A stretch of 64,000 nt of DNA, taken from the NCBI GenBank assembly GCA_963663765.2, contig CAXXUA010000004.1:320001-384000 (forward strand). Direction: 5' to 3'. Under the pieces are notes generated by a model. The model was not told where the DNA came from. It was given only the letters and a program-made list of their open reading frames with translations, and ran no database searches. The DNA is from Candidatus Poribacteria bacterium (GTDB lineage Bacteria > Poribacteria > WGA-4E > WGA-3G). Of the stretch, positions 1 to 64,000 are shown piece after piece. The translations under genes were made by a program, and so were the position numbers. The stretch's first letter is position 1. Each line of letters starts with the position of its first letter.

Positions 1-1
1 C

Positions 2-364
2 GCTCAGAATGGTATCGGGTTTACAGCACTTCATTATGCTGTAATGGGTCAACACATGCAGGTAGTAGAAGCACTCTTGTCTAGACGCGACCAAAATATC
101 AACCTTCAAGATGAACGAGGTAGAACAGTGCTGCATCTCGCTATTTCAAACGGATACACAGAAATCTTGGAAGCACTGCTTAAACACAAGGATATTTTAG
201 TTCATCTCAAAGACAATTTAGGAAGAACACCCGTGACGGTAGCGCGCGAAGTCGGGGATACACGTCTGGCAAAACGACTGCTGGCGCACCCGAACTATGC
301 ATTACCTGTGACACCACAACGAAAGTTAGCAACAAAATGGGGGAGTTTAAAGCGTCGGTATTAA
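2..364 (+). CDS. Ankyrin-repeat protein, C-terminal part (truncated by window start); paralog of 1080..2300
   Basis: Frame is open from base 2 (AQNGIGFTALHYAVM...). Ankyrin motifs GRTVLHLA and GRTPVTVA. Near-identical to the 3' end of the next gene. Confidence 0.85.
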   Translation, partial: AQNGIGFTALHYAVMGQHMQVVEALLSRRDQNINLQDERGRTVLHLAISNGYTEILEALLKHKDILVHLKDNLGRTPVTVAREVGDTRLAKRLLAHPNYALPVTPQRKLATKWGSLKRRY

Positions 365-498
365 TGAACTTATCAAAGATTTTGGAATTAATTACATACT
401 AAACAGATAGGAACGACCGCGGGGTTGCTCCTACCGAATGAGAGAATTAAATACTTACATGACAGCCAAGATGGTAAATTGTAAAAATGTGAACTTAT

Positions 499-1012
499 CA
501 GGACTTATACCCAATTAACGTGAGTCGTCTTGCTAAGTGTGCGGTTAGGAAACCGCACCTACCGTTGGAAAAATATATATTACGTTAATTTGGTATTATA
601 CCTAATTAACGTGAGTCGTCTTGCTAAGTGTGCGGTTAGGAAACCGCACCTACCGTTGGAAAAATATATATTACGTTAATTTGGTATTATACCCAATTAA
701 CGTGAGTCGTCTTGCTAAGTGTGCGGTTAGGAAACCGCACCTACCGTTGGAAAAATATATATTACGTTAATTTGGTATTATACCCAATTAACGTGAGTCG
801 TCTTGCTAAGTGTGCGGTTAGGAAACCGCACCTACCGTTGGAAAAAGACAAATTACGTTAATTTGGTATTACACATTTCCCCCTTGATAAGGGGGTTAGG
901 GGGTTAAAAAGTCGCTATTTCAGTGTTTTAACCCCCACCCTCCCATACGCTATCGCTATGGGATCCCTTCTCCCTTATCAAGGGGATTTTAAGAGAAAAT
1001 GCGTAAGTCCTG
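499..1012. mobile_element. MITE family B (TIR CAGGACTTACGCA) with four 88-bp elements nested in its left TIR
   Basis: CAGGACTTA|...|CACATTT at left and TGCGTAAGTCCTG ending at 1012. Flanks CTTAT/CTCAT (4/5 TSD match). Confidence 0.75.
508..868. repeat. Four tandem 88-bp MITEs (family A) separated by TTA, each carrying a GTAG-type REP hairpin
   Basis: Period 91 bp. TIR TACCnAATTAACGT...ACGTTAATTTGGTA. Internal GTGCGGTTAGGAAACCGCACCTACC. Confidence 0.9.
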
Positions 1013-1079
1013 CTCATATTTTTGTTTTATGGTAAATTATACAACCGATTCTACACCCTGGTGGAACGGGAAGACCGTA

Positions 1080-2300
1080 ATGAATAACATCTTAAAATAT
1101 TACAACTTGTTTGTATGTTTCATTGGAACATGTCTATTTCTGAGTTTTTTACAGAATACTTATGGATTCATATCTCTAAGACATCATCATTATCTTAAGG
1201 AAAGACCTGATTCAAATCTCTTAATAGGGAAAGTGCATGAAAGTCACTGGGATATCATCTATGGCTACGGAGATGAATGTTCAGATGAAAAAAAAGCAGA
1301 ATTCAAAGAATTCGAAAAAATGATGACCACTGCTTTACAAATGTGGCTACAACCACTTAGAGAAATCAATACTGATACCCCGATTGTCTCTGATTTTCGC
1401 TATCATTTACGTGACAAAACCGTTACATTTGAAGAGATGGAAAAAGCAGATCTATCCATAAAAGATTTCTGTGAAGTCGGTAGATCTGGTATCGGTTTTG
1501 ATGATAGGTTGCCACCAAGAATCGTAATCAGACGTGGTATGCTTTTGGACGACGTTTTAATGTCTGCACTCATCCATGAGATAGGACATGCATTCGGACT
1601 TGGTGATACTTACATCGGAAGATCTGATCTAGTACCAAGTGCAAGTAAGGGTGGTTTAATAAATCTTATAGGAACGCAACCAGCCTCTATTATGGGAATG
1701 CATGTGCATAGGTATATTCCCAACTTTTTAACTGAAGATGATAAAAACGGTATCGTGTGGATTTACAAGGCTTTTCATGAGGAACTTGATCCTGAGGACT
1801 GTTTTTTTACAAACTATAAGTACGAGGAAACCCCAGATGGTTGTGTTCCGAAGTCACCTTTGATATTTGAAATCAGACAAGGACATGAGAAATTCACCCT
1901 TGACATACTGAGAGATGATGTGAACATTGATATCAACGCTCAGGATGGTATCGGTTATACGGCGCTACATTACGGTGTAATGGGTCAACACATGCCGGTA
2001 GTAGAAGCACTCTTGTCTAGACGCGACCAAAATATCAACCTTCAAGATGAACGAGGTAGAACAGTGCTGCATCTCGCAATCTCAAACGGATACGCTGAAA
2101 TCTTGGCAGCACTGCTTAAACACAAGGATATTTTAGTTCATCTCAAAGACAATTTAGGAAGAACACCCGTGACGGTAGCGCGCGAAAACGGGGATACTCG
2201 TCTGGCAAAACGACTGCTGGCGCACCCGAACTATACATTACCTGTGACACCACAACGAAAGTTAGCAACAAAATGGGGGAGTTTAAAGCGTCGGTATTAA
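1080..2300 (+). CDS. Secreted zinc metallopeptidase (metzincin-like) with C-terminal ankyrin repeats
   Basis: Hydrophobic N-terminus, HEIGHAFGLGD motif with SIM Met-turn, three to four ankyrin repeats. The ORF-track ATG at 999 lies in a MITE, so 1080 is preferred. Confidence 0.8.
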   Translation: MNNILKYYNLFVCFIGTCLFLSFLQNTYGFISLRHHHYLKERPDSNLLIGKVHESHWDIIYGYGDECSDEKKAEFKEFEKMMTTALQMWLQPLREINTDTPIVSDFRYHLRDKTVTFEEMEKADLSIKDFCEVGRSGIGFDDRLPPRIVIRRGMLLDDVLMSALIHEIGHAFGLGDTYIGRSDLVPSASKGGLINLIGTQPASIMGMHVHRYIPNFLTEDDKNGIVWIYKAFHEELDPEDCFFTNYKYEETPDGCVPKSPLIFEIRQGHEKFTLDILRDDVNIDINAQDGIGYTALHYGVMGQHMPVVEALLSRRDQNINLQDERGRTVLHLAISNGYAEILAALLKHKDILVHLKDNLGRTPVTVARENGDTRLAKRLLAHPNYTLPVTPQRKLATKWGSLKRRY

Positions 2301-2304
2301 AGAA

Positions 2305-2937
2305 CAATACCTTCGCCATTTTTGAGTGTTTCAATTGAATGAGTATATAGTGTTGATCTACCATTGCTCTGTGATATTGTTAGGATTACATAAATAAAAA
2401 TAACTTCAGGTTTTCGTTGAAGTATTTTTAATTATCATAGCGTCTAATTTGACAATAGAAATGACTATATCAACAATCTGTCAGAATAATTTATATGCAC
2501 AATCTGGCAGAATGTGCTACAACTGCCCGCACAATCTGGCAGAATGTCTATTATTGGCCAGGGTTTTTTAGTTTTCAATATTTTTGATATTATTTTGCTA
2601 TGTCGTTAATTTTATGGGGTACCATCTTGTCCAGTTCTTTAGTCCCGTAGAGACGATATGTTTATAGAAAATGTTTTCCACCCCAATTGAGTTCCGTAGG
2701 AACGACATAGAAGAATAAACATATCGTCCCTACGGGACTAAAGAACTGTGGATGGTATTCGTTTTCTATAAACATATCGTCCCTACGGGACTAAAGAGCG
2801 ATGTTCATTTTTCAATAACCTAAAACTTATGCAGAAAGTTCGGTTAGGAAACCGAATCTGGGTATTATCTTTCAGTAAATCTCAATAACAGAAAACTCTT
2901 AAAACTAAATAACCCTGTATTTTTGGCGAAGGTATTG
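2305..2937. mobile_element. MITE family C (TIR CAATACCTTCGCCA) interrupted by a family D element
   Basis: Perfect 14-bp TIR, TSD AAAGAA. Interior matches the copies at 19214 and 57698. Confidence 0.85.
2559..2917. mobile_element. MITE family D (CAGGG ends, ISAs1-like) carrying GTCCCGTAG REP-type repeats
   Basis: CAGGGTTTTTTAGTTTT...AAAACTAAATAACCCTG. 10-bp flanks TATTATTGGC/TATTTTTGGC. CAGGG ends with an 8-10 bp DR are typical of ISAs1. Confidence 0.75.
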
Positions 2938-2965
2938 AAAGAACTAATCGTAGAATTTGGAATTA

Positions 2966-3119
2966 TACCAATTCAAATAAATCTTGTCTCATTAAGGAAT
3001 TCTACTGTTTATTGGCAGGGGGTTACTCTCTTCGGTAGGAGCGACCTCCCAGTCGCGACCGGGAGGTCGCTCCTACCAGATTTCCGCTGCTAATGAGACA
3101 TTATCACATGAAAATGGTA
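2966..3119. mobile_element. TACC...GGTA-ended MITE with TTA TSD enclosing a REP hairpin (3034..3077)
   Basis: TTA-TACCA...TGGTA-TTA. Palindrome GGTAGGAGCGACCTCCC...GGGAGGTCGCTCCTACC. Confidence 0.65.
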
Positions 3120-3281
3120 TTACTTAGACATTGTTTTCGGTCCGGAAGGAAAACCGGTTCTACCGCATTTCCTGTAGAACAACCTGTTAGGTTGTGTCGT
3201 ATTTTCGCAAACTGATAGTGCACGTTATAACAGTATAAAGATATATACAAATTTTACTATATTGTAATTCTTACACCTGTT

Positions 3282-4028
3282 CTAATAAGTGGCACGACCA
3301 CCACTTACATCATAACACTGCCCTGTAACAAAACTTACTTCATCTGATGCCAAGAAATTGACAACAGCTGCAACCTCTTCTGGTTTGCCAATGCGTCCTA
3401 AGGGAATCTTGGTAACCATATAGTCTATTGTAGACTGCGCAATTCCATCCATAATAGGAGTTTCAATTACCGCAGGAGACACAGCATTCACACGGATGTT
3501 ATAGTCCGTTACCTCTTTCGCAAGTGCTTTTGTCAAGCAGATAACACCTGCTTTAGATACTGAATACGGTATCATTGTCGGGTTACCCTCCTTGCCAGCA
3601 ATTGAAGCAACATTGATAATTCTACCGTAATCTTGTTTAATCATTATATCAATGACAGCTTTACAACACAGAAATACACCTGTCAAGTTCACTCCCAAAA
3701 CCGCATTCCAATCAGATTCATCAAGATCAGTCAGGGGTAAAGTTCTCCCCGCAATTCCAGCGTTATTTACAAGAATATCTACACGACCAAATTCAGAAAG
3801 AACTTTGTTGAAAGCTTTGTTGACATCAGAAGATTGTGAAACATCTACTTGTATAGAAAGACTTCGTTTTCCAAGATTATCTATCTCTTTAGTAACATTC
3901 TTTGCTGTAGTTAAGTCTAAATCCAGAATAGCAACATCAGCACCAACATTAGCAAGTCTAAGCGCAATTGCTTTGCCGATACCTTGTCCCGCACCTGTTA
4001 CTATCGCAATTTTACCAGTTAAATTCAT
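3282..4028 (-). CDS. SDR family oxidoreductase (FabG-like)
   Basis: TGAGQGIG, NNAG and YSVSK motifs. Confidence 0.92.
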   Translation of the reverse strand: MNLTGKIAIVTGAGQGIGKAIALRLANVGADVAILDLDLTTAKNVTKEIDNLGKRSLSIQVDVSQSSDVNKAFNKVLSEFGRVDILVNNAGIAGRTLPLTDLDESDWNAVLGVNLTGVFLCCKAVIDIMIKQDYGRIINVASIAGKEGNPTMIPYSVSKAGVICLTKALAKEVTDYNIRVNAVSPAVIETPIMDGIAQSTIDYMVTKIPLGRIGKPEEVAAVVNFLASDEVSFVTGQCYDVSGGRATY

Positions 4029-4031
4029 ATT

Positions 4032-5258
4032 TTATTCACCAATGACAACACCATAAGCACCAACAACTGCACCCCTATGTCCTGATTGATAATGCAAGTG
4101 TCTTTCTCCAACAACGGGTTGCGAACTCTGTGCCTCAACGGAGCCTCTGACATTCCCCATTGCCGCTTCGTCCACATCAGCACAACAACGCGGCTTTATC
4201 CTACGATGGATCTGTCTCCTAATGTCACCCTTTTTGTTGCGAACAATAACGTTAACTAAAGCGTCTGCTTCTCCAACATTTAGGAAACGGAACCAATCTT
4301 TTGCACCACTTGCAACCTCAGGGAAAAACAGACGTAGACCAACATGTCCACTCTCTTCTGAAGCACCCGGTAAATCAATTACAGATGTTCCACTGTGCAT
4401 GTGTCGTTCAGCAACTATAGGTTGGTCACTCCGTATCAAAATTGAGGATTTGATTTTAATGTCTTCCATCTTCGGTATCCAACATTCAAAGGGATCCAAT
4501 TCGCGTTCCATGGTTGTCACAGGATTCCCTGTACCATCTTCATGTGCAATCATCGTTACCTGTGCTCTTTCTCTACTGACATTTACAATAACTGCCCAAT
4601 CTTTCCATGCTGGACCGACTTCAGGAAAATAGAGCGTCCGAGCAGCTTCGGTGATTACTTGACCATATTGTCCAACACAGGTTTTTCCACCTTGATAATG
4701 TAAATGACGTTCACCAACAATTGGCTGCGTACTCTGTACCTCTAGTGTCCCTTGTACATTCCCCATCAAACCTTCTGCAATATCCCAACAACATTGCGGT
4801 TTAATTGCATGATGACGTTGTCTGACAATGTCCCCGCGTCTATTACGTACGATGATATTTATTAAAGCGTCTGCTTCACCAACGTTCAGGAAACGAAACC
4901 AATCTAAAGCCCCGGGTACCAATTCCGGAAAGAACAAACGTAAACCGACTGTTTCATATTCTTCTGCTGCACCAACAAAATCTAAAATATTTGTATCGTC
5001 ATGCATGTGACGCTCAGCAACTATAGGTTGATCCGCCGACAACTGCATGGAAGAATTCACTTTGATTGCCTCTACATTTGGAGTCCAACACTCAAATGGT
5101 GAAATCTCTTTTTCATCTGACCAAGTAGGCTGCCCGTTTTCAGAATTCCTCGCAATCCCTGTCACACGGGTGTCCTCAGTACCTACGTTGATGACTTGAA
5201 CCCAATCATGCCACTGCGGACCTACCTCCGGAAAATATAACGTTGTAGCAAGTGCCAT
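4032..5258 (-). CDS. Hypothetical protein of four ~100-aa beta-rich repeats (DUF5719-like)
   Basis: Four copies of L(Y/F)FPE...DW...NV...P(I/V)V(A/G)ERH(M/L)H. GGAG SD upstream. Confidence 0.75.
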   Translation of the reverse strand: MALATTLYFPEVGPQWHDWVQVINVGTEDTRVTGIARNSENGQPTWSDEKEISPFECWTPNVEAIKVNSSMQLSADQPIVAERHMHDDTNILDFVGAAEEYETVGLRLFFPELVPGALDWFRFLNVGEADALINIIVRNRRGDIVRQRHHAIKPQCCWDIAEGLMGNVQGTLEVQSTQPIVGERHLHYQGGKTCVGQYGQVITEAARTLYFPEVGPAWKDWAVIVNVSRERAQVTMIAHEDGTGNPVTTMERELDPFECWIPKMEDIKIKSSILIRSDQPIVAERHMHSGTSVIDLPGASEESGHVGLRLFFPEVASGAKDWFRFLNVGEADALVNVIVRNKKGDIRRQIHRRIKPRCCADVDEAAMGNVRGSVEAQSSQPVVGERHLHYQSGHRGAVVGAYGVVIGE

Positions 5259-5388
5259 TAATATCTCCTTATCTTTTATTACAACTAAATTTACTTGATA
5301 TAATCTTATGTATCTAATACAATTTTAACCTAATCTAACGGAATAATCCACTAAAAATCATCACACACTTAATATGCGGAGGATTCAG

Positions 5389-5682
5389 ATGGCACAAAAA
5401 AAACTTACAGATAAGGAAATTCAGAACTACTTAGAACAACTCAATGGTTGGTCCTTACAAAACGGTAAACTTCATAAAGAATTCAAGTTTGACAACTTTG
5501 TTACTGCGTTCGGTTTTATGACACAACTTGCATTAGTAGCAGAGTCCATGAACCATCACCCAGAATGGTTCAATGTCTATAACCGTGTTACTATTGATAT
5601 GATGACACACGACGCTGACGGAATAACGCTACTGGATATTGAATTTGCTAAACATGCAAATGCAATCAAACTGAAGAATTAG
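5389..5682 (+). CDS. phhB: Pterin-4-alpha-carbinolamine dehydratase
   Basis: [17 protein letters not shown] motif. GGAGG SD before ATG 5389. Confidence 0.92.
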
Positions 5683-5727
5683 TTCATTGTTTAGACCTTA
5701 AACCCTTTTGAGAAATGGAGGAAAATA

Positions 5728-6807
5728 TTGAGCAAAAAAACATATCGCGCAGCAGCAATTGGACATACCGGTGCTGGTAACTATGGTCACGGATTGCATA
5801 CTGTGTATAAAAACATAGAAAATGTGGAATTTATCGCTATTTCCGATCCTGATGACGCAGGTAGAGCAAAGGCAGTTGAAGAAACAGGTGCATTGCGCAG
5901 CTACACAGATTACCATGAGATGTTAGAAAAGGAGACATTAGACATGGTAAGTGTTTGTCCACGTTGGGTTCCCGATCATTTAAATATGATAATAGCATGC
6001 CTCAAAGCTGGATGCAATGTTTACACCGAAAAACCGATGACGAGTAACCTTGCTGATGGTGATAAGATTGTTGATACAGCAAAACAGAAAGGCTTGAAGG
6101 TTGCAGTTGCACATCAGGCAGTCTATCTTCCCGCCACCCATGCAATCAGAGATATGCTCAACGATGGAAAGATAGGAAAAATACATGCAATCCATGCAAG
6201 TGGCAAACAGGACAGACGCGGGGGTGGGGAGGACATGATTACACTTGGAACACATCTATTCAACCAAATGCGTTTCTATGTTGGAGATGTTGCCTGGATG
6301 CAATCACATGTTACCAAAGATGGGAAAGAGGTGACTTATGGGAATGACCATCAACCTACTGAACCTGTCGGACCTGTTGCAGGAGATTGCATCAATAGCT
6401 ACTTCGCTTTCAAAAGTGGTGTTGTTGGATACTTCCAGTCAAGAAAAGACCAAGCAGGCACAGGAAGATATGGGATGGATATTTCTGGTAGTGATGGAAC
6501 TCTGTCAATGCGGGGAGATGTAGCAAATAGAATTATGCATTATCCGCACACTGTATTTCTTCCTTCAAATACCTCTCAGAAATGGCAACCTATTGATCTT
6601 GATAATACTCCTTTTATGAAAGGTAATGAACTTGCAATTCTTGACCTGATTGATGCAATTGAAAACGATAGAAAACCGATCTCATCTGCAGAAGACGCAG
6701 TTGCAGCATTAGAAATGATTGTAGGGGCTTATGAGTCTCAACTCACTTGTCAACGTGTCCAATTCCCAATTGACAATCGTGAACATCCGTTAACTCGTAG
6801 TATTTAA
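5728..6807 (+). CDS. Gfo/Idh/MocA family oxidoreductase
   Basis: N-terminal Rossmann fold, EKP motif, GTH. Confidence 0.9.
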   Translation: MSKKTYRAAAIGHTGAGNYGHGLHTVYKNIENVEFIAISDPDDAGRAKAVEETGALRSYTDYHEMLEKETLDMVSVCPRWVPDHLNMIIACLKAGCNVYTEKPMTSNLADGDKIVDTAKQKGLKVAVAHQAVYLPATHAIRDMLNDGKIGKIHAIHASGKQDRRGGGEDMITLGTHLFNQMRFYVGDVAWMQSHVTKDGKEVTYGNDHQPTEPVGPVAGDCINSYFAFKSGVVGYFQSRKDQAGTGRYGMDISGSDGTLSMRGDVANRIMHYPHTVFLPSNTSQKWQPIDLDNTPFMKGNELAILDLIDAIENDRKPISSAEDAVAALEMIVGAYESQLTCQRVQFPIDNREHPLTRSI

Positions 6808-6853
6808 TTATCTTGAAATCCAATAATATGTCTACACTCCCTGGTAGGTTGTG

Positions 6854-7181
6854 TTCCGTTTCTGCACAACATATTGGTGTAAACTTAACGATTTTAACCT
6901 CTTGTGGGAGGGGTTTATTACCCCGATTTTTTAGTGCATTTCCGCTCAAATCGGGGTTGAAAACCCCTCCCACAAGAAAGTTGCCCTTAAGTTGACACCT
7001 ATATGTTCCGTTTCTGCACAACATATTGGTGTAAACTTAAGAAAAAAATGTTGTCCTTTTTTTTGTGGGAGGGGTTTATTACCCCGATTATACAGGATTC
7101 AAATTGCTAAATCGGGTTGAAAACCCCTCCCACAAGAAAATTGCCCTTAAGTTGACACCTATATGTTCCGTTTCTGCACAA
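6854..7181. mobile_element. Two tandem family E MITEs (6870..7005, 7022..7165) bracketed by three 16-bp direct repeats
   Basis: TTCCGTTTCTGCACAA at 6854, 7006 and 7166. TIR CATATTGGTGTAAACTTAA/TTAAGTTGACACCTATATG. Each element holds an inverted GTGGGAGGGG REP pair. Confidence 0.85.
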
Positions 7182-7274
7182 TCGAAATGAAGATTAATTT
7201 GTTAATTCGGAAATAAAATTTTTCTACAACGGTAGGCGTGCTTACAAAGCACGCTCTTGTGACTTGATGCGCCA

Positions 7275-7638
7275 GCGCGCTTACAAAGCACGCCTACCAT
7301 CGGGGGCGCGCTTACAAAGCACGCCTACCATCGGGGGCGCGCTTACAAAGCACGCCTACCATCGGGGGCGCGCTTACAAAGCACGCCTACCATCGGGGGC
7401 GCGCTTACAAAGCACGCCTACCATCGGGGGCGCGCTTACAAAGCACGCCTACCATCGGGGGCGCGCTTACAAAGCACGCCTACCATCGGGGGCGCGCTTA
7501 CAAAGCACGCCTACCATCGGGGCGCGCTTACAAAGCACGCCTACCATCGGGGGCGCGCTTACAAAGCACGCCTACCATCGGGGGCGCGCTTACAAAGCAC
7601 GCCTACCATCGGGGGCGCGCTTACAAAGCACGCCTACC
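7275..7638. repeat. Tandem array of 12 REP units (31 bp)
   Basis: GCGCGCTTACAAAGCACGCCTACCATCGGGG x12 (one unit 30 bp, last partial). Preceded by an oppositely oriented REP at 7231. Confidence 0.92.
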
Positions 7639-8222
7639 GTTCGGTGCGTAAGTGACGTTCTTATAACTTCTATCAGAGATTTAAGCTACCGATAACCGTT
7701 TCTTAGGGGATATCCATTTAGTTGTTTTTTGCATTTTTTTACAAGTGTTATCCATCTTGTTGTGACAAGGGTTTATGAAGGTTTTATGAATTTACGGATT
7801 TTAGAAAAAACAACTAAATGGATTTTTTATCGTTTTATTGCAGTGTATTTTTGTATCTGTTTTGGACTTGTCAGCTGCTGTTGTGTTCTTTGATTTGTCT
7901 TCTGTCATTTTGGTACATCTTGCTTGTCCAAGACCAATATTTTGGAATTCATTTGTGTGTATGGGTTATATTATACCTTATGGAGGTGGGGTTTGTTGTA
8001 CTTATTGTTATGAGAACAATAGAAATCATGTATAATCTATTGGGATTCTATTGTTAAAATGTCCTTCAACAATGGTACTTCGCGACAATTGAATGTCTCT
8101 GTTCAACTAAATTATTATCCATGCAAAACAATTGGAAGAAATTTAACTGCAATGAAAGCATATTCATTTTTACCAAAATCTTTTTCGTGTGTTCTACGTA
8201 ATCGACGATTCAGACTAAGAAG

Positions 8223-10109
8223 CTAAGGAACATGCCACAGCATAAGAATACCGTCTGTACTAAGGCTTGCAAGTGTCTTGCCATCGGAAGTGAATGCCAC
8301 TTGATCCACCCGTTTGCGATGCCCTTTAAAAGTGTGCTGTACTGCACCGGTTTTCACGTCTAATATGTTGACTGTACCATCAAGGTACCCCGTCGCGAGT
8401 GTCTTACCATCCGGATCATAAGTCAGACTCATGACAAGATCTTTTTGTTTTTTGAATGGTGTATTTAGTGTGTTGGTGATAGTGTCAAAAAGATATATAG
8501 TTTCAGAATGGTCTGCAATGGCGAGTGTTTTTCCGTCTGGACTATAGCAAAAATCAGCGATTCTACCAAACTGTCCTTTTATGACACGTTTTGCTGTACC
8601 AGAGTCCGTACGCCATAAATGCACCGTCTTATCAGTACTGCCACTGGCTATGGTTTTACAATCGGGACTGAACACAACATTTGTGACTTTCTGCGTATGC
8701 TCTTCAAGTGTGTGCTTATTTTTCCCTGTTTTGGCATCCCACAGACGTACTGTCTTATCCCTACTGCCAGTTACGATCGTATTGCCATCCGAACTGTAGG
8801 CGACACACAGAACATCACTCTCATGTCCAATTAACGTCATTTTCATTTCACCCGTAACTCGATCCCACAGGTTGGTGTAATGTCCAGTGCTTGCGGTGGC
8901 TATAGTGTCCCCTCCCGGACTGAATGCAACAGCAGTGTCTAAGGTATGTGCTTCTCTATAAAGAACTTTCTGTAGGGTGCCGTTAGTTGTGTCCCAAAGA
9001 CAGACATGGATTTCTCTCGTCGGAGAGACAATTGACTCGCCGTCCGGACTAAATGCGAAGCAGGTAAAATTACCAAAGTAACCAGATTCAGTGTACTTGC
9101 TTTTACCGTTAACAACGTCCCAAATGCTGAGTGTACCATCGTAACTGCCACTAGCGATGGATCGCAAATCGGGACTGAAAGAGAGTGCTAGCACGTTATC
9201 GGTATGTCCCTCAAGCGTGTGCTTCAGTGCAGTTGTGTCTGTCTGATAGATGTTGATTGATCCTGTATAGTTACCTGTGGCAAAGTAATTACCTTCGGGA
9301 CTGAAAGCAATACAGTAAACTTTTGATCCCTTATTACCAATGCTGTGCAATTCTTTCCCCGTTTCAGTATTCCAGAGTCGGACTTTACCACCCCATCCCG
9401 CACTTACCAATGTTCCACCATCCGGACTGAACGTCATTTTGAGCGGTATCGCTTCATGTCCTTTTAAAGTTAGCTTCTGTCCACCTGTAAACATATCCCA
9501 CAAATTTACTTCGTTATTTTTATTCCCAGTTGCATATAGAAGATTTACCGAACTGAAGGCAGAGCCGAAAATGTCTCCCCCTGCGAACTTGTCTTTCTCT
9601 AACCGACTTTCATCCTGCTGTTTTTTGCCCGTAGCAGACTCCCAAAACGTTACTTTACCATCAAAGCTGATTGTCACAAGGGATTTAGAATCTGACGTGA
9701 AATCAAAATTTAGGATTTTGTCCTTGTGGTTAAGTCTATATTTATGTGCCCCTGATTGGCTGTTCCAAAGATGGATTACATTGTCCGAATCCAGACTCGC
9801 AAGTAGCTTCCCATCTGGACTGAATACAATGTTTCTGATGCGAAAACCGTGTTTTGTCAACACCCGAAGCGGTTTGCATGTGATCGCATCGTATATCCAA
9901 ACACCGTTATTTGTTGCGACCGCCAACTGCCTACCGTCTGAATTGTATTTCACATCGGAAATGAGTCCTTTCCCGATGTGTGCCTTTGCTCCTTTTGGTA
10001 AGACTAATGATGTGTTGGGTTCTTGTGCGATCAGGGAAGATAAAAAGACGATTGAATAGGTAAAGAAGAGTATGTAAATTAAGACCTTAATTGGGTATTT
10101 GGTTTGCAT
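8223..10109 (-). CDS. Secreted WD40-repeat protein
   Basis: Signal peptide and about 13 GH...FSPDG...WD repeats. GGAGG SD before ATG 10109. Confidence 0.9.
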   Translation of the reverse strand: MQTKYPIKVLIYILFFTYSIVFLSSLIAQEPNTSLVLPKGAKAHIGKGLISDVKYNSDGRQLAVATNNGVWIYDAITCKPLRVLTKHGFRIRNIVFSPDGKLLASLDSDNVIHLWNSQSGAHKYRLNHKDKILNFDFTSDSKSLVTISFDGKVTFWESATGKKQQDESRLEKDKFAGGDIFGSAFSSVNLLYATGNKNNEVNLWDMFTGGQKLTLKGHEAIPLKMTFSPDGGTLVSAGWGGKVRLWNTETGKELHSIGNKGSKVYCIAFSPEGNYFATGNYTGSINIYQTDTTALKHTLEGHTDNVLALSFSPDLRSIASGSYDGTLSIWDVVNGKSKYTESGYFGNFTCFAFSPDGESIVSPTREIHVCLWDTTNGTLQKVLYREAHTLDTAVAFSPGGDTIATASTGHYTNLWDRVTGEMKMTLIGHESDVLCVAYSSDGNTIVTGSRDKTVRLWDAKTGKNKHTLEEHTQKVTNVVFSPDCKTIASGSTDKTVHLWRTDSGTAKRVIKGQFGRIADFCYSPDGKTLAIADHSETIYLFDTITNTLNTPFKKQKDLVMSLTYDPDGKTLATGYLDGTVNILDVKTGAVQHTFKGHRKRVDQVAFTSDGKTLASLSTDGILMLWHVP

Positions 10110-10179
10110 GTTTATACCTCCTATGGGTTTACCTATAGTCAAAATATTATACTACAGTAAAGTAATTAAGTATTTCTTA

Positions 10180-10390
10180 CAGAACTTATACCGAATTAAC
10201 GTGAGTCGTCTTGCTAAGTGTGCGGTTAGGAAACCGCACCTACCGTTGGAAAAAGATAAATTACGTTAATTTGGTATTACGCAGTTTTCATGATTTGATG
10301 AAGAATTATGACGAAAATGGTGTAATTTTCAGCTTTTTTGGTTTCCAGCGCGCTTTCAAAGCGCGCCTACCGTTAGGTGCGTAAGTCCTG
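10180..10390. mobile_element. MITE family B with one 88-bp family A element (10189..10276) in its left TIR
   Basis: CAGAAC-TTA-[88 bp]-TTA-CGCAG...TGCGTAAGTCCTG. TSD TCTTA. Confidence 0.85.
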
Positions 10391-10418
10391 TCTTAATTTT
10401 CATAAAGTATGCATTCCG

Positions 10419-12287
10419 TTACCCTTTAACACCCATTGCTTCAAGTTGTGCTATCTGTTCTATCCATGATTCACGTATTTCATGTGAGTATTCAATTGGC
10501 AATAGGGATTTACGTGTACAATTCAGGAATGCTTGTAGCGTCTGATAACGTCGGATCGGACCGATATTGGGTAGGATTCTATCGGAGATAACGTCGATTA
10601 TCTCATTAACAGACAACTCACCTTCTCGGCTTTTGACTGCTTCAAGGTCAGCGCGTAGAGAAGCAAAACTTGCAGCTGAATATCCTTCAGTATGTGAAAG
10701 GATGTGTTTGAAATCTTCATCTGATATTTTACTGCCAAATACATTACTAATCGTCCAGCGTAAAAAGGTTTCTCGGTCATCTCCTGTAGGATCAAGGACA
10801 GGAATGACAATGTCACCGACTCTTCCCTCTCTTCGAAGATCCGGTGAAAGGTTATAGATACGAGCAGTCATCAGTAGCCATGTGATTTTTCCGCGTAATT
10901 GTGGGTCAGACATCATCGCTTGTATTTTTCCTGTAAGTCTACGTTCAGTCGCGTGTGCGTCCCTTCCTACCTCGCCGAACTGCGTATCCGCTTCATCTAC
11001 AAAAATCAGGACATTCACGAGTGCCATCAGCAAACGGCTAAGACGTTCAAATATTACATCTGTTTGTCCAAACCACATGCTGCGGATATTCTTAAGCACT
11101 AACACAGGGATATCAAGTTCTCCTGCTAACCCTTCAAAGATAAAAGTCTTGCCACTGCCGATAGGTCCACAAACACTTAATCCTGAGATTGAATCTTTGC
11201 CAGTTGATGTGATACGCGGAATGATTTGCGTTCTTAGGAATTCAACAAGTTTTGTGTTACCGATAATATCTTTCAGTGAATGTGCAGGTTTCTTGAACTC
11301 AACAACGTCCTCACCTAACTGTGCCTGTATAAACTCTGAGACCTTCTCTATAACATTATCCGGTTGAAGTTTTTCACCAGAATAACACGCGGAAACGAGT
11401 AGTTGCCGTAATGCTTGAATGGACAGACCAGCAGTTAACACCGCCAGCTGCGACTGACTACCCCAAAGATTTAATTCCTTATCTTTTGGTTTCTGAGTTC
11501 GGTTGAACCATGAGATAAAATGTCTGCGTGTATCGACTAATGGAGATTGTACCTCCACATCAACGACTTGCGGAAGTCGCATAATTCGTGAATTAATCAA
11601 ACTTTTTGATTCAGCTATGAAGACGACAGTGTCAGTAGCCTTCATGAAATCGGAATCTGATATCCAATCTTGAACAATACTGATTCTGTGCCTATCGGCT
11701 AAATTGAGACTTCTGATTTCACCTTCGGGCAGCAGCATGTCTGTGGCTTCAATGAGTATGAGGAGTTTTTCTTTTAAGAACTTTTTACCTTGAACATCAG
11801 AAGAACGAGAAATCATACAGAATTGACGAAGCAATTCCAATGCTAATGTTGGACTCCCGATAGCATCGTTGAGATATTGCTCAAACAATCTATCAGATGT
11901 ATCTGAGGAATTCGTTTTTTTGCTGGTGCTCAATCTTGGTTCTTTTGGAAGTGCATATAGACTGGAGATTTTTTTCTGTGAAGGGTCGGTGTTACCGCGC
12001 CATGAATTGAAAGCTTTATTGAGTTTATTCCTGTCTCTTTCATGCAGAATACGTAGGGGACCATTGAGTTCATATACTATAAGGATAAAACCGGGAATAT
12101 CCCAACTTTGTGTAAGAAATGGGACAAGGGGTATGTAATCCTCAACATTTTCTTCTTCAGCAAAAAAGAGGTCATGGATATTTCCATGAAGGACGATACT
12201 ACGTGATGTACCTGAGTTAATTAGCAAGCCAGCATCAGTTCTGAATTTGTAAGAAGGTTCCTTAATCGCGATCGGTTTTTCCTCCAT
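10419..12287 (-). CDS. Classical-clade AAA+ ATPase with degenerate N-terminal domain
   Basis: Walker A GPIGSGKT, pore loop SMWFGQT, Walker B LIFVDE, Arg finger LRREGR. Confidence 0.88.
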   Translation of the reverse strand: MEEKPIAIKEPSYKFRTDAGLLINSGTSRSIVLHGNIHDLFFAEEENVEDYIPLVPFLTQSWDIPGFILIVYELNGPLRILHERDRNKLNKAFNSWRGNTDPSQKKISSLYALPKEPRLSTSKKTNSSDTSDRLFEQYLNDAIGSPTLALELLRQFCMISRSSDVQGKKFLKEKLLILIEATDMLLPEGEIRSLNLADRHRISIVQDWISDSDFMKATDTVVFIAESKSLINSRIMRLPQVVDVEVQSPLVDTRRHFISWFNRTQKPKDKELNLWGSQSQLAVLTAGLSIQALRQLLVSACYSGEKLQPDNVIEKVSEFIQAQLGEDVVEFKKPAHSLKDIIGNTKLVEFLRTQIIPRITSTGKDSISGLSVCGPIGSGKTFIFEGLAGELDIPVLVLKNIRSMWFGQTDVIFERLSRLLMALVNVLIFVDEADTQFGEVGRDAHATERRLTGKIQAMMSDPQLRGKITWLLMTARIYNLSPDLRREGRVGDIVIPVLDPTGDDRETFLRWTISNVFGSKISDEDFKHILSHTEGYSAASFASLRADLEAVKSREGELSVNEIIDVISDRILPNIGPIRRYQTLQAFLNCTRKSLLPIEYSHEIRESWIEQIAQLEAMGVKG

Positions 12288-12299
12288 TTTCTGTAGACA

Positions 12300-14117
12300 T
12301 CAACCTGCTTGTGCTAACTTTTTCCATCTTGGGAGAAAACCTTCCGTTAAAAACATGTCAAGTTTCCAGATGTTACTTTGCGGTTCTTTTTCAAAAAATG
12401 TCCCCATTGCTAATACAAGGGCATCTTTGAAACCACACTTAGTTTTTACTTTTGACAAGGATTCATAAGTTTGGAGGAAAGCAGTATGAATCCGCAAAAA
12501 GTTTAAGGCAGCAAAACTAAAAGCGTTGAGTCGTAAACAATTATCTTCCGTTTTCTCCCAGTACCAATCCAGTTGATAAAAACGTTCAAGCCGTTCTTTA
12601 CAGATGTGTACTGCTTTTACAAGGAGATGATTTAAACCTTTATGTTCCTTTTCGCTATCAGGTATATCAAATTTCTCAAGAATCTCAGTGTGAATCCTAT
12701 GTTTAGCTTCATCAGAATCCACCCAAGTTTGAAATGCCTCGGACGCGCGTACGAAACAGTTTCTGAGATCCTCAAGCGTCAAATCAAGTTTGCTGGGAAA
12801 ATCTTTGAGCAACGAGGAACTTGGCATAAGATGTGCCTGTTCGGGGAATAATTGTAAGAATTTGTATTCAACAACATCCGCTAACATTTCCGCGAGAATG
12901 GGTGTAAATGCAATGATAGAACGTTCATATAACTCTGCATCAATAAACTCTGTTAGTTTTTCAGTATCAAGTTGAATTTCATCTGTATCAGTCTTTACAA
13001 AAGCATCAGCAAATGACAATTGTTCTCCTAAAACAGAAGCAGATTCGGAGAAAGATAAGGGGCGATCAAAGAGGGATAATTCGGTGTATAGATTCTCAAA
13101 ATCAAGTAGACTTTCCTGCCATTGATGACCCCATGTATCATGTATTAGGTATTTGTCAAGTTCCTCTAATGGAAGCACTCCGATCATTCGCGTGAGTGTT
13201 GTTGTTACAAGATCTAATGATAGACCGGTATCTTCAGCGATTTGCTTTCGTAAAGTGATGTCCAAATCTTCAGCATTAAATGTACCGAATACAGGGAAAT
13301 GAGCAAATGGTTCTACCTGCCAAATTTTTCGGAGAAACTGTGCATAACTTATTTTCTTTTTTGAACTTTGTTTCTCATTTTTGTCAACACTTGTATTTAA
13401 CTTTTGTTTTCTATCTTTGTCAGCGATACCTTCCTTAACCGCAGAAGGCAAACAGAAATAGAGAGCAGAACAGGTCTTTATTAACTTCACTTCACCAACA
13501 TCAAATGGTGCTCCTGGATACAGACATTGGAAGAAAGATAGAATATCATCATCCAGATTAGGATTGTCGGACACCAACTTATATCGTGTTTGTAGACTGT
13601 CCATAATCTGATGTCGATGTCTTAAGGGAGCAGTTCGTATAGAAAGTTTGTGTTTAAGTTTCTCTGCTGATTCTGGTGTAATTTGGAATATTTGTTGTAA
13701 TTGTGTCTTGATGTACTCACATTCGGAAATGTTTGATGGTGCATCTGGTGTAAAGAGTGTGAAGATTTTGGAACCAGCAGTATCAAGATTTTCTATGCTT
13801 GGGTGGTTGACGATTTCCGGATACTGTTCCAGTGATAACCATATTCCCTCAACAAAAGCTTCATCAATTATAGTCCTAATGGAATTAGTTGTTTCTGATT
13901 CTTTAGATGATTGTAATACTTTGTTAGTTTCATTTATCAGGGAATTATGGATTTCATAGAATAATTCAGGGGTTTCAATAGAAACAGGAGAGTTCTTTTT
14001 TTGTTTCTTGATTTGATGTACGTGGTTTTCAAAATCTTTCAATAGATTTAAGACGTTCTCCCAAGAAACGGGTGTTTTATCTTGATGCCACGTGTTAATT
14101 GTCATAATTGCTCCCAC
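12300..14117 (-). CDS. Hypothetical protein, possible M49 (DPP III)-like zincin
   Basis: 605-aa ORF with HDTWGH and a distal AEMLAD motif. Ends 12 bp before the AAA gene. Confidence 0.6.
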   Translation of the reverse strand: MGAIMTINTWHQDKTPVSWENVLNLLKDFENHVHQIKKQKKNSPVSIETPELFYEIHNSLINETNKVLQSSKESETTNSIRTIIDEAFVEGIWLSLEQYPEIVNHPSIENLDTAGSKIFTLFTPDAPSNISECEYIKTQLQQIFQITPESAEKLKHKLSIRTAPLRHRHQIMDSLQTRYKLVSDNPNLDDDILSFFQCLYPGAPFDVGEVKLIKTCSALYFCLPSAVKEGIADKDRKQKLNTSVDKNEKQSSKKKISYAQFLRKIWQVEPFAHFPVFGTFNAEDLDITLRKQIAEDTGLSLDLVTTTLTRMIGVLPLEELDKYLIHDTWGHQWQESLLDFENLYTELSLFDRPLSFSESASVLGEQLSFADAFVKTDTDEIQLDTEKLTEFIDAELYERSIIAFTPILAEMLADVVEYKFLQLFPEQAHLMPSSSLLKDFPSKLDLTLEDLRNCFVRASEAFQTWVDSDEAKHRIHTEILEKFDIPDSEKEHKGLNHLLVKAVHICKERLERFYQLDWYWEKTEDNCLRLNAFSFAALNFLRIHTAFLQTYESLSKVKTKCGFKDALVLAMGTFFEKEPQSNIWKLDMFLTEGFLPRWKKLAQAG

Positions 14118-14293
14118 AATATGTAAATAGTAATACCATTCTAAATATTATAGTCTCATTTTTGGATGTAATACCATTTCTAATGGACTCACATTGAGAT
14201 AAAAATACGGATGTCGTAGATAAGAGAAATGGAAGAATTTACTTATGTCCAAATTTTTCCATTTCATATATCTATAACTATTTTAATGTATTT

Positions 14294-14415
14294 CAGGACT
14301 TACGCAGTTTTCATGATTTAATCAAGAATTGTGTTGAAAATGATGTAATTTTCAACATTATTTGTGCTTCCAGCGCGCTTACAAAGCACGCCTACAGATC
14401 GGTGCGTAAGTCCTG
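14294..14415. mobile_element. MITE family B carrying one REP
   Basis: Perfect TIR CAGGACTTACGCA, TSD GTATTT. Confidence 0.85.
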
Positions 14416-14489
14416 GTATTTTTATTGTAGCAGAAACTCAAAAACCCCTTAGATACGATGGTATTCCAAAATATGATTATTGATCTATT

Positions 14490-15797
14490 TTATTGCTTTT
14501 CTAAACTTGCACAGATGAGTCTGTTGTCATTTCGAGCAAAGACGTGTCTGTAAGCAAACGCCGGATGTGCCCATGTAACGCCGCCTCTACGATTCAGTTG
14601 GTCGCGCGTCGGTTCAATCAATTTGGCTCGACTAATGATGTTAAGTCCTTTAGGTGAGAGTTTTGTGATGAGAAGTTCACCATGCTCATTGAACATCCAT
14701 ACTTTATCGCCATTTTTAACAAAGTGAATAGTGCTCCAACGCGCTTTTTTTACAGCGGTAAGATCCTCCCAAATCCGATCACCATTTTGAGCATCTATAC
14801 AACGAAGTTCACCATAACTGTCTACACCGTATATGTAATTACCAATACGAACAGGTGTAGACATCGTCGAATGGATTGCCTGTGTATTTTGTTCATCTTT
14901 ACCTCTACGATGCCAACCAAGTTCTACTGCCAACTTATCCTGCGCTAACTTCAGCATAAGTGAACCTTGAACGAAATGTGTCATAAATAATTCGTTTTGG
15001 TAGAAAACAGGTGTAGCAATTCGTGCACCGTTCCCTTCTTTTGGAAGTGAATAAAGCCAATGTACTGTCCCTGTTTGCGGATCAAGTGCTGCAATATTAT
15101 TCACTGTCCAGCAGATTAAGACCCGTTTTCCTGCTTGTGTAATGATAATCGGAGCTGAGTAAGAAGCGTCATCCTCAAGTGCTTTCCACTTTTCTTCACC
15201 TGTTTTCCTGTCAAACGCAACAATACATGCGTCCGGTTTACCACCAATTTGGAGAATCACGTGATCTCCTTCAACAATAGGCGCAGACGCGATCCCCCAG
15301 ATAGGCATTTCAATGTTATACTCAGTATTCAGGTCTTTTTGCCATACAATGTCCCCTATAGCAGCATCAAAACAGTGTAGCTGTCCCATTGCACCTAAAG
15401 CATAAGCAAGTCCATCGTGGACGGTGACACTCGCTCGTGGTCCCGCTGTATAATCAATTTTGTATAAACAATCGTAAGTATAAGACCAAATTTCGTCTCC
15501 TGTTTTCCAATCGAAGCAGTGAACACGTTCTACCTGTTTCGGTTTTGTGAGCCTGTCAGTCACGTACACCCGTCCATCAGCAACACTGGGACCACTATAA
15601 CCACTACTAATAGGAACACTCCAGCGGATAGGGATTTCTAAACCATCAAACTTTTCAATGGTACCTGTTTCCTTCCAAACACCGTCACGGTTTTCTCCAC
15701 GCCACTGGGGCCAATCATCTGCAATAGCAAATTGTATGTGAAGAGATAAAACAACAATAGAGATAATTAATATTGGTGAAAGTCGTTTGATAATGAT
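14490..15797 (-). CDS. PQQ-like (BamB-type) beta-propeller protein; start codon uncertain
   Basis: Frame extends upstream of the ORF call through a signal peptide and ADDWPQWRGENRDG. Trp-docking repeats. Confidence 0.8.
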   Translation of the reverse strand: MIIKRLSPILIISIVVLSLHIQFAIADDWPQWRGENRDGVWKETGTIEKFDGLEIPIRWSVPISSGYSGPSVADGRVYVTDRLTKPKQVERVHCFDWKTGDEIWSYTYDCLYKIDYTAGPRASVTVHDGLAYALGAMGQLHCFDAAIGDIVWQKDLNTEYNIEMPIWGIASAPIVEGDHVILQIGGKPDACIVAFDRKTGEEKWKALEDDASYSAPIIITQAGKRVLICWTVNNIAALDPQTGTVHWLYSLPKEGNGARIATPVFYQNELFMTHFVQGSLMLKLAQDKLAVELGWHRRGKDEQNTQAIHSTMSTPVRIGNYIYGVDSYGELRCIDAQNGDRIWEDLTAVKKARWSTIHFVKNGDKVWMFNEHGELLITKLSPKGLNIISRAKLIEPTRDQLNRRGGVTWAHPAFAYRHVFARNDNRLICASLEKQ

Positions 15798-15849
15798 TTC
15801 TATATTTCCTTCTTTTACGAATTCAGGTTATATTACCCTGGGTTGCTAC

Positions 15850-15992
15850 CTAATGAAGCTTGACAATCAAAATCGGTAGTTGAATAGGTAGGGGTTGGGT
15901 TCCCCAACCCACTTGGTTTTTGAGTTTGCGTAGATCGGGGGTGGAAACCACGCCCCTACGAATACTCAACTTGAACGTCAAAACTCATTAGG
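15850..15992. repeat. Inverted REP pair within imperfect inverted ends
   Basis: GTAGGGGTTGGGTTCCCCAACCC and GGGGGTGGAAACCACGCCCCTAC. Ends CCTAATGA...TCATTAGG. Confidence 0.55.
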
Positions 15993-16128
15993 ATTTTAGA
16001 CCTGCAAACACCGTTTTTAATAGAGCACAATACACTTTTTGTAACACAAACTGTCAGTTTGTGTGCTAAGATGCACAATCTAACAGATTATGTTACAAGG
16101 CAGCAACTTAGGTTAATATAGTAACAAT

Positions 16129-16965
16129 CTATAACGGTAATTCGGAATCGCTTTCAGTTTTTTCTGGTGTTTCTTCGCTTGTTTTCTCAGTATCAGATTG
16201 CTTTGCGCCGAATATAAGTGAATCAAATTCATCGGAAGCAGCGGAAGTACGAGCAGCAGCGAGGAATTCTTCCTCTTCAACACGTGTATCCGTACCAGCG
16301 AGTTCTTGTGCGACCTTTGAACGTCCTTTAGCTTTTTCTCGTATTTCGCGCATCCTCGTCAGTTCTGCTGCAGTACCATCCATACTAATACCTGAAAGCA
16401 TATCAGCGATCTCTTCCTGTTCTTTTGCTGTAATCATTTCAGCGACTGCATCAGATTGTTCGGTTTTGATTTTGTCCAGATCCCGTGACAATCCTTGTAT
16501 CTGAATCTTGTGTGTTTCTATATCTGATTGTGCAGTTTCAATGTCTTCTTCAAGTTCATCAATGCGAGCATTTTTTTCATCCAAAGTGGAGTGAAAATCG
16601 TTGAAAGAGGTAACGCACCGCACGTATTCTGGATGTTGTTTGATCTCATCTTCAGGTGTTCCTGCTTTAAGCAGATCGTCAGCTGTACTCTTTGCTTTGT
16701 TGATAGCACCTGTCTTCAACTTTTCTAAGCGATCAACATCATCTGTAAGCGTGTTTAGTGCTCCCTTTTTCTTTTCAACTGATGCCATGAGTTGAGCGAT
16801 GGCTGACTTATACCTTTGGATATTTCCCTGTTTGTCGCGTATTATGTCTTCATAAGCTCCGCGAATTGCATTTGGGTCCTCCATAAGTTTATCAGCCTGT
16901 TCGTGTGCTTTGCCAGTGAGTGTATGCCATATTGCTCTAAAAAAACGTGTAAAACCGTTTGCCAT
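16129..16965 (-). CDS. PspA/Vipp1 (ESCRT-III superfamily)-like coiled-coil protein
   Basis: Amphipathic N-helix MANGFTRFFRAIWHTL, EDP motif, long helical hairpin, RMREIREKAKGR helix, acidic tail. GAGGA SD. Confidence 0.75.
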   Translation of the reverse strand: MANGFTRFFRAIWHTLTGKAHEQADKLMEDPNAIRGAYEDIIRDKQGNIQRYKSAIAQLMASVEKKKGALNTLTDDVDRLEKLKTGAINKAKSTADDLLKAGTPEDEIKQHPEYVRCVTSFNDFHSTLDEKNARIDELEEDIETAQSDIETHKIQIQGLSRDLDKIKTEQSDAVAEMITAKEQEEIADMLSGISMDGTAAELTRMREIREKAKGRSKVAQELAGTDTRVEEEEFLAAARTSAASDEFDSLIFGAKQSDTEKTSEETPEKTESDSELPL

Positions 16966-17081
16966 TGTGGAATTCCTCCTAAATATAGTTAACTTTAAAA
17001 CCATTCCATAATAATAATCTGAAATCTACGAACTTGAAATGAGTTTCGATTTTTCAACTTTTGATCTGTTTTCTAATTTAT

Positions 17082-17203
17082 CAGGACTTACGCACCCAAC
17101 GGTAGGCGTGCTTTGTAAGCGCGCTGAAAACCGCAAATATGCTGAAAATTACACCATTTTCTTCATGATTCTTCATCAAATCATGAAAACTGCGTAAGTC
17201 CTG
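17082..17203. mobile_element. MITE family B carrying one REP
   Basis: Perfect TIR, TSD TTTAT. Confidence 0.88.
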
Positions 17204-17235
17204 TTTATATCTAAACGCATATCATCAACATTAAC

Positions 17236-17877
17236 TCATACGCGAACAGAATTAAGCTCATCAATAACATCAGATTGCTCAACCTTAGTCTTATCTAAAT
17301 CACGATGTAACTCTGATAATGCGTTTTTGTGAGATTCAATATCGGACTGTATATGTTCTATGTCCTGTTTAAGTTTCGCTACGCGGCAGTTTTTTTCCTC
17401 CAATGTTGTTTGAAAACTTTTAGATGAGGTAACGCTTTGAATGTATACTGGATGTTGTTCTGTCTCCTCATCCGATAGATCCACTTCTTGTAGTTTAGTT
17501 TTGATACTTTCAATCTTCTTGTCAGCACCTTCCTTTAACTGTTCAACTTGTTTGATCTCTTGAAATAAGCTTTTCAGTGAATTCTTTTTCATTTCAACGT
17601 GTGCCATGAGTTGCCCAATTACTTGCTTATAATTTTGGATATTCCTCTGCTTGTCTTGGATAATGTCTTCATAAGCTTCGCGCATCACTTCAAGATTGTC
17701 CTTGAGTGTGTCGTCCTGTTCTTGGTATTGACTATTCACTCTTATACTTTTTGTATCATCTTCAAGAGTTTCGTACAAAATTTCAGGAATTTCTTTGAGT
17801 TTTTCCGTTTGTTGAAGTGCACGACCAACTTGCGAATACCAGATTGCCTTGTATAAACGTGTAAAGCCATTATACAT
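17236..17877 (-). CDS. C-terminally shortened paralog of the PspA-like protein
   Basis: MYNGFTRLYKAIW, AYEDIIQDKQRNIQNYK, QHPVY and DLDKTKVEQSDVI all align with 16129..16965. Confidence 0.75.
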   Translation of the reverse strand: MYNGFTRLYKAIWYSQVGRALQQTEKLKEIPEILYETLEDDTKSIRVNSQYQEQDDTLKDNLEVMREAYEDIIQDKQRNIQNYKQVIGQLMAHVEMKKNSLKSLFQEIKQVEQLKEGADKKIESIKTKLQEVDLSDEETEQHPVYIQSVTSSKSFQTTLEEKNCRVAKLKQDIEHIQSDIESHKNALSELHRDLDKTKVEQSDVIDELNSVRV

Positions 17878-17951
17878 TGTTTCTACTCCAGAAATTTAGT
17901 TTTGTAAAAAATTTATACCTGAATATAGACAATAGAAAGTATATATAAGCA

Positions 17952-18740
17952 TCAAAGCAAATCACTTGCTTGGTTTATTTCCTTTTCAGGATCTGGTATA
18001 AATTCCCTTATCTGTTCATCAACCTTTTTTGCAAAATCGAGACTCTCATCCAGTTCAGTGCGTAGACGACCAAGTTCTGTCTCATTGCTGTCGGGACTGA
18101 TTGTTAGGACACGCGCATACAGATGCGAAAGCTGAACTATGGTCTGTTGAACATCCGCAATCTGTTGTTCTCTGTGTTGTCGCAGTACTCGTCTGACAGT
18201 TTCCAATTGAGAATCTCTTGATTTTTCTTGCATTTTCAGTGTGTCTTTTAGACACTGCACTGCTTGTGTAAACAGGTCAGTTACTTTATCAGTTATTTCC
18301 GCACTCACCAAAAGGGGTAGATTTGCCATCCAACTTGCTTCTCGAACTTCCTCTTGAAAGGACTTATGCAATGAACGAAGTTCATCCAACATCTGTTCTG
18401 TTCTTCTATCACCATCTCTTGTCAACTGTTGATGTAGCGTGTTTAGTTCTTCTTCCTGTTTTTGTTGTGCTTCGTGTAATATTTCTTCATGAACCTGTTT
18501 AGCAATATCCTCTGTACCAGTAGTCCACTTTGTAATCAAGGCACCGATGGGAATCCCAATACCGACGACAGCACTACCGAATAAGTAGAGAATCTGGGGT
18601 TCTAAGTTAAAAACCCATGACGCAAATACCCCCATTGCCCCCGCTGCAAATGGGTAAATGGTGTAAGGATTGCTAATAAGATGAAGTAAGTATTTCTTAC
18701 GAAACAAATTCCTATCAATCAATGTCTTCACCAAAAACAT
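17952..18740 (-). CDS. Membrane protein (two TM segments) with cytoplasmic helical/coiled-coil domain
   Basis: Two hydrophobic segments at about aa 25-70, then a helical Q/E-rich region. Confidence 0.75.
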   Translation of the reverse strand: MFLVKTLIDRNLFRKKYLLHLISNPYTIYPFAAGAMGVFASWVFNLEPQILYLFGSAVVGIGIPIGALITKWTTGTEDIAKQVHEEILHEAQQKQEEELNTLHQQLTRDGDRRTEQMLDELRSLHKSFQEEVREASWMANLPLLVSAEITDKVTDLFTQAVQCLKDTLKMQEKSRDSQLETVRRVLRQHREQQIADVQQTIVQLSHLYARVLTISPDSNETELGRLRTELDESLDFAKKVDEQIREFIPDPEKEINQASDLL

Positions 18741-18939
18741 GCACCCGTTTTAGCGTGCAAATTGTCATTAGGTTTAGTTTATTAGACTCTCTTTAAATAC
18801 AATCAGAATATAATCAATGACTATTTAACTTTCCGCTGATATTTTAACATATCATAGAGAAGTTGTAAAGAGAAATAGCACAACAATTTTTCAATATATT
18901 TCTCATAGCGTAAGTTATTCCTCTTGGTTTCTACCCAGG

Positions 18940-19096
18940 CAGGACTTACGCACCCAACGGTAGGCGTGCTTTGTAGGCGGGGAATGCCAAAAGGCATTCA
19001 TACCGTTGATTTGACGCCGGAAACCATAAAAATGCTGATAATTACATCGTTTTCGTCTTAATTCTTGATTGGAACATGAAAACTGCGTAAATCCTG
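18940..19096. mobile_element. MITE family B whose REP is interrupted by a 35-bp micro-element (18979..19013)
   Basis: TIR CAGGACTTACGCA/TGCGTAAATCCTG, TSD CCCAGG. Inserted at the end of a 53-bp family D element (19099..19151). Confidence 0.85.
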
Positions 19097-19213
19097 CCCA
19101 GGGTTATTCAGTTTTAAATTTACTGAATAAATTGAAAACTAAATAACCCTGCATGATATGACTTTTTGTAGCACAATTTGTTAGGTTGTGTTATTATATC
19201 ATTTCTAAATGAT

Positions 19214-19461
19214 CAATACCTTCGCCATTTTTGAGTGCTTCAGTTGAATGAGTATATAGTGTTGATCTACCATTGCTCTGTGATATTGTTAGGATTACAT
19301 AAATAAAAATAACTTCAGGTTTTCGTTGAAGTATTTTTAATTATCATAGCGTCTAATTTGACGATAGAATCTGACAGAATAATTTATATGCACAATCTGG
19401 AAGAATGTGCTACAACTGACCGCACAATCTGACAGAATGTATATTATTGGCGAAGGTATTG
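19214..19461. mobile_element. MITE family C, 248 bp
   Basis: TIR CAATACCTTCGCCA, TSD AATGAT. Confidence 0.9.
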
Positions 19462-19584
19462 AATGATAAAGTCTTTTTTTATATCACCAACAGTTACTCT
19501 GTGCCGTTTAAGATTACGTCTCACAGTAACCGGTAATGTGAAACCATTTCTTAGAAGTGGTTTTATTGCAAAAATAGGGGAAAC

Positions 19585-20076
19585 TTGATGATGCGTAAGA
19601 AGATGTACATATTGGTTGGTGTGCTTGCTATTCTTGTGATTGCGGGTGCTTCTTATATACTCTCTGTCCAATATGCTGAAAACAAAGCAGAGAAGGATAG
19701 GGAAGCGAAAATTTATGCTGAAAACGTGGCGAAATATAATCATTGGAAAAGCCTCACTGACATTAGTCAAAAAGCTGTAGCTTTAAATAAGAAAATAGGG
19801 GAGATTGGAGATATATCTAAAGAAGATAAAATCAGGAATTTTGAAATGTCTGAGCAGTTGTTAGATTTGTTAGGGCAGAAACGAAATTTACATGAAGAAT
19901 TTGATCGTATAAAAGGAGATGGTGATACGACCGAGCAGTTTAAGGATTGGATGGGAGTCAATGCTGCTCGAGATGCATGGCTGGAATCTCAGATACACCT
20001 TAATACACTTACTTCAATAAAGTCTGAGTTAGAAAAGGCATTGTCTGAAATAGAGAATACCATAAAACAAAAATAA
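19585..20076 (+). CDS. Hypothetical N-terminally anchored helical protein
   Basis: Basic N-terminus, one TM segment, helical remainder. Confidence 0.7.
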   Translation: MMMRKKMYILVGVLAILVIAGASYILSVQYAENKAEKDREAKIYAENVAKYNHWKSLTDISQKAVALNKKIGEIGDISKEDKIRNFEMSEQLLDLLGQKRNLHEEFDRIKGDGDTTEQFKDWMGVNAARDAWLESQIHLNTLTSIKSELEKALSEIENTIKQK

Positions 20077-20277
20077 TGTCTTATAGTGAACTTTGAAATT
20101 ATTGGGACACTTTGATAAACATATTTTGAAAACAGAACGGACAACAAAAGTTGTAGCACAAGCTTTTAGTTTGTGCATAATGAGAAGCAAACTAAAAGTT
20201 TGCGGTACAGAAATGTCCCATTAATTATAGGTTTTACTGTATTAATTCTTACTATTACTATAAATGGCGGAGGAAAT

Positions 20278-21822
20278 GTGACGTTTGACATTATAATAAC
20301 TGAGGGGAACATTGTTGATGGAACAGGGAAACGTGATCCTTATGTCGCAGATATTGGAATTCAAGCTGATACCATTGCAGCCATTGGTGACCTTAGCAAC
20401 GCAGAAACATCAGAACGAATTTACGCAAAAGATAAAATTGTTTGCCCTGGTTTTATTGATGTGCATGTTCATTCAGAAATCTCTCTACTCGGGGGTCGAG
20501 ATCAATATGCAGCTGTGATGCAGGGTGTAACGACCCATCTAACTGCGCCTGATGGATTCGGTTGGGCTCCTTTGTCTGAACAACATGCGCGCGAACTCTG
20601 GCACTACACACAATTTGCTTATGGTGATGATGAAGTTCCACTTGATTGGGAGACACATGAAGATTACCTAAGTATGTTTGAAGATCGCATTCCTGCAAAT
20701 CTATATCCGCAAGTTCCTCACTGTGCTGTTCGACTTGGTGCAATGGGATGGGATCATCGTCCTGCAACTACAGATGAACTAATCGCAATGGAGAAAACTA
20801 CACGTCAGTGGTTGGAAGCGGGAGCATGTTGCCTATGTTTAGGACTTGACTATCAACCATCAGCGAATGCAAATTTACATGAGTTGGTATATTTGTCAAA
20901 GGTTGCTGCAAGTTACGATGCGATCTATGCCGCACATATCAGATACCAACTGATTGGTAGAAAAAAGGCTTGGGAAGAAACTATTGAAATCGCACAACGT
21001 GCTGAGATCCCTGTTCATATTTCACATGAACGCGTTGACGATGAAGCAGCAGAAATACTTGAAAAGATAGATAGAGAAGACATTGATTTGACATTTGAAT
21101 CATATCTATATCCTGCAGGTATGACACACCTTGCGATGTTGTTGCCGATGGAATACCAAACAGGTGCACCCGATACGATGTTAGCAAAACTTGAGAATCC
21201 TGATGTCCGTGAGAAGTCACTTCCATATCTAAAACAGAAATTAGGTGAAGGGAACCAGATTGTAGGATATAACAAAAATGGTAGATATATCGGATTGACA
21301 CTGACTGAGGCAGCAAAAAAGGAAGGGAAATCTAACGAGGATTTTGCCTATGATTTCATTCTGGATGAAACCGCAATAGAAACCTTTGTAATGCCGTGGG
21401 ATACTTCTCCTGAAGAAAATGAACGGACTTTGAATCGCACAGCAAATCATCCTCGGATGATGATTGCAAGTGATGGCGTTTACAATATACCACATCCGCA
21501 TCCTCGTAGTTATGGGTGCTTTGTACAGTTCCTTGGCAAGTTTGTCAGGGAACGGAAGTTACTCCCGCTGAAAGATGCAATATATAAAATGAGTGGTTTT
21601 CCAGCAGAACGATTTCGTTTATCTGATCGTGGAAAAATAAAAGAAGGACTTGCTGCTGATATTGTTGTTTTCAATCCGGAGATTGTTGCTGATCGTTCAA
21701 CGTGGTTTGATCCTGTTCAACCACCTGTGGGTGTAAACTGGGTGATTGTTAATGGCGTTGCAGTCATCAAAGATGGCATGGTAACTAAACAACTTCCAGG
21801 AAAAGTTCTTCGGAAACAATAA
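20278..21822 (+). CDS. N-acyl-D-amino-acid deacylase family amidohydrolase
   Basis: PGFIDVHVH, ASDG, HPHPRSYG. GGAGG SD before GTG 20278. Confidence 0.9.
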   Translation: MTFDIIITEGNIVDGTGKRDPYVADIGIQADTIAAIGDLSNAETSERIYAKDKIVCPGFIDVHVHSEISLLGGRDQYAAVMQGVTTHLTAPDGFGWAPLSEQHARELWHYTQFAYGDDEVPLDWETHEDYLSMFEDRIPANLYPQVPHCAVRLGAMGWDHRPATTDELIAMEKTTRQWLEAGACCLCLGLDYQPSANANLHELVYLSKVAASYDAIYAAHIRYQLIGRKKAWEETIEIAQRAEIPVHISHERVDDEAAEILEKIDREDIDLTFESYLYPAGMTHLAMLLPMEYQTGAPDTMLAKLENPDVREKSLPYLKQKLGEGNQIVGYNKNGRYIGLTLTEAAKKEGKSNEDFAYDFILDETAIETFVMPWDTSPEENERTLNRTANHPRMMIASDGVYNIPHPHPRSYGCFVQFLGKFVRERKLLPLKDAIYKMSGFPAERFRLSDRGKIKEGLAADIVVFNPEIVADRSTWFDPVQPPVGVNWVIVNGVAVIKDGMVTKQLPGKVLRKQ

Positions 21823-21846
21823 AAGCAACAATAGGATGGTAGGACT

Positions 21847-23292
21847 GTGGAAAGGTATGACCTGACGATTATTGGTGGTGGTAGTGCAGGACTTGTTCTT
21901 GCAGTCGCTGGTGCAAAACTTGGTAAAAAGACTGCTCTTGTAGAGAAACATCGCATCGGTGGTGACTGTCTATGGACAGGATGTGTGCCTTCAAAAGCAC
22001 TACTGAAAACAGCGAAGGTATCAAACTACATTCGTAACGCAGAGAAATATGGTATTACAACAAATGAAACAAAACCTGACTGGCATAAGGTAATAGACTA
22101 TGTAAAAAGCACGCAACACATTATTCAAGAGGAACACGACAATCCTGAACGATTTCGGGATATGGGTGTTGATGTAATATTTGGAAACGGACATTTTGAG
22201 TCGCGTGATACTTTTGTCGTTGAGGATTCAGAGAAAAATCAAACACGCACACTAAAGAGTAAGCGATTTGTTATTTCCACTGGTTCTCGTCCGTTGGCTC
22301 CTGATATACCTGGATTGGATTCTTGTGATTTTCTTGACAGTGAAAATATATGGGATATTCAAGAATTACCACAACGGCTGCTTGTTGTTGGAGCTGGACC
22401 AATAGGTATTGAATTGGGACAAGCATTTCATCGGTTAGGTTCAAAAGTAACAATCTCACAACGTAGTGGACGCATTCTTACCAAAGAGGATACTGATGTT
22501 TCTGAACGGATGTTAGAATATCTTACCACAGAAGGCATTGATATCCGACTCAATACGAAAATTTCAAAAGTTGAACAACAAAATGATGGTATTAGAGTAA
22601 GGTTTGCAGATATAGAAAATGCCACATCCGAAGCAAATTGTGAACGAATCTATGATAAAATCCTTATCGCAGCAGGTAGAGCACCAAATGTTGAAGGTTT
22701 GGGACTTGACAAAATCGGTGTTAAAGTCCAAAAAAATGGGATTGTCGTCAATGGACAACTTCAGACACATGTGAAACACATTTATGCTGCAGGTGACGTT
22801 ATCGGACACTATCTATTTACACATGTGGCAGCATTTCAAGCACAGTTGCTTGTTCGTAATTTCTTATTGCCATTAGCAAAAAAGATCGATTATTCTGTTG
22901 TACCTTGGACGACATTTTGTGATCCTGAGGTTGCACGGTGCGGTTTGACTGAAGCGGAAGCACGCGAAAAATATGGTGATGTTGATGTGTTCTCATTAGA
23001 GCAGACAGATGTTGATAGAGCTGTTGCGGATGGAGAAACACACGGATTTACGAAAGTTATCGCATCAAAATGGCGTGGCAAAATATTAGGCGTTCATATA
23101 GTCGGGACAAATGCTGGTGAGATTATACACGAGTATGTTCTGGCGATGCAGGAGGGGATTCCGTTACGTAAATTGGGTGGAATGATGCACGTGTATCCGA
23201 CTTATTCAACAAGTGTATGGCGGGTAACAGCGAAATGGTTGTCAGAGGGAACACTGGTTAAGACTTTGCGGAGGTTTACAGGGACAGGATAA
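21847..23292 (+). CDS. Pyridine nucleotide-disulfide oxidoreductase (dihydrolipoamide dehydrogenase/MerA-like)
   Basis: GGGSAG, GGDCLWTGCVPSK, GAGPIG, HVYPT. No C-terminal Cys pair. Confidence 0.9.
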   Translation: MERYDLTIIGGGSAGLVLAVAGAKLGKKTALVEKHRIGGDCLWTGCVPSKALLKTAKVSNYIRNAEKYGITTNETKPDWHKVIDYVKSTQHIIQEEHDNPERFRDMGVDVIFGNGHFESRDTFVVEDSEKNQTRTLKSKRFVISTGSRPLAPDIPGLDSCDFLDSENIWDIQELPQRLLVVGAGPIGIELGQAFHRLGSKVTISQRSGRILTKEDTDVSERMLEYLTTEGIDIRLNTKISKVEQQNDGIRVRFADIENATSEANCERIYDKILIAAGRAPNVEGLGLDKIGVKVQKNGIVVNGQLQTHVKHIYAAGDVIGHYLFTHVAAFQAQLLVRNFLLPLAKKIDYSVVPWTTFCDPEVARCGLTEAEAREKYGDVDVFSLEQTDVDRAVADGETHGFTKVIASKWRGKILGVHIVGTNAGEIIHEYVLAMQEGIPLRKLGGMMHVYPTYSTSVWRVTAKWLSEGTLVKTLRRFTGTG

Positions 23293-23314
23293 AGTGTTTT
23301 TACAATTACATAGA

Positions 23315-23569
23315 TCAATAGATTTTACTGCGATGTCCAATCCGATGGACAACTACCTCTTTTTTCTGTCTATTGAAAGTGTAGATAATTCGATAATCCT
23401 GCATTCTTTGACTGAACTTTCCTCTATCTCTACCTTTTAATGCTTTGTGCGGCCAAGTATCACAATTTTCGCATAATTGATCCAATTTTCTGCGGACTCT
23501 ACGGGCGATTGAAATATCCAAACGCCCCAAGGCATCCTCAGCCTTTTGCATGAATTCTAAACGGTACAT
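23315..23569 (-). CDS. RelE/ParE family toxin
   Basis: 84-aa basic protein with RMQDYRIIY...HRIGHRSKIY. Confidence 0.85.
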   Translation of the reverse strand: MYRLEFMQKAEDALGRLDISIARRVRRKLDQLCENCDTWPHKALKGRDRGKFSQRMQDYRIIYTFNRQKKEVVVHRIGHRSKIY

Positions 23570-23576
23570 TTACAGT

Positions 23577-24275
23577 CTACAGCCCTAACTTTCTCGCCAC
23601 TTCCTCAATCGGAATAGGCTTAATTTTGCCAGACTCGTAATCAGCAATACTTTGGTCGATCTCAGCAACAATATCAGGTTTTAGTTCTAATCCTTCATCT
23701 GGATCGTAGTCGTAAGCCTCCAATGCAAGTTCAAAGAGTTCATAAGCCACAAAAAATTCCCGAAATACTGCGTCCAATTGTTGAAGTGAAGGTTTCTGCT
23801 CAAGTAAACTCATGATCTTTTCGCGCACACTGAAGATTTCTTGTCTAACAAGTGTTAGGATAAGTTCGCAATACTCTTTGAATGACAATTCGGAAATCTT
23901 CATAACGGGCATCGGATCGCTTTCTAAGTAACCCCCCATCCGTCTGCACATCCGTTCTTCAAGGGTTGTTTTTCTATTGGCGTGTATATAATCAAGTTGA
24001 CGTTTTAACTTTTTGGCAAGCGGTGTGTGCGGCTCAAGGCCTTGCAGCGGATCTTCTTCATATTCTTCAAGCCAAAAGGCGATGCTTTCATAACCACAAA
24101 AGAATTCTCGAAACTCTGCTTCCAATTTCACCCTGTTCTCTGATGAAGGTTTTACGTTGAACAACTTAATGAGCCGCTCACGGACGTTAAATAAATCGTC
24201 ATGAACAAGACGTTGAAGCAATTCGTAGATCTCAATATGAGACATATCAACAAGTTTTTTCACAAGTCTCTCCAT
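23577..24275 (-). CDS. Putative antitoxin with internally duplicated domain
   Basis: Immediately upstream of relE. Acidic C-terminus DPDEGLELKP...IPIEEVARKLGL. Confidence 0.7.
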   Translation of the reverse strand: MERLVKKLVDMSHIEIYELLQRLVHDDLFNVRERLIKLFNVKPSSENRVKLEAEFREFFCGYESIAFWLEEYEEDPLQGLEPHTPLAKKLKRQLDYIHANRKTTLEERMCRRMGGYLESDPMPVMKISELSFKEYCELILTLVRQEIFSVREKIMSLLEQKPSLQQLDAVFREFFVAYELFELALEAYDYDPDEGLELKPDIVAEIDQSIADYESGKIKPIPIEEVARKLGL

Positions 24276-24645
24276 TTATGTGTTAAAACTACTACATATT
24301 TTAACACAATCCATAGATACGATCAAACGCTTTTCGCTAAATTTTTAGAGAATGGAAAAAAAGTCGGAAACTATACCCTTTATCGGTTGAGAAATTTCAG
24401 GGATTCTAACCTTACGTGTGCAATTTCTGCATGCAAAATAGGCATTTATCTGAGAGTATAGTACCGACTCACCTAAGGAGGCTTAAGGGATTATTAGCAA
24501 TTATTATGCCAACGAAATTGTAAAATATATCGCTATTTGTTAGAAATTATTGCTAACTTTTTGGTCAACGTGTTGAAAAAATAGTCATTGATTTGTATGG
24601 GAAGGCGAGATAGTAAGGTTGTATTCAACGTTTTACTATAATCGG

Positions 24646-27600
24646 TTAGTCTGTTGATTCTTCAGGATTATATAAATTCTCATAGAAATACAATATTGTC
24701 TTTAGATCGTTCCAATGTTTCTCTGAGAACCAAATCTGTATAATGTCACCTTTCGTTTGCATACTGACTTCTGGTACATCTGAAACTTTAAGTGCATTAT
24801 AAAGTGTTTGTCGGACCTGAGGATCTTTTTTAACATACTCCTTATATTTCGCAGAACATAATGGACAAAGAGCTATATATTGTGCTCTATGTTCTATTGG
24901 AAAGTGGTCTTTTCTAAGTGCTTCGACTGCCTCAAAGTAATCATCATGACTATTACGTTTTTTGAAAGGCATTTCTTCTTCACACATTTGACACACCATT
25001 TTGCTGTCATCTGTATAATTTGCTGTGAGATAAGGTTGTGGTTCAATTGCCCCACGTGAAACCCTTACGCTTCTTGCTCTCTGCTCGTATTCTTTTGCAG
25101 GTGAGTTGCCTAGTTCTTTAATAAGTCGTTTTGTTCGCCGTTCCTGAGGATTGATTCTTTTGCGCAACTGCAGAGGTGATTTTCCTTGCGCTTTCCAATC
25201 CTTGTAAATATCAGCAACTTCTTCTGCTTCATCGGAAGAGTCATATCCTAACTCTTCATCACGTTTATTTCGTTCTCTTTTCTCATCTTCCTCACGTTCA
25301 ATTTGCAGCCTACGTTGTTTTTCAATTTCTATGTGTTTTTGTTGTTGTTTTGCAACTTTTCCGAATTCAATTACCTCAAGCCACTTTTGTTCTGCATCGA
25401 ATGGAAAACCGCCAGGGAGTCTCTCAATTGATGCATCACAAGGACGTACATAAATAAAATCATCACCTTCTTTTTTTGGTACCCATTTTGACTGTTTCAA
25501 ATTCCATACAAGACTAGAATGTCCTTCCTGTAACACATTAGATTGATTCCATTGAAAACGTGCTTTCAAACGATTTGAAGGTAGAGAATACATTGATTCC
25601 CAAACCAGTTTTGACTTAACAATTGAAGGATCAACTAAAAGGATTTGGAATTCGGGGATTCTATAATCTTCATCGATTCCTGTATGTCTCCAATAGCCAG
25701 ATCCAATGCCAAGATTATTTTTCCATTCAGGATGGTCAGAGGAAACTTCTTGAGGAATTGCTTCCAATTCTGTCTTAGCACCTAATTTTTTGGCAAATTC
25801 ACAAAGTTTTTTCGGATCTATTTCTGATTTCTCATACAATAAGGAGAAAAATAGGAAATCTACGTCCATATCCTCAAGCATCTTCATGTACTTATCATCC
25901 TCATAACATGCGCTCAAACCTGTATCAAGATAAGGTGTATCAAGGAACACACGATCTGCTGAAACAAACCCACCGGTAGTTTCAAAGATATAGTAATCTC
26001 TGAACAAATTTGCTTTATCGGGATCATTATCTACAAGTGCAATGAATTTTTTTATATCTATAAGATGCTGCTGTACGTCTTGATGATTCAATAAATCGTC
26101 TTTGTATCGTCGTTCCAAAATTAACTTAATTCGCTCTGCTTCGTCAATTTCACGAACACCTATTTCTTCAAGGAATGCGCGGGATTTCTTCTGCTGATTC
26201 CTATTTTGCCCTGATGAATAGACATCTTTTAAAACGTAGTTGAACCCTTCCTCGTACCTTTCGTTATCTTCAGGGAAATGGCACTCACTGCCAATTCTAT
26301 ACTCACCAGCGCTACAACGAACTATCTGGAGTTTAGATAACCTGTCTTTACGTTCACCTACAAAATAACGTGAAGATGATGGTGTACTTGATAGGAATTC
26401 ATTAAGTAAGGCATATAGTTGTTGATGCCACACGTCCGATTTTGCATTCAACCACTCAATCACTCTATCAGACACAGGCTGTAATGCTTCTATCAAGTTC
26501 TCAATTTTCCATTCAGAAATGTCTAACATGGTTAGAAAATTGTCTTCCCGCGACGAGTCTCGAAGCCGAGGATTCGCAATCCAAAGTGGTAAAGAACTGT
26601 CTATTCCAAGAAGTGTTTTCAGATCTTTATCGTCGACCAGATCGGATAAACTCCCTTCGCGTCTTGCTGTTCTAAACGTTGCTGATGCTGCGCCATGACC
26701 ACCCTGTTTCATCGGAACCAGTTTTTTCTGATTAAATTCCTTGATCAACTGTTCTTGGATAAAAAGATAAAAAATGGTTAGATTATCTTTGTCATTGGGT
26801 AGGGTCGCAAGAAATTCTACGTCTAACAATTCGCGCTCACGAATGGCATGCATTGATTCAGCAACCAAAACCGCAAGATGATCTCGCAGTTCGTCATTCG
26901 CGGGACAATCCCGGACACTGTTACGTGCAACAGTTGATGCAAAGGGAGCGTGCATGTGGAACCGCAGCTTGGATTCTTCTTTTGTAGCAGGAAAATAAAT
27001 ACAGACCTGTCCAGAGTTTAGCGGTGTGATTTTCCAGGTTTTGTCTTTAGATTTATCAATGCCGAAGGCAACTGCAATTAGACAACGTTTGAGTCTATTA
27101 TCTTCATCTCGAACTTCAATGTCCTTAGTAAACCTTAGATAATGGGTGGAATCAGGTGCTATATTTCCTGGACACATTACAGAAATCTCAATTAGGTTCT
27201 TATTATTTGAACTTTCTATTCGCTCAAGGAAACCGATTGTTGAATCTTGCAGATAGTACTCTATCTTGCTAATGTTACTTAGAAACATCAACGTGTTTTC
27301 GTTTAATTGTCGGAGTTTCGTTTCTATCTCAGCACACGCTTTTTCTGGAGGCATTTCAGAATTGTCAAAAGGAAAAACAAAACGTGTTCTCCCCTCACCA
27401 AGTGATCCTGGAGTCAGACATTCAGTTTCTGGAACAAACATGTCGCGGATTCGAAAGTGAAAGTTTCCAGATTCTATCTCTGGTGTAGAAGTATAGGCAA
27501 ATACTGCCTTAAAACCGATACCAAACTTGCCAATGCTTGTAGCATCATCTGCCTTGGTAGTGGATCCGATATTAGTTATTGATTCTACGTCCTTTATCGT

Positions 27601-27825
27601 AAACAAGTGGGTACCATTATGTTCAAACTCAAGTCTGTCTGTATAGAGAAAGAACTTAACCGCTGAAGCCTTGGCATCTTCAGCATTTTGAAGCAATTCA
27701 TAAATGAAGTGCACTTTGTCCGAGTAAAGCAATGTCAGCAGTCCCTTGAAACCCTCCATTGCCCCATTCTCAATGAGTTGTTGTCGTAATTCTTTACGTT
27801 TTTCAGACAACTGTTCAATCGTCAT
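24646..27825 (-). CDS. Sacsin/NO VEIN-type GHKL ATPase with C-terminal HNH-like Zn domain
   Basis: ELLQNAEDA, IGKFGIGFKAVF. C-terminal CQMC...YFEAVE...LCPLC. Confidence 0.8.
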   Translation of the reverse strand: MTIEQLSEKRKELRQQLIENGAMEGFKGLLTLLYSDKVHFIYELLQNAEDAKASAVKFFLYTDRLEFEHNGTHLFTIKDVESITNIGSTTKADDATSIGKFGIGFKAVFAYTSTPEIESGNFHFRIRDMFVPETECLTPGSLGEGRTRFVFPFDNSEMPPEKACAEIETKLRQLNENTLMFLSNISKIEYYLQDSTIGFLERIESSNNKNLIEISVMCPGNIAPDSTHYLRFTKDIEVRDEDNRLKRCLIAVAFGIDKSKDKTWKITPLNSGQVCIYFPATKEESKLRFHMHAPFASTVARNSVRDCPANDELRDHLAVLVAESMHAIRERELLDVEFLATLPNDKDNLTIFYLFIQEQLIKEFNQKKLVPMKQGGHGAASATFRTARREGSLSDLVDDKDLKTLLGIDSSLPLWIANPRLRDSSREDNFLTMLDISEWKIENLIEALQPVSDRVIEWLNAKSDVWHQQLYALLNEFLSSTPSSSRYFVGERKDRLSKLQIVRCSAGEYRIGSECHFPEDNERYEEGFNYVLKDVYSSGQNRNQQKKSRAFLEEIGVREIDEAERIKLILERRYKDDLLNHQDVQQHLIDIKKFIALVDNDPDKANLFRDYYIFETTGGFVSADRVFLDTPYLDTGLSACYEDDKYMKMLEDMDVDFLFFSLLYEKSEIDPKKLCEFAKKLGAKTELEAIPQEVSSDHPEWKNNLGIGSGYWRHTGIDEDYRIPEFQILLVDPSIVKSKLVWESMYSLPSNRLKARFQWNQSNVLQEGHSSLVWNLKQSKWVPKKEGDDFIYVRPCDASIERLPGGFPFDAEQKWLEVIEFGKVAKQQQKHIEIEKQRRLQIEREEDEKRERNKRDEELGYDSSDEAEEVADIYKDWKAQGKSPLQLRKRINPQERRTKRLIKELGNSPAKEYEQRARSVRVSRGAIEPQPYLTANYTDDSKMVCQMCEEEMPFKKRNSHDDYFEAVEALRKDHFPIEHRAQYIALCPLCSAKYKEYVKKDPQVRQTLYNALKVSDVPEVSMQTKGDIIQIWFSEKHWNDLKTILYFYENLYNPEESTD

Positions 27826-30800
27826 TATTTACCCTTTTCACAGTTAGTACCCCATACGCTACCAGTTTTGCAGTAATATCTGCCTTTTCCGTGCCCTTCT
27901 CCAATTCCTGAATGCGTCGATTGTAATCAATCTCAGCTTTAGCAATTTCTTGTCGGCGCATCCGTTGAATGTTGGGATCAGGCACGTCCACAATTTGCTT
28001 TTCAAGCAGTGTTATCCGTTTCTGGTGACTCGTTGATAGACTTTCCTTTTGATATTCAACAGTCTCCAGGATTTCTTCTCTATGCTTCATACGTGCTTCA
28101 GTCCATAGGGAGTGGTGCCGTTCTTCCAACGCTTTCTGATCGGTTAAACTCACATCTTCACCTATATCGTTATCCTCAGCTGTTTCCAGTAAAGGACAGA
28201 GATGTGGTGTCAACACATTTGATGACGTGATCGGCATTAGAACCCAATCCTCTCTATTGCCGAGATACTCCCATTTGTAGATAGCAAATTGATAACGACC
28301 TGTTGGGACTTGATTCGTCCTAACCTTAAGCGTTACAACGATTTCTGTTGCTTTGTCCAATACTGCTGATGCCTGTTTTATCAGTGGATGAATAGGCATG
28401 ATAAACACCGCTTTAGGATGCTGCGTAGCACTTTCCGCCTCAAACGTTATCGTTAAATGCTGCTCAGTTCCCTTCAACCAGTTCTCCCACTCACGATGGA
28501 TCTTTGTCCTTTCCCTTCGCAGTTGCTGAAAATCACGTAATAAAGTGTTGCGTGCATCTTCCGAAAGACGAAGCGTTTTGCGAGATTTTTCACCGAGTAT
28601 AAACTCATGCGCTGTACCAAGTTTCTGCTGAAGATAGTGTGTAACAAGTCGCTGGACTGATGCTGGAGACAACCAAAAACTTGATGCTTCTTCTACTTCT
28701 TTCTCTATTCTTTGTTCTTTCTCCTTCCTTTGATCAGGGAGTTGAAGACTAAAAAGGTCCAATTGTTGTGCTTCCAAGTTTTCTTGCTCTTGTAAAATTC
28801 GAATTTCGTTATCTTCCAACTGTTGTAGCTTAACTATTCGTTCCTTTTGGGTCAATTCAAAATCTTCGGCTATGTTTTGAAGTTCAGTTGTTATTTCACC
28901 AAGAATTTCTTCACTTCCACCCAATGCACTCTCAAATACACCGATACGCATTAAGCACCGTTCATAAATATCCGCATCCACAGTTTCGGGAGTTATCAAA
29001 TTGATAATAGTAACGCTCTCACTCATTTGTCCTCTCCTGTCAATACGACCAATGCGTTGTTCAATTTTCATTGGGTTCCAGGGCAGATCGTAGTTTACGA
29101 TGCAATCACAGAATTGGTAATCTAAACCCTCACATCCGACTTCTGAGAACAACATGATGTCAAGACAATCGCTTTCCGTTCTTAGTTTTTTGAATCGATC
29201 GCTGAGTTCGCGACGTTCCTCATCCGGTACGCCACCATGGATCATGCCGACGCGAACGTCATCCGCTTTGAGGTGTTTGTAAAGATACGCGAGTGTGTGT
29301 CGGAAACTGCTAAAAATCATGATTTTGTTATTAGGGAGGTTTTGCCTATCACGGACAATTTCTCGGAGTTTTTCCAATTTAGAATCCGCTCCATCAAGTT
29401 TTCTTACTTTTTCAAGAAGTGCGTGGAAATGTTCCCTGATTAGTGTGACAAACTCTGGGGGTGGGATCGCATCCGCAGCGTCAGCTTCTGTCCACTCAAG
29501 TTCGTCAAGGTTACGATTTAAAATGTCTTCAAGGAATGGTTTAAGTCCATATAGGCAACTTGCCAACTGCCGACGGAGGGTTGTCATCATGAAGTTAACC
29601 CTCTTATCACCGTGAAGAATACGGAATATTTCTGCTTTTGTTTCGAGTAGTGCCGCATGGATTTCTTCCTGTTCCGGTGTCTGTGACACTTCCACGGTCT
29701 GTGACTTACGAATGGTAAACTCACCAATATCGCGTCGGCGGGTTCTGTTGATAATTCCTGAAAGGGTGTGAAGTTCCTCCATATCTGTGATGAGTTGAAT
29801 CCGCTGTTCATGCGTGACTTGTCCTTCAGTAAGATGTCTTCTAATCCTTATGAAATCAGGATTTTTACTAAGGATCGCTTGTCCCCATGCGGTTGTAGCA
29901 GCTTTGTCAAGAGCCTTCTTTGCATCCTGTATCCAACCTTTTTTTTGTGCACGTGCAGCATCAACTGCCAGATTGATAGCCGAGTTTGGTTTCGACATGT
30001 GTTCAAAACTCTCCTGGTCCAAGATCAAATCAGGACGAAGAACATTTAACAATACGTATAAATCATGACTATCGAGTTGGATAGGCGTTGCAGTCAGAAA
30101 GACAGCTGCTTCTGCGTTTTCACAGAAAAAACGGACAGCTTCATGGTTAGCAGTATTCTGATTACGGATGTGGTGAGCTTCATCTACTATGACAAGGTCA
30201 AAATGTGGTGGCGGATTAAGATCTATAAGTCCTTGTCTACTCTTTCGCTTGCGACTAGCACCTGGACCGAAAAGGAGTGTCTTATCTAACAACGAATAGG
30301 GTAGAATTATTTTCTGGTATTGCTCCGACCATACGCCATCTAAATGCATCTCATTGATGCAGTATCGTAAGGTTTTTCCATCGAGATGCGTAAAATCTTC
30401 GTCGAATCGTTTCATCTCACGATACCACTTTTCCTCAGCAACCAGTGGACGCGGACACACAATTAGGACAGATTTAAGATCACCACGCGCCTGCAGTTCA
30501 CGTAAAATAAGACCTGCCTCAATCGTTTTCCCTACGCCGACACTATCGGCAATAAGCAACCTCGGACGATCAGACTTGATAAACTTCAGGACAGGTCGGT
30601 ACTGGTACGGAATAAAGTCAATACGTGCAGCATTGAGTGAATACAACGTTGATAAGGCCGGAGATCGGATTTGAAGCGCGGTGAGGTAAGCGTGAAATTC
30701 ATCACATGAAAGGCGTGGAGAGTCGTCTTCACCTTGAACCTCAATCTGTAACTGAGATGCGTAGAAGGTTTGAACATTGTTATCAACAAAAACTTTAACA

Positions 30801-30907
30801 CTATCTTCAGGAGTTCCCGAAATTATTTCAACTATTGCTCCCCGAACTGAGGGATTTGATTTCAAAGTTACAATTTGACCTGGAGTGGCATTTAGCTTTT
30901 TTTCCAT
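27815..30907 (-). CDS. SNF2/RapA-like helicase
   Basis: LIADSVGVGKT, DEAH, TATP, YDLPWNP, QRIGRIDR. The ORF-track start at 30967 lies in a repeat element. Confidence 0.9.
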   Translation of the reverse strand: MEKKLNATPGQIVTLKSNPSVRGAIVEIISGTPEDSVKVFVDNNVQTFYASQLQIEVQGEDDSPRLSCDEFHAYLTALQIRSPALSTLYSLNAARIDFIPYQYRPVLKFIKSDRPRLLIADSVGVGKTIEAGLILRELQARGDLKSVLIVCPRPLVAEEKWYREMKRFDEDFTHLDGKTLRYCINEMHLDGVWSEQYQKIILPYSLLDKTLLFGPGASRKRKSRQGLIDLNPPPHFDLVIVDEAHHIRNQNTANHEAVRFFCENAEAAVFLTATPIQLDSHDLYVLLNVLRPDLILDQESFEHMSKPNSAINLAVDAARAQKKGWIQDAKKALDKAATTAWGQAILSKNPDFIRIRRHLTEGQVTHEQRIQLITDMEELHTLSGIINRTRRRDIGEFTIRKSQTVEVSQTPEQEEIHAALLETKAEIFRILHGDKRVNFMMTTLRRQLASCLYGLKPFLEDILNRNLDELEWTEADAADAIPPPEFVTLIREHFHALLEKVRKLDGADSKLEKLREIVRDRQNLPNNKIMIFSSFRHTLAYLYKHLKADDVRVGMIHGGVPDEERRELSDRFKKLRTESDCLDIMLFSEVGCEGLDYQFCDCIVNYDLPWNPMKIEQRIGRIDRRGQMSESVTIINLITPETVDADIYERCLMRIGVFESALGGSEEILGEITTELQNIAEDFELTQKERIVKLQQLEDNEIRILQEQENLEAQQLDLFSLQLPDQRKEKEQRIEKEVEEASSFWLSPASVQRLVTHYLQQKLGTAHEFILGEKSRKTLRLSEDARNTLLRDFQQLRRERTKIHREWENWLKGTEQHLTITFEAESATQHPKAVFIMPIHPLIKQASAVLDKATEIVVTLKVRTNQVPTGRYQFAIYKWEYLGNREDWVLMPITSSNVLTPHLCPLLETAEDNDIGEDVSLTDQKALEERHHSLWTEARMKHREEILETVEYQKESLSTSHQKRITLLEKQIVDVPDPNIQRMRRQEIAKAEIDYNRRIQELEKGTEKADITAKLVAYGVLTVKRVNNDD

Positions 30908-30931
30908 AGGCATTTTCCTCTTATTACAATC

Positions 30932-31036
30932 TATGGTAGATCTTAGAATTAATTGGACACTTAACATCAGCGAGGTTAGGAAACCTCGCCTACCGTGGGA
31001 GTAGTAAGTGTATAATTATTTCGATAATTCACCATA
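30932..31036. repeat. Small imperfect-TIR element with one REP
   Basis: TATGGTAGAT...ATTCACCATA ends. Contains GCGAGGTTAGGAAACCTCGCCTACC. Confidence 0.5.
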
Positions 31037-31051
31037 CGCGAACTTTTACCC

Positions 31052-31560
31052 CATAGGTGTCAACTTAAGAAAAAGTCAAGTGCTAAATACCCCATCCCGG
31101 TAGGCGTGCTTTGTAAGTGCGTCGATAAACACAGGATTGGCAACGGCGCGCTTACAACGCACGCCTGCAGTTGAGGGGCGCGCTTACAACGCACGCCTGC
31201 AGTTGAGGGGCGCGCTTACAACGCACGCCTGCAGTTGAGGGGCGCGCTTACAACGCACGCCTTGCAGTTGAGGGGCGCGCTTACAAAGCACGCCTGCAGT
31301 TGAGGGGGGCGCTTACAACGCACGCCTGCAGTTGAGGGGCGCGCTTACAAAGCACGCCTGCAGTTGAGGGGCGCGCTTACAAAGCACGCCTGCAGTTGAG
31401 GGGCGCGCTTACAACGCACGCCTGCAGTTGAGGGGCGCGCTTACAACGCACGCCTGCAGTTGAGGGGCGCGCTTACAACGCACGCCTACCTTGAGTGAGA
31501 AAATCGAGGTTTCAAGGTTTCCCTCTTACAATAATATGAATCGCTAAGTTGACACCTATG
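31052..31560. mobile_element. MITE family E with 20-bp target duplication
   Basis: Perfect 16-bp TIR CATAGGTGTCAACTTA. CCATACGCGAACTTTTACCC at 31032..31051 and 31561..31580. Confidence 0.9.
31146..31490. repeat. Tandem array of 11 REP-derived units (32 bp)
   Basis: GCGCGCTTACAA(C/A)GCACGCCTGCAGTTGAGGG x11 (last partial). Opposite REP at 31099. Confidence 0.92.
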
Positions 31561-31574
31561 CCATACGCGAACTT

Positions 31575-33029
31575 TTACCCCTTAACAACACCAATCGGAC
31601 GGAGACGTGCAACGCGCCGAGAAAGTCCTGCTTCGTCAACAACGCGCACTACTTCATCAACATCCTTGTATGCCTCCGGAACCTCCTCTTGAAGCGTACG
31701 TTTGCCTTCTGCTCGAACGTAGATTCCACGTTTCTCAAGGTCTTTTTGAATAGAACGTCCCTCTGTCAATGCTATTGCTTTACGGCGTGACAGAACCCGA
31801 CCTGCGCCGTGGCATGTTGTTCCAAATGTCTCCGCCATTGCGCCAGGATTTCCAACAAGCACATAAGAAGCAGTCCCCATGTCACCAGGTATCAACACCG
31901 GTTGACCAACTTCCTGATACTTCTCCGGAATTTCAGGATGTCCAGCAGGAAACGCACGTGTGGCACCTTTACGATGGACAAACAGTTCGCGTTCCTCTCC
32001 ATCAACTTCATGCTTCTCAAACTTTCCGATGTTATGTGCGACATCATAGACAAGTTCCAGACCGAGTTCGTCCTCGCTTGTATCAAAATACTTCATAAAG
32101 GTTTGACGGACGAGATGTGTGATACATTGCCGATTGTTCCATGCATAGTTTGCACTACATGCCATTGCTGTGATATAGTCTTGTCCTTCGGGTGAGTTGA
32201 TCGGAGCAGAAGCGAGTTGCTTGTCAGGAAGATTGATACCGTATCTTTCTCCAACTTGAATCCAACTCTTTACGTGTTCATCGCAAATCTGATAACCAAA
32301 ACCTCTTGAACCGGTATGAATCATCACACAGATGTTGCCTACATTCAAACCCATTGCATCCGCTGCTTTTTGATAAAAAATGCGATCAACGACTTGAACT
32401 TCAAGAAAATGGTTACCCGAACCGAGTGTACCGAGCTGATTTTTTCCGCGTTCTAATGCTCTTTGGCTTGCAGCCTCAGCATTGGCATGTTCAAGAAATC
32501 CAGTTGCTTCAGTGAATTGTAAGTCGAGTGGGTGTCCGTATTCACGTTCAATAGCCCATCTTGCTCCTTGTTCTAACATATAACGTTCTTCGTTGAGAGA
32601 GAGTTGTATCTTGCCTTTAGAACCAACACCACAAGGTACATTATCAAAGAGTTCACCGATGAGTCCCTTCGTTCTACCTTCTAACTGTTGGACGTCAAGG
32701 TTAGTTCGAACCAGTCGGACACCACAATTGATGTCGTATCCGATACCACCGGGTGAAACGACACCATCAGCTTTTGGATCTGTTGCTGCGACACCTCCAA
32801 TCACGAATCCGTAACCCCAGTGCAAGTCTGGCATTGCGAGGGAATGTTTGACTATGCCAGGTAGATGTGCAACGTTTGCTACCTGCTGTAAAGCTTCTTC
32901 ACTATTAGTTTGTTTGAGGAGTTTTTCATTCGCATATACCAGACCATCCACACGCATGCCTTTCATATAACTTTTAGGTATTCGCCATCTGTAATCGTCC
33001 AATTTTTGAAGCGTAACTTTTGTTGCCAT
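31575..33029 (-). CDS. rtcB: RNA-splicing ligase RtcB
   Basis: MPDLHWGYG, GYDINCG, GSGNHF, HTGSRG, HRKGAT, HGAGR. Confidence 0.95.
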   Translation of the reverse strand: MATKVTLQKLDDYRWRIPKSYMKGMRVDGLVYANEKLLKQTNSEEALQQVANVAHLPGIVKHSLAMPDLHWGYGFVIGGVAATDPKADGVVSPGGIGYDINCGVRLVRTNLDVQQLEGRTKGLIGELFDNVPCGVGSKGKIQLSLNEERYMLEQGARWAIEREYGHPLDLQFTEATGFLEHANAEAASQRALERGKNQLGTLGSGNHFLEVQVVDRIFYQKAADAMGLNVGNICVMIHTGSRGFGYQICDEHVKSWIQVGERYGINLPDKQLASAPINSPEGQDYITAMACSANYAWNNRQCITHLVRQTFMKYFDTSEDELGLELVYDVAHNIGKFEKHEVDGEERELFVHRKGATRAFPAGHPEIPEKYQEVGQPVLIPGDMGTASYVLVGNPGAMAETFGTTCHGAGRVLSRRKAIALTEGRSIQKDLEKRGIYVRAEGKRTLQEEVPEAYKDVDEVVRVVDEAGLSRRVARLRPIGVVKG

Positions 33030-33048
33030 TTTTCAACTCCTATTTTGT

Positions 33049-34221
33049 TTACGTTATGATAGATAATTCTGGTAATTCTACCCATCTGCGTGTCCTCCAA
33101 GACTCCATTCCTTTTTCTGCTAATTGCACACCCTTTGCACCTTCAAGCAGTGTCCAAGGGAATGGTTCGTCAGTAACAACATGTCTAAGGAACAACTCCC
33201 ATTGTGCTCGAAATGCGTTCTCATAATTTTCCTGCTCTGGAACTTTTAACCAACCGTCATAGAAATTAATCGGTTGTTCTATATCAGGATTCCAAACAGG
33301 ACGCGGTGTGCCGGATAGCGGTTGTATCCAACAATCTCGTAAACCTGCCACTGCGGAGCCGTCCAATCCATCAACTTGTATTGTCAACAGATCATCACGT
33401 CTAACGCGCACTGCCCACGATGAATTGAAGTGTGCAATAATATCATTTTCTATATCAAAAGAAGCATAAGCAGCATCTTCTGCAGTACAAGTATACGGTT
33501 TATTCTCTTCGTCCCATCGTTGCGATAGATGTGTTGTAGCAGTACAAGAAACACCTTTCACAGCACCGAATAGGTTATCTAACACATATCGCCAATGGCT
33601 AAACATATCCAAGATGATTCCCCCTCCATCCTCTGCTCTATAGTTCCATGAAGGACGTTGCGTTGGGATAGCGTCACCTTGAAAAACCCAATAACCGAAT
33701 TCACCGCGCACTGCGATAATTTTGCCAAAAAAGTCAGCATCAATCAATCGTTTTAGTTTTCTAATACCGGGTAACCAGAGTTTGTCCTGTACTACCCCGT
33801 TTTTAAGTCCAGCATTTGCTGCTTGTTCGTATAGCCGATAAGCATCTTCTGTCTTTGTTGCAGTTGGCTTCTCACAATAGATGTGTTTTCCGGCAGCGAT
33901 TGCGGCTTCAACAGCATCAACACGTCGTGAGGTAACTTGTGCATCAAAATAGACCGGAAATGCGTCATCAGCAAGAGCAGCGTCAAGGTCTGTGCTCCAT
34001 TTTTCTACACCAGTAGCCTCTGACAACTTCTCTAATTTCGCAGGATTCCTGCCGACGAGAAACGGATCGGGTAATATCGCTTCACCTTCCCCAATTGGGA
34101 TTCCACCATCTTCTTTTATTGCCAAAATAGAGCGAATTAAGTGTTGGTTTGTCCCCATCCTACCAGTAACACCGTTCATGATGATACCAACACGATGTGT
34201 CTTTTGTGAATGATTTGTCAT
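33049..34221 (-). CDS. Gfo/Idh/MocA family oxidoreductase
   Basis: NGVTGRMG, CEKP, GGGIILDM. Confidence 0.9.
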   Translation of the reverse strand: MTNHSQKTHRVGIIMNGVTGRMGTNQHLIRSILAIKEDGGIPIGEGEAILPDPFLVGRNPAKLEKLSEATGVEKWSTDLDAALADDAFPVYFDAQVTSRRVDAVEAAIAAGKHIYCEKPTATKTEDAYRLYEQAANAGLKNGVVQDKLWLPGIRKLKRLIDADFFGKIIAVRGEFGYWVFQGDAIPTQRPSWNYRAEDGGGIILDMFSHWRYVLDNLFGAVKGVSCTATTHLSQRWDEENKPYTCTAEDAAYASFDIENDIIAHFNSSWAVRVRRDDLLTIQVDGLDGSAVAGLRDCWIQPLSGTPRPVWNPDIEQPINFYDGWLKVPEQENYENAFRAQWELFLRHVVTDEPFPWTLLEGAKGVQLAEKGMESWRTRRWVELPELSIIT

Positions 34222-34246
34222 TTACAATCCTTATCTGTTAAATATA

Positions 34247-34382
34247 CAGGACTTACGCTGTTCCTCTTAAAATCCCTGATAAGGGAACTTAGGGGGGTGT
34301 AAAGTTTTGGTTACTGTGCGTAGGGGCGGGGTCTCCCCACCCAATCAGAGGCTTCACGCAGGCGAGGTAACCTCGCCACTAC
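34247..34382. repeat. Truncated family B end plus inverted REP pair
   Basis: CAGGACTTACGC, GTAGGGGCGGGG..., and GGCGAGGTAACCTCGCCACTAC. Confidence 0.5.
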
Positions 34383-34604
34383 GATGTCCACAGCCCCCTA
34401 ACGTCAAGCAAACTTGATAGAAACTGGACGGACTTCTTTTAATATCAGGGTTTCTACAAAAACTTTACATACCAAACTTAGAGGGTTTTCGTAGGTCGAG
34501 TTTCGCAAACTCTACCCAACATACAGTCTAATCATACTTCTTGCGCGTAGCAGTGAAATCGCTAGCAGTCAGAAATACACACCACTTGGCATGGGTATTC
34601 CAGC

Positions 34605-35567
34605 TCAGTTTTCAAGGTTCAAGAGGGCCTCTGTAAACGCATCTACATCTAATGCTTGGGCAGCGACTCGGTGTAAATGATCCAGACGTTGCAGATTGTC
34701 AATTGTCCTGAGAAAAGGTTTTAATTTCTCTGCGACATCGGTTTGAAACCTGACCTCTAACACCGTGAGGATTGATTCAACAGCTTGTTCTTTCTTACCT
34801 TGTTCAATCCCTTGTTCAATCCCTTGTTCAATCCCTTGTTCAATCCCTTGTTCAATCCCTTGTTCAATCCCTTGCTGTATGCCGCGTTGTATCACGCTTT
34901 CGTAAACAGGTGATTCTCTCATGAGTGCCTCCAATGTACCATCCTGAAAAAGTTCAGGTGGATGAATTAAACCCCCAAATATAGATAGGGCATATAATAA
35001 CGTACCCCGGGTGCGGCTGTCAACAGGTGCCGCTTTCGTTGTTTCTATACACCTTTCAACCCATGCTTCTGGTGCGGTCCCTGTAGGGGGTCTCATCAAA
35101 GGTGTAAATGGTAACAAACCAACAGCACCCGGATCCAAATATGACTCGCCTTCTAACTCGTAGACCCTAATCACATTATACCTAAACTGCAACCCTCCGA
35201 TGACTTCATCTCCATACATATAATGTCCAAGATCGTTTTGTCCCGCAGGGGGACGGAGATAGAAGACCGTGGAATAGACGTTCATCTCATGCTGGTGGAC
35301 GAGAAAACTCACATACGCCAGCATCCGTAACGGCATCGGTTTATCCCGACTCTCCTCCGTTTGTGCCTCTATATGCAGTATGGCTTCTTCACCTCTATCA
35401 GGTAGCGAGACCCGAAACGTCAGATCACTGTGATGTAACTTCACCGTGGGTTGTTCGGTGTTCAGAGAGTCTCTCACTCTCACTTGTTCTGTTTCCAGTG
35501 CCAACGCTGCGAGTTGATCAGGCGAATATTCTCCTAAATGTTTGAATAGTTCATCATAATGTGCCAT
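34605..35567 (-). CDS. Rpn/YhgA-like PD-(D/E)xK nuclease family putative transposase
   Basis: SDL...HIEAQ...MPLRMLAY. C-terminal (IEQG)x6 encoded by a 12-bp repeat at 34798..34869. Confidence 0.85.
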   Translation of the reverse strand: MAHYDELFKHLGEYSPDQLAALALETEQVRVRDSLNTEQPTVKLHHSDLTFRVSLPDRGEEAILHIEAQTEESRDKPMPLRMLAYVSFLVHQHEMNVYSTVFYLRPPAGQNDLGHYMYGDEVIGGLQFRYNVIRVYELEGESYLDPGAVGLLPFTPLMRPPTGTAPEAWVERCIETTKAAPVDSRTRGTLLYALSIFGGLIHPPELFQDGTLEALMRESPVYESVIQRGIQQGIEQGIEQGIEQGIEQGIEQGIEQGKKEQAVESILTVLEVRFQTDVAEKLKPFLRTIDNLQRLDHLHRVAAQALDVDAFTEALLNLEN

Positions 35568-35798
35568 GATGAGTATTATACACACCGATAAGAAAAATAT
35601 CAAGGGAATGCTTTGTCAAGGCAGAGGAATTCAATTGTCACAAAGTATCTTTGTTGGAGGGTTTTCCAACCCCGAATTTTCATGCGGGATATCTGAAATC
35701 GGGGTTTGAAAACGTTCCAACAATAGCGAAATGGGGATTAGGTAACCACTAAATTGATGCCTATTGCCCGTTTTCTAACCGTTATCAAGGGGGACGAA

Positions 35799-36248
35799 CT
35801 ACGTCTTAGGTTTGTCAGTGCATTGCGGTGCAGCACCTTCTGGTAAAGGAGGAACATCAATTCCCGCTTTCGGCAGTGTACCAGCGAGTTCCTGTTTCCA
35901 ATGGTCAACATCGCCTGCCGGTCCGTAGCAATAAACCATTTTCATCGGTGTGTCGCTGGTATTCGTCAACTGATGAAAAACCCATGATGGAATAAAAACA
36001 GTTTGTCCAGTAGAAACTGTCTCACGTTCTTCTCCGAGACACATTTCTCCTTCACCCTCAACGATGAAGTAAATCTCTTCCTGCTCATGATTGTGCCACG
36101 GCACCTGACCACCGTTTGGTTCTAACACTACGAACCCCATGCAAAATTCATCTATCTGTATAGGAGATGCACCACCGACAAGATTTCTGGTTAATCTACG
36201 GGCAGGATATGTTCTACCCTCAATTTTATTTACATCTGCAATTAACAT
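35799..36248 (-). CDS. Cupin domain protein
   Basis: PWHNHEQEEIYF and FIPSWVFHQL. Confidence 0.9.
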   Translation of the reverse strand: MLIADVNKIEGRTYPARRLTRNLVGGASPIQIDEFCMGFVVLEPNGGQVPWHNHEQEEIYFIVEGEGEMCLGEERETVSTGQTVFIPSWVFHQLTNTSDTPMKMVYCYGPAGDVDHWKQELAGTLPKAGIDVPPLPEGAAPQCTDKPKT

Positions 36249-36280
36249 TGTGTTATCCTTTCCAAGTATTTTATGATGTT

Positions 36281-36850
36281 CTATTCAAAAAGTTCTGCCA
36301 CCTGACAAGAAAACCCTTCGACAACCTCCTCACCGCTGAGCGTGTCATTCCGTGTGAGGACTGTGATGTCCGTTTCAGATCGATAGACGGTCACTGTTTT
36401 GGAGCTGGGTTTAAGCACCCACACCAATTGCGTTCCTGCTTCAAGATAGGCGAATGCTTTTTCTTCAACTCTGGATGATGCATCTGTCGGGGAGACAACT
36501 TCAACAGCAAGATCCGGTGGGATTGGCGATGACTTGCTAATATTTTCTGGAATGTGAGTGTTCGAAAGAAACGCTATATCAGGTATGAGTACACGTTCAC
36601 CTACCTGAAAACCTGTGCTAGAAACTGAGATACATCCAATATTTTTTTCACGAACATACGTGCCTAAAAGCAAAATTAAGTTTACACTAATGAAACTGTG
36701 TTCCAATGAGGTAGGTGGCATTAGTAATAATTCTCCTTTTACATATTCATATCCTTCTAAATCGCTTTCAAGGAATTCCTCTAACGTCATTTTGGGAAGC
36801 TCAGCAGGAAGACTATCTGGCGTGATTTGATGAACTTCTTGTGCGTCCAT
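36281..36850 (-). CDS. Uma2 family endonuclease (copy 4)
   Basis: IPDIAF, PDLAVEVVSP, YLEAG. Confidence 0.9.
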   Translation of the reverse strand: MDAQEVHQITPDSLPAELPKMTLEEFLESDLEGYEYVKGELLLMPPTSLEHSFISVNLILLLGTYVREKNIGCISVSSTGFQVGERVLIPDIAFLSNTHIPENISKSSPIPPDLAVEVVSPTDASSRVEEKAFAYLEAGTQLVWVLKPSSKTVTVYRSETDITVLTRNDTLSGEEVVEGFSCQVAELFE

Positions 36851-36947
36851 TGTTTCTCCTCCTATGATGTGTAATCTCAGTTTTCTACTGTCAATTGACA
36901 GTTTTACCATAATACCATTCTACTTGCTACAGTTGGATAATTTCTAT

Positions 36948-37514
36948 CTATTCAAAAAGTTCTGCCACCTGACAAGAGAACCCATCAACTACATCTTCAC
37001 CACTGAGCGTGTCATTCCGTGTAAGTAATGTTATTTCTGTTTCAGAACGATAAACAGTTACCGTTTTGGCTCGGGGTTCCAGTACCCATACCAACTGTGT
37101 ACCTGCTTCAAGATAAGCAAATACCTTTTCTTGAATTCGGCTCAATGTGTCTGAAGGAGAGACGACTTCAACAGCAAGGTCTGGTGGAACTGGTGACACT
37201 TTGCTAATACTTTCTGGCATATTGGCTCTGGTAATAAAGGCAATATCTGGAATAAGAACACGATCCCCAACGGCAAATCCTACATCCATATAGATGTCCC
37301 CCAATTGGTTTTCTCGAATATATAAACCTAATGGTAAAAATAGGTTTGTACAAATCCTACCATGTAAGATTGATGGAGGTGCCATCGGAATTAATTCTCC
37401 TTTTATATATTCAAATCCTTCTAAATCGCTCTCAAGGAATTCCTCCAATGTCATCTTCGGTAGCTCAGCAGGAAGACTATCTGACGTGATTTGATGAACT
37501 TCTTGTGCTTCCAT
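36948..37514 (-). CDS. Uma2 family endonuclease (copy 3)
   Basis: Same motifs. GGAGG-like SD. Confidence 0.9.
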   Translation of the reverse strand: MEAQEVHQITSDSLPAELPKMTLEEFLESDLEGFEYIKGELIPMAPPSILHGRICTNLFLPLGLYIRENQLGDIYMDVGFAVGDRVLIPDIAFITRANMPESISKVSPVPPDLAVEVVSPSDTLSRIQEKVFAYLEAGTQLVWVLEPRAKTVTVYRSETEITLLTRNDTLSGEDVVDGFSCQVAELFE

Positions 37515-37639
37515 TGTTTCACCTCCCTTTATATCTAAACTTAGGTTTCTACTATCAATTGAAAATATTTCCCATAATACCATTCTACTTGCTACAGTTG
37601 GCCAATTTCTATCTGTTAATTCTGTCTGTTAAAAAAGTT

Positions 37640-38206
37640 CTATTCAAAAAGTTCTGCCACCTGACAGGAAAATCCCGCAACTACCTCTTCACCACTGAGT
37701 GTATCATTCCGTGTTAGAATCTTGATGTCTGTTTCAGAACGATAAACAGTTACCGTTTTGGCTCGGGGTTCCAGTACCCATACCAACTGTGTACCTGCTT
37801 CAAGATAAGCAAATACCTTTTCTTGAATTCGGTTCAATGTGTCTGATGGAGAAACAACTTCAACAGCAAGGTCCGGTGGAACCGGAGATGCTTTGCTCGG
37901 GTCAATAGGGATCCGATCTGTTGAAATAAAGGCAATATCTGGTATCAACACACGTTCACCAACCCGGAAACCTGTCTCAGAGAGAACACGCCCCAGTTGA
38001 TTTTCACGAACGTACAAGTGTAACAGAGAACTTAGGTTCACACTAATGTAGCCGTGTTCTACTGACGTAGGCACCATGGGAATTAACTCTCCTTTTATGT
38101 ATTCATATCCTTCTAAATCGCTCTCAAGGAATTCCTCCAAAGTCATCTTAGGAAGCTCAGCGGGAAGACTCTCTGGTGTGATTTGATGAACTTCTTGTGC
38201 ATCCAT
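37640..38206 (-). CDS. Uma2 family endonuclease (copy 2)
   Basis: Same motifs. Confidence 0.9.
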   Translation of the reverse strand: MDAQEVHQITPESLPAELPKMTLEEFLESDLEGYEYIKGELIPMVPTSVEHGYISVNLSSLLHLYVRENQLGRVLSETGFRVGERVLIPDIAFISTDRIPIDPSKASPVPPDLAVEVVSPSDTLNRIQEKVFAYLEAGTQLVWVLEPRAKTVTVYRSETDIKILTRNDTLSGEEVVAGFSCQVAELFE

Positions 38207-38318
38207 TGTTTCCCCTCCTATGATGTGTAAACTTAGGTTTCTACTATCAATTGAAAATATTTACCATAATACCATTCTACTTGCTACAGTTGGACAATTT
38301 CTGTCTGTTAATAACGTT

Positions 38319-38888
38319 CTATTCAAAAAGTTCTGATACCTGACAGGAAAATCCTTCCACCACTTCTTCACCGCTGAGCGTGTCATTCCGCGTGAGTAAT
38401 GTTATTTCTGTTTCAGAACGATAAACAGTTACCGTTTTGGCTCGGGGTTCAAGAATCCATACCAACTGAGTACCTGCTTCAAGATAAGCAAATACCTTTT
38501 CTTGAATTCGGTTCAATGTATCTGAAGGAGAGACAACTTCAACAGCAAGGTCTGGTGGAATAGGAGATGCTTTACTCGGGTCAATAGGGATCCGATCTGT
38601 TGAAATAAAGGCAATATCTGGTATCAACACACGTTCACCAACACGGAAACCTGTACCAGAAACCGCAATACATCCTAACTGATTTTCATGAACATGAGAT
38701 CCTAAATAAACAGTTATTTTAGCACTAATTTTGCCATGTTCCACTGAAGTAGGCGGCATAGGAAATAACTCTCCTTTAATGTATTCATATCCTTCTAAAT
38801 CGCTCTCAAGGAATTCCTCCAAAGTCATTTTTGGTAGCTCAGCAGGAAGATTATCTGACGTGATTTGATGAACTTCTTGTGCATCCAT
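38319..38888 (-). CDS. Uma2 family endonuclease (copy 1)
   Basis: Same motifs. AGGAGG SD. Confidence 0.9.
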   Translation of the reverse strand: MDAQEVHQITSDNLPAELPKMTLEEFLESDLEGYEYIKGELFPMPPTSVEHGKISAKITVYLGSHVHENQLGCIAVSGTGFRVGERVLIPDIAFISTDRIPIDPSKASPIPPDLAVEVVSPSDTLNRIQEKVFAYLEAGTQLVWILEPRAKTVTVYRSETEITLLTRNDTLSGEEVVEGFSCQVSELFE

Positions 38889-39055
38889 TGCTCTCCTCCT
38901 TTTATAGGTTATCTTTGGTTTGTCTATAGTCAATTTACCACAAATAGAGTCCGAAATTCAACCGAATTTATATTATGATGAACATCGTTAAAAACAAAGA
39001 TGCGCGCCCTTGATAGCACGCGCACCTTTAAATATACGATATATGATGCAATTAC

Positions 39056-41689
39056 CTATGCTTTAGATTCAATGACTGCTTGCGCTGCAGCAAGACGTGC
39101 TATTGGAACACGAAACGGCGAACAAGATACATAATCGAAATCTAAGCCGTGGCAGAACTTCACGGAATTCGGTTCTCCACCGTGTTCTCCACAGATACCA
39201 ACCTTTAGATCCGGACGTGCTGAACGCCCTTTTTCACAACCGATCTCTAAAAGGATGCCAACGCCTTCCTGATCCAGAACTTGAAACGGATCGTATTCAA
39301 GCACACCATTTCTAACATAGTCATCAAGAAACTTCACAGCATCATCACGACTCATTCCGAATGTTGTCTGTGTCAGGTCGTTAGTGCCATAAGAGAAAAA
39401 TTCTGCTTCCGCAGCGATTTTGTCTGCTGTAAGGGCAGCACGCGGTAGTTCAATCATCGTACCAACAAGGTATTTAACTCGAGTACCTGTCTCCTTAAAA
39501 ACCTCCTCAGCAGTATCTACGACAACTTTACGTTGCAGTGAGAACTCATTTATATGACCAACGAGTGGTATCATGATTTCTGGGAATATCTTTATACCTC
39601 GTTTGGCAACATCCACGGCAGCTTCAAAGATAGCACGCGCCTGCATCTCGGTAATCTCAGGATATACAATACCAAGCCTGCATCCACGATGCCCAAGCAT
39701 GGGATTAAATTCATGTAGTTCTTCAACGCGTTCACGTAACTTCTGAGCATCAACATTGATTCGTTGCGATAGTTCGTTGATTTCAGATTCGTTCTTCGGT
39801 AAGAATTCATGTAGCGGCGGATCCAGAGTTCGGATGGTGACAGGATAACCAGCCATTGCTTCAAAGATACCTATGAAATCTGTTCGTTGATGTGAGAGCA
39901 GTTTCGTCAATGCTTGCTTACGTTCAGTTGTATCATCAGCAAGGATCATCTCTCGAACAGCATCAATACCTGTGCCAAAGAACATGTGTTCAGTTCTGCA
40001 AAGACCTATCCCTTCTGCGCCGAAATGTCTCGCATTTTTCGCGTCTTCAGGCGTATCGGCATTTGTCCGAATATTCAGAGAACGAACTTCATCTGCCCAC
40101 TCCATCAAGATACCGAATTGTCCACTCAGTTCAGGTTGAATCAGTGACACTTGACCTTTGAGCACATCACCTTTTGAACCGTTGAGTGTAATAAAATCTC
40201 CTTCTGAATAACGATTACCACCTGCAATAAATTCTTTTGTATCCTCATTGACAAATAGGTCGGAACACCCAGCAACACAACATTTACCCATCCCTCGTGC
40301 GACCACAGCAGCGTGACTTGTCATACCCCCGCGCGCAGTCAAGATTCCTTCTGCAGCATCCATTCCACCAATATCTTCAGGTGAAGTTTCTGTACGGACA
40401 AGAATCACTTTTTCACCTTCAGCAGCGAGTTCTTCAGCACGGAGTGCAGTAAATACAACCTTACCAACAGCGGCACCAGGAGATGCGGGTAGTCCTTGTG
40501 CAATGATTTCTACAGATGCGTCAGGATCTACGCTCGGATGTAACAACTGATCAAGATCGTTCGCCGGTATACGTGTCAGTGCAGTTTCTTTATCTATCAA
40601 TCCCTCTTCTACCATTTCAACAGCAATGCGAACAGCGGCTTGTCCAGTGCGTTTGCCATTACGGGTTTGAAGCATATAGAGTGTACCATCTTGAATCGTA
40701 AACTCCACATCCTGCATGTCATTATAGTGTTTCTCTAATTTCCGACCAATGCTAACCAATTCATCATAAGCATCAGGTTGAATATTTCTCAATTCCGATA
40801 TAGGCAAAGGTGTTCTTATACCTGCTACCACATCCTCTCCTTGCGCATTCATCAGAAATTCACCATAGAATTGATTTGCACCCGTAGATGGATTACGAGA
40901 AAAAGCAACACCCGTACCAGAACTACCCCCCATATTACCGAATACCATCACTTGAACGTTAACTGCAGTGCGTCCAAGCTCCTCAGAAATATCGTTTAGA
41001 CGACGGTATGTAATCGCCCGTTGGTTACCAGATGATTCAAACACCGCATCACGTGACATATCTAACTGACGCCGCGGTTCATCAGGAAAATCATTACCTG
41101 TTCTCTGTTTAATAACTGCTTTGAATTCACCCACAAGTTCCTTCAGATCCGATGCTTCCAACTCGGTATCTAATGTAACACCTATTGCTTTCTTCTTTTC
41201 TTCAAGGAGATGTTCAAATTCATGATGATCCACACGCATCACAACGTTGCCGAACATTTGAACAAACCGCCTATATGCATCATAGGCAAATCTCTCATTA
41301 CCAGACTTTGCGATTAATCCTTTGACCGCATCATCGTTTAAGCCCAGGTTTAAAATGGTATCCATCATACCCGGCATAGAAACTGCTGCACCAGAACGAA
41401 CTGAAAGCAGTAACGGATCTTCTGTATCACCGAATTTTGCTCCGAGCACCTCTTCCAAATTATGAAGGTTCTCAGTTATCTGTTGATCAAGTCCAGTTGG
41501 GTAGTTCTTATCATTATCGTAATAATACTTACATACTTCAGTGGAAATCGTGAAGCCGGGGGGTACTGGGATTCCCAGAGTCGTCATCTCAGCGAGATTT
41601 GCTCCCTTACCACCGAGTAAAAGACGCATCGTAGCATCACCTTCACCTTCACCACCTCCAAAGAAGTAAACATACTTGGGTTGTGTCAT
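39056..41689 (-). CDS. ppdK: Pyruvate, phosphate dikinase
   Basis: LGGKGANLAEM, GGMTSHAAVVARG, GICGEHGG. Confidence 0.97.
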   Translation of the reverse strand: MTQPKYVYFFGGGEGEGDATMRLLLGGKGANLAEMTTLGIPVPPGFTISTEVCKYYYDNDKNYPTGLDQQITENLHNLEEVLGAKFGDTEDPLLLSVRSGAAVSMPGMMDTILNLGLNDDAVKGLIAKSGNERFAYDAYRRFVQMFGNVVMRVDHHEFEHLLEEKKKAIGVTLDTELEASDLKELVGEFKAVIKQRTGNDFPDEPRRQLDMSRDAVFESSGNQRAITYRRLNDISEELGRTAVNVQVMVFGNMGGSSGTGVAFSRNPSTGANQFYGEFLMNAQGEDVVAGIRTPLPISELRNIQPDAYDELVSIGRKLEKHYNDMQDVEFTIQDGTLYMLQTRNGKRTGQAAVRIAVEMVEEGLIDKETALTRIPANDLDQLLHPSVDPDASVEIIAQGLPASPGAAVGKVVFTALRAEELAAEGEKVILVRTETSPEDIGGMDAAEGILTARGGMTSHAAVVARGMGKCCVAGCSDLFVNEDTKEFIAGGNRYSEGDFITLNGSKGDVLKGQVSLIQPELSGQFGILMEWADEVRSLNIRTNADTPEDAKNARHFGAEGIGLCRTEHMFFGTGIDAVREMILADDTTERKQALTKLLSHQRTDFIGIFEAMAGYPVTIRTLDPPLHEFLPKNESEINELSQRINVDAQKLRERVEELHEFNPMLGHRGCRLGIVYPEITEMQARAIFEAAVDVAKRGIKIFPEIMIPLVGHINEFSLQRKVVVDTAEEVFKETGTRVKYLVGTMIELPRAALTADKIAAEAEFFSYGTNDLTQTTFGMSRDDAVKFLDDYVRNGVLEYDPFQVLDQEGVGILLEIGCEKGRSARPDLKVGICGEHGGEPNSVKFCHGLDFDYVSCSPFRVPIARLAAAQAVIESKA

Positions 41690-42127
41690 CAAATTCCTCC
41701 TCTTATGTACCTTTCGTAATCTTCCTATCACCTAAATCTATGAATTTGCAGTCTTTCAATATATTGAATTATATAGCAATCTGCTGAAAAAGTCAATGCA
41801 AATCTGTGTGTGTTGTCGAGAATATATTCAGTCTTCTGTCCTGATTCTACTGAAAACTTATTCAGAAATCCCTTTACCTATATTCTACTGTCAAATCATG
41901 CGTTGTTGTAAATAGACTGAAAATGAAAATTGTTTTCCTTCACCAGAGATGTTGATTTCTAGACAGAGAAGTAAACGTACAAAAGCTTCTATTATCTTAT
42001 TCACGGAGTTCAAAAGTGGGGTCGAGGATATCGGTGGGATGTATCGGGAATTCGGTATTTTGGATAGTTCGTATTCCGCTTTCCACTAATATGAGATCGT
42101 ATAAAATATCTTCAAAGTATCATTATT

Positions 42128-45085
42128 CTAAGATTGTTTGTCTTTGCCAATCACAAGGTCCATGAATTCCATTTTATCAGCGCGGAGTAAGTTGTCAAGG
42201 GCGCGTTTTGCATTCTCAATTACAATTGTGTCTGTATTGTTAAGTCCTGCTGTTAGGATAGTTTTTGCTTCCTCGGTCTGAATGTAGATGTTTTTATTTT
42301 GAATGCCAGCAGTTAACTTTGAGAAGCACTCAACTACCGCAGCGGTATGTTTTGGGAGCATTTGACATAACTCCTTTAGATATATTTCCCAATTTTCTAC
42401 TTCGTAATCTTCTGCTTTGCATACATCTATGACTTTGGAATATGACTTCAACCGCCATTTAGCTTCCAAACATTTTGCTTGAAACCAATAGGTAAAATAT
42501 CGTAGTTCTGTCTTTTCTTCCTGATTAAGTCTCCATTTAAAGAAAATTTTAGTCCGATTTTTCATACTATGTTCTAAGTCATCACCTGTACTCATCAATC
42601 GATTTCCTATATCTTTAAATACAATTGCCCAATGTTCACGTTTATTATCAGTTTTCTTATAGAATTGTTCAAGTAAACTTTTTTGTCCCTTAAGGGGGAA
42701 CATTTCCCACAGATAATAGTTAAAAAGACGTTCACCGATTACATCAATAGGATGTCGTGCAATGAGATCATCATGTTTATTAATATTAGATAGATGTCTT
42801 AAAGCAAAATCAAAATCGTCTTTAAGTAAATCAAATATCTCCTTTACTGCAGGATTAAAGAGAACGAAACTGCTAAATGCTGCTGCCCATTCTTGACGTT
42901 TGCTTTCTGCTTGCGGGAAAAAATCTGCCTTATAGTCAATTGCCCACTTCTCATTTAATCTATAAATGGATAGAAAATACTTTCCTAAAATGGCATACTC
43001 TGGCGTTGTTAGAGTATATTCAGTTTCAGATGAGAACCTATTTTCAAGAATTGTTGTTACTTCAGGAACTTCACATGTTGGTTGATGTCTCTGTAACCAT
43101 AAACCAAATTTGATTAGACTTTCCAAAGCACGACTTCGTGTATTATTAATGGCTATTGTAAGTGGATCATTACAGTTTACTCCACTCGCGCGACTCTCAT
43201 CTAAGTTCCAATCAAATTGTGTACATAGAATATTCAGAAGTTTTGCTATCTGTTTGCGCGTAGAAACAGGAACATCAACATCTTTTGCCAAACATACGCT
43301 AATAAAGTCACCGACAGCTCGACGGGAATTTGTCCAGTTCTGATTCTCACGTGATTCATCACCTTGTAAATAGTCTGTATTGTGTTCTCCATCTGGATGT
43401 AAAAGCACCCATTCGCAGAATGTTAACCACTCCTTAAGAAGGTCAAAGTTCTTTTCCTTAACTTGTGCTTCCATTGCATAAATCATCATACGCACATATA
43501 TGGGTCTCTCAATCTGTTCACGATTTTTCATCCAAAACTTCAGTCTATTAGGATCTGGGATGATTGACTCATTGAAAATGGTTTGAAATGCATGGGCAAG
43601 TGCTTCAATATTAGTACTTACAAATGATTTATTTTCATAAGACTCCTCATCTTTCTCCCACTCGTTAATAAAATCAAGTAACTCTTTATCCATAAGATGA
43701 GAAAGATCTTCTGGGGTACGTGGACTTTGTTCAGAAACTCCCCCGCTTCTAACTTTAGTTTTAAATGGTGGATAATCTTCATCGTAAATTGGTTTGTTGA
43801 ATCTATCTTGTAGTTTTTTAAAACAAGTCTTATATTTACCAAATAGGACAGATTCAAAGGGTCTTAGCTGCATCCTATGGAAACGTTGTTGACGTTCCTG
43901 AAAACGCTTTTCTGTTAAGTGCTCACCTAACCAACTCTCCACCCAATGACGATAATTTTCTTTTGATGGACCATCAAGTATCAAATCAAAAATGTTTGCG
44001 CGTTCATCTTCCGTTAGTAACGTATCCTTGAAATGATCACAAGCATGTCGTATCATCTGTTGGAATTCAAAATGATGTTCCCTCAACCCAAAACCTTTGT
44101 GTGTTAAAATTAGTTCACGTATCCACGGTTTTGTTTGTTCATTCGGGAATTGTCCATAAAGATGTTGACGTAAACGGTTGAAAATTGGCCACGGTTTCTT
44201 TCGCAAAACTCTGTCTAAGACTGCAACATTGTTGTCTCCTTTTTCAAATACCATCTCGCAAGAATTTGTCAGTGTATGAACGAGTATTTCTTCAGGATCT
44301 TCGTGCTCGTTGTCTTGTGCGTATAGACGTGTACACCAAACATCAGAAAAATCAACTGCATTGTCATGATTTTCCTTATGAGTCCGTAGAAAAATCATTT
44401 CCATTGTAGTATCTATAAGAAGGCAAGCAACTTTAAAGGGTTCCTTTTCAGCAAGAGGTAGAATTCCTTTAGATATTATAATGGAGTATTCCCAGTGGTC
44501 AAATTTAGGTTTAGGCTGGAGATATGTTCCACCTAAGTCATGCCAGTCGTTTGCATTTTCTCGCTTTTTCCGTTTTTCTTCTGACTTCGGATCAGGTGCG
44601 AACTTAATCAGTACTTTTGCAAGTTCCAATGCATCAGATGTCTGATTTTCCTTCGTCCAATGTGTTAACACATTTGCGAATTTATGCTTTTGAAGTTGGT
44701 AATCCATTTCAATGTATTCAAAGATTTTGTCTTTAAGTTCCACAGAGTCTTCACCTGGAAGCTGCAAAGCAATATCTAATATACCGTCATAGACAACTGG
44801 ATTATCAACTTTCGGTAGATTCACTACCAAATCAATAACTTCATTCGGTAAATCGGTACATACGTTCTTGAGATAACGAATCTCGTGCCAGTATGGGTAT
44901 ATAACGGTGCCATCATCAAATCGCTGGGTTTTTGGCGGATATTTAAACCGACCACGTTCAGCAAGCGGTCGTAACCACAATGGATTTTCCAAGCGCGAGA
45001 AAAAATATTTACAAGCAGTTACCTTTGTAATTGAGGTAAGTGCCTTATTTACAAGTTCATCGGTTGGCTTCTTCCAAGATTTCAT
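42128..45085 (-). CDS. Large alpha-helical hypothetical protein
   Basis: About 985-aa ORF with YFFSRLENPLWL near its start. No catalytic motif recognised. GGAG SD before ATG 45085. Confidence 0.75.
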   Translation of the reverse strand: MKSWKKPTDELVNKALTSITKVTACKYFFSRLENPLWLRPLAERGRFKYPPKTQRFDDGTVIYPYWHEIRYLKNVCTDLPNEVIDLVVNLPKVDNPVVYDGILDIALQLPGEDSVELKDKIFEYIEMDYQLQKHKFANVLTHWTKENQTSDALELAKVLIKFAPDPKSEEKRKKRENANDWHDLGGTYLQPKPKFDHWEYSIIISKGILPLAEKEPFKVACLLIDTTMEMIFLRTHKENHDNAVDFSDVWCTRLYAQDNEHEDPEEILVHTLTNSCEMVFEKGDNNVAVLDRVLRKKPWPIFNRLRQHLYGQFPNEQTKPWIRELILTHKGFGLREHHFEFQQMIRHACDHFKDTLLTEDERANIFDLILDGPSKENYRHWVESWLGEHLTEKRFQERQQRFHRMQLRPFESVLFGKYKTCFKKLQDRFNKPIYDEDYPPFKTKVRSGGVSEQSPRTPEDLSHLMDKELLDFINEWEKDEESYENKSFVSTNIEALAHAFQTIFNESIIPDPNRLKFWMKNREQIERPIYVRMMIYAMEAQVKEKNFDLLKEWLTFCEWVLLHPDGEHNTDYLQGDESRENQNWTNSRRAVGDFISVCLAKDVDVPVSTRKQIAKLLNILCTQFDWNLDESRASGVNCNDPLTIAINNTRSRALESLIKFGLWLQRHQPTCEVPEVTTILENRFSSETEYTLTTPEYAILGKYFLSIYRLNEKWAIDYKADFFPQAESKRQEWAAAFSSFVLFNPAVKEIFDLLKDDFDFALRHLSNINKHDDLIARHPIDVIGERLFNYYLWEMFPLKGQKSLLEQFYKKTDNKREHWAIVFKDIGNRLMSTGDDLEHSMKNRTKIFFKWRLNQEEKTELRYFTYWFQAKCLEAKWRLKSYSKVIDVCKAEDYEVENWEIYLKELCQMLPKHTAAVVECFSKLTAGIQNKNIYIQTEEAKTILTAGLNNTDTIVIENAKRALDNLLRADKMEFMDLVIGKDKQS

Positions 45086-45692
45086 GGATGCTCCTGAGTT
45101 GTTCAATATCGCTTTCTGCAGCGGCATATAAAAACGTATCAAAATTGTGAAAATGCAATTCCACTTCGTTAGATGCTGCCATGGGAAACTCATCCTCACG
45201 TAAATGTGTATGTCCGTTAAACCACTGTTTTGCTTTTCGCCATTCTTGAGATAAGTACTCTGGAATACTTTCTTTATTCGGATAATCCAGAAAATTTGTA
45301 AAGAAAGAACTGTCTATCTCTTTAGCTCTGAGACGGCCTTCTTTGTGGTCATCAACCAGTTTTTTTACCTTTTGACAGATTTCATTAGGGATTAAATGTT
45401 CTTTTAGAACTTTGTCTGGCGGATGAAATCCTTCACCTCCCCATTCGTCTTTCCAATCGTCTTTGAACTTATCCACGAGTTCGACATATTGAACCTGCTC
45501 CCTCTTAATGCCTTCCGAAGCTGGAACAAGACCGTTCATCAAATCCCTGCTGGCGTGGGATACGAAGGTGATGTAGTTCGATGATTTGTTATTCAGTTGT
45601 TCTATTGCACCTTTATATGCTTCGGCATACACAGGTAATTCTAGATCGTCGTTTATCCAATTATAGACAATTTGTTGATTTGATGTCAGCAT
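45057..45692 (-). CDS. Hypothetical protein, possibly HEPN-like helical domain
   Basis: SHASRDLMN and WFNGHTH motifs. Overlaps the next gene by 29 bp. Confidence 0.6.
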   Translation of the reverse strand: MLTSNQQIVYNWINDDLELPVYAEAYKGAIEQLNNKSSNYITFVSHASRDLMNGLVPASEGIKREQVQYVELVDKFKDDWKDEWGGEGFHPPDKVLKEHLIPNEICQKVKKLVDDHKEGRLRAKEIDSSFFTNFLDYPNKESIPEYLSQEWRKAKQWFNGHTHLREDEFPMAASNEVELHFHNFDTFLYAAAESDIEQLRSIHEILEEANR

Positions 45693-45723
45693 TATACCTT
45701 AAAAAACGTTATTATTTCTATTG

Positions 45724-45846
45724 CAGGACTTACGCAATTTTCTTGATTTAATCAAGAATTATGTTGAAAATGATGTAATTAATCAGTGTTTTTATAGGGT
45801 GCCAGCGCGCTTACAAAGCACGCCTACCGTTTTTGCGTAAGTTCTG
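45724..45846. mobile_element. MITE family B carrying one REP
   Basis: TIR CAGGACTTACGCA/TGCGTAAGTTCTG, TSD TATTG. Confidence 0.85.
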
Positions 45847-45922
45847 TATTGAATTAATCTCTATATAACTCCTTATCTTCAACATACAGAAAATCCATAA
45901 CTATTGAATTGAATTTCCAGCA

Positions 45923-47284
45923 TTATATTGAATAAATCATGCGACTTGCTTCTTCAAATTCTGGTTCAAGAGGGTCAGTTGATAGGTAGAGTTTTTGGTA
46001 GGGTTCATACAGTTGGATATAACTCCAATTCACACCACAAAGCACTTTTCCAGTATTAACAAGTTTGATAAATCTACCCCGGAACTTTGCGCGAGTCTGT
46101 TGCGGTGGAGAATGCATCGCTTGTCGTATCTGTGAGTCATCTAATATCCGTTCAGTTAACCCACGTTTTTCTGCTTTGTAGTAGATACTGGAGTCTTGGC
46201 GAATGTTATGATATTCTAAGTCTAACCGTCTGACCTCAGCGGAATTCCAATCAACGCCGCGACTTTTTACATACGCCTCAATCCATTTCCTTTTGATAAC
46301 CCAATCAAGTTCACGTTCCAACTGCATCGGATCATCTTCCAGACATTTCATGACATATTCCCACCGAGACATTATTTCATCGGTTGTCGGGTCAGACTCT
46401 TCTTGTTCAAGATACCGTTTTGCACACTCAAAATATTGCCATTGAAGTTCAATCGCAGTCAATCGTTTACCGTTTTCAAGTTCAACTAATCGTTTGCAGC
46501 TAATATCTTCCGATATTTCGTGAATTGCTTGTACGGAGTTACGAAGAGCGAACCGTTCACTGATAAAATGATCCTCAATCATCCGCAAAATGATACCAGT
46601 AGTTCCCACTTTCAAAAAGGTAGAAAATTCTGACATATTAGAATCACCGACGATGACGTGAAGACGTCTATATTTCTCTCTGTCGGCATGCGGTTCGTCT
46701 CGCGTGTTGATTATTCCGCGGGCAGTTGTTGTCGCGATGGATATTTCTTCGCGGATGTGTTGGGCGCGTTGCGAAATCTCATAGAAACCTTGATCGCTAC
46801 GTTTGATTTTTCCCGCACCGGTAAAAATCTGTCGGGTGACAAAAAAAGGAATGAGTTGAGATGCTAACTGACGAAAACTAACTTTCTCACGTTCCATTAA
46901 ATAGTTTTCATGACATCCATAAGTATTGCCTACTGAATCTAAGTTGTTTTTGAAAATAGAAATTTTGCCACGGAAACCGTCTGCTTTCATACGTCGTTCT
47001 GCTGTTGTAGCAAGCCGTGTGACAATACGTTCTCCCGCTTTGTCGTGGGCAACTAACTCAATGACATCATCACATTCAGGAGTAGCATATTCAGGATGGC
47101 AGCCAATGTCTTGATAGAACCGTGCCCCATTTTCAAGAAATACATCAGGATACATCCTTCCTGAAATTATTTCACGAAACAGATACATCACAACGTTCTG
47201 AACAGTAAGTTTTTTGCCTCTATTTTTCTCTGGGGTACAGATAATTCCGTATTCGGTTTCCAATCCGTAAATTCTACGATGCAT
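45923..47284 (-). CDS. pafA: Pup-protein ligase
   Basis: RRIYGLETEYG, NGARFYQDIGCHPEYATPEC, TRDEPHAD, RLHVIVGD. Confidence 0.92.
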   Translation of the reverse strand: MHRRIYGLETEYGIICTPEKNRGKKLTVQNVVMYLFREIISGRMYPDVFLENGARFYQDIGCHPEYATPECDDVIELVAHDKAGERIVTRLATTAERRMKADGFRGKISIFKNNLDSVGNTYGCHENYLMEREKVSFRQLASQLIPFFVTRQIFTGAGKIKRSDQGFYEISQRAQHIREEISIATTTARGIINTRDEPHADREKYRRLHVIVGDSNMSEFSTFLKVGTTGIILRMIEDHFISERFALRNSVQAIHEISEDISCKRLVELENGKRLTAIELQWQYFECAKRYLEQEESDPTTDEIMSRWEYVMKCLEDDPMQLERELDWVIKRKWIEAYVKSRGVDWNSAEVRRLDLEYHNIRQDSSIYYKAEKRGLTERILDDSQIRQAMHSPPQQTRAKFRGRFIKLVNTGKVLCGVNWSYIQLYEPYQKLYLSTDPLEPEFEEASRMIYSI

Positions 47285-47984
47285 GGTTATATATCTCTGC
47301 TATCTCATCAACTGAGAACCGTCGAAATTTACGGCGACCAATTGTGGAATCAAGACACGATACTTCTATTGTCTCAGGTGTAATTTGATACGGTTCTGCT
47401 TCTTTGGACTCAATAGATTCAAAAGTTTTTGCTGCAAGTTGTAAAGCGTCTTTAAGTTCCAATTCCTCTTTGTAGGTTTCATTAAGTATTTCTGTGATTG
47501 CTTCTGCTCGACCTCCGATGATAGCAAACTGATTTCGTTCCTCATAAGTGCCATCAAACGAAATCTTATAAATCTGACTATGGGTATTCGGACTACCATT
47601 GACTTCACAGACAAGAAGTTCAATCTCAAGAGGTTTCACATCCCATCCTTGCGCAATCGCACTGATATGTTGTGAGTATATATTTGTCAACCATTTGCCA
47701 GTAACATCTTCCCGGTAATATGTATATCCCTTTACTTCTGCTTCTCGTATTCCAGCGACTCGGAGTGCTTCGTATTCAGATACACGTCCAGTAGATGCAA
47801 GTGCTATTCTGTCATATATTTCAGAAATCTTGAATAATGTTCTTCGGGGGTTTTCTGCGACCATTAGAAGTCCATCTCTATATGCTAAAACGATAACTTC
47901 CTTCGCTTGTTCAATTCCGCGATCGACAAATACCTTTTTATCTTCCCAAATTTGTTCGGGTGATACATAATAAGGTGTTGACAT
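47274..47984 (-). CDS. prcA: 20S proteasome alpha subunit
   Basis: PYYVSPEQ...KISEIYDRI. Position after prcB. Confidence 0.92.
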   Translation of the reverse strand: MSTPYYVSPEQIWEDKKVFVDRGIEQAKEVIVLAYRDGLLMVAENPRRTLFKISEIYDRIALASTGRVSEYEALRVAGIREAEVKGYTYYREDVTGKWLTNIYSQHISAIAQGWDVKPLEIELLVCEVNGSPNTHSQIYKISFDGTYEERNQFAIIGGRAEAITEILNETYKEELELKDALQLAAKTFESIESKEAEPYQITPETIEVSCLDSTIGRRKFRRFSVDEIAEIYNHAS

Positions 47985-48015
47985 TTAATCCCCTTTGCAA
48001 GTTAACTTGGAAAAA

Positions 48016-48807
48016 CTATCCATGTTCTAAGCGAGTAACTAATTCATGGAATAACTCAGCAACTGTTTCATCTGGTACATCGGAGATTCCATCCTTTGTG
48101 ATGACCGTCAATGTAGGAAAGATTTTCCTAATTAAATCAGGTCCTCCCGTTGCAATGTCCTCATCCGCTGCATCCCATAATGCTTCAACGATTGACTTCA
48201 AGGCTGCTTGTTGCGACATTTCCGTTCGGAACAACTTTTTAAGGGTTGAACGCGCATCTTTCCCACCAGAACCTATGGAATAATAAGCATCTTCCTCATA
48301 ACGACCACCAAGAACATCATATTTAAATATCCTCCCTTTCTGCTGTTTCAGGTCATATCCAGCAAAAATCGGCAGCACAATAAGTCCCTGCATAACTAAA
48401 CTTAAATTAGCACGTACAAGACTTGACAGATAGTTTGCTTGTCCTTCTAAGCTTAAGGGAGTTCCCTCCACCTTTTCATAAAATTCAACTTGTACTTGGA
48501 ACAGTTTTGCTGTTTCAAAGCAGGGACCCGCGACACCAGCGACAGCAATCGCAGTGTATCTATCAATCTTAAATACTTTCTGTATGCGACGTTCACCAAC
48601 CTGATACCCTTCTGTCGCTTGACGGTCACCCGCAATAATCACACCTTCATCAAATACAAGTGCAAGAACAGTTGTACCTTCCAAAAAATTGCGTGGATAA
48701 TCCTGCTGCAACCCGTTGAGTTGGTTCCAGTCCGAGACATGTTCCGGACAACGACTCTTCAGTATTTGAAGAAAATCTGTTGTCGCATAGTCATGCGGTT
48801 TGAGCAA
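48016..48807 (-). CDS. prcB: 20S proteasome beta subunit
   Basis: Propeptide then G|TT, AGDRQAT, GSG. Confidence 0.93.
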   Translation of the reverse strand: MLKPHDYATTDFLQILKSRCPEHVSDWNQLNGLQQDYPRNFLEGTTVLALVFDEGVIIAGDRQATEGYQVGERRIQKVFKIDRYTAIAVAGVAGPCFETAKLFQVQVEFYEKVEGTPLSLEGQANYLSSLVRANLSLVMQGLIVLPIFAGYDLKQQKGRIFKYDVLGGRYEEDAYYSIGSGGKDARSTLKKLFRTEMSQQAALKSIVEALWDAADEDIATGGPDLIRKIFPTLTVITKDGISDVPDETVAELFHELVTRLEHG

Positions 48808-48809
48808 TA

Positions 48810-49007
48810 CTACTGACCTCCGCGCTGAATAAAGTTTTCGACGAATTCCTCTGAATCCTCTTCCAGAATCTCTTCAATTTCATCAAGGAGCGCGTCTAAA
48901 TCGTCAGTTAAATCGTCAACATTCTCGTTGAGTTCAGGATTAGGTTGGATCTCCTCAGTATGATTGTAAGAGTGATCCCGGTATTCTTGCTGTTTTTCGC
49001 GTGGCAT
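48810..49007 (-). CDS. pup: Prokaryotic ubiquitin-like protein Pup
   Basis: 65-aa acidic protein ending DALLDEIEEILEEDSEEFVENFIQRGGQ. Confidence 0.93.
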   Translation of the reverse strand: MPREKQQEYRDHSYNHTEEIQPNPELNENVDDLTDDLDALLDEIEEILEEDSEEFVENFIQRGGQ

Positions 49008-49091
49008 GAATGACTCCTTTTTTAGTACTGATAACGGAATTTCTGTTTAACTTATATGACACATTATTCAAATGGTGAATATACCATTACA

Positions 49092-50585
49092 TCAAGATGA
49101 ATTGCAGTCAGTTTGGATTTTGTTAACAAGTTCAACAACATTACAAGTATTCAACAGTTCTCCTACAATCGCTTGCGTACCAAAGTGTGGACGATCCATC
49201 ATAATCTTATCATATCCTGTTGGACCATTGAAAACAATCGTATTCCAACTCACACTATGAATACTATCAGGAAATTTCCTTATACAAGTACCTCTAAAGT
49301 ATGCTCGTGTATCCAAGGGTGGATGCAGAATCGCATGCACAATCTCTTCACGAGATAACAAACGTTTGACATGTCCGTTCTTGAGTAATCGCGCATATAA
49401 TCCTTTGTCTGGACGTAGGTCATGAAATTGCAAATCAAGCATCCGTATATTTGGATCATTCCATTTAAAATTGTGTCGCGCAATATATGCATCAATTAAC
49501 TTCTTCTTAATCACCCAATCCAAATAATGTCCTAAACTCATCGGGTCAGATTGTAATCCATTTAAGACAAATTCCCATTTATCCAATACATCCTCTACAA
49601 CAGGATCTCTTTCTTCTGCTGTAAGGTGTTGATGGGCAAGTTCAAGATAACCTTTCTGGATTTCTATTGCGGTCCATTTACGTCCATCCTTTAACTCAAT
49701 CTCTTCTTTGCAAGTCAGATCACGAGACACAGCCTTAATCGTAGCAACAGGCTTATGCAACTCAAACTTATTTTCTACAACACCTTTTTCAATCAACTTT
49801 AGTACAATAGCAGTTATACCGACCTTTAGGTATATAGAATATTCTGCCATATTTGAATCACCGACAATGACATGTAAACGTCTATATAGTTTCGAATCTG
49901 CATGCGGCTCATCACGTGTGTTGATTATCGGACGATCAACCATGGTACTTAGACCGACCTCTTTCTCAAAGAAATCTGACCGCTGTGAAATCTGAAAGTT
50001 TGTATCTGCCGCTCCGTTTTCTGCACCTACCTTACCACTACCAGTGATAATCTGACGTGTTACCATAAATGGTGTCAACCCATCAACTATCTCCGAAAAA
50101 GGTAACTTACGGGACATCAAGTAGTTTTCATGCGCACCATAACTATGTCCCTTATAGTCTGTGTTGTTCTTGTAGATTATTATTTCTTGATTGTCTAATA
50201 ATAACTCTTCCGCAGCAAGACGACTCAAGTCTAATATCAACTCACCCGCCTTTTCGTATTTCACTAAGTCACGCGCATTCGTACACTCGGGGGTACAGTA
50301 TTCTGGATGCGCATGATCTACATAGTATCTCCCACCGTTGGCTAATATGTCGTTGATGACACTGTTGTTTGCGTCTTGTACCGTCTGTTTTTCACTTTCA
50401 GCAATGAACCCACGGGCATCCATCAATGGACTCTCTTGGGCATAGTCCCAAGAAATTGTAGGAATATTCCTACTCTTATATGCATTAACAACTAATGTTG
50501 ATGCTGCAATTGGATCCTGTTCGCCAGCATTTTTGACTGAGATACCGAATTCAGTCTCGGTACCAATGATTGTAGGTACTGTCAT
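49092..50585 (-). CDS. dop: Pup deamidase/depupylase
   Basis: GTETEFG, NGGRYYVDHAHPEY. Confidence 0.92.
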   Translation of the reverse strand: MTVPTIIGTETEFGISVKNAGEQDPIAASTLVVNAYKSRNIPTISWDYAQESPLMDARGFIAESEKQTVQDANNSVINDILANGGRYYVDHAHPEYCTPECTNARDLVKYEKAGELILDLSRLAAEELLLDNQEIIIYKNNTDYKGHSYGAHENYLMSRKLPFSEIVDGLTPFMVTRQIITGSGKVGAENGAADTNFQISQRSDFFEKEVGLSTMVDRPIINTRDEPHADSKLYRRLHVIVGDSNMAEYSIYLKVGITAIVLKLIEKGVVENKFELHKPVATIKAVSRDLTCKEEIELKDGRKWTAIEIQKGYLELAHQHLTAEERDPVVEDVLDKWEFVLNGLQSDPMSLGHYLDWVIKKKLIDAYIARHNFKWNDPNIRMLDLQFHDLRPDKGLYARLLKNGHVKRLLSREEIVHAILHPPLDTRAYFRGTCIRKFPDSIHSVSWNTIVFNGPTGYDKIMMDRPHFGTQAIVGELLNTCNVVELVNKIQTDCNSS

Positions 50586-50631
50586 ATTTTTCTTTGAAAT
50601 CTACAATTAACTCACAAATTGGATAGAAAGT

Positions 50632-52428
50632 TTATAGATACGTTCCACCTGCACTCACTCTCATATCAGGATTTCTGCGGGTTTCAGGTTCATTAATCAA
50701 AGCACGAATGTTAACTATTTTCTCACCCTTCCTACCAGATATTTTCGCCCAATCATCTGGATTGGTGGTGTTCGGAAGGTCCTCATTCTCATGATATTCT
50801 TCCCGAATAGCAGTCTTTAAATCTACAACCGATATGCCTTTTTCTTTCCCCTCAGAACTGATAAGACGTTTAATCGCCATCTTCTTCGCACGGGAAACAA
50901 TGTTCCTAATCATTGCACCACTAACAAAATCTTTGAAAAACAGAGTCTCACGTTCACCACGTGTATAGGTAACTTCAATAAACCTATTCTCTTCAGTTGT
51001 GGCATACATTTCGTCAACTGCTTCAGAAATTAAATGTTCAGTTATATCTTCGCTGTTCCCATCAAATTTCTCTATTTCCTCGTCGGCAAACGGTAAATCG
51101 GGTGTTAAATAGATCGAAAAAATATCCTTCGCACCATCTAAATTAGGACGGTCAATCTTGATTTTTATATCAAGCCTACCAGGCCTTAGCACAGCAGGAT
51201 CCAGTAAATCCTGTCGATTACTTGCTCCAATCACTATAACATCACGTAAGTTTTCTACACCATCAATCTCCGCAAGGAATTGCGGTACTAAAGTAGACTC
51301 CATATCAGATGAAATACCCATACCACGTGAACGAAAGAGTGAATCCATCTCATCAAAGAAAATAACAACAGGAAAACCCTCTTTAGACTTTTCACGTGCT
51401 TTTGAGAACACTTCTCGGATCTTCCGTTCAGTTTCACCAACATACTTATTCAGAAGTTCAGGTCCCTTAATATTAATGAAATACCCTCTAATATCTTCCC
51501 TATTAGTCTGTTGACGAACACGATCCGCAAGACAATTGGCAACTGCACGCGCAATGAGCGTCTTACCACAACCCGGCGGTCCATACAATAGAACACCTTT
51601 AGGAGGAGTCAAATCAAACTCCTTGTACTCAGCCGGATAGAGATACGGCATCTCAATAGCATCACGTATTGCCTCAATTTGCGTATCTAAACCACCAATG
51701 TCCGCATAACTTATGTCCGGCACTTCCTCAAGTAAAAGATCATCAAGTTCGCGTTTGGGTAGTTTCTCAAGAAGCATCCCACTTGTATGATTTAACAGAA
51801 CACTATCACCTGTTTTTAAGGTTTCATCTCTCAACGCTTCAGAGATACGAACTACTTGCTCCTCATCTGTTCGTAGACTGATGACTGCACGATCTGATTC
51901 AAGCACCTCTTTGATCTTAACAACATCACCATGCTTTTCAGGAGGTTTAATCGCGACAACATTCAACCCACTATTCACAATAACCTCTTGACCAACTTGA
52001 AGCTGATCAGCATTTAGTGAAGGATCATGGTTAACTCTCCATTTTTTACCACCGATGTCAACATCAATTGTGTTATCATCATTCACACCAAGAAAAATAC
52101 CGTAGTTATTTGGCGGAGCACTGAGTTGTTTAACCTTTTCTTTTAGGATTTCGAGCTTCTCTTTCGCTTCTTGAAGGGTACTGGTCAGTTTTCGGTTTCT
52201 GCGATGCGATTGCATCAACTCTCGCGTCATATCATACAAACGCGCATCTACATCATCATCGGGCGCAGTTCGAAGCTGTCTTCTTAGATCGCTCACTTCG
52301 TTCTCAAGCATCTCTATCTGCCAATTCAACTCACGAATCCGCTGCGGATAGTTCATACTTTCAGATGAATCTTCCTGCATATCAGCACTCTTCAATAAAT
52401 CTGATGAAGTCTCTCTTTTGCCAGCCAT
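50632..52428 (-). CDS. arc: Proteasome-associated ATPase ARC/Mpa
   Basis: N-terminal coiled coil, OB domains, GPPGCGKT, FFDEMD, EDLPNTTNPDDW, C-terminal GTYL. Confidence 0.95.
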   Translation of the reverse strand: MAGKRETSSDLLKSADMQEDSSESMNYPQRIRELNWQIEMLENEVSDLRRQLRTAPDDDVDARLYDMTRELMQSHRRNRKLTSTLQEAKEKLEILKEKVKQLSAPPNNYGIFLGVNDDNTIDVDIGGKKWRVNHDPSLNADQLQVGQEVIVNSGLNVVAIKPPEKHGDVVKIKEVLESDRAVISLRTDEEQVVRISEALRDETLKTGDSVLLNHTSGMLLEKLPKRELDDLLLEEVPDISYADIGGLDTQIEAIRDAIEMPYLYPAEYKEFDLTPPKGVLLYGPPGCGKTLIARAVANCLADRVRQQTNREDIRGYFINIKGPELLNKYVGETERKIREVFSKAREKSKEGFPVVIFFDEMDSLFRSRGMGISSDMESTLVPQFLAEIDGVENLRDVIVIGASNRQDLLDPAVLRPGRLDIKIKIDRPNLDGAKDIFSIYLTPDLPFADEEIEKFDGNSEDITEHLISEAVDEMYATTEENRFIEVTYTRGERETLFFKDFVSGAMIRNIVSRAKKMAIKRLISSEGKEKGISVVDLKTAIREEYHENEDLPNTTNPDDWAKISGRKGEKIVNIRALINEPETRRNPDMRVSAGGTYL

Positions 52429-52579
52429 ACAAATAGTTCTCACTTTCTATAGTAAAGATTGAGGTATGGTAGTATATCTGTCGGATACTAAAATACCGAC
52501 TAAAGTTTTAATAATATAGCATGTTGAAAAAAATACTTCAAGAAAAAACTATAATCGACTACACCATATAAAAGAATTC

Positions 52580-54000
52580 TGACATACTCCCCAAGCTAAA
52601 GCATGGGGGTTCTTAGTTCTTATATTGGAAACGGTTTGAGTTGTTTCCAAACGACTTTTCCTGCTTCCGTGTCTCGTGCCCTTTCCTGAACAGCGTTGGG
52701 TCTTATTTGCACTCCACAGGCGTGACTTTCGGTGTGTCCCACCGTAGTTGGTTTCAAGTTTATGGCAGCGTTGACATCTCTATCTATAGACATATCACAT
52801 TGACTGCAGTGATACATTCTTTCTGAAAGTGTTAGGTCTTTCTTTTTGTGTCCACAACCGGAACAGGTTTTACTACTTGCAAAGAACTGATCTGCTTCTT
52901 TGACAGGTATACCGTGCACTTCTGCTTTTGTCTTGAGTTTTAGCAGGAAACTGCCTAATGCTGTATCTGACAATGCTTTTGCGAGGTTTCTGTTCTTCAG
53001 CATATTAGTAACCTTGAGTGTCTCAATACCGATCACAGATGCGAGGTTGACAATCTCTGTAGTTGCTTTATGATGTGCATCGTTTCGGATACAAGCGATA
53101 CGATAGTAGATACGTTCTAACTTGTGTTTTTGTTTGAACCAGTTGTTAGACTTGAAAACTTTTCTACTTAATCTACGTTGTTCTCTTGCTAACTTCTTTT
53201 CATATCGTTTCAGGGGTCTTGGATTATCATATTTCGTGCCATCACTCAATGTGGCAAGTGTGTTTATGCCTACATCTATACCAATCACAGGGTGCGTTGA
53301 GTTATCAACTGCTTCGGTGTCCTCTGTTTCTATGGTGATAGATACAAACCAACGATGTGCTGTCCTTGAGATCGTCACTTTCATAATCTTACCCACAAAA
53401 CGCAATGATTCAAACATGCTAATCCAACCAATCTTAGGAAGTTTGATACGCTTACCTTCAACTTCTACAGATTGATTATTTGTGGTGAATGCGTCCTTTT
53501 TGCCACGCTTCTTGAACTTCGGAAATCTCGCACGCTTACCAACCCAATTCGCAAGCGCAGCAGACAAGTTACCAAATATGCTTTTATTGGCTACAACCTG
53601 ATCCATATCTTTAGTCCAAGCATGTGCTTTCTTAGCAATATTAAATCGAGTGTTTAACTTCGCAGCGGATAAGAACTCATCATTTGCCAATGCAGACTTG
53701 AAATCTGCTAATGCATGATTATATGCAAATCTCGCATAGCCACACTGTTGTGCAAACCATTTTCGTTGATTGTTATTTGGATTCAATGCAATCTTATGTG
53801 TTTTTAGCATGATGATATTCCAGTCCTATGAAGACGTCAGTTCCCTCTACTAAAGGTGTGTAGGTGTTAGTAGCACCTACACTGAACTGGTATAATGAGT
53901 ATCTCATGTTTTAAACCAAAAATCAAGTTTTTTCTTGACACAAGCACTTAGCACGACTACATCCCACTACCTAAAGGTAGGGGTTTTGTCGTGATTCTTG
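52580..54000 (-). mobile_element. IS200/IS605-family (IS1341-type, TnpB-only) element; ends approximate
   Basis: Subterminal hairpins CCCCTACCTTTAGGTAGTGGG and CCCCCATGCTTTAGCTTGGGGAGTATGTCA on the minus strand. No tnpA. Confidence 0.8.
52620..53810 (-). CDS. tnpB: RNA-guided endonuclease TnpB
   Basis: HTH N-terminus, RuvC GIDVG / IETL / DRDVNAAIN, CSGC...CSQC zinc ribbon. Confidence 0.93.
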   Translation of the reverse strand: MLKTHKIALNPNNNQRKWFAQQCGYARFAYNHALADFKSALANDEFLSAAKLNTRFNIAKKAHAWTKDMDQVVANKSIFGNLSAALANWVGKRARFPKFKKRGKKDAFTTNNQSVEVEGKRIKLPKIGWISMFESLRFVGKIMKVTISRTAHRWFVSITIETEDTEAVDNSTHPVIGIDVGINTLATLSDGTKYDNPRPLKRYEKKLAREQRRLSRKVFKSNNWFKQKHKLERIYYRIACIRNDAHHKATTEIVNLASVIGIETLKVTNMLKNRNLAKALSDTALGSFLLKLKTKAEVHGIPVKEADQFFASSKTCSGCGHKKKDLTLSERMYHCSQCDMSIDRDVNAAINLKPTTVGHTESHACGVQIRPNAVQERARDTEAGKVVWKQLKPFPI

Positions 54001-54011
54001 ATAAGATTATC

Positions 54012-55148
54012 TCAAAAATCTGTTTGTGATTCCTCAATTGCTATTCCAACTTCTTCATCATTCTCATCGTCAGGTATAGCCCCTATTGTCGCACCTGTAA
54101 GCAAAATGGTACCTAGGTTTTCACGGATTTTTCTATCAAGTTCTGCTGAAATTTCTGGATGCTGTTCCAAATATACTTTTACATTATTACGACCTTGACC
54201 AATACGCTCATTATTATAGGAGAACCATGACCCCCGTTTATCTATAAGTCCCGCATCAACTGCAATGTCCAATAATGTTCCCTCTTTAGATATCCCCTTA
54301 CCAAATGTAACATCAAATTCCGCTTCTGTAAAGGGTGGCGCAACCTTATTCTTGACAACCTTAATACGCACGCGATTTCCAGTCACATCTGTCCCTTCCT
54401 TTATCTGCGTTGGCTTACGGAGTTCCAACCGGATAGAAGCATGAAACTTCAACGCAAGTCCACCAGGAGTGGTATCCGGATTACCAAACATCACACCTAT
54501 CTTCTGACGTATTTGGTTCGTGAAAATAACACACGTATTGGATTTGTTGGTTACTCCCGATAGTTTTCTTAGCGCCTTAGACATCAAACGCGGAAGCAAC
54601 CCAACATGAGCATCACCCATTTCTCCTTCTACCTCAGCCTGGGGTGTTAACGCAGCAACAGAATCAATAACAACAACATCAATCGCACCACTACGTATAA
54701 GCATTTCCACAATCTCTAACGCTTGTTCGCCAGCATCGGGTTGCGAAATCAGAAGGTTTTCAAGATTAACGCCAATATTGCGCGCATAAGTTGTATCTAA
54801 CGCATGCTCCACATCTATGAAAGCTGCCATACCCCCCATTTTCTGCGCTTCAGCAACAATGTGGAGTGCTAATGTCGTTTTACCTGTGCCTTCATGTCCA
54901 TATATTTCAATTATCCTACCCCTTGGCACGCCTCCAACCCCTAAAGCCAAATCAAGTGACAATGCGCCTGTCGGTATTGCTTCTACAGGTACCACTTCAT
55001 TATCGGTTAAACGCATTATCGCGCCTTTCCCATAAGCACGTTCTACTTGAGATATGGCTTGGTCTACCGCTTTCTTTTTCTCTTCAGAAACTGCAATAAC
55101 TTCCGGAACTTTCACTTTTTCAACACTTTTTTGTTCGTCTTTTGCCAT
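54012..55148 (-). CDS. recA: Recombinase A
   Basis: [30 protein letters not shown]. Confidence 0.97.
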
Positions 55149-55732
55149 TATTGACTTTCTCCCTGTCCCAATTTATAATGTTGTAATGGTGTATACACTG
55201 CACCACTATGTTGTAAATCACTTTTAATTAATGCAATTAGTTTAACTGATAAACCAGTACCATCTACTTTCTCAAATTGCTTGAAGATTTCTATTTTAGA
55301 TTCCAAATTGACTTGTCGTCTTAGTCGCGCAAGTGTTAGATGCGGATGATAACGAGACTCTTGAGTGATACCGACTTTGACAAGATCACGATTAATCAAA
55401 TTTGCTAACTTTCTAACATTCCCATCACCATGTTTCAAACCTATCCATACAACACGTGGACGAGACATATTCGGAAATGTACCAATACCCCCAATTTCAA
55501 TCGAAAAAGGTTTATACGACAACAGTGTTTGTTGAAGTATCGCATCTATCCTTTCTATTTTCTTGCTTTCTACTTCTCCAATAAACTTCAAAGTCAGGTG
55601 AAAGTTATCAAAACGTGTCCATGACGCATTTTCAATTTCTTCTCGTAACACACTCTGTATTTCAGTTAATACTTGCTGAATGCTATCAGGTAACTCAATT
55701 GCAACAAAACATCGAATGGATTTTGTATCCAC
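55148..55732 (-). CDS. thpR: RNA 2',3'-cyclic phosphodiesterase (2H family)
   Basis: Two HLTL motifs. Canonical position upstream of recA. Confidence 0.92.
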
Positions 55733-55769
55733 AAATACTACCTCATAACAAAAATACTATCTATCACGT

Positions 55770-56357
55770 CTATACAGAGAATGCCTTTCTATTGCCATAC
55801 AAAATTTCTAAACCAGAAACTACTGTCAATATTAACGGTAAATACATCAGAAAGTATATCGGACCATGTTGTTGCACAACATAATCTGATTCATTTAGAA
55901 AAATCAACAAAACCAAACCTACAAAAATTACAATTAGCTGAGTTAAGGTCTTGTATTTACCCCACCGATTCGCTGATATTACCTCACCATTCTTTGCTAC
56001 ACATACTAAACGAAAGCATGTAATTAATACCTCACGACCAAGAATTACTATGACCATCCACAATGGTATTAAACCGACACCATCATCTAATTTATCGTGT
56101 TGAAAAAGGTATAGACATATTAAAGCAGCTCCAACCAAAACTTTGTCTACTAATGAATCCATAAAGCTGCCAAACTGTGTTATACCCTGTTTACGGGCAA
56201 TCCTCCCATCAAGATGGTCTGTTAATGCAGCTACACCGAAACACACCGATGCAAATGCCATCAAATTAAAATGAAAACAGAGGATGAACGGCAAAGTTAA
56301 CAATAAACGCGAAAACGTTAGCAGATTTGCCAAACGAAAATACCTATCAAACTTCAT
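55770..56357 (-). CDS. pgsA: CDP-alcohol phosphatidyltransferase (PgsA-like)
   Basis: DHLDGRIARKQGITQFGSFMDSLVDK. Confidence 0.85.
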   Translation of the reverse strand: MKFDRYFRLANLLTFSRLLLTLPFILCFHFNLMAFASVCFGVAALTDHLDGRIARKQGITQFGSFMDSLVDKVLVGAALICLYLFQHDKLDDGVGLIPLWMVIVILGREVLITCFRLVCVAKNGEVISANRWGKYKTLTQLIVIFVGLVLLIFLNESDYVVQQHGPIYFLMYLPLILTVVSGLEILYGNRKAFSV

Positions 56358-56361
56358 ATAT

Positions 56362-57078
56362 CTAATTAGGGGTTAAATCTATTACCTCAGCACCTTTAGG
56401 ATAGACAAGCTTAAATGTGTCTGCAGGCAACTTCTTGTCTCGTTTTATATTAGATAACGCCACAATAACGCTACGGCGAGTACCATCCTCAAATACTGTC
56501 ACATAACCAAACTGCACAGGAAACCATTCACCTTCCTTCACCCATATTTCAAGCAACTCTTTCACCTCTTCTGTCTGTTCAGGCTGCTTTAATCCTTTAT
56601 TAATCAACTTTGGTTTAGGGGTTAACTGCATCTGATAGACACCCTTTGCATTCGCGGCTTCATCCGGCACTAATTTCATATCCCAGTTCTTTGATAGATC
56701 CTCAAGCGTAGCACCTGTACCAGGCAATATTTCACGCCTATCTGGATTCTGCAATTTCTGTTTGTTCACTTCATTCAGCAGGGGTACATAAGACCAAGCA
56801 AATTTACCATCTAAAACGATAGTTTTTATAATTTTTTCGGGATCTTTCGGAGATACATATTCCATGTGAAGCAAGTTCGGAACGCCAAATGTAAATCTAC
56901 CAAAACTTACGCTTTTTCTCGTTTTATATAAGGTCGTCTCTTCAAAATCCGCACTGAAATTCTTACACTTCGCATATTCAGTCTTAAATTTATTGAAGAC
57001 TTCTTCTACCGTAATGGTATAGCCATTACTGAGAAAACACAAGAACAGTAAGATTATACTAAAATAATAGCGTTTCAC
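56362..57078 (-). CDS. LolA-like outer-membrane lipoprotein carrier
   Basis: Signal peptide, FSADFEE, DGKFAWSYVP, PKGAEVID. Confidence 0.75.
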   Translation of the reverse strand: MKRYYFSIILLFLCFLSNGYTITVEEVFNKFKTEYAKCKNFSADFEETTLYKTRKSVSFGRFTFGVPNLLHMEYVSPKDPEKIIKTIVLDGKFAWSYVPLLNEVNKQKLQNPDRREILPGTGATLEDLSKNWDMKLVPDEAANAKGVYQMQLTPKPKLINKGLKQPEQTEEVKELLEIWVKEGEWFPVQFGYVTVFEDGTRRSVIVALSNIKRDKKLPADTFKLVYPKGAEVIDLTPN

Positions 57079-57149
57079 GGCATATCTCCTTATTGTGTAT
57101 TTTAGTTAGGTGGATAATTAAAACGTCTAATAGTGTAGCATAATCAGGT

Positions 57150-57605
57150 TTATATGTCAATGTTATTTTTTGTTTCTTTCTTGATAACTTCTACTATATC
57201 CACATCCAATGTATTGAGTCTTGTCCAATCAGTTAACTCAACCTCAATACCTTCGTGTTCGTCTATTGCGTATAATACCAAACGTTCTAAAGTCTCAGTA
57301 ACTTGTGCTTCACGAAATAACGATTGGAACCAAATACCGAATGCCTTGAGCGCATCTGATGAATCTGAGAATACCCAGAATACTATCCGAAAAAAATCTA
57401 GTCCCTCATCTACAGACTGTTGTGCTATCCATACATCGTTTGGAAAGTTATGAAATAGTTTAAAAAGGTCAGCAATAGTATTCAGAATATCATGATTGAG
57501 ATAAGTTATTTCGGGGTGAATATCAAAATGAATTGCATACTTGTGTGCATTTGAAATACTAATATTAATCTTACCTTGTAGTTCACCCTCTGTCTTATTT
57601 AGCAT
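57150..57605 (-). CDS. Hypothetical protein
   Basis: 151-aa ORF co-oriented with the downstream operon. Confidence 0.6.
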   Translation of the reverse strand: MLNKTEGELQGKINISISNAHKYAIHFDIHPEITYLNHDILNTIADLFKLFHNFPNDVWIAQQSVDEGLDFFRIVFWVFSDSSDALKAFGIWFQSLFREAQVTETLERLVLYAIDEHEGIEVELTDWTRLNTLDVDIVEVIKKETKNNIDI

Positions 57606-57697
57606 TGATATTACCCTATACGAAAGTTACTCATTAACATTATTGCAGATTATACCATATCTTATTCATTATTGAAAATTACAAAATATGTGAATGT

Positions 57698-57945
57698 CAA
57701 TACCTTCGCCATTTTTGAGTGCTTCAGTTGAATGAGTATATAGTGTTGATCTACCATTGCTCTGTGATATTGTTAGGATTACATAAATAAAAATAACTTC
57801 AGGTTTTCGTTGAAGTATTTTTATTTATCATAGCGTCTAATTTGACGATAGAATCTGACAGAATAATTTATATGCACAATCTGGAAGAATGTGCTACAAC
57901 TACACGCACAATCTGACAGAATGTCTATTATTGGCGAAGGTATTG
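57698..57945. mobile_element. MITE family C, 248 bp
   Basis: TIR CAATACCTTCGCCA, TSD TGAATGT. Confidence 0.9.
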
Positions 57946-58029
57946 TGAATGTATAAAGTTATTCTTAATTGTATCTTACCTTTTAGTCTAAATCACAGAT
58001 TACACAAATAGCCATTAGTAGCAAGGTGT

Positions 58030-58093
58030 CTCTTGTGGGAGGGGTTTCTCTTGTGGGAGGGGTTTCTCTTGTGGGAGGGGTTTCCAACCCCGA
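58030..58093. repeat. Three 18-bp tandem REP-arm repeats
   Basis: CTCTTGTGGGAGGGGTTT x3, then CCAACCCCGA. Confidence 0.8.
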
Positions 58094-58170
58094 TTTCTGA
58101 ATCATGTACGACGCGAAATTCACACATCAAAAACCCTTGATGATGTAAATCCTGATAATCTGTAAATCCC

Positions 58171-58240
58171 GGGGAATACCATAAGGCATTCATACCCGGG
58201 GAATGCTTTATAGCATTCATACCGTTGATTTCTTGATTTG
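58171..58240. repeat. Two nested copies of the 35-36 bp micro-element
   Basis: GGGGAATACCATAAGGCATTCATACCC[GGGGAATGCTTTATAGCATTCATACCGTTGATTTC]TTGATTTG. Confidence 0.7.
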
Positions 58241-58421
58241 TAAATCCTTGTTCAGACAAAAAAATACACAAAAACCAAGCAAAAAACCTAATGCAGAAAT
58301 CTTATCCTGAAAATCTGGAAATCCTGGTTACGACAAAAAAACTGCGTAATCCGCGATTCCGTATACAATCACCGCGATACACAAAGAATTGACTTTACAC
58401 AAATAATCTGATATACTTGAA

Positions 58422-58580
58422 CAGGACTTACGCAGTTTTCTTGATTTAATCAAAAATTATGATGAAAATGATGCCATTATCAGCGTTTTTATGGGTTTCC
58501 GGCGCGCTTACAAAGCACCAAATCAACGGTATGAATGCCATTTAGGCATTCCCCGCCTACCGTTGTGTGCGTAAGTCTTG
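58422..58580. mobile_element. MITE family B whose REP is interrupted by a 36-bp micro-element (58519..58554)
   Basis: TIR CAGGACTTACGCA/TGCGTAAGTCTTG, TSD TTGAA. Confidence 0.85.
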
Positions 58581-58660
58581 TTGAATAAGAATACCATATA
58601 ATAAATCAGCACCAAAATCTGCTACAGCATGTTTAAAATTAACAAATTGGAAAGAAATTA

Positions 58661-59560
58661 ATGAATAATGAACGCTACCACAACTACATCCAAACTGAAT
58701 TACCATCAGCTTTCATAGAAAGACTTGAAAAAAAGCAGATAAGTCAGATAGCACTTTCACAGGACGGATCAAAACTCGCAGCGGGTGGAGAAAAACGCAT
58801 CTGGATTTACGATTTAGCAGATACAAAACAGTCCACATTACTGTCAGGACACGTTGACCGAATACGCGCATTAGCTTTTTCATCTGACAACCGTACCCTT
58901 GCAAGTGCAAGTGAGGATAGAACTCTCCGTTTATGGGATATCAAAACATCAAACGAAATCACAACCCTTGCAGGTGAATCTTCAAATATAGTCAATGCTT
59001 TGTCATCTTCACCAGATGGCGTTCCATTGACAGCATGGAATGACGAAACAATCCGTATGCTTGGAAGTACAGATGCGGAACCCAGTAAAATAAGGGCATT
59101 CGCATTCTCTTCCGATGGAAAAACACTTGTCAGCGGCGGTGTCGACGGTAAAATTCGACTGTGGAACATTGATTCTGGTAGACAACTCATTGCAATTGCT
59201 GCTCATGACGGTTTAGTCATGGGATTAGCTTTCTCACCTGACGGTAAACTACTCGCAAGCAGCGGATCAGATACTACAGTCAGGCTATGGGAGCTGGAAA
59301 CCGAACACCTACTTTCTACATTCACAGCACATTCGGATTCTGTCAATGCACTAGCATTTTCAAAGGATGGGAAAATTCTCGCAAGTGCGGGAAGAGATCC
59401 TATAATTCGTTTATGGAATGTTGACGCAAGAGGACTGATTTTCACTATTGACACAAAAGTTGGTTTTGTCTGGGAATTGGCGTTCTTGGATAGCAATCAA
59501 ACCGATGAACCGCAGCTCGCTGTTATTAGCCGGAAGGGTCAGTTATTTATCAGAGGTTAA
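58661..59560 (+). CDS. WD40-repeat protein
   Basis: GH...AFS...LAS...LWD repeats. Confidence 0.9.
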   Translation: MNNERYHNYIQTELPSAFIERLEKKQISQIALSQDGSKLAAGGEKRIWIYDLADTKQSTLLSGHVDRIRALAFSSDNRTLASASEDRTLRLWDIKTSNEITTLAGESSNIVNALSSSPDGVPLTAWNDETIRMLGSTDAEPSKIRAFAFSSDGKTLVSGGVDGKIRLWNIDSGRQLIAIAAHDGLVMGLAFSPDGKLLASSGSDTTVRLWELETEHLLSTFTAHSDSVNALAFSKDGKILASAGRDPIIRLWNVDARGLIFTIDTKVGFVWELAFLDSNQTDEPQLAVISRKGQLFIRG

Positions 59561-59682
59561 AATACTTGTTCAACTGACATTAATATACGGTAAATCCATC
59601 ATTACTACAAATAACATTGACACTACCAAAATAATTTCTAAAAAATATAACATTACGCCACAAAACAAATATTGGAATCATT

Positions 59683-60096
59683 ATGGCCTCTCGTAGACAG
59701 TCGCGCATAGTCGCAATGCAAATTCTATATCAAATACATCTTACAGAAGAACCAGTACAACGAGTCATACTTCAGTTCTGGCAGAACCGAGAAATAGCTA
59801 TCACACTTAGACCTTTTACCACACAACTCGTTGAAGGCACTACTGCGAATCTAATGACAATTGATGAAAAAATACAAACTACTTCCAAGAATTGGAAAAT
59901 CCATCGCATGCCGATTGTTGACCTCTCTATCATACGACTTGCTACCTATGAAATCCTATATATTGATGAAATTGATCCACCAACTTCTATCAATGAAGCA
60001 GTAGAAATCGCAAAGAAATATAGCACACCAAATTCACCCAAATTCATCAACGGTATTCTTGACAATATTCGAAAAAACTACCAGAATACACCTTAA
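59683..60096 (+). CDS. nusB: Transcription antitermination factor NusB
   Basis: RRQSR...QILYQ, INEAVEIAKKY, FINGILD. Confidence 0.95.
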   Translation: MASRRQSRIVAMQILYQIHLTEEPVQRVILQFWQNREIAITLRPFTTQLVEGTTANLMTIDEKIQTTSKNWKIHRMPIVDLSIIRLATYEILYIDEIDPPTSINEAVEIAKKYSTPNSPKFINGILDNIRKNYQNTP

Positions 60097-60111
60097 TCAA
60101 CATACACAAAA

Positions 60112-61899
60112 ATGCAAAATATACAAATCTGTATCATTTCCTTACTCGTGCTACTACCGATAAAACTAAACGCAGCATCAGAGTATGAATTCAATATAGA
60201 ATTCGGTGGAAAAGGAGAAGGTAAAGCTCAATTCGCTGAAACACTCTATACTGCTTTCGGACCTGAGGGATCTGTCTACATAACCGATACAGATAACAAC
60301 AAAATCCAAAAATTCACTGAGTCAGGTATTTTCGTTTTTGAGATTAAACCTACTGAAACAATGGAGTTTCGTTTCATCAGACCCACTGCTATCGCTATCG
60401 GAGAAGACAGTTCAATATATGTGATGGATTGGATACTCAAACATATTGAGGGTACAGACAACCCGAAAATCTTTAATTACGCACCCTGCGTACACAAGTT
60501 TGACACACAAGGAAAGTTTGTCATATCCTTTACAATACAAGATTACACTAAAAGACTCTCAAACCTTGAATCAGCAGCACCCGGGCTTGATCGTGATGGT
60601 AATTACGCACTCATCATCCCACACGGGAACACAAAACGCAATTTTTTACTGACTGTCAATAAACAGAACAACTTATATATATATGACGACAAAGTTATAT
60701 ACATATTAGACGAAATGGGGAATCCTATTTCCATATTTCCTATCGTACAACCAGGAATCGGACAGGTAATCCATCCTGTAGATATGGCTGTTGACAAAAA
60801 TGAAAACCTATATATTGCGGATCAAAAAGGACATAGAATTGTCAAGTATGACTCGGCAGGAAAGTTCCAACTTGCATTCGGTGAATACGGAGATGAGGCT
60901 GGACAATTTATCGCTCCATTTCGTATATCCATACTAAAAGACAACACTTTGCTTATTGCCGATAAAGCTAAGTATATTAAGGATTTTCTTTCATCACTTC
61001 CAAAATGGATTGATGACCCAACTCAACGATTAGACGCAATAACGCGTTCCTTTCGCTATCGCATTCGCAGAATCCAACGATTTACTTCAAATGGAAAATT
61101 AACTCAAAAACTACTCGTCCCATTTCAACGAGAAATTGAAGCCGATGTTGGACTTATCCTAAAAGGGATAGACACAAAAGGTAATCTCTACTACCTCAAT
61201 CCAACAACGATGAAGTTTAGGAAATACGCCTCAAAATCTAAACTATTCTCCGCTATGTTACAAACTGAACTAAAACTCCGGTATACTCGTGATATGCACG
61301 ATATTGAAATCGACAATCAGGATGACCTTGATGCCGATTTATACACAAAATCAGATTTTGACGAACAGATCGTTCAGGACTCAGCAAATGCAAATATAAC
61401 TTTCTCTTATGATATAAACGAAAACTATCGTATCGCAATTTCTAACCGTTTCACCTATATCCGTATGACAGATACCAGTTATTACAGAGCAAGAGATTTT
61501 GAGGATTTTCGCGGCAGCTTCAATCAAGATGATAGAACAACTGAATCATCTTGGGATAACCGTGTACAACTTGATTTCACTTGGATCCAAGACCACAGCA
61601 TTTACAACTATCGCGAAGCACGCGCCTATGCGTTCTTTAGCACAATAAATGTTGATTTCATCAACGATGCACTTGATACAAGCAACTACAGGTTTTTTGA
61701 TTTCTACGCAAATCTCTCCGATTGGGGTGGTGGTATCTACTACGACCTAAACCGTAGATTTCGTTTGAACTTTGAAATCACACACTTCGTCGGGGAAAAC
61801 AGGTACACTTATGTTGATGAGACCAACGACCTATATGCTACTGGATTTCAGGAAGCAGACTCCATCCGCGCAATCTTGTTCATAAATGGCTTCTTTTAG
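60112..61899 (+). CDS. Secreted NHL-repeat protein with possible C-terminal beta-barrel
   Basis: Signal peptide, NHL repeats, alternating aromatic strands, terminal Phe. Confidence 0.75.
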   Translation: MQNIQICIISLLVLLPIKLNAASEYEFNIEFGGKGEGKAQFAETLYTAFGPEGSVYITDTDNNKIQKFTESGIFVFEIKPTETMEFRFIRPTAIAIGEDSSIYVMDWILKHIEGTDNPKIFNYAPCVHKFDTQGKFVISFTIQDYTKRLSNLESAAPGLDRDGNYALIIPHGNTKRNFLLTVNKQNNLYIYDDKVIYILDEMGNPISIFPIVQPGIGQVIHPVDMAVDKNENLYIADQKGHRIVKYDSAGKFQLAFGEYGDEAGQFIAPFRISILKDNTLLIADKAKYIKDFLSSLPKWIDDPTQRLDAITRSFRYRIRRIQRFTSNGKLTQKLLVPFQREIEADVGLILKGIDTKGNLYYLNPTTMKFRKYASKSKLFSAMLQTELKLRYTRDMHDIEIDNQDDLDADLYTKSDFDEQIVQDSANANITFSYDINENYRIAISNRFTYIRMTDTSYYRARDFEDFRGSFNQDDRTTESSWDNRVQLDFTWIQDHSIYNYREARAYAFFSTINVDFINDALDTSNYRFFDFYANLSDWGGGIYYDLNRRFRLNFEITHFVGENRYTYVDETNDLYATGFQEADSIRAILFINGFF

Positions 61900-62260
61900 G
61901 CTTGTATACAGAACATATTGTCATTCCAAATAATTTTACTCCAACACATTCGTTTTCTTTTTACAGAATCTCCATAAAACTGATTTACAAAAATTAACAT
62001 AAATTCCATCAAGAATTAATCATAATTCATTAAAATAACACAAAAAAACAAGATGTACATTGAATATTTATAAAAAAAGATTTGCAAATTGACTGAAAAT
62101 AACGTATTATTATACTTAACCTATATACAAGTGTTGATTTTTTACCAGAAACAATCCTAACAATACCAAACATTACAATTAGAATATTAGATCGAATTGC
62201 TTATGTCAGAACCTATAGTATATCATTACAGAACCTGATGTAATAATATGGAGTGGCTCT

Positions 62261-63109
62261 ATGGCAACCTTCGGCACTGGTGACTACCAATATGAAGTCG
62301 TAGAAGGATGGGGTATGATCCCACAACTTGGACTCGTCTCTGGTTTAGCCTGTGACTCCAATGACCGTGTCTATGTCTACAACCGTAGTCCACAACCTGC
62401 TATGCTCGTTTTTGAAGCAGATGGAACTTTCGTCACAGAATGGGGTAAAGACATATTAAAGAAACCACACGGTGTCTGGATTAGTCCTTCAGATGAAATC
62501 TATACAACTGACACCATTGACCACACTGTCCGGAAATTCTCACTTGATGGTGAGTTACTGCAGACTTTTGGGACTGTGAATCAACCCGGAGCAACGGGAA
62601 AACCCTTCAATGAACCAACTCGCGCAGTGCTATCAATATCCGGTGAAATGTATGTCTCAGACGGTTATGGACAATCCCGTGTTCACAGAATGACTGCGGA
62701 TGGTGAAGTGATCAGTTCGTGGGGTGCATCTGGAACAGGTCCAGGGGAATTCAACCTACCACATGATGTTACAGTAGATCATAACGATAGAGTATATATT
62801 CAAGACAGAGGTAATCGTAGGTGTCAAGTATTCAACAATAACGGGGAGTTTCTCACTGAATGGTCTGACCTACACTCACCCAACGACCTATTTATTGACT
62901 CGGATAACATTGGACATATTGCTGAAGCACGACAAGGAATTTGCATCATCACGCTTGATGGTGAAATAATCGGACGTTGGGGGGAGAAGGGAACTTTACC
63001 TGGTCATTTCAGCGATTCCCCGCACGGTATATGGATTGATTCAAATGAAGACATTTATGTTAGCGAAGTAATCGCTGAAAGACGTCTTCAAAAATTTGCA
63101 AGGATTTAA
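62261..63109 (+). CDS. NHL-repeat beta-propeller (PAL-like)
   Basis: PHG, SDGYG, GPGEFNLPH, DRGNRR repeats. Confidence 0.88.
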   Translation: MATFGTGDYQYEVVEGWGMIPQLGLVSGLACDSNDRVYVYNRSPQPAMLVFEADGTFVTEWGKDILKKPHGVWISPSDEIYTTDTIDHTVRKFSLDGELLQTFGTVNQPGATGKPFNEPTRAVLSISGEMYVSDGYGQSRVHRMTADGEVISSWGASGTGPGEFNLPHDVTVDHNDRVYIQDRGNRRCQVFNNNGEFLTEWSDLHSPNDLFIDSDNIGHIAEARQGICIITLDGEIIGRWGEKGTLPGHFSDSPHGIWIDSNEDIYVSEVIAERRLQKFARI

Positions 63110-63114
63110 TTGTT

Positions 63115-63987
63115 TTGAAAAAATATCTATTTCTTCTCAGTTTCATTTTTGTTGTCATTTTAACTTGCACACTCGCTTATGCAGATGGGAATCATGACCA
63201 TTCTGGTGATAAGATAAAAAAACTGCTAACACAGCCACTTACAATGCAGTTTGCAGTAATAGCATTAGTCATTTCTTTCATCCTCGGTGGATTGCATGCC
63301 CTAACACCTGGACACGGAAAAGCCGTTGTTGCAGCATATCTTGTCGGCACGAAAGGTAGGATAATTGATGCCATTGCACTCGGGTTAATTGTAACCTTCA
63401 CACATACTTTTAGTGTCATTTCAATTGGACTTATTCTGCTATTTGCCAAAGATAAATTCGCTCAAGAAGATATTGTCCTGTGGCTTAGCCTAATTTCAGG
63501 ATTATTGATTGTTTGTATCGGCGGATGGTTGCTTGCAAAAAATATGAAACGATATTTCACAAGCAAATCCAATCCATTAGAACACAGTCATGACCATACA
63601 CATGGACATACACATTCTCATACCCATGCAAATGGACATACACATAGTCATGTCCCTTCAGAACGTGTCGGTCTTTTTGGATTACTATCCCTCGGCATAT
63701 CTGGCGGAATCGTCCCTTGTGTAGACGCACTTATCGGGCTCCTATTTGCAATAAGCATTGACAAACTTACTTGGGGTGTGGTTATTCTTTGTGCGTTCTC
63801 GCTTGGACTTGCTGCTGTACTGGTTGCAATCGGTATTCTCATGGTATTGGCAAAACCGATTATTGAACGGTTCACTGGTAAAGGAATCTGGCTACAACGG
63901 CTGCCTATCATTAGTGCTACCGTTGTTATTGTTCTGGGAGCATTATTGGTATTCAAGGCACTCAATCAAGTCGGTATACAGATATAG
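63115..63987 (+). CDS. RcnA/NiCoT-like nickel/cobalt transporter
   Basis: LHALTPGHGKA, His-rich loop, GGIVPC. Confidence 0.88.
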   Translation: MKKYLFLLSFIFVVILTCTLAYADGNHDHSGDKIKKLLTQPLTMQFAVIALVISFILGGLHALTPGHGKAVVAAYLVGTKGRIIDAIALGLIVTFTHTFSVISIGLILLFAKDKFAQEDIVLWLSLISGLLIVCIGGWLLAKNMKRYFTSKSNPLEHSHDHTHGHTHSHTHANGHTHSHVPSERVGLFGLLSLGISGGIVPCVDALIGLLFAISIDKLTWGVVILCAFSLGLAAVLVAIGILMVLAKPIIERFTGKGIWLQRLPIISATVVIVLGALLVFKALNQVGIQI

Positions 63988-64000
63988 AATTGACTTCCTA

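Follow-up and report, generated by a model that had tools for sequence, protein, structure and literature searches.

Gene content and organization of the locus

Six co-oriented ORFs lie on the minus strand at positions 10419-18740 of the window, i.e. of the whole 64,000-nt stretch of DNA that was analysed (C4:320001-384000). The first gene of the operon encodes TM262 (17952-18740). It is followed by PspA213 (17236-17877), a short PspA paralog without a tail, and PspA291 (16129-16965), a full-length PspA/IM30-family protein. Next come a PQQ/BamB-like beta-propeller gene (14490-15569; PF13360 at 6.9e-29), unk605 (12300-14117), which belongs to an orphan family and has a mostly helical predicted fold, and AAA622 (10419-12287), a tandem AAA ATPase matched by PF00004. 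The six co-oriented genes of the original prediction were thus recovered. The ORF of PspA291 extends to 17004; PspA orthologs begin with MANGF, and Met14 of the ORF is the probable start. The conserved core of the locus is TM262, then one to four PspA paralogs (the range found in the 26 full fused loci described below), then unk605 and then the tandem AAA gene.

Roughly 100 nt ahead of TM262 lies the region's best sigma-70-like match (18841-18869, minus strand; 10/12, extended TG). It can be regarded as no more than a candidate promoter of the operon, and the number of such sites in the region is not above that in shuffles (30 vs 27.6). Transcription of the operon is represented by short contigs only, which seemingly come from one RNA library filed twice and in which DNA carry-over is possible.

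Insertion of the MITEs and the PQQ gene

The genes had been described as separated mostly by MITEs. A MITE-like element of ~125 nt, with about 173 near-full copies genome-wide, is indeed present in two of the five internal gaps, between unk605 and the PQQ gene (14294-14418) and between the PspA213 and PspA291 genes (17079-17203), but not in the other three. Element matches were also found on both outer flanks, directly downstream of the AAA gene (10277-10393) and, in two matching pieces, upstream of TM262 (18937-19096). DNA contigs of a related strain lack precisely both internal copies and display the empty sites (skips 14287->14416 and 17076->17204).

The PQQ gene was absent from all 15 relatives' loci, and beside the cluster it was likewise not found in any of the 65 poribacterial loci. 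A paralog (74%) is located at G000 C4:306274-307347. The MITEs and the PQQ gene are later insertions into the locus, and the propeller, which had been counted as part of the gene set, is a local, lineage-specific insertion outside the system. It had also been called secreted. Its frame is open upstream to ~15815 and contains a signal-peptide-like stretch there, but this stretch has no ATG, GTG or TTG.

Two PspA proteins and a conserved acidic tail

PspA291 matched PF04012 (PspA_IM30) with 35.2 bits, or 35.4 bits when read from Met14, at a cut-off of 33.9 and over profile positions 3-205 of 220. The same family was matched by 17 of 25 aligned PspA family members (E<=0.01). Matches of PspA291 to solved PspA/Vipp1 chains were weak (E 0.0028-0.0079 with phmmer, 0.011-0.076 with the profile), and an ESCRT-III fold for the PspA-like proteins is predicted from family membership only. 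PspA213 has no Pfam match of its own at E<=0.1. It is nevertheless a paralog of PspA291, with 88/208 identical residues (42%; BLASTP, E 6e-55), a 31-residue insertion following the N-terminal helix and no C-terminal third. This confirms the expected pair of a short and a full-length PspA-like protein. The amphipathic N-helices ascribed to both could be verified for PspA291, where a hydrophobic moment of 0.50 (reached by 68 of 2000 shuffles) and a net charge of +3 were calculated for the 18-mer. By the same measure this does not hold for PspA213 (0.19, reached by 1300 of 2000 shuffles).

PspA291 ends in a conserved acidic C-tail with the last residues DSELPL. The tail elements ELAGTD, EEFL, EFDxLIG and terminal LP(L/E) are conserved across Poribacteria and Planctomycetota, and the tail is retained only by the PspA whose gene adjoins unk605 or the AAA gene. 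At the level of sequence, an acidic C-terminal tail common to the AAA-linked PspAs of two phyla is a new feature.

AAA622, a tandem AAA ATPase scoring nearest to Cdc48

In AAA622, PF00004 covers residues 372-492. There is a single P-loop (Walker A) at 374, a Walker B motif IFVDEAD and, downstream of Walker A, the pore loop SMWFGQT (residues 403-409). The claim of a classical AAA ATPase with this pore loop was therefore borne out. Pore loop 1 is of the aromatic-hydrophobic-Gly type and presumably resembles the p97 D2 loop. Residues 346-622 are predicted to form one active classical AAA module. When the N-terminal half was aligned with the C-terminal half by hhalign, residues 173-326 matched 79-232 (E 4.2e-4, probability 34%), which comprises the Walker B and lid regions. 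With moderate confidence, residues 1-345 may thus be taken as an AAA-like module that is degenerate and has no P-loop.

The original prediction had drawn a comparison with Vps4-type ATPases, but assignment of AAA622 to this type is not supported by the membership criteria. Apart from PF00004, only a sub-threshold AAA_22 match was found in Pfam at E<=0.1; MIT and Vps4_C were not matched, and the degenerate AAA module forms the N-terminal part. The closest solved relatives (phmmer against the PDB) were Cdc48/VAT/p97/AFG2 with E 4e-20 to 1e-15, followed by katanin (3e-9) and Vps4 (6e-8). Among NCBIfam models CDC48 scored 36.5 bits, Pan2 28.7 bits and CdvC 25.9 bits. By these match scores AAA622 appears to be nearer to Cdc48 than to Vps4.

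TM262 and unk605

TM262 is predicted to consist of an N-terminal membrane hairpin (~residues 25-74) and a cytoplasmic helical domain of ~190 aa. Its AF2 model is all-helical and of low confidence (pLDDT 58.5). The two transmembrane segments originally predicted would correspond to the helices 25-43 and 49-74 of this model, but only one segment, 49-71, is above the Kyte-Doolittle threshold of 1.6. The protein is conserved in 22 poribacterial loci and has homologs in Planctomycetota operons. No Pfam family was matched in the 22 members, a relation to PspA/Snf7 was not detectable by hhalign (probability 0.3%), and the fold search with the low-confidence model returned generic helical bundles only. 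An automatic lead from the Atlas connects clusters of TM262-like proteins with Rv2743c (score 0.87; 12% of the cluster members carry it); we regard this connection as a lead only.

The invariant residues of unk605 are HDxWGHxWQ (326-334), E410/D414/E417, S434/S435 and K443/D445/D450; HDxWGH is present in 48 of the 52 family members. HExxH occurs in none of the 52, and HxxEH and HExxxH are absent from the query. Without HExxH the designation "zincin-like" is not supported. The structural model of unk605 is confident (pLDDT 91.7) and found no match among solved structures, a zincin fold included.

Distribution and synteny

In the 15 relatives' loci TM262 and unk605 were always present, together with PspA and the AAA gene in 14. 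The 65 poribacterial loci comprise 26 full fused, 5 partial fused, 30 split and 3 probably split loci and 1 uninformative locus. The split type forms a single nested clade (29 rows, SH-aLRT 99), in which TM262 and unk605 were separated jointly from PspA-AAA, with a median TM262-unk605 gap of ~18 nt. In 5 of 5 split genomes examined a PspA ortholog directly adjoins the AAA ortholog at another genomic site. AAA-PspA adjacency was also found in four same-genus loci without unk605. In 5/5 same-genus genomes that keep PspA-AAA, neither the TM262 nor the unk605 profile gave a match; a single loss may be their shared origin. Such unit-like behaviour of TM262 and unk605 is new.

Among the 151 Planctomycetota genomes sampled, TM262 was found in five and unk605 in three, with an overlap of one. 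All five genomes with TM262 have a strong AAA622 ortholog within ~6 kb. The operon of Planctomycetota and of the poribacterial genus g3 contains VWA, OmpA, TM262, PspA, a 351-359-aa protein, an ABC permease, an ABC ATPase and AAA. It is a new observation that in Planctomycetota and this one poribacterial genus the slot between the PspA and AAA genes, taken by unk605 here, is occupied by an ABC transporter. The unk605 relatives in Planctomycetota are standalone genes with varied neighbours.

The original prediction had made co-occurrence of the AAA and 605-aa genes with PspA a key point. For the AAA gene this was found, in the 26 full and 5 partial fused loci, in 5 of 5 split genomes and in Planctomycetota. 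For unk605 it was not: co-occurrence with PspA/AAA was not found outside Poribacteria, and within Poribacteria unk605 tracks the TM protein rather than PspA-AAA.

Comparison with known systems

The canonical Psp and Lia systems are PspFABC in E. coli, LiaIH in B. subtilis and ClgR-PspA-PspM-PspN in Mycobacterium. Like these, the locus combines a PspA/IM30 protein with a small integral-membrane partner. Unlike in canonical Psp, PspB (PF06667) and PspC (PF04024) had no match in the profile search of the genome (97.8% complete), and of the genome's ten matches to the sigma-54 activator family PF00158 none lies within the window, in accordance with the absence of pspBC and pspF noted before. The ATPase, too, appears to be of the classical AAA unfoldase type instead of a bEBP transcription factor. 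The reading as a non-canonical PspA system, in which PspA is accompanied by a helical protein anchored in the membrane and by a dedicated classical AAA ATPase, is supported.

With the ESCRT-III/Vps4 systems (CdvB/CdvC) of archaea and eukaryotes the locus shares, judging from sequence, a presumably polymer-forming protein of the ESCRT-III superfamily whose C-terminal tail is acidic, paralogous subunits, and an adjacently encoded AAA ATPase of the classical clade whose pore loop is aromatic. Unlike Vps4, AAA622 has the degenerate extra AAA module in the position of MIT, lacks Vps4_C, and is far closer to Cdc48/VAT/p97 by E-value and bit score. The resemblance would be one of functional analogy rather than orthology.

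In a computational study, Ravi et al. (mSystems 2024; PMC11237479) described neighbourhoods of PspA with "inactive-Classical-AAA+Classical-AAA"; their architecture strings and text include a membrane-anchored "divergent Snf7" (SIG+TM+Snf7) and, in the long form, ABC/PBPB-OmpA genes. Matched against these strings and text, the locus appears to belong to this neighbourhood type. In both, the PspA gene adjoins a two-module AAA protein whose N-terminal module has no P-loop, and a membrane-anchored helical protein is encoded within the operon; the VWA, OmpA and ABC genes of Planctomycetota and genus g3 correspond to the long form. In contrast to the type as described there, the present lineage has no ABC transporter, OmpA or VWA but has unk605 between PspA and AAA, and PspA is multiplied into tail-less paralogs. 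A likeness of TM262 to Snf7, which would correspond to SIG+TM+Snf7, was not detected by hhalign, Pfam or the low-confidence-model fold search.

Possible mode of action

We found no experiments on the PspA-AAA system in the literature. On balance we favour the view, with some reservation, that the locus is a poribacterial variant of a PspA-plus-tandem-AAA membrane system in which the AAA protein remodels a PspA polymer via the C-tail. Full-length PspA and its tail-less paralogs would polymerise on the inner membrane, where the membrane-anchored TM262 would position the polymer. An AAA hexamer could then bind the exposed C-tail of full-length PspA and thread subunits through its pore, thereby disassembling or remodelling the polymer. 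The action would be like that of Vps4 on ESCRT-III, with a motor that is Cdc48-like by ancestry. The protein unk605, which would take the operon slot of the ABC transporter in the ancestral form and remain with TM262, has the membrane as its most likely site of action, jointly with TM262, and might be an enzyme or sensor that binds metal.

It is also conceivable, though we rather doubt it, that unk605 is a mere long-standing neighbour with a separate function, i.e. a chance insertion kept by operon inertia. The Planctomycetota relatives, which have no PspA, AAA or TM262 beside them, would agree with this, as would the weak phyletic overlap with TM262 in that phylum and the fact that same-genus genomes and genus g3 retain PspA-AAA while lacking unk605. 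However, the position of unk605 between the PspA and AAA genes recurs in lineages down to 40% identity, often with gaps of 4-30 nt to the AAA gene. In most of the 30 split loci it still lies ~18 nt from TM262, and both went unfound in the same five genomes although they are not adjacent in the fused form.

A different role of PspA itself seems unlikely, but deserves consideration: PspA could regulate the AAA ATPase or serve as its adaptor instead of being its substrate. The motor, tethered to the membrane by TM262 and gated under stress by PspA, would then extract or unfold damaged membrane proteins, as do Cdc48, Msp1 or FtsH. The proximity of the AAA module to the Cdc48/VAT/p97 unfoldases and the lack of a MIT-type recognition domain point in this direction. 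There is also a precedent in E. coli, where PspA holds the AAA+ protein PspF in check, as mentioned in a review (PMC7619361). Yet the tail of the AAA-linked PspA is conserved to the extreme C-terminus in two phyla, which agrees at least equally well with a substrate that is threaded or recognised, and the PspA-AAA adjacency survives the splitting-off of all other genes.

A role of the locus in anti-phage defence, or as a toxin-like module, with a coiled-coil sensor and an AAA effector, is highly improbable and already disfavoured: PADLOC gave weak generic matches only (LmuB and JetC coiled-coil E 2e-5 to 1e-3, IetA AAA 1.7e-4) and no specific defence family, Pfam revealed no nuclease or other effector domain, and the locus is conserved vertically at a single chromosomal position within the genus and, as a PspA operon, across two phyla.

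The pairing of PspA with a motor was predicted from genomes in 2024, according to the text of that study (PMC11237479); the poribacterial operon adds a membrane anchor and a 605-residue orphan. The source organism of the operon is a sponge symbiont; by family, its PspA proteins would be membrane-repair proteins and its AAA protein an ATP-driven unfolding motor.

Gene content and conservation of the operon

The six minus-strand ORFs lie exactly where the original prediction had placed them. TM262, a membrane protein of 262 aa (17952-18740), comes first, followed by PspA213, a short PspA paralog of 213 aa (17236-17877), PspA291, the full-length PspA/IM30 of 291 aa (16129-17004), a PQQ/BamB-like propeller of 359 aa (14490-15569), the orphan protein unk605 of 605 aa (12300-14117) and the ATPase AAA622 of 622 aa (10419-12287). 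In the Pfam search PspA291 matched PspA_IM30 just above the curated cut-off (35.2 versus 33.9 bits), residues 372-492 of AAA622 matched PF00004 and the propeller matched PQQ_2; no family was found for TM262 or unk605. As had been supposed, PspB and PspC were not found in the genome (97.8% complete), nor was a sigma-54 activator found within the window. A promoter and terminator scan of the region gave site numbers not above those of shuffles.

The locus was compared with 15 loci from relatives and 65 poribacterial loci from named genome records. The conserved order is TM262, then one to four PspA genes, then unk605, then AAA622. This fused arrangement is complete in 26 of the 65 poribacterial loci, and in five it is ended on the upstream side by a contig end. 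Thirty loci are of a split type, in which unk605 directly follows TM262 (median gap about 18 nt), without PspA and without an AAA gene for at least 2.5 kb downstream; three are probably of this type and one is uninformative. In each of the five complete split-type genomes, an AAA622 ortholog with 71-75% identity is located elsewhere, directly beside a PspA291 ortholog. A quick maximum-likelihood tree of unk605 (65 rows, rooted with five Planctomycetota rows) was calculated without five poribacterial loci in which unk605 is a fragment, split or unclassifiable. The split type forms one nested clade of 29 rows (SH-aLRT 99) and the fused-type lineages branch earlier. Thus, within Poribacteria, the fused form is probably ancestral and was probably split in a single event.

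The operon is real and conserved. From the original picture of an ESCRT-III-like locus the outline stands, whereas the membership of the PQQ gene, the zincin label of unk605 and the placement of the ATPase in the Vps4 family do not. The PQQ gene occurs in none of the clusters among the 15 relatives' loci and the 65 poribacterial loci, and a 74% paralog of the propeller lies about 13 kb outside the window. It is treated here as a local insertion. Its frame is open upstream (14490-15815, minus strand) and contains a signal-peptide-like stretch above the first canonical start. ATG, GTG and TTG are all absent there; translation may begin at a rare codon, or the start of the gene may have been lost.

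The AAA protein and the tail of PspA

AAA622 has a single P-loop (residue 374), the pore loop SMWFGQT (403), the Walker B motif IFVDEAD and an arginine-rich second region. No P-loop is present in residues 1-345, which align to the C-terminal module around Walker B and the lid (comparison of the two halves by hhalign: E 4.2e-4, probability 34%). AAA622 thus fits moderately well the combination of an inactive and a classical AAA module described in the accessible part of PMC11237479. Among solved structures its best matches are Cdc48/VAT/p97 and AFG2 (E 4e-20 to 1e-15), ahead of katanin (3e-9) and Vps4 (6e-8), and Pfam detected neither an MIT nor a Vps4_C domain. Because these domains are missing and Cdc48/VAT/p97 score better, AAA622 stands outside the Vps4 family by the features tested, although it may work alike. 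A distant paralog of 617 aa is encoded outside the window (contig C6, 303493-305346, minus strand; 21% identity over the full length). It has no GxxxxGK[ST] P-loop at all and no PspA neighbour.

Orthologs of PspA291 start at Met14 of the ORF (MANGF...). The N-terminal helix is amphipathic and basic (moment 0.50, reached by 68 of 2000 shuffles). PspA213 is a truncated paralog of PspA291 (42% identity, E 6e-55). In PspA291 orthologs beside unk605/AAA the acidic C-terminal tail is strongly conserved (ELAGTD, EEEFL.AA, DEFDSLIFGA and the terminal DSELPL); the upstream PspA paralogs are without this tail. In Planctomycetota, PspA proteins from this kind of operon retain ELAGTD, EAEFL.YA and SEFDxLIGL and end in LPE. 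Conservation of the tail up to its last residue in two phyla is what one would expect of a recognition or threading signal, and we infer that the AAA protein may read the PspA tail.

The genome has three further PspA-domain genes outside the window (C5:809822-812210 and C4:802562-803275). Two of them are tandem genes (372 and 406 aa) with hydrophobic N-terminal extensions and 77 bits to PF04012; the third (237 aa) lies just upstream of genes for an ABC ATPase and a 546-aa membrane protein.

TM262 and unk605

TM262 consists of a membrane hairpin and a helical domain with the conserved motifs DGDxRTE and LRxELD. Profile comparison and Pfam gave no link to PspA or Snf7, and the structure model (pLDDT 58.5) is too poor for a verdict on the fold.

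unk605 is a real family: a search of 1.84 billion proteins gave 201 representative clusters at E<=0.001, and species genomes gave 232 loci. Eighty of these loci were kept, 65 of them from Poribacteria and 13 of the remaining 15 from Planctomycetota. Invariant are HDxWGHxWQ, E410/D414/E417, SS and K..D....D. HExxH is absent from all 52 family members, so the label "zincin-like" is unsupported. The fold is predicted with high confidence (pLDDT 91.7, pTM 0.92), and the model places the His/Asp and Glu/Asp residues in helices 317-337 and 385-423, which, as a guess, might mean metal binding. HDTWGH and E410/D414/E417 presumably resemble the HExxGH/EExxAE motifs of DPP III-like proteins, a lead that no tool backs. 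Fold searches with Foldseek (pdb) and VIA-align (wide, with a second look) returned no credible match, the ESM Atlas no usable match and profile searches of PDB and Pfam no match. Longer, fused forms were looked for among proteins of 1060-3025 aa and not found, and seven longer family members (619-736 aa) showed only one sub-threshold TerB match.

Genomes of the same genus all have the AAA622 ortholog (24/24), and 18 of the 24 have unk605. Four loci without unk605, one of them from a single-contig genome, were examined. In each of them PspA is directly beside the AAA gene, and TM262 and unk605 are both missing. Profile searches for both proteins, run on five of the six genomes without unk605 (all but G013), gave no match. 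A second PspA gene is present in three of the four loci, and these three adjoin amidohydrolase and Pyr_redox genes as at 20173-23292 of the window. Two of these three have a membrane protein of 181-194 aa between the PspA genes, which may be an alternative membrane partner; it belongs to no Pfam family (9683-10228 in locus L163, 8785-9369 in L165).

In the fused form TM262 and unk605 are not adjacent, as the PspA genes lie in between. Their joint absence despite this separation, together with their joint occurrence in the split clade, argues that they work as a pair, with the qualification that the genomes lacking both are kin, so that the absence may be one event. A complex prediction of unk605 with the cytoplasmic domain of TM262 (75-262) gave an ipSAE of 0.00 in both runs, which speaks neither for nor against binding.

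The transporter slot

Of five Planctomycetota genomes with an unk605 relative, four have strong TM262 homologs (E 1e-31 to 5e-40). They are located away from unk605, in operons with VWA, OmpA, TM262, a 354-356-aa protein and an ABC permease. In one of these genomes a weaker TM262-like gene is the first of a TM-like, PspA, AAA triad. Across 151 evenly sampled Planctomycetota genomes, the TM262 profile matched five, the N-terminal half of AAA622 matched 18 at E<=1e-5 and seven at E<=1e-66, and the unk605 profile matched three. All five TM262 genomes are among the seven that matched AAA622 strongly, and in each of the five the two genes are at most about 6 kb apart; TM262 was present in only one of the three unk605 genomes.

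The planctomycete order is VWA, OmpA-domain protein, TM262, PspA, a 351-aa protein, ABC permease, ABC ATPase and tandem AAA. The poribacterial genus g3 has the same order from VWA to tandem AAA, without unk605. The window's lineage no longer has the transporter, OmpA and VWA genes, and unk605 occupies the position between PspA and the AAA gene. Planctomycete unk605 relatives stand alone with varied neighbours (dockerin, BBP7 porin, metallophosphatase, M1 peptidase, PhoD), among which no common theme was found.

Possible function of the system

A possible interpretation, which we consider fairly probable as a whole, is that TM262 positions PspA subunits, which would polymerise at the inner membrane. 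The tail of full-length PspA would be recognised and threaded by the tandem AAA hexamer, which would unfold subunits and by this disassemble or remodel the polymer. unk605 would act with TM262 at the membrane, replacing the ancestral transporter module.

Rather unlikely, in view of the joint absence of TM262 and unk605, is that unk605 is functionally unrelated to the system, as its solitary planctomycete relatives might suggest; this concerns the role of unk605 alone and is compatible with either reading of the motor. The other such reading, in which PspA gates an unfoldase whose targets are other membrane proteins, would also suit a Cdc48-like ATPase, yet the tail conserved in PspA itself fits PspA as the substrate at least as well, and we judge this reading unlikely. 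A defence module is highly improbable, since PADLOC gives only generic coiled-coil and AAA matches.

Within the preferred reading of a PspA polymer turned over by its own AAA protein, a more specific role of unk605 can be imagined, although we think it improbable. It could be a new family of metal-binding enzymes or sensors, with a fold unseen among solved structures, which docks on TM262, functionally replaces the ABC-transporter module and couples the turnover of the ESCRT-III-like polymer to a chemical change at the membrane, e.g. lipid or head-group processing. In that case TM262 and unk605 would form a separable module able to work apart from the PspA-AAA pair.

According to the available text of a 2025 review on ESCRT-III-like systems in bacteria, a Vps4-like ATPase "appears absent in bacteria" and other explanations are needed for the control of PspA polymerisation (PMC7619361). 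Operons that supply PspA with a classical AAA unfoldase of its own would answer directly, and in a way that can be tested, how PspA polymers are recycled in bacteria. In Poribacteria the set is compact, with four protein types, no transporter and a defined candidate recognition tail, and is therefore convenient for reconstitution. For unk605, a conserved and, by its model, confidently folded family without match to a known fold, the putative unit with a membrane anchor offers a concrete first hypothesis. Our full-text literature search found no experimental work on a classical AAA ATPase linked to PspA. Since the general pairing of PspA and AAA is already in print as a computational observation from comparative genomics, as the accessible part of that paper has it (PMC11237479), the gain is a refinement and not a discovery; added here are the replacement of the transporter by unk605 in its slot, the unit of TM262 and unk605, the conserved tail and the fold result for unk605.

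Mobile elements, transcripts and neighbouring genes

A MITE of about 125 nt, bounded by CAGGACTTACGCA terminal inverted repeats, is present in the genome in about 173 near-full copies (at least 100 nt). Copies in the window are at 10277-10393, 14294-14418, 17079-17203, 18937-19096, 45724-45846 and 58422-58518; around the operon they occupy two internal gaps and both flanks. In a related strain, DNA contigs lack precisely the internal copies 14294-14418 and 17079-17203, i.e. have empty sites, and hence both are recent insertions.

RNA-library contigs of only 151-245 nt give partial cover of TM262, of the two PspA genes, of the PQQ gene and of the unk605/AAA junction; the uncovered parts are uninformative. 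The junction contig is not counted as bridging because it has only 30 letters on the AAA side. The RNA runs X9 and X10, filed under different studies, are identical in contigs, depths and differences and apparently represent a single data set that was filed twice.

The AAA gene is directly followed by the gene of a 639-aa WD40 protein (8223-10142, minus strand) with a periodicity of 126 nt (42 aa). In split-type genomes, too, the PspA-AAA pair is flanked by WD40-like genes of 666-689 aa, seen as N-terminal sequences only. A second short repeat family (TTGTAGCACAA... and ATGCACAATCT...) is found in intergenic positions around the operon (16039-16098, 19166-19190, 19388-19415 and 20151-20175), partly as inverted pairs (19387-19417 with 20149-20179).
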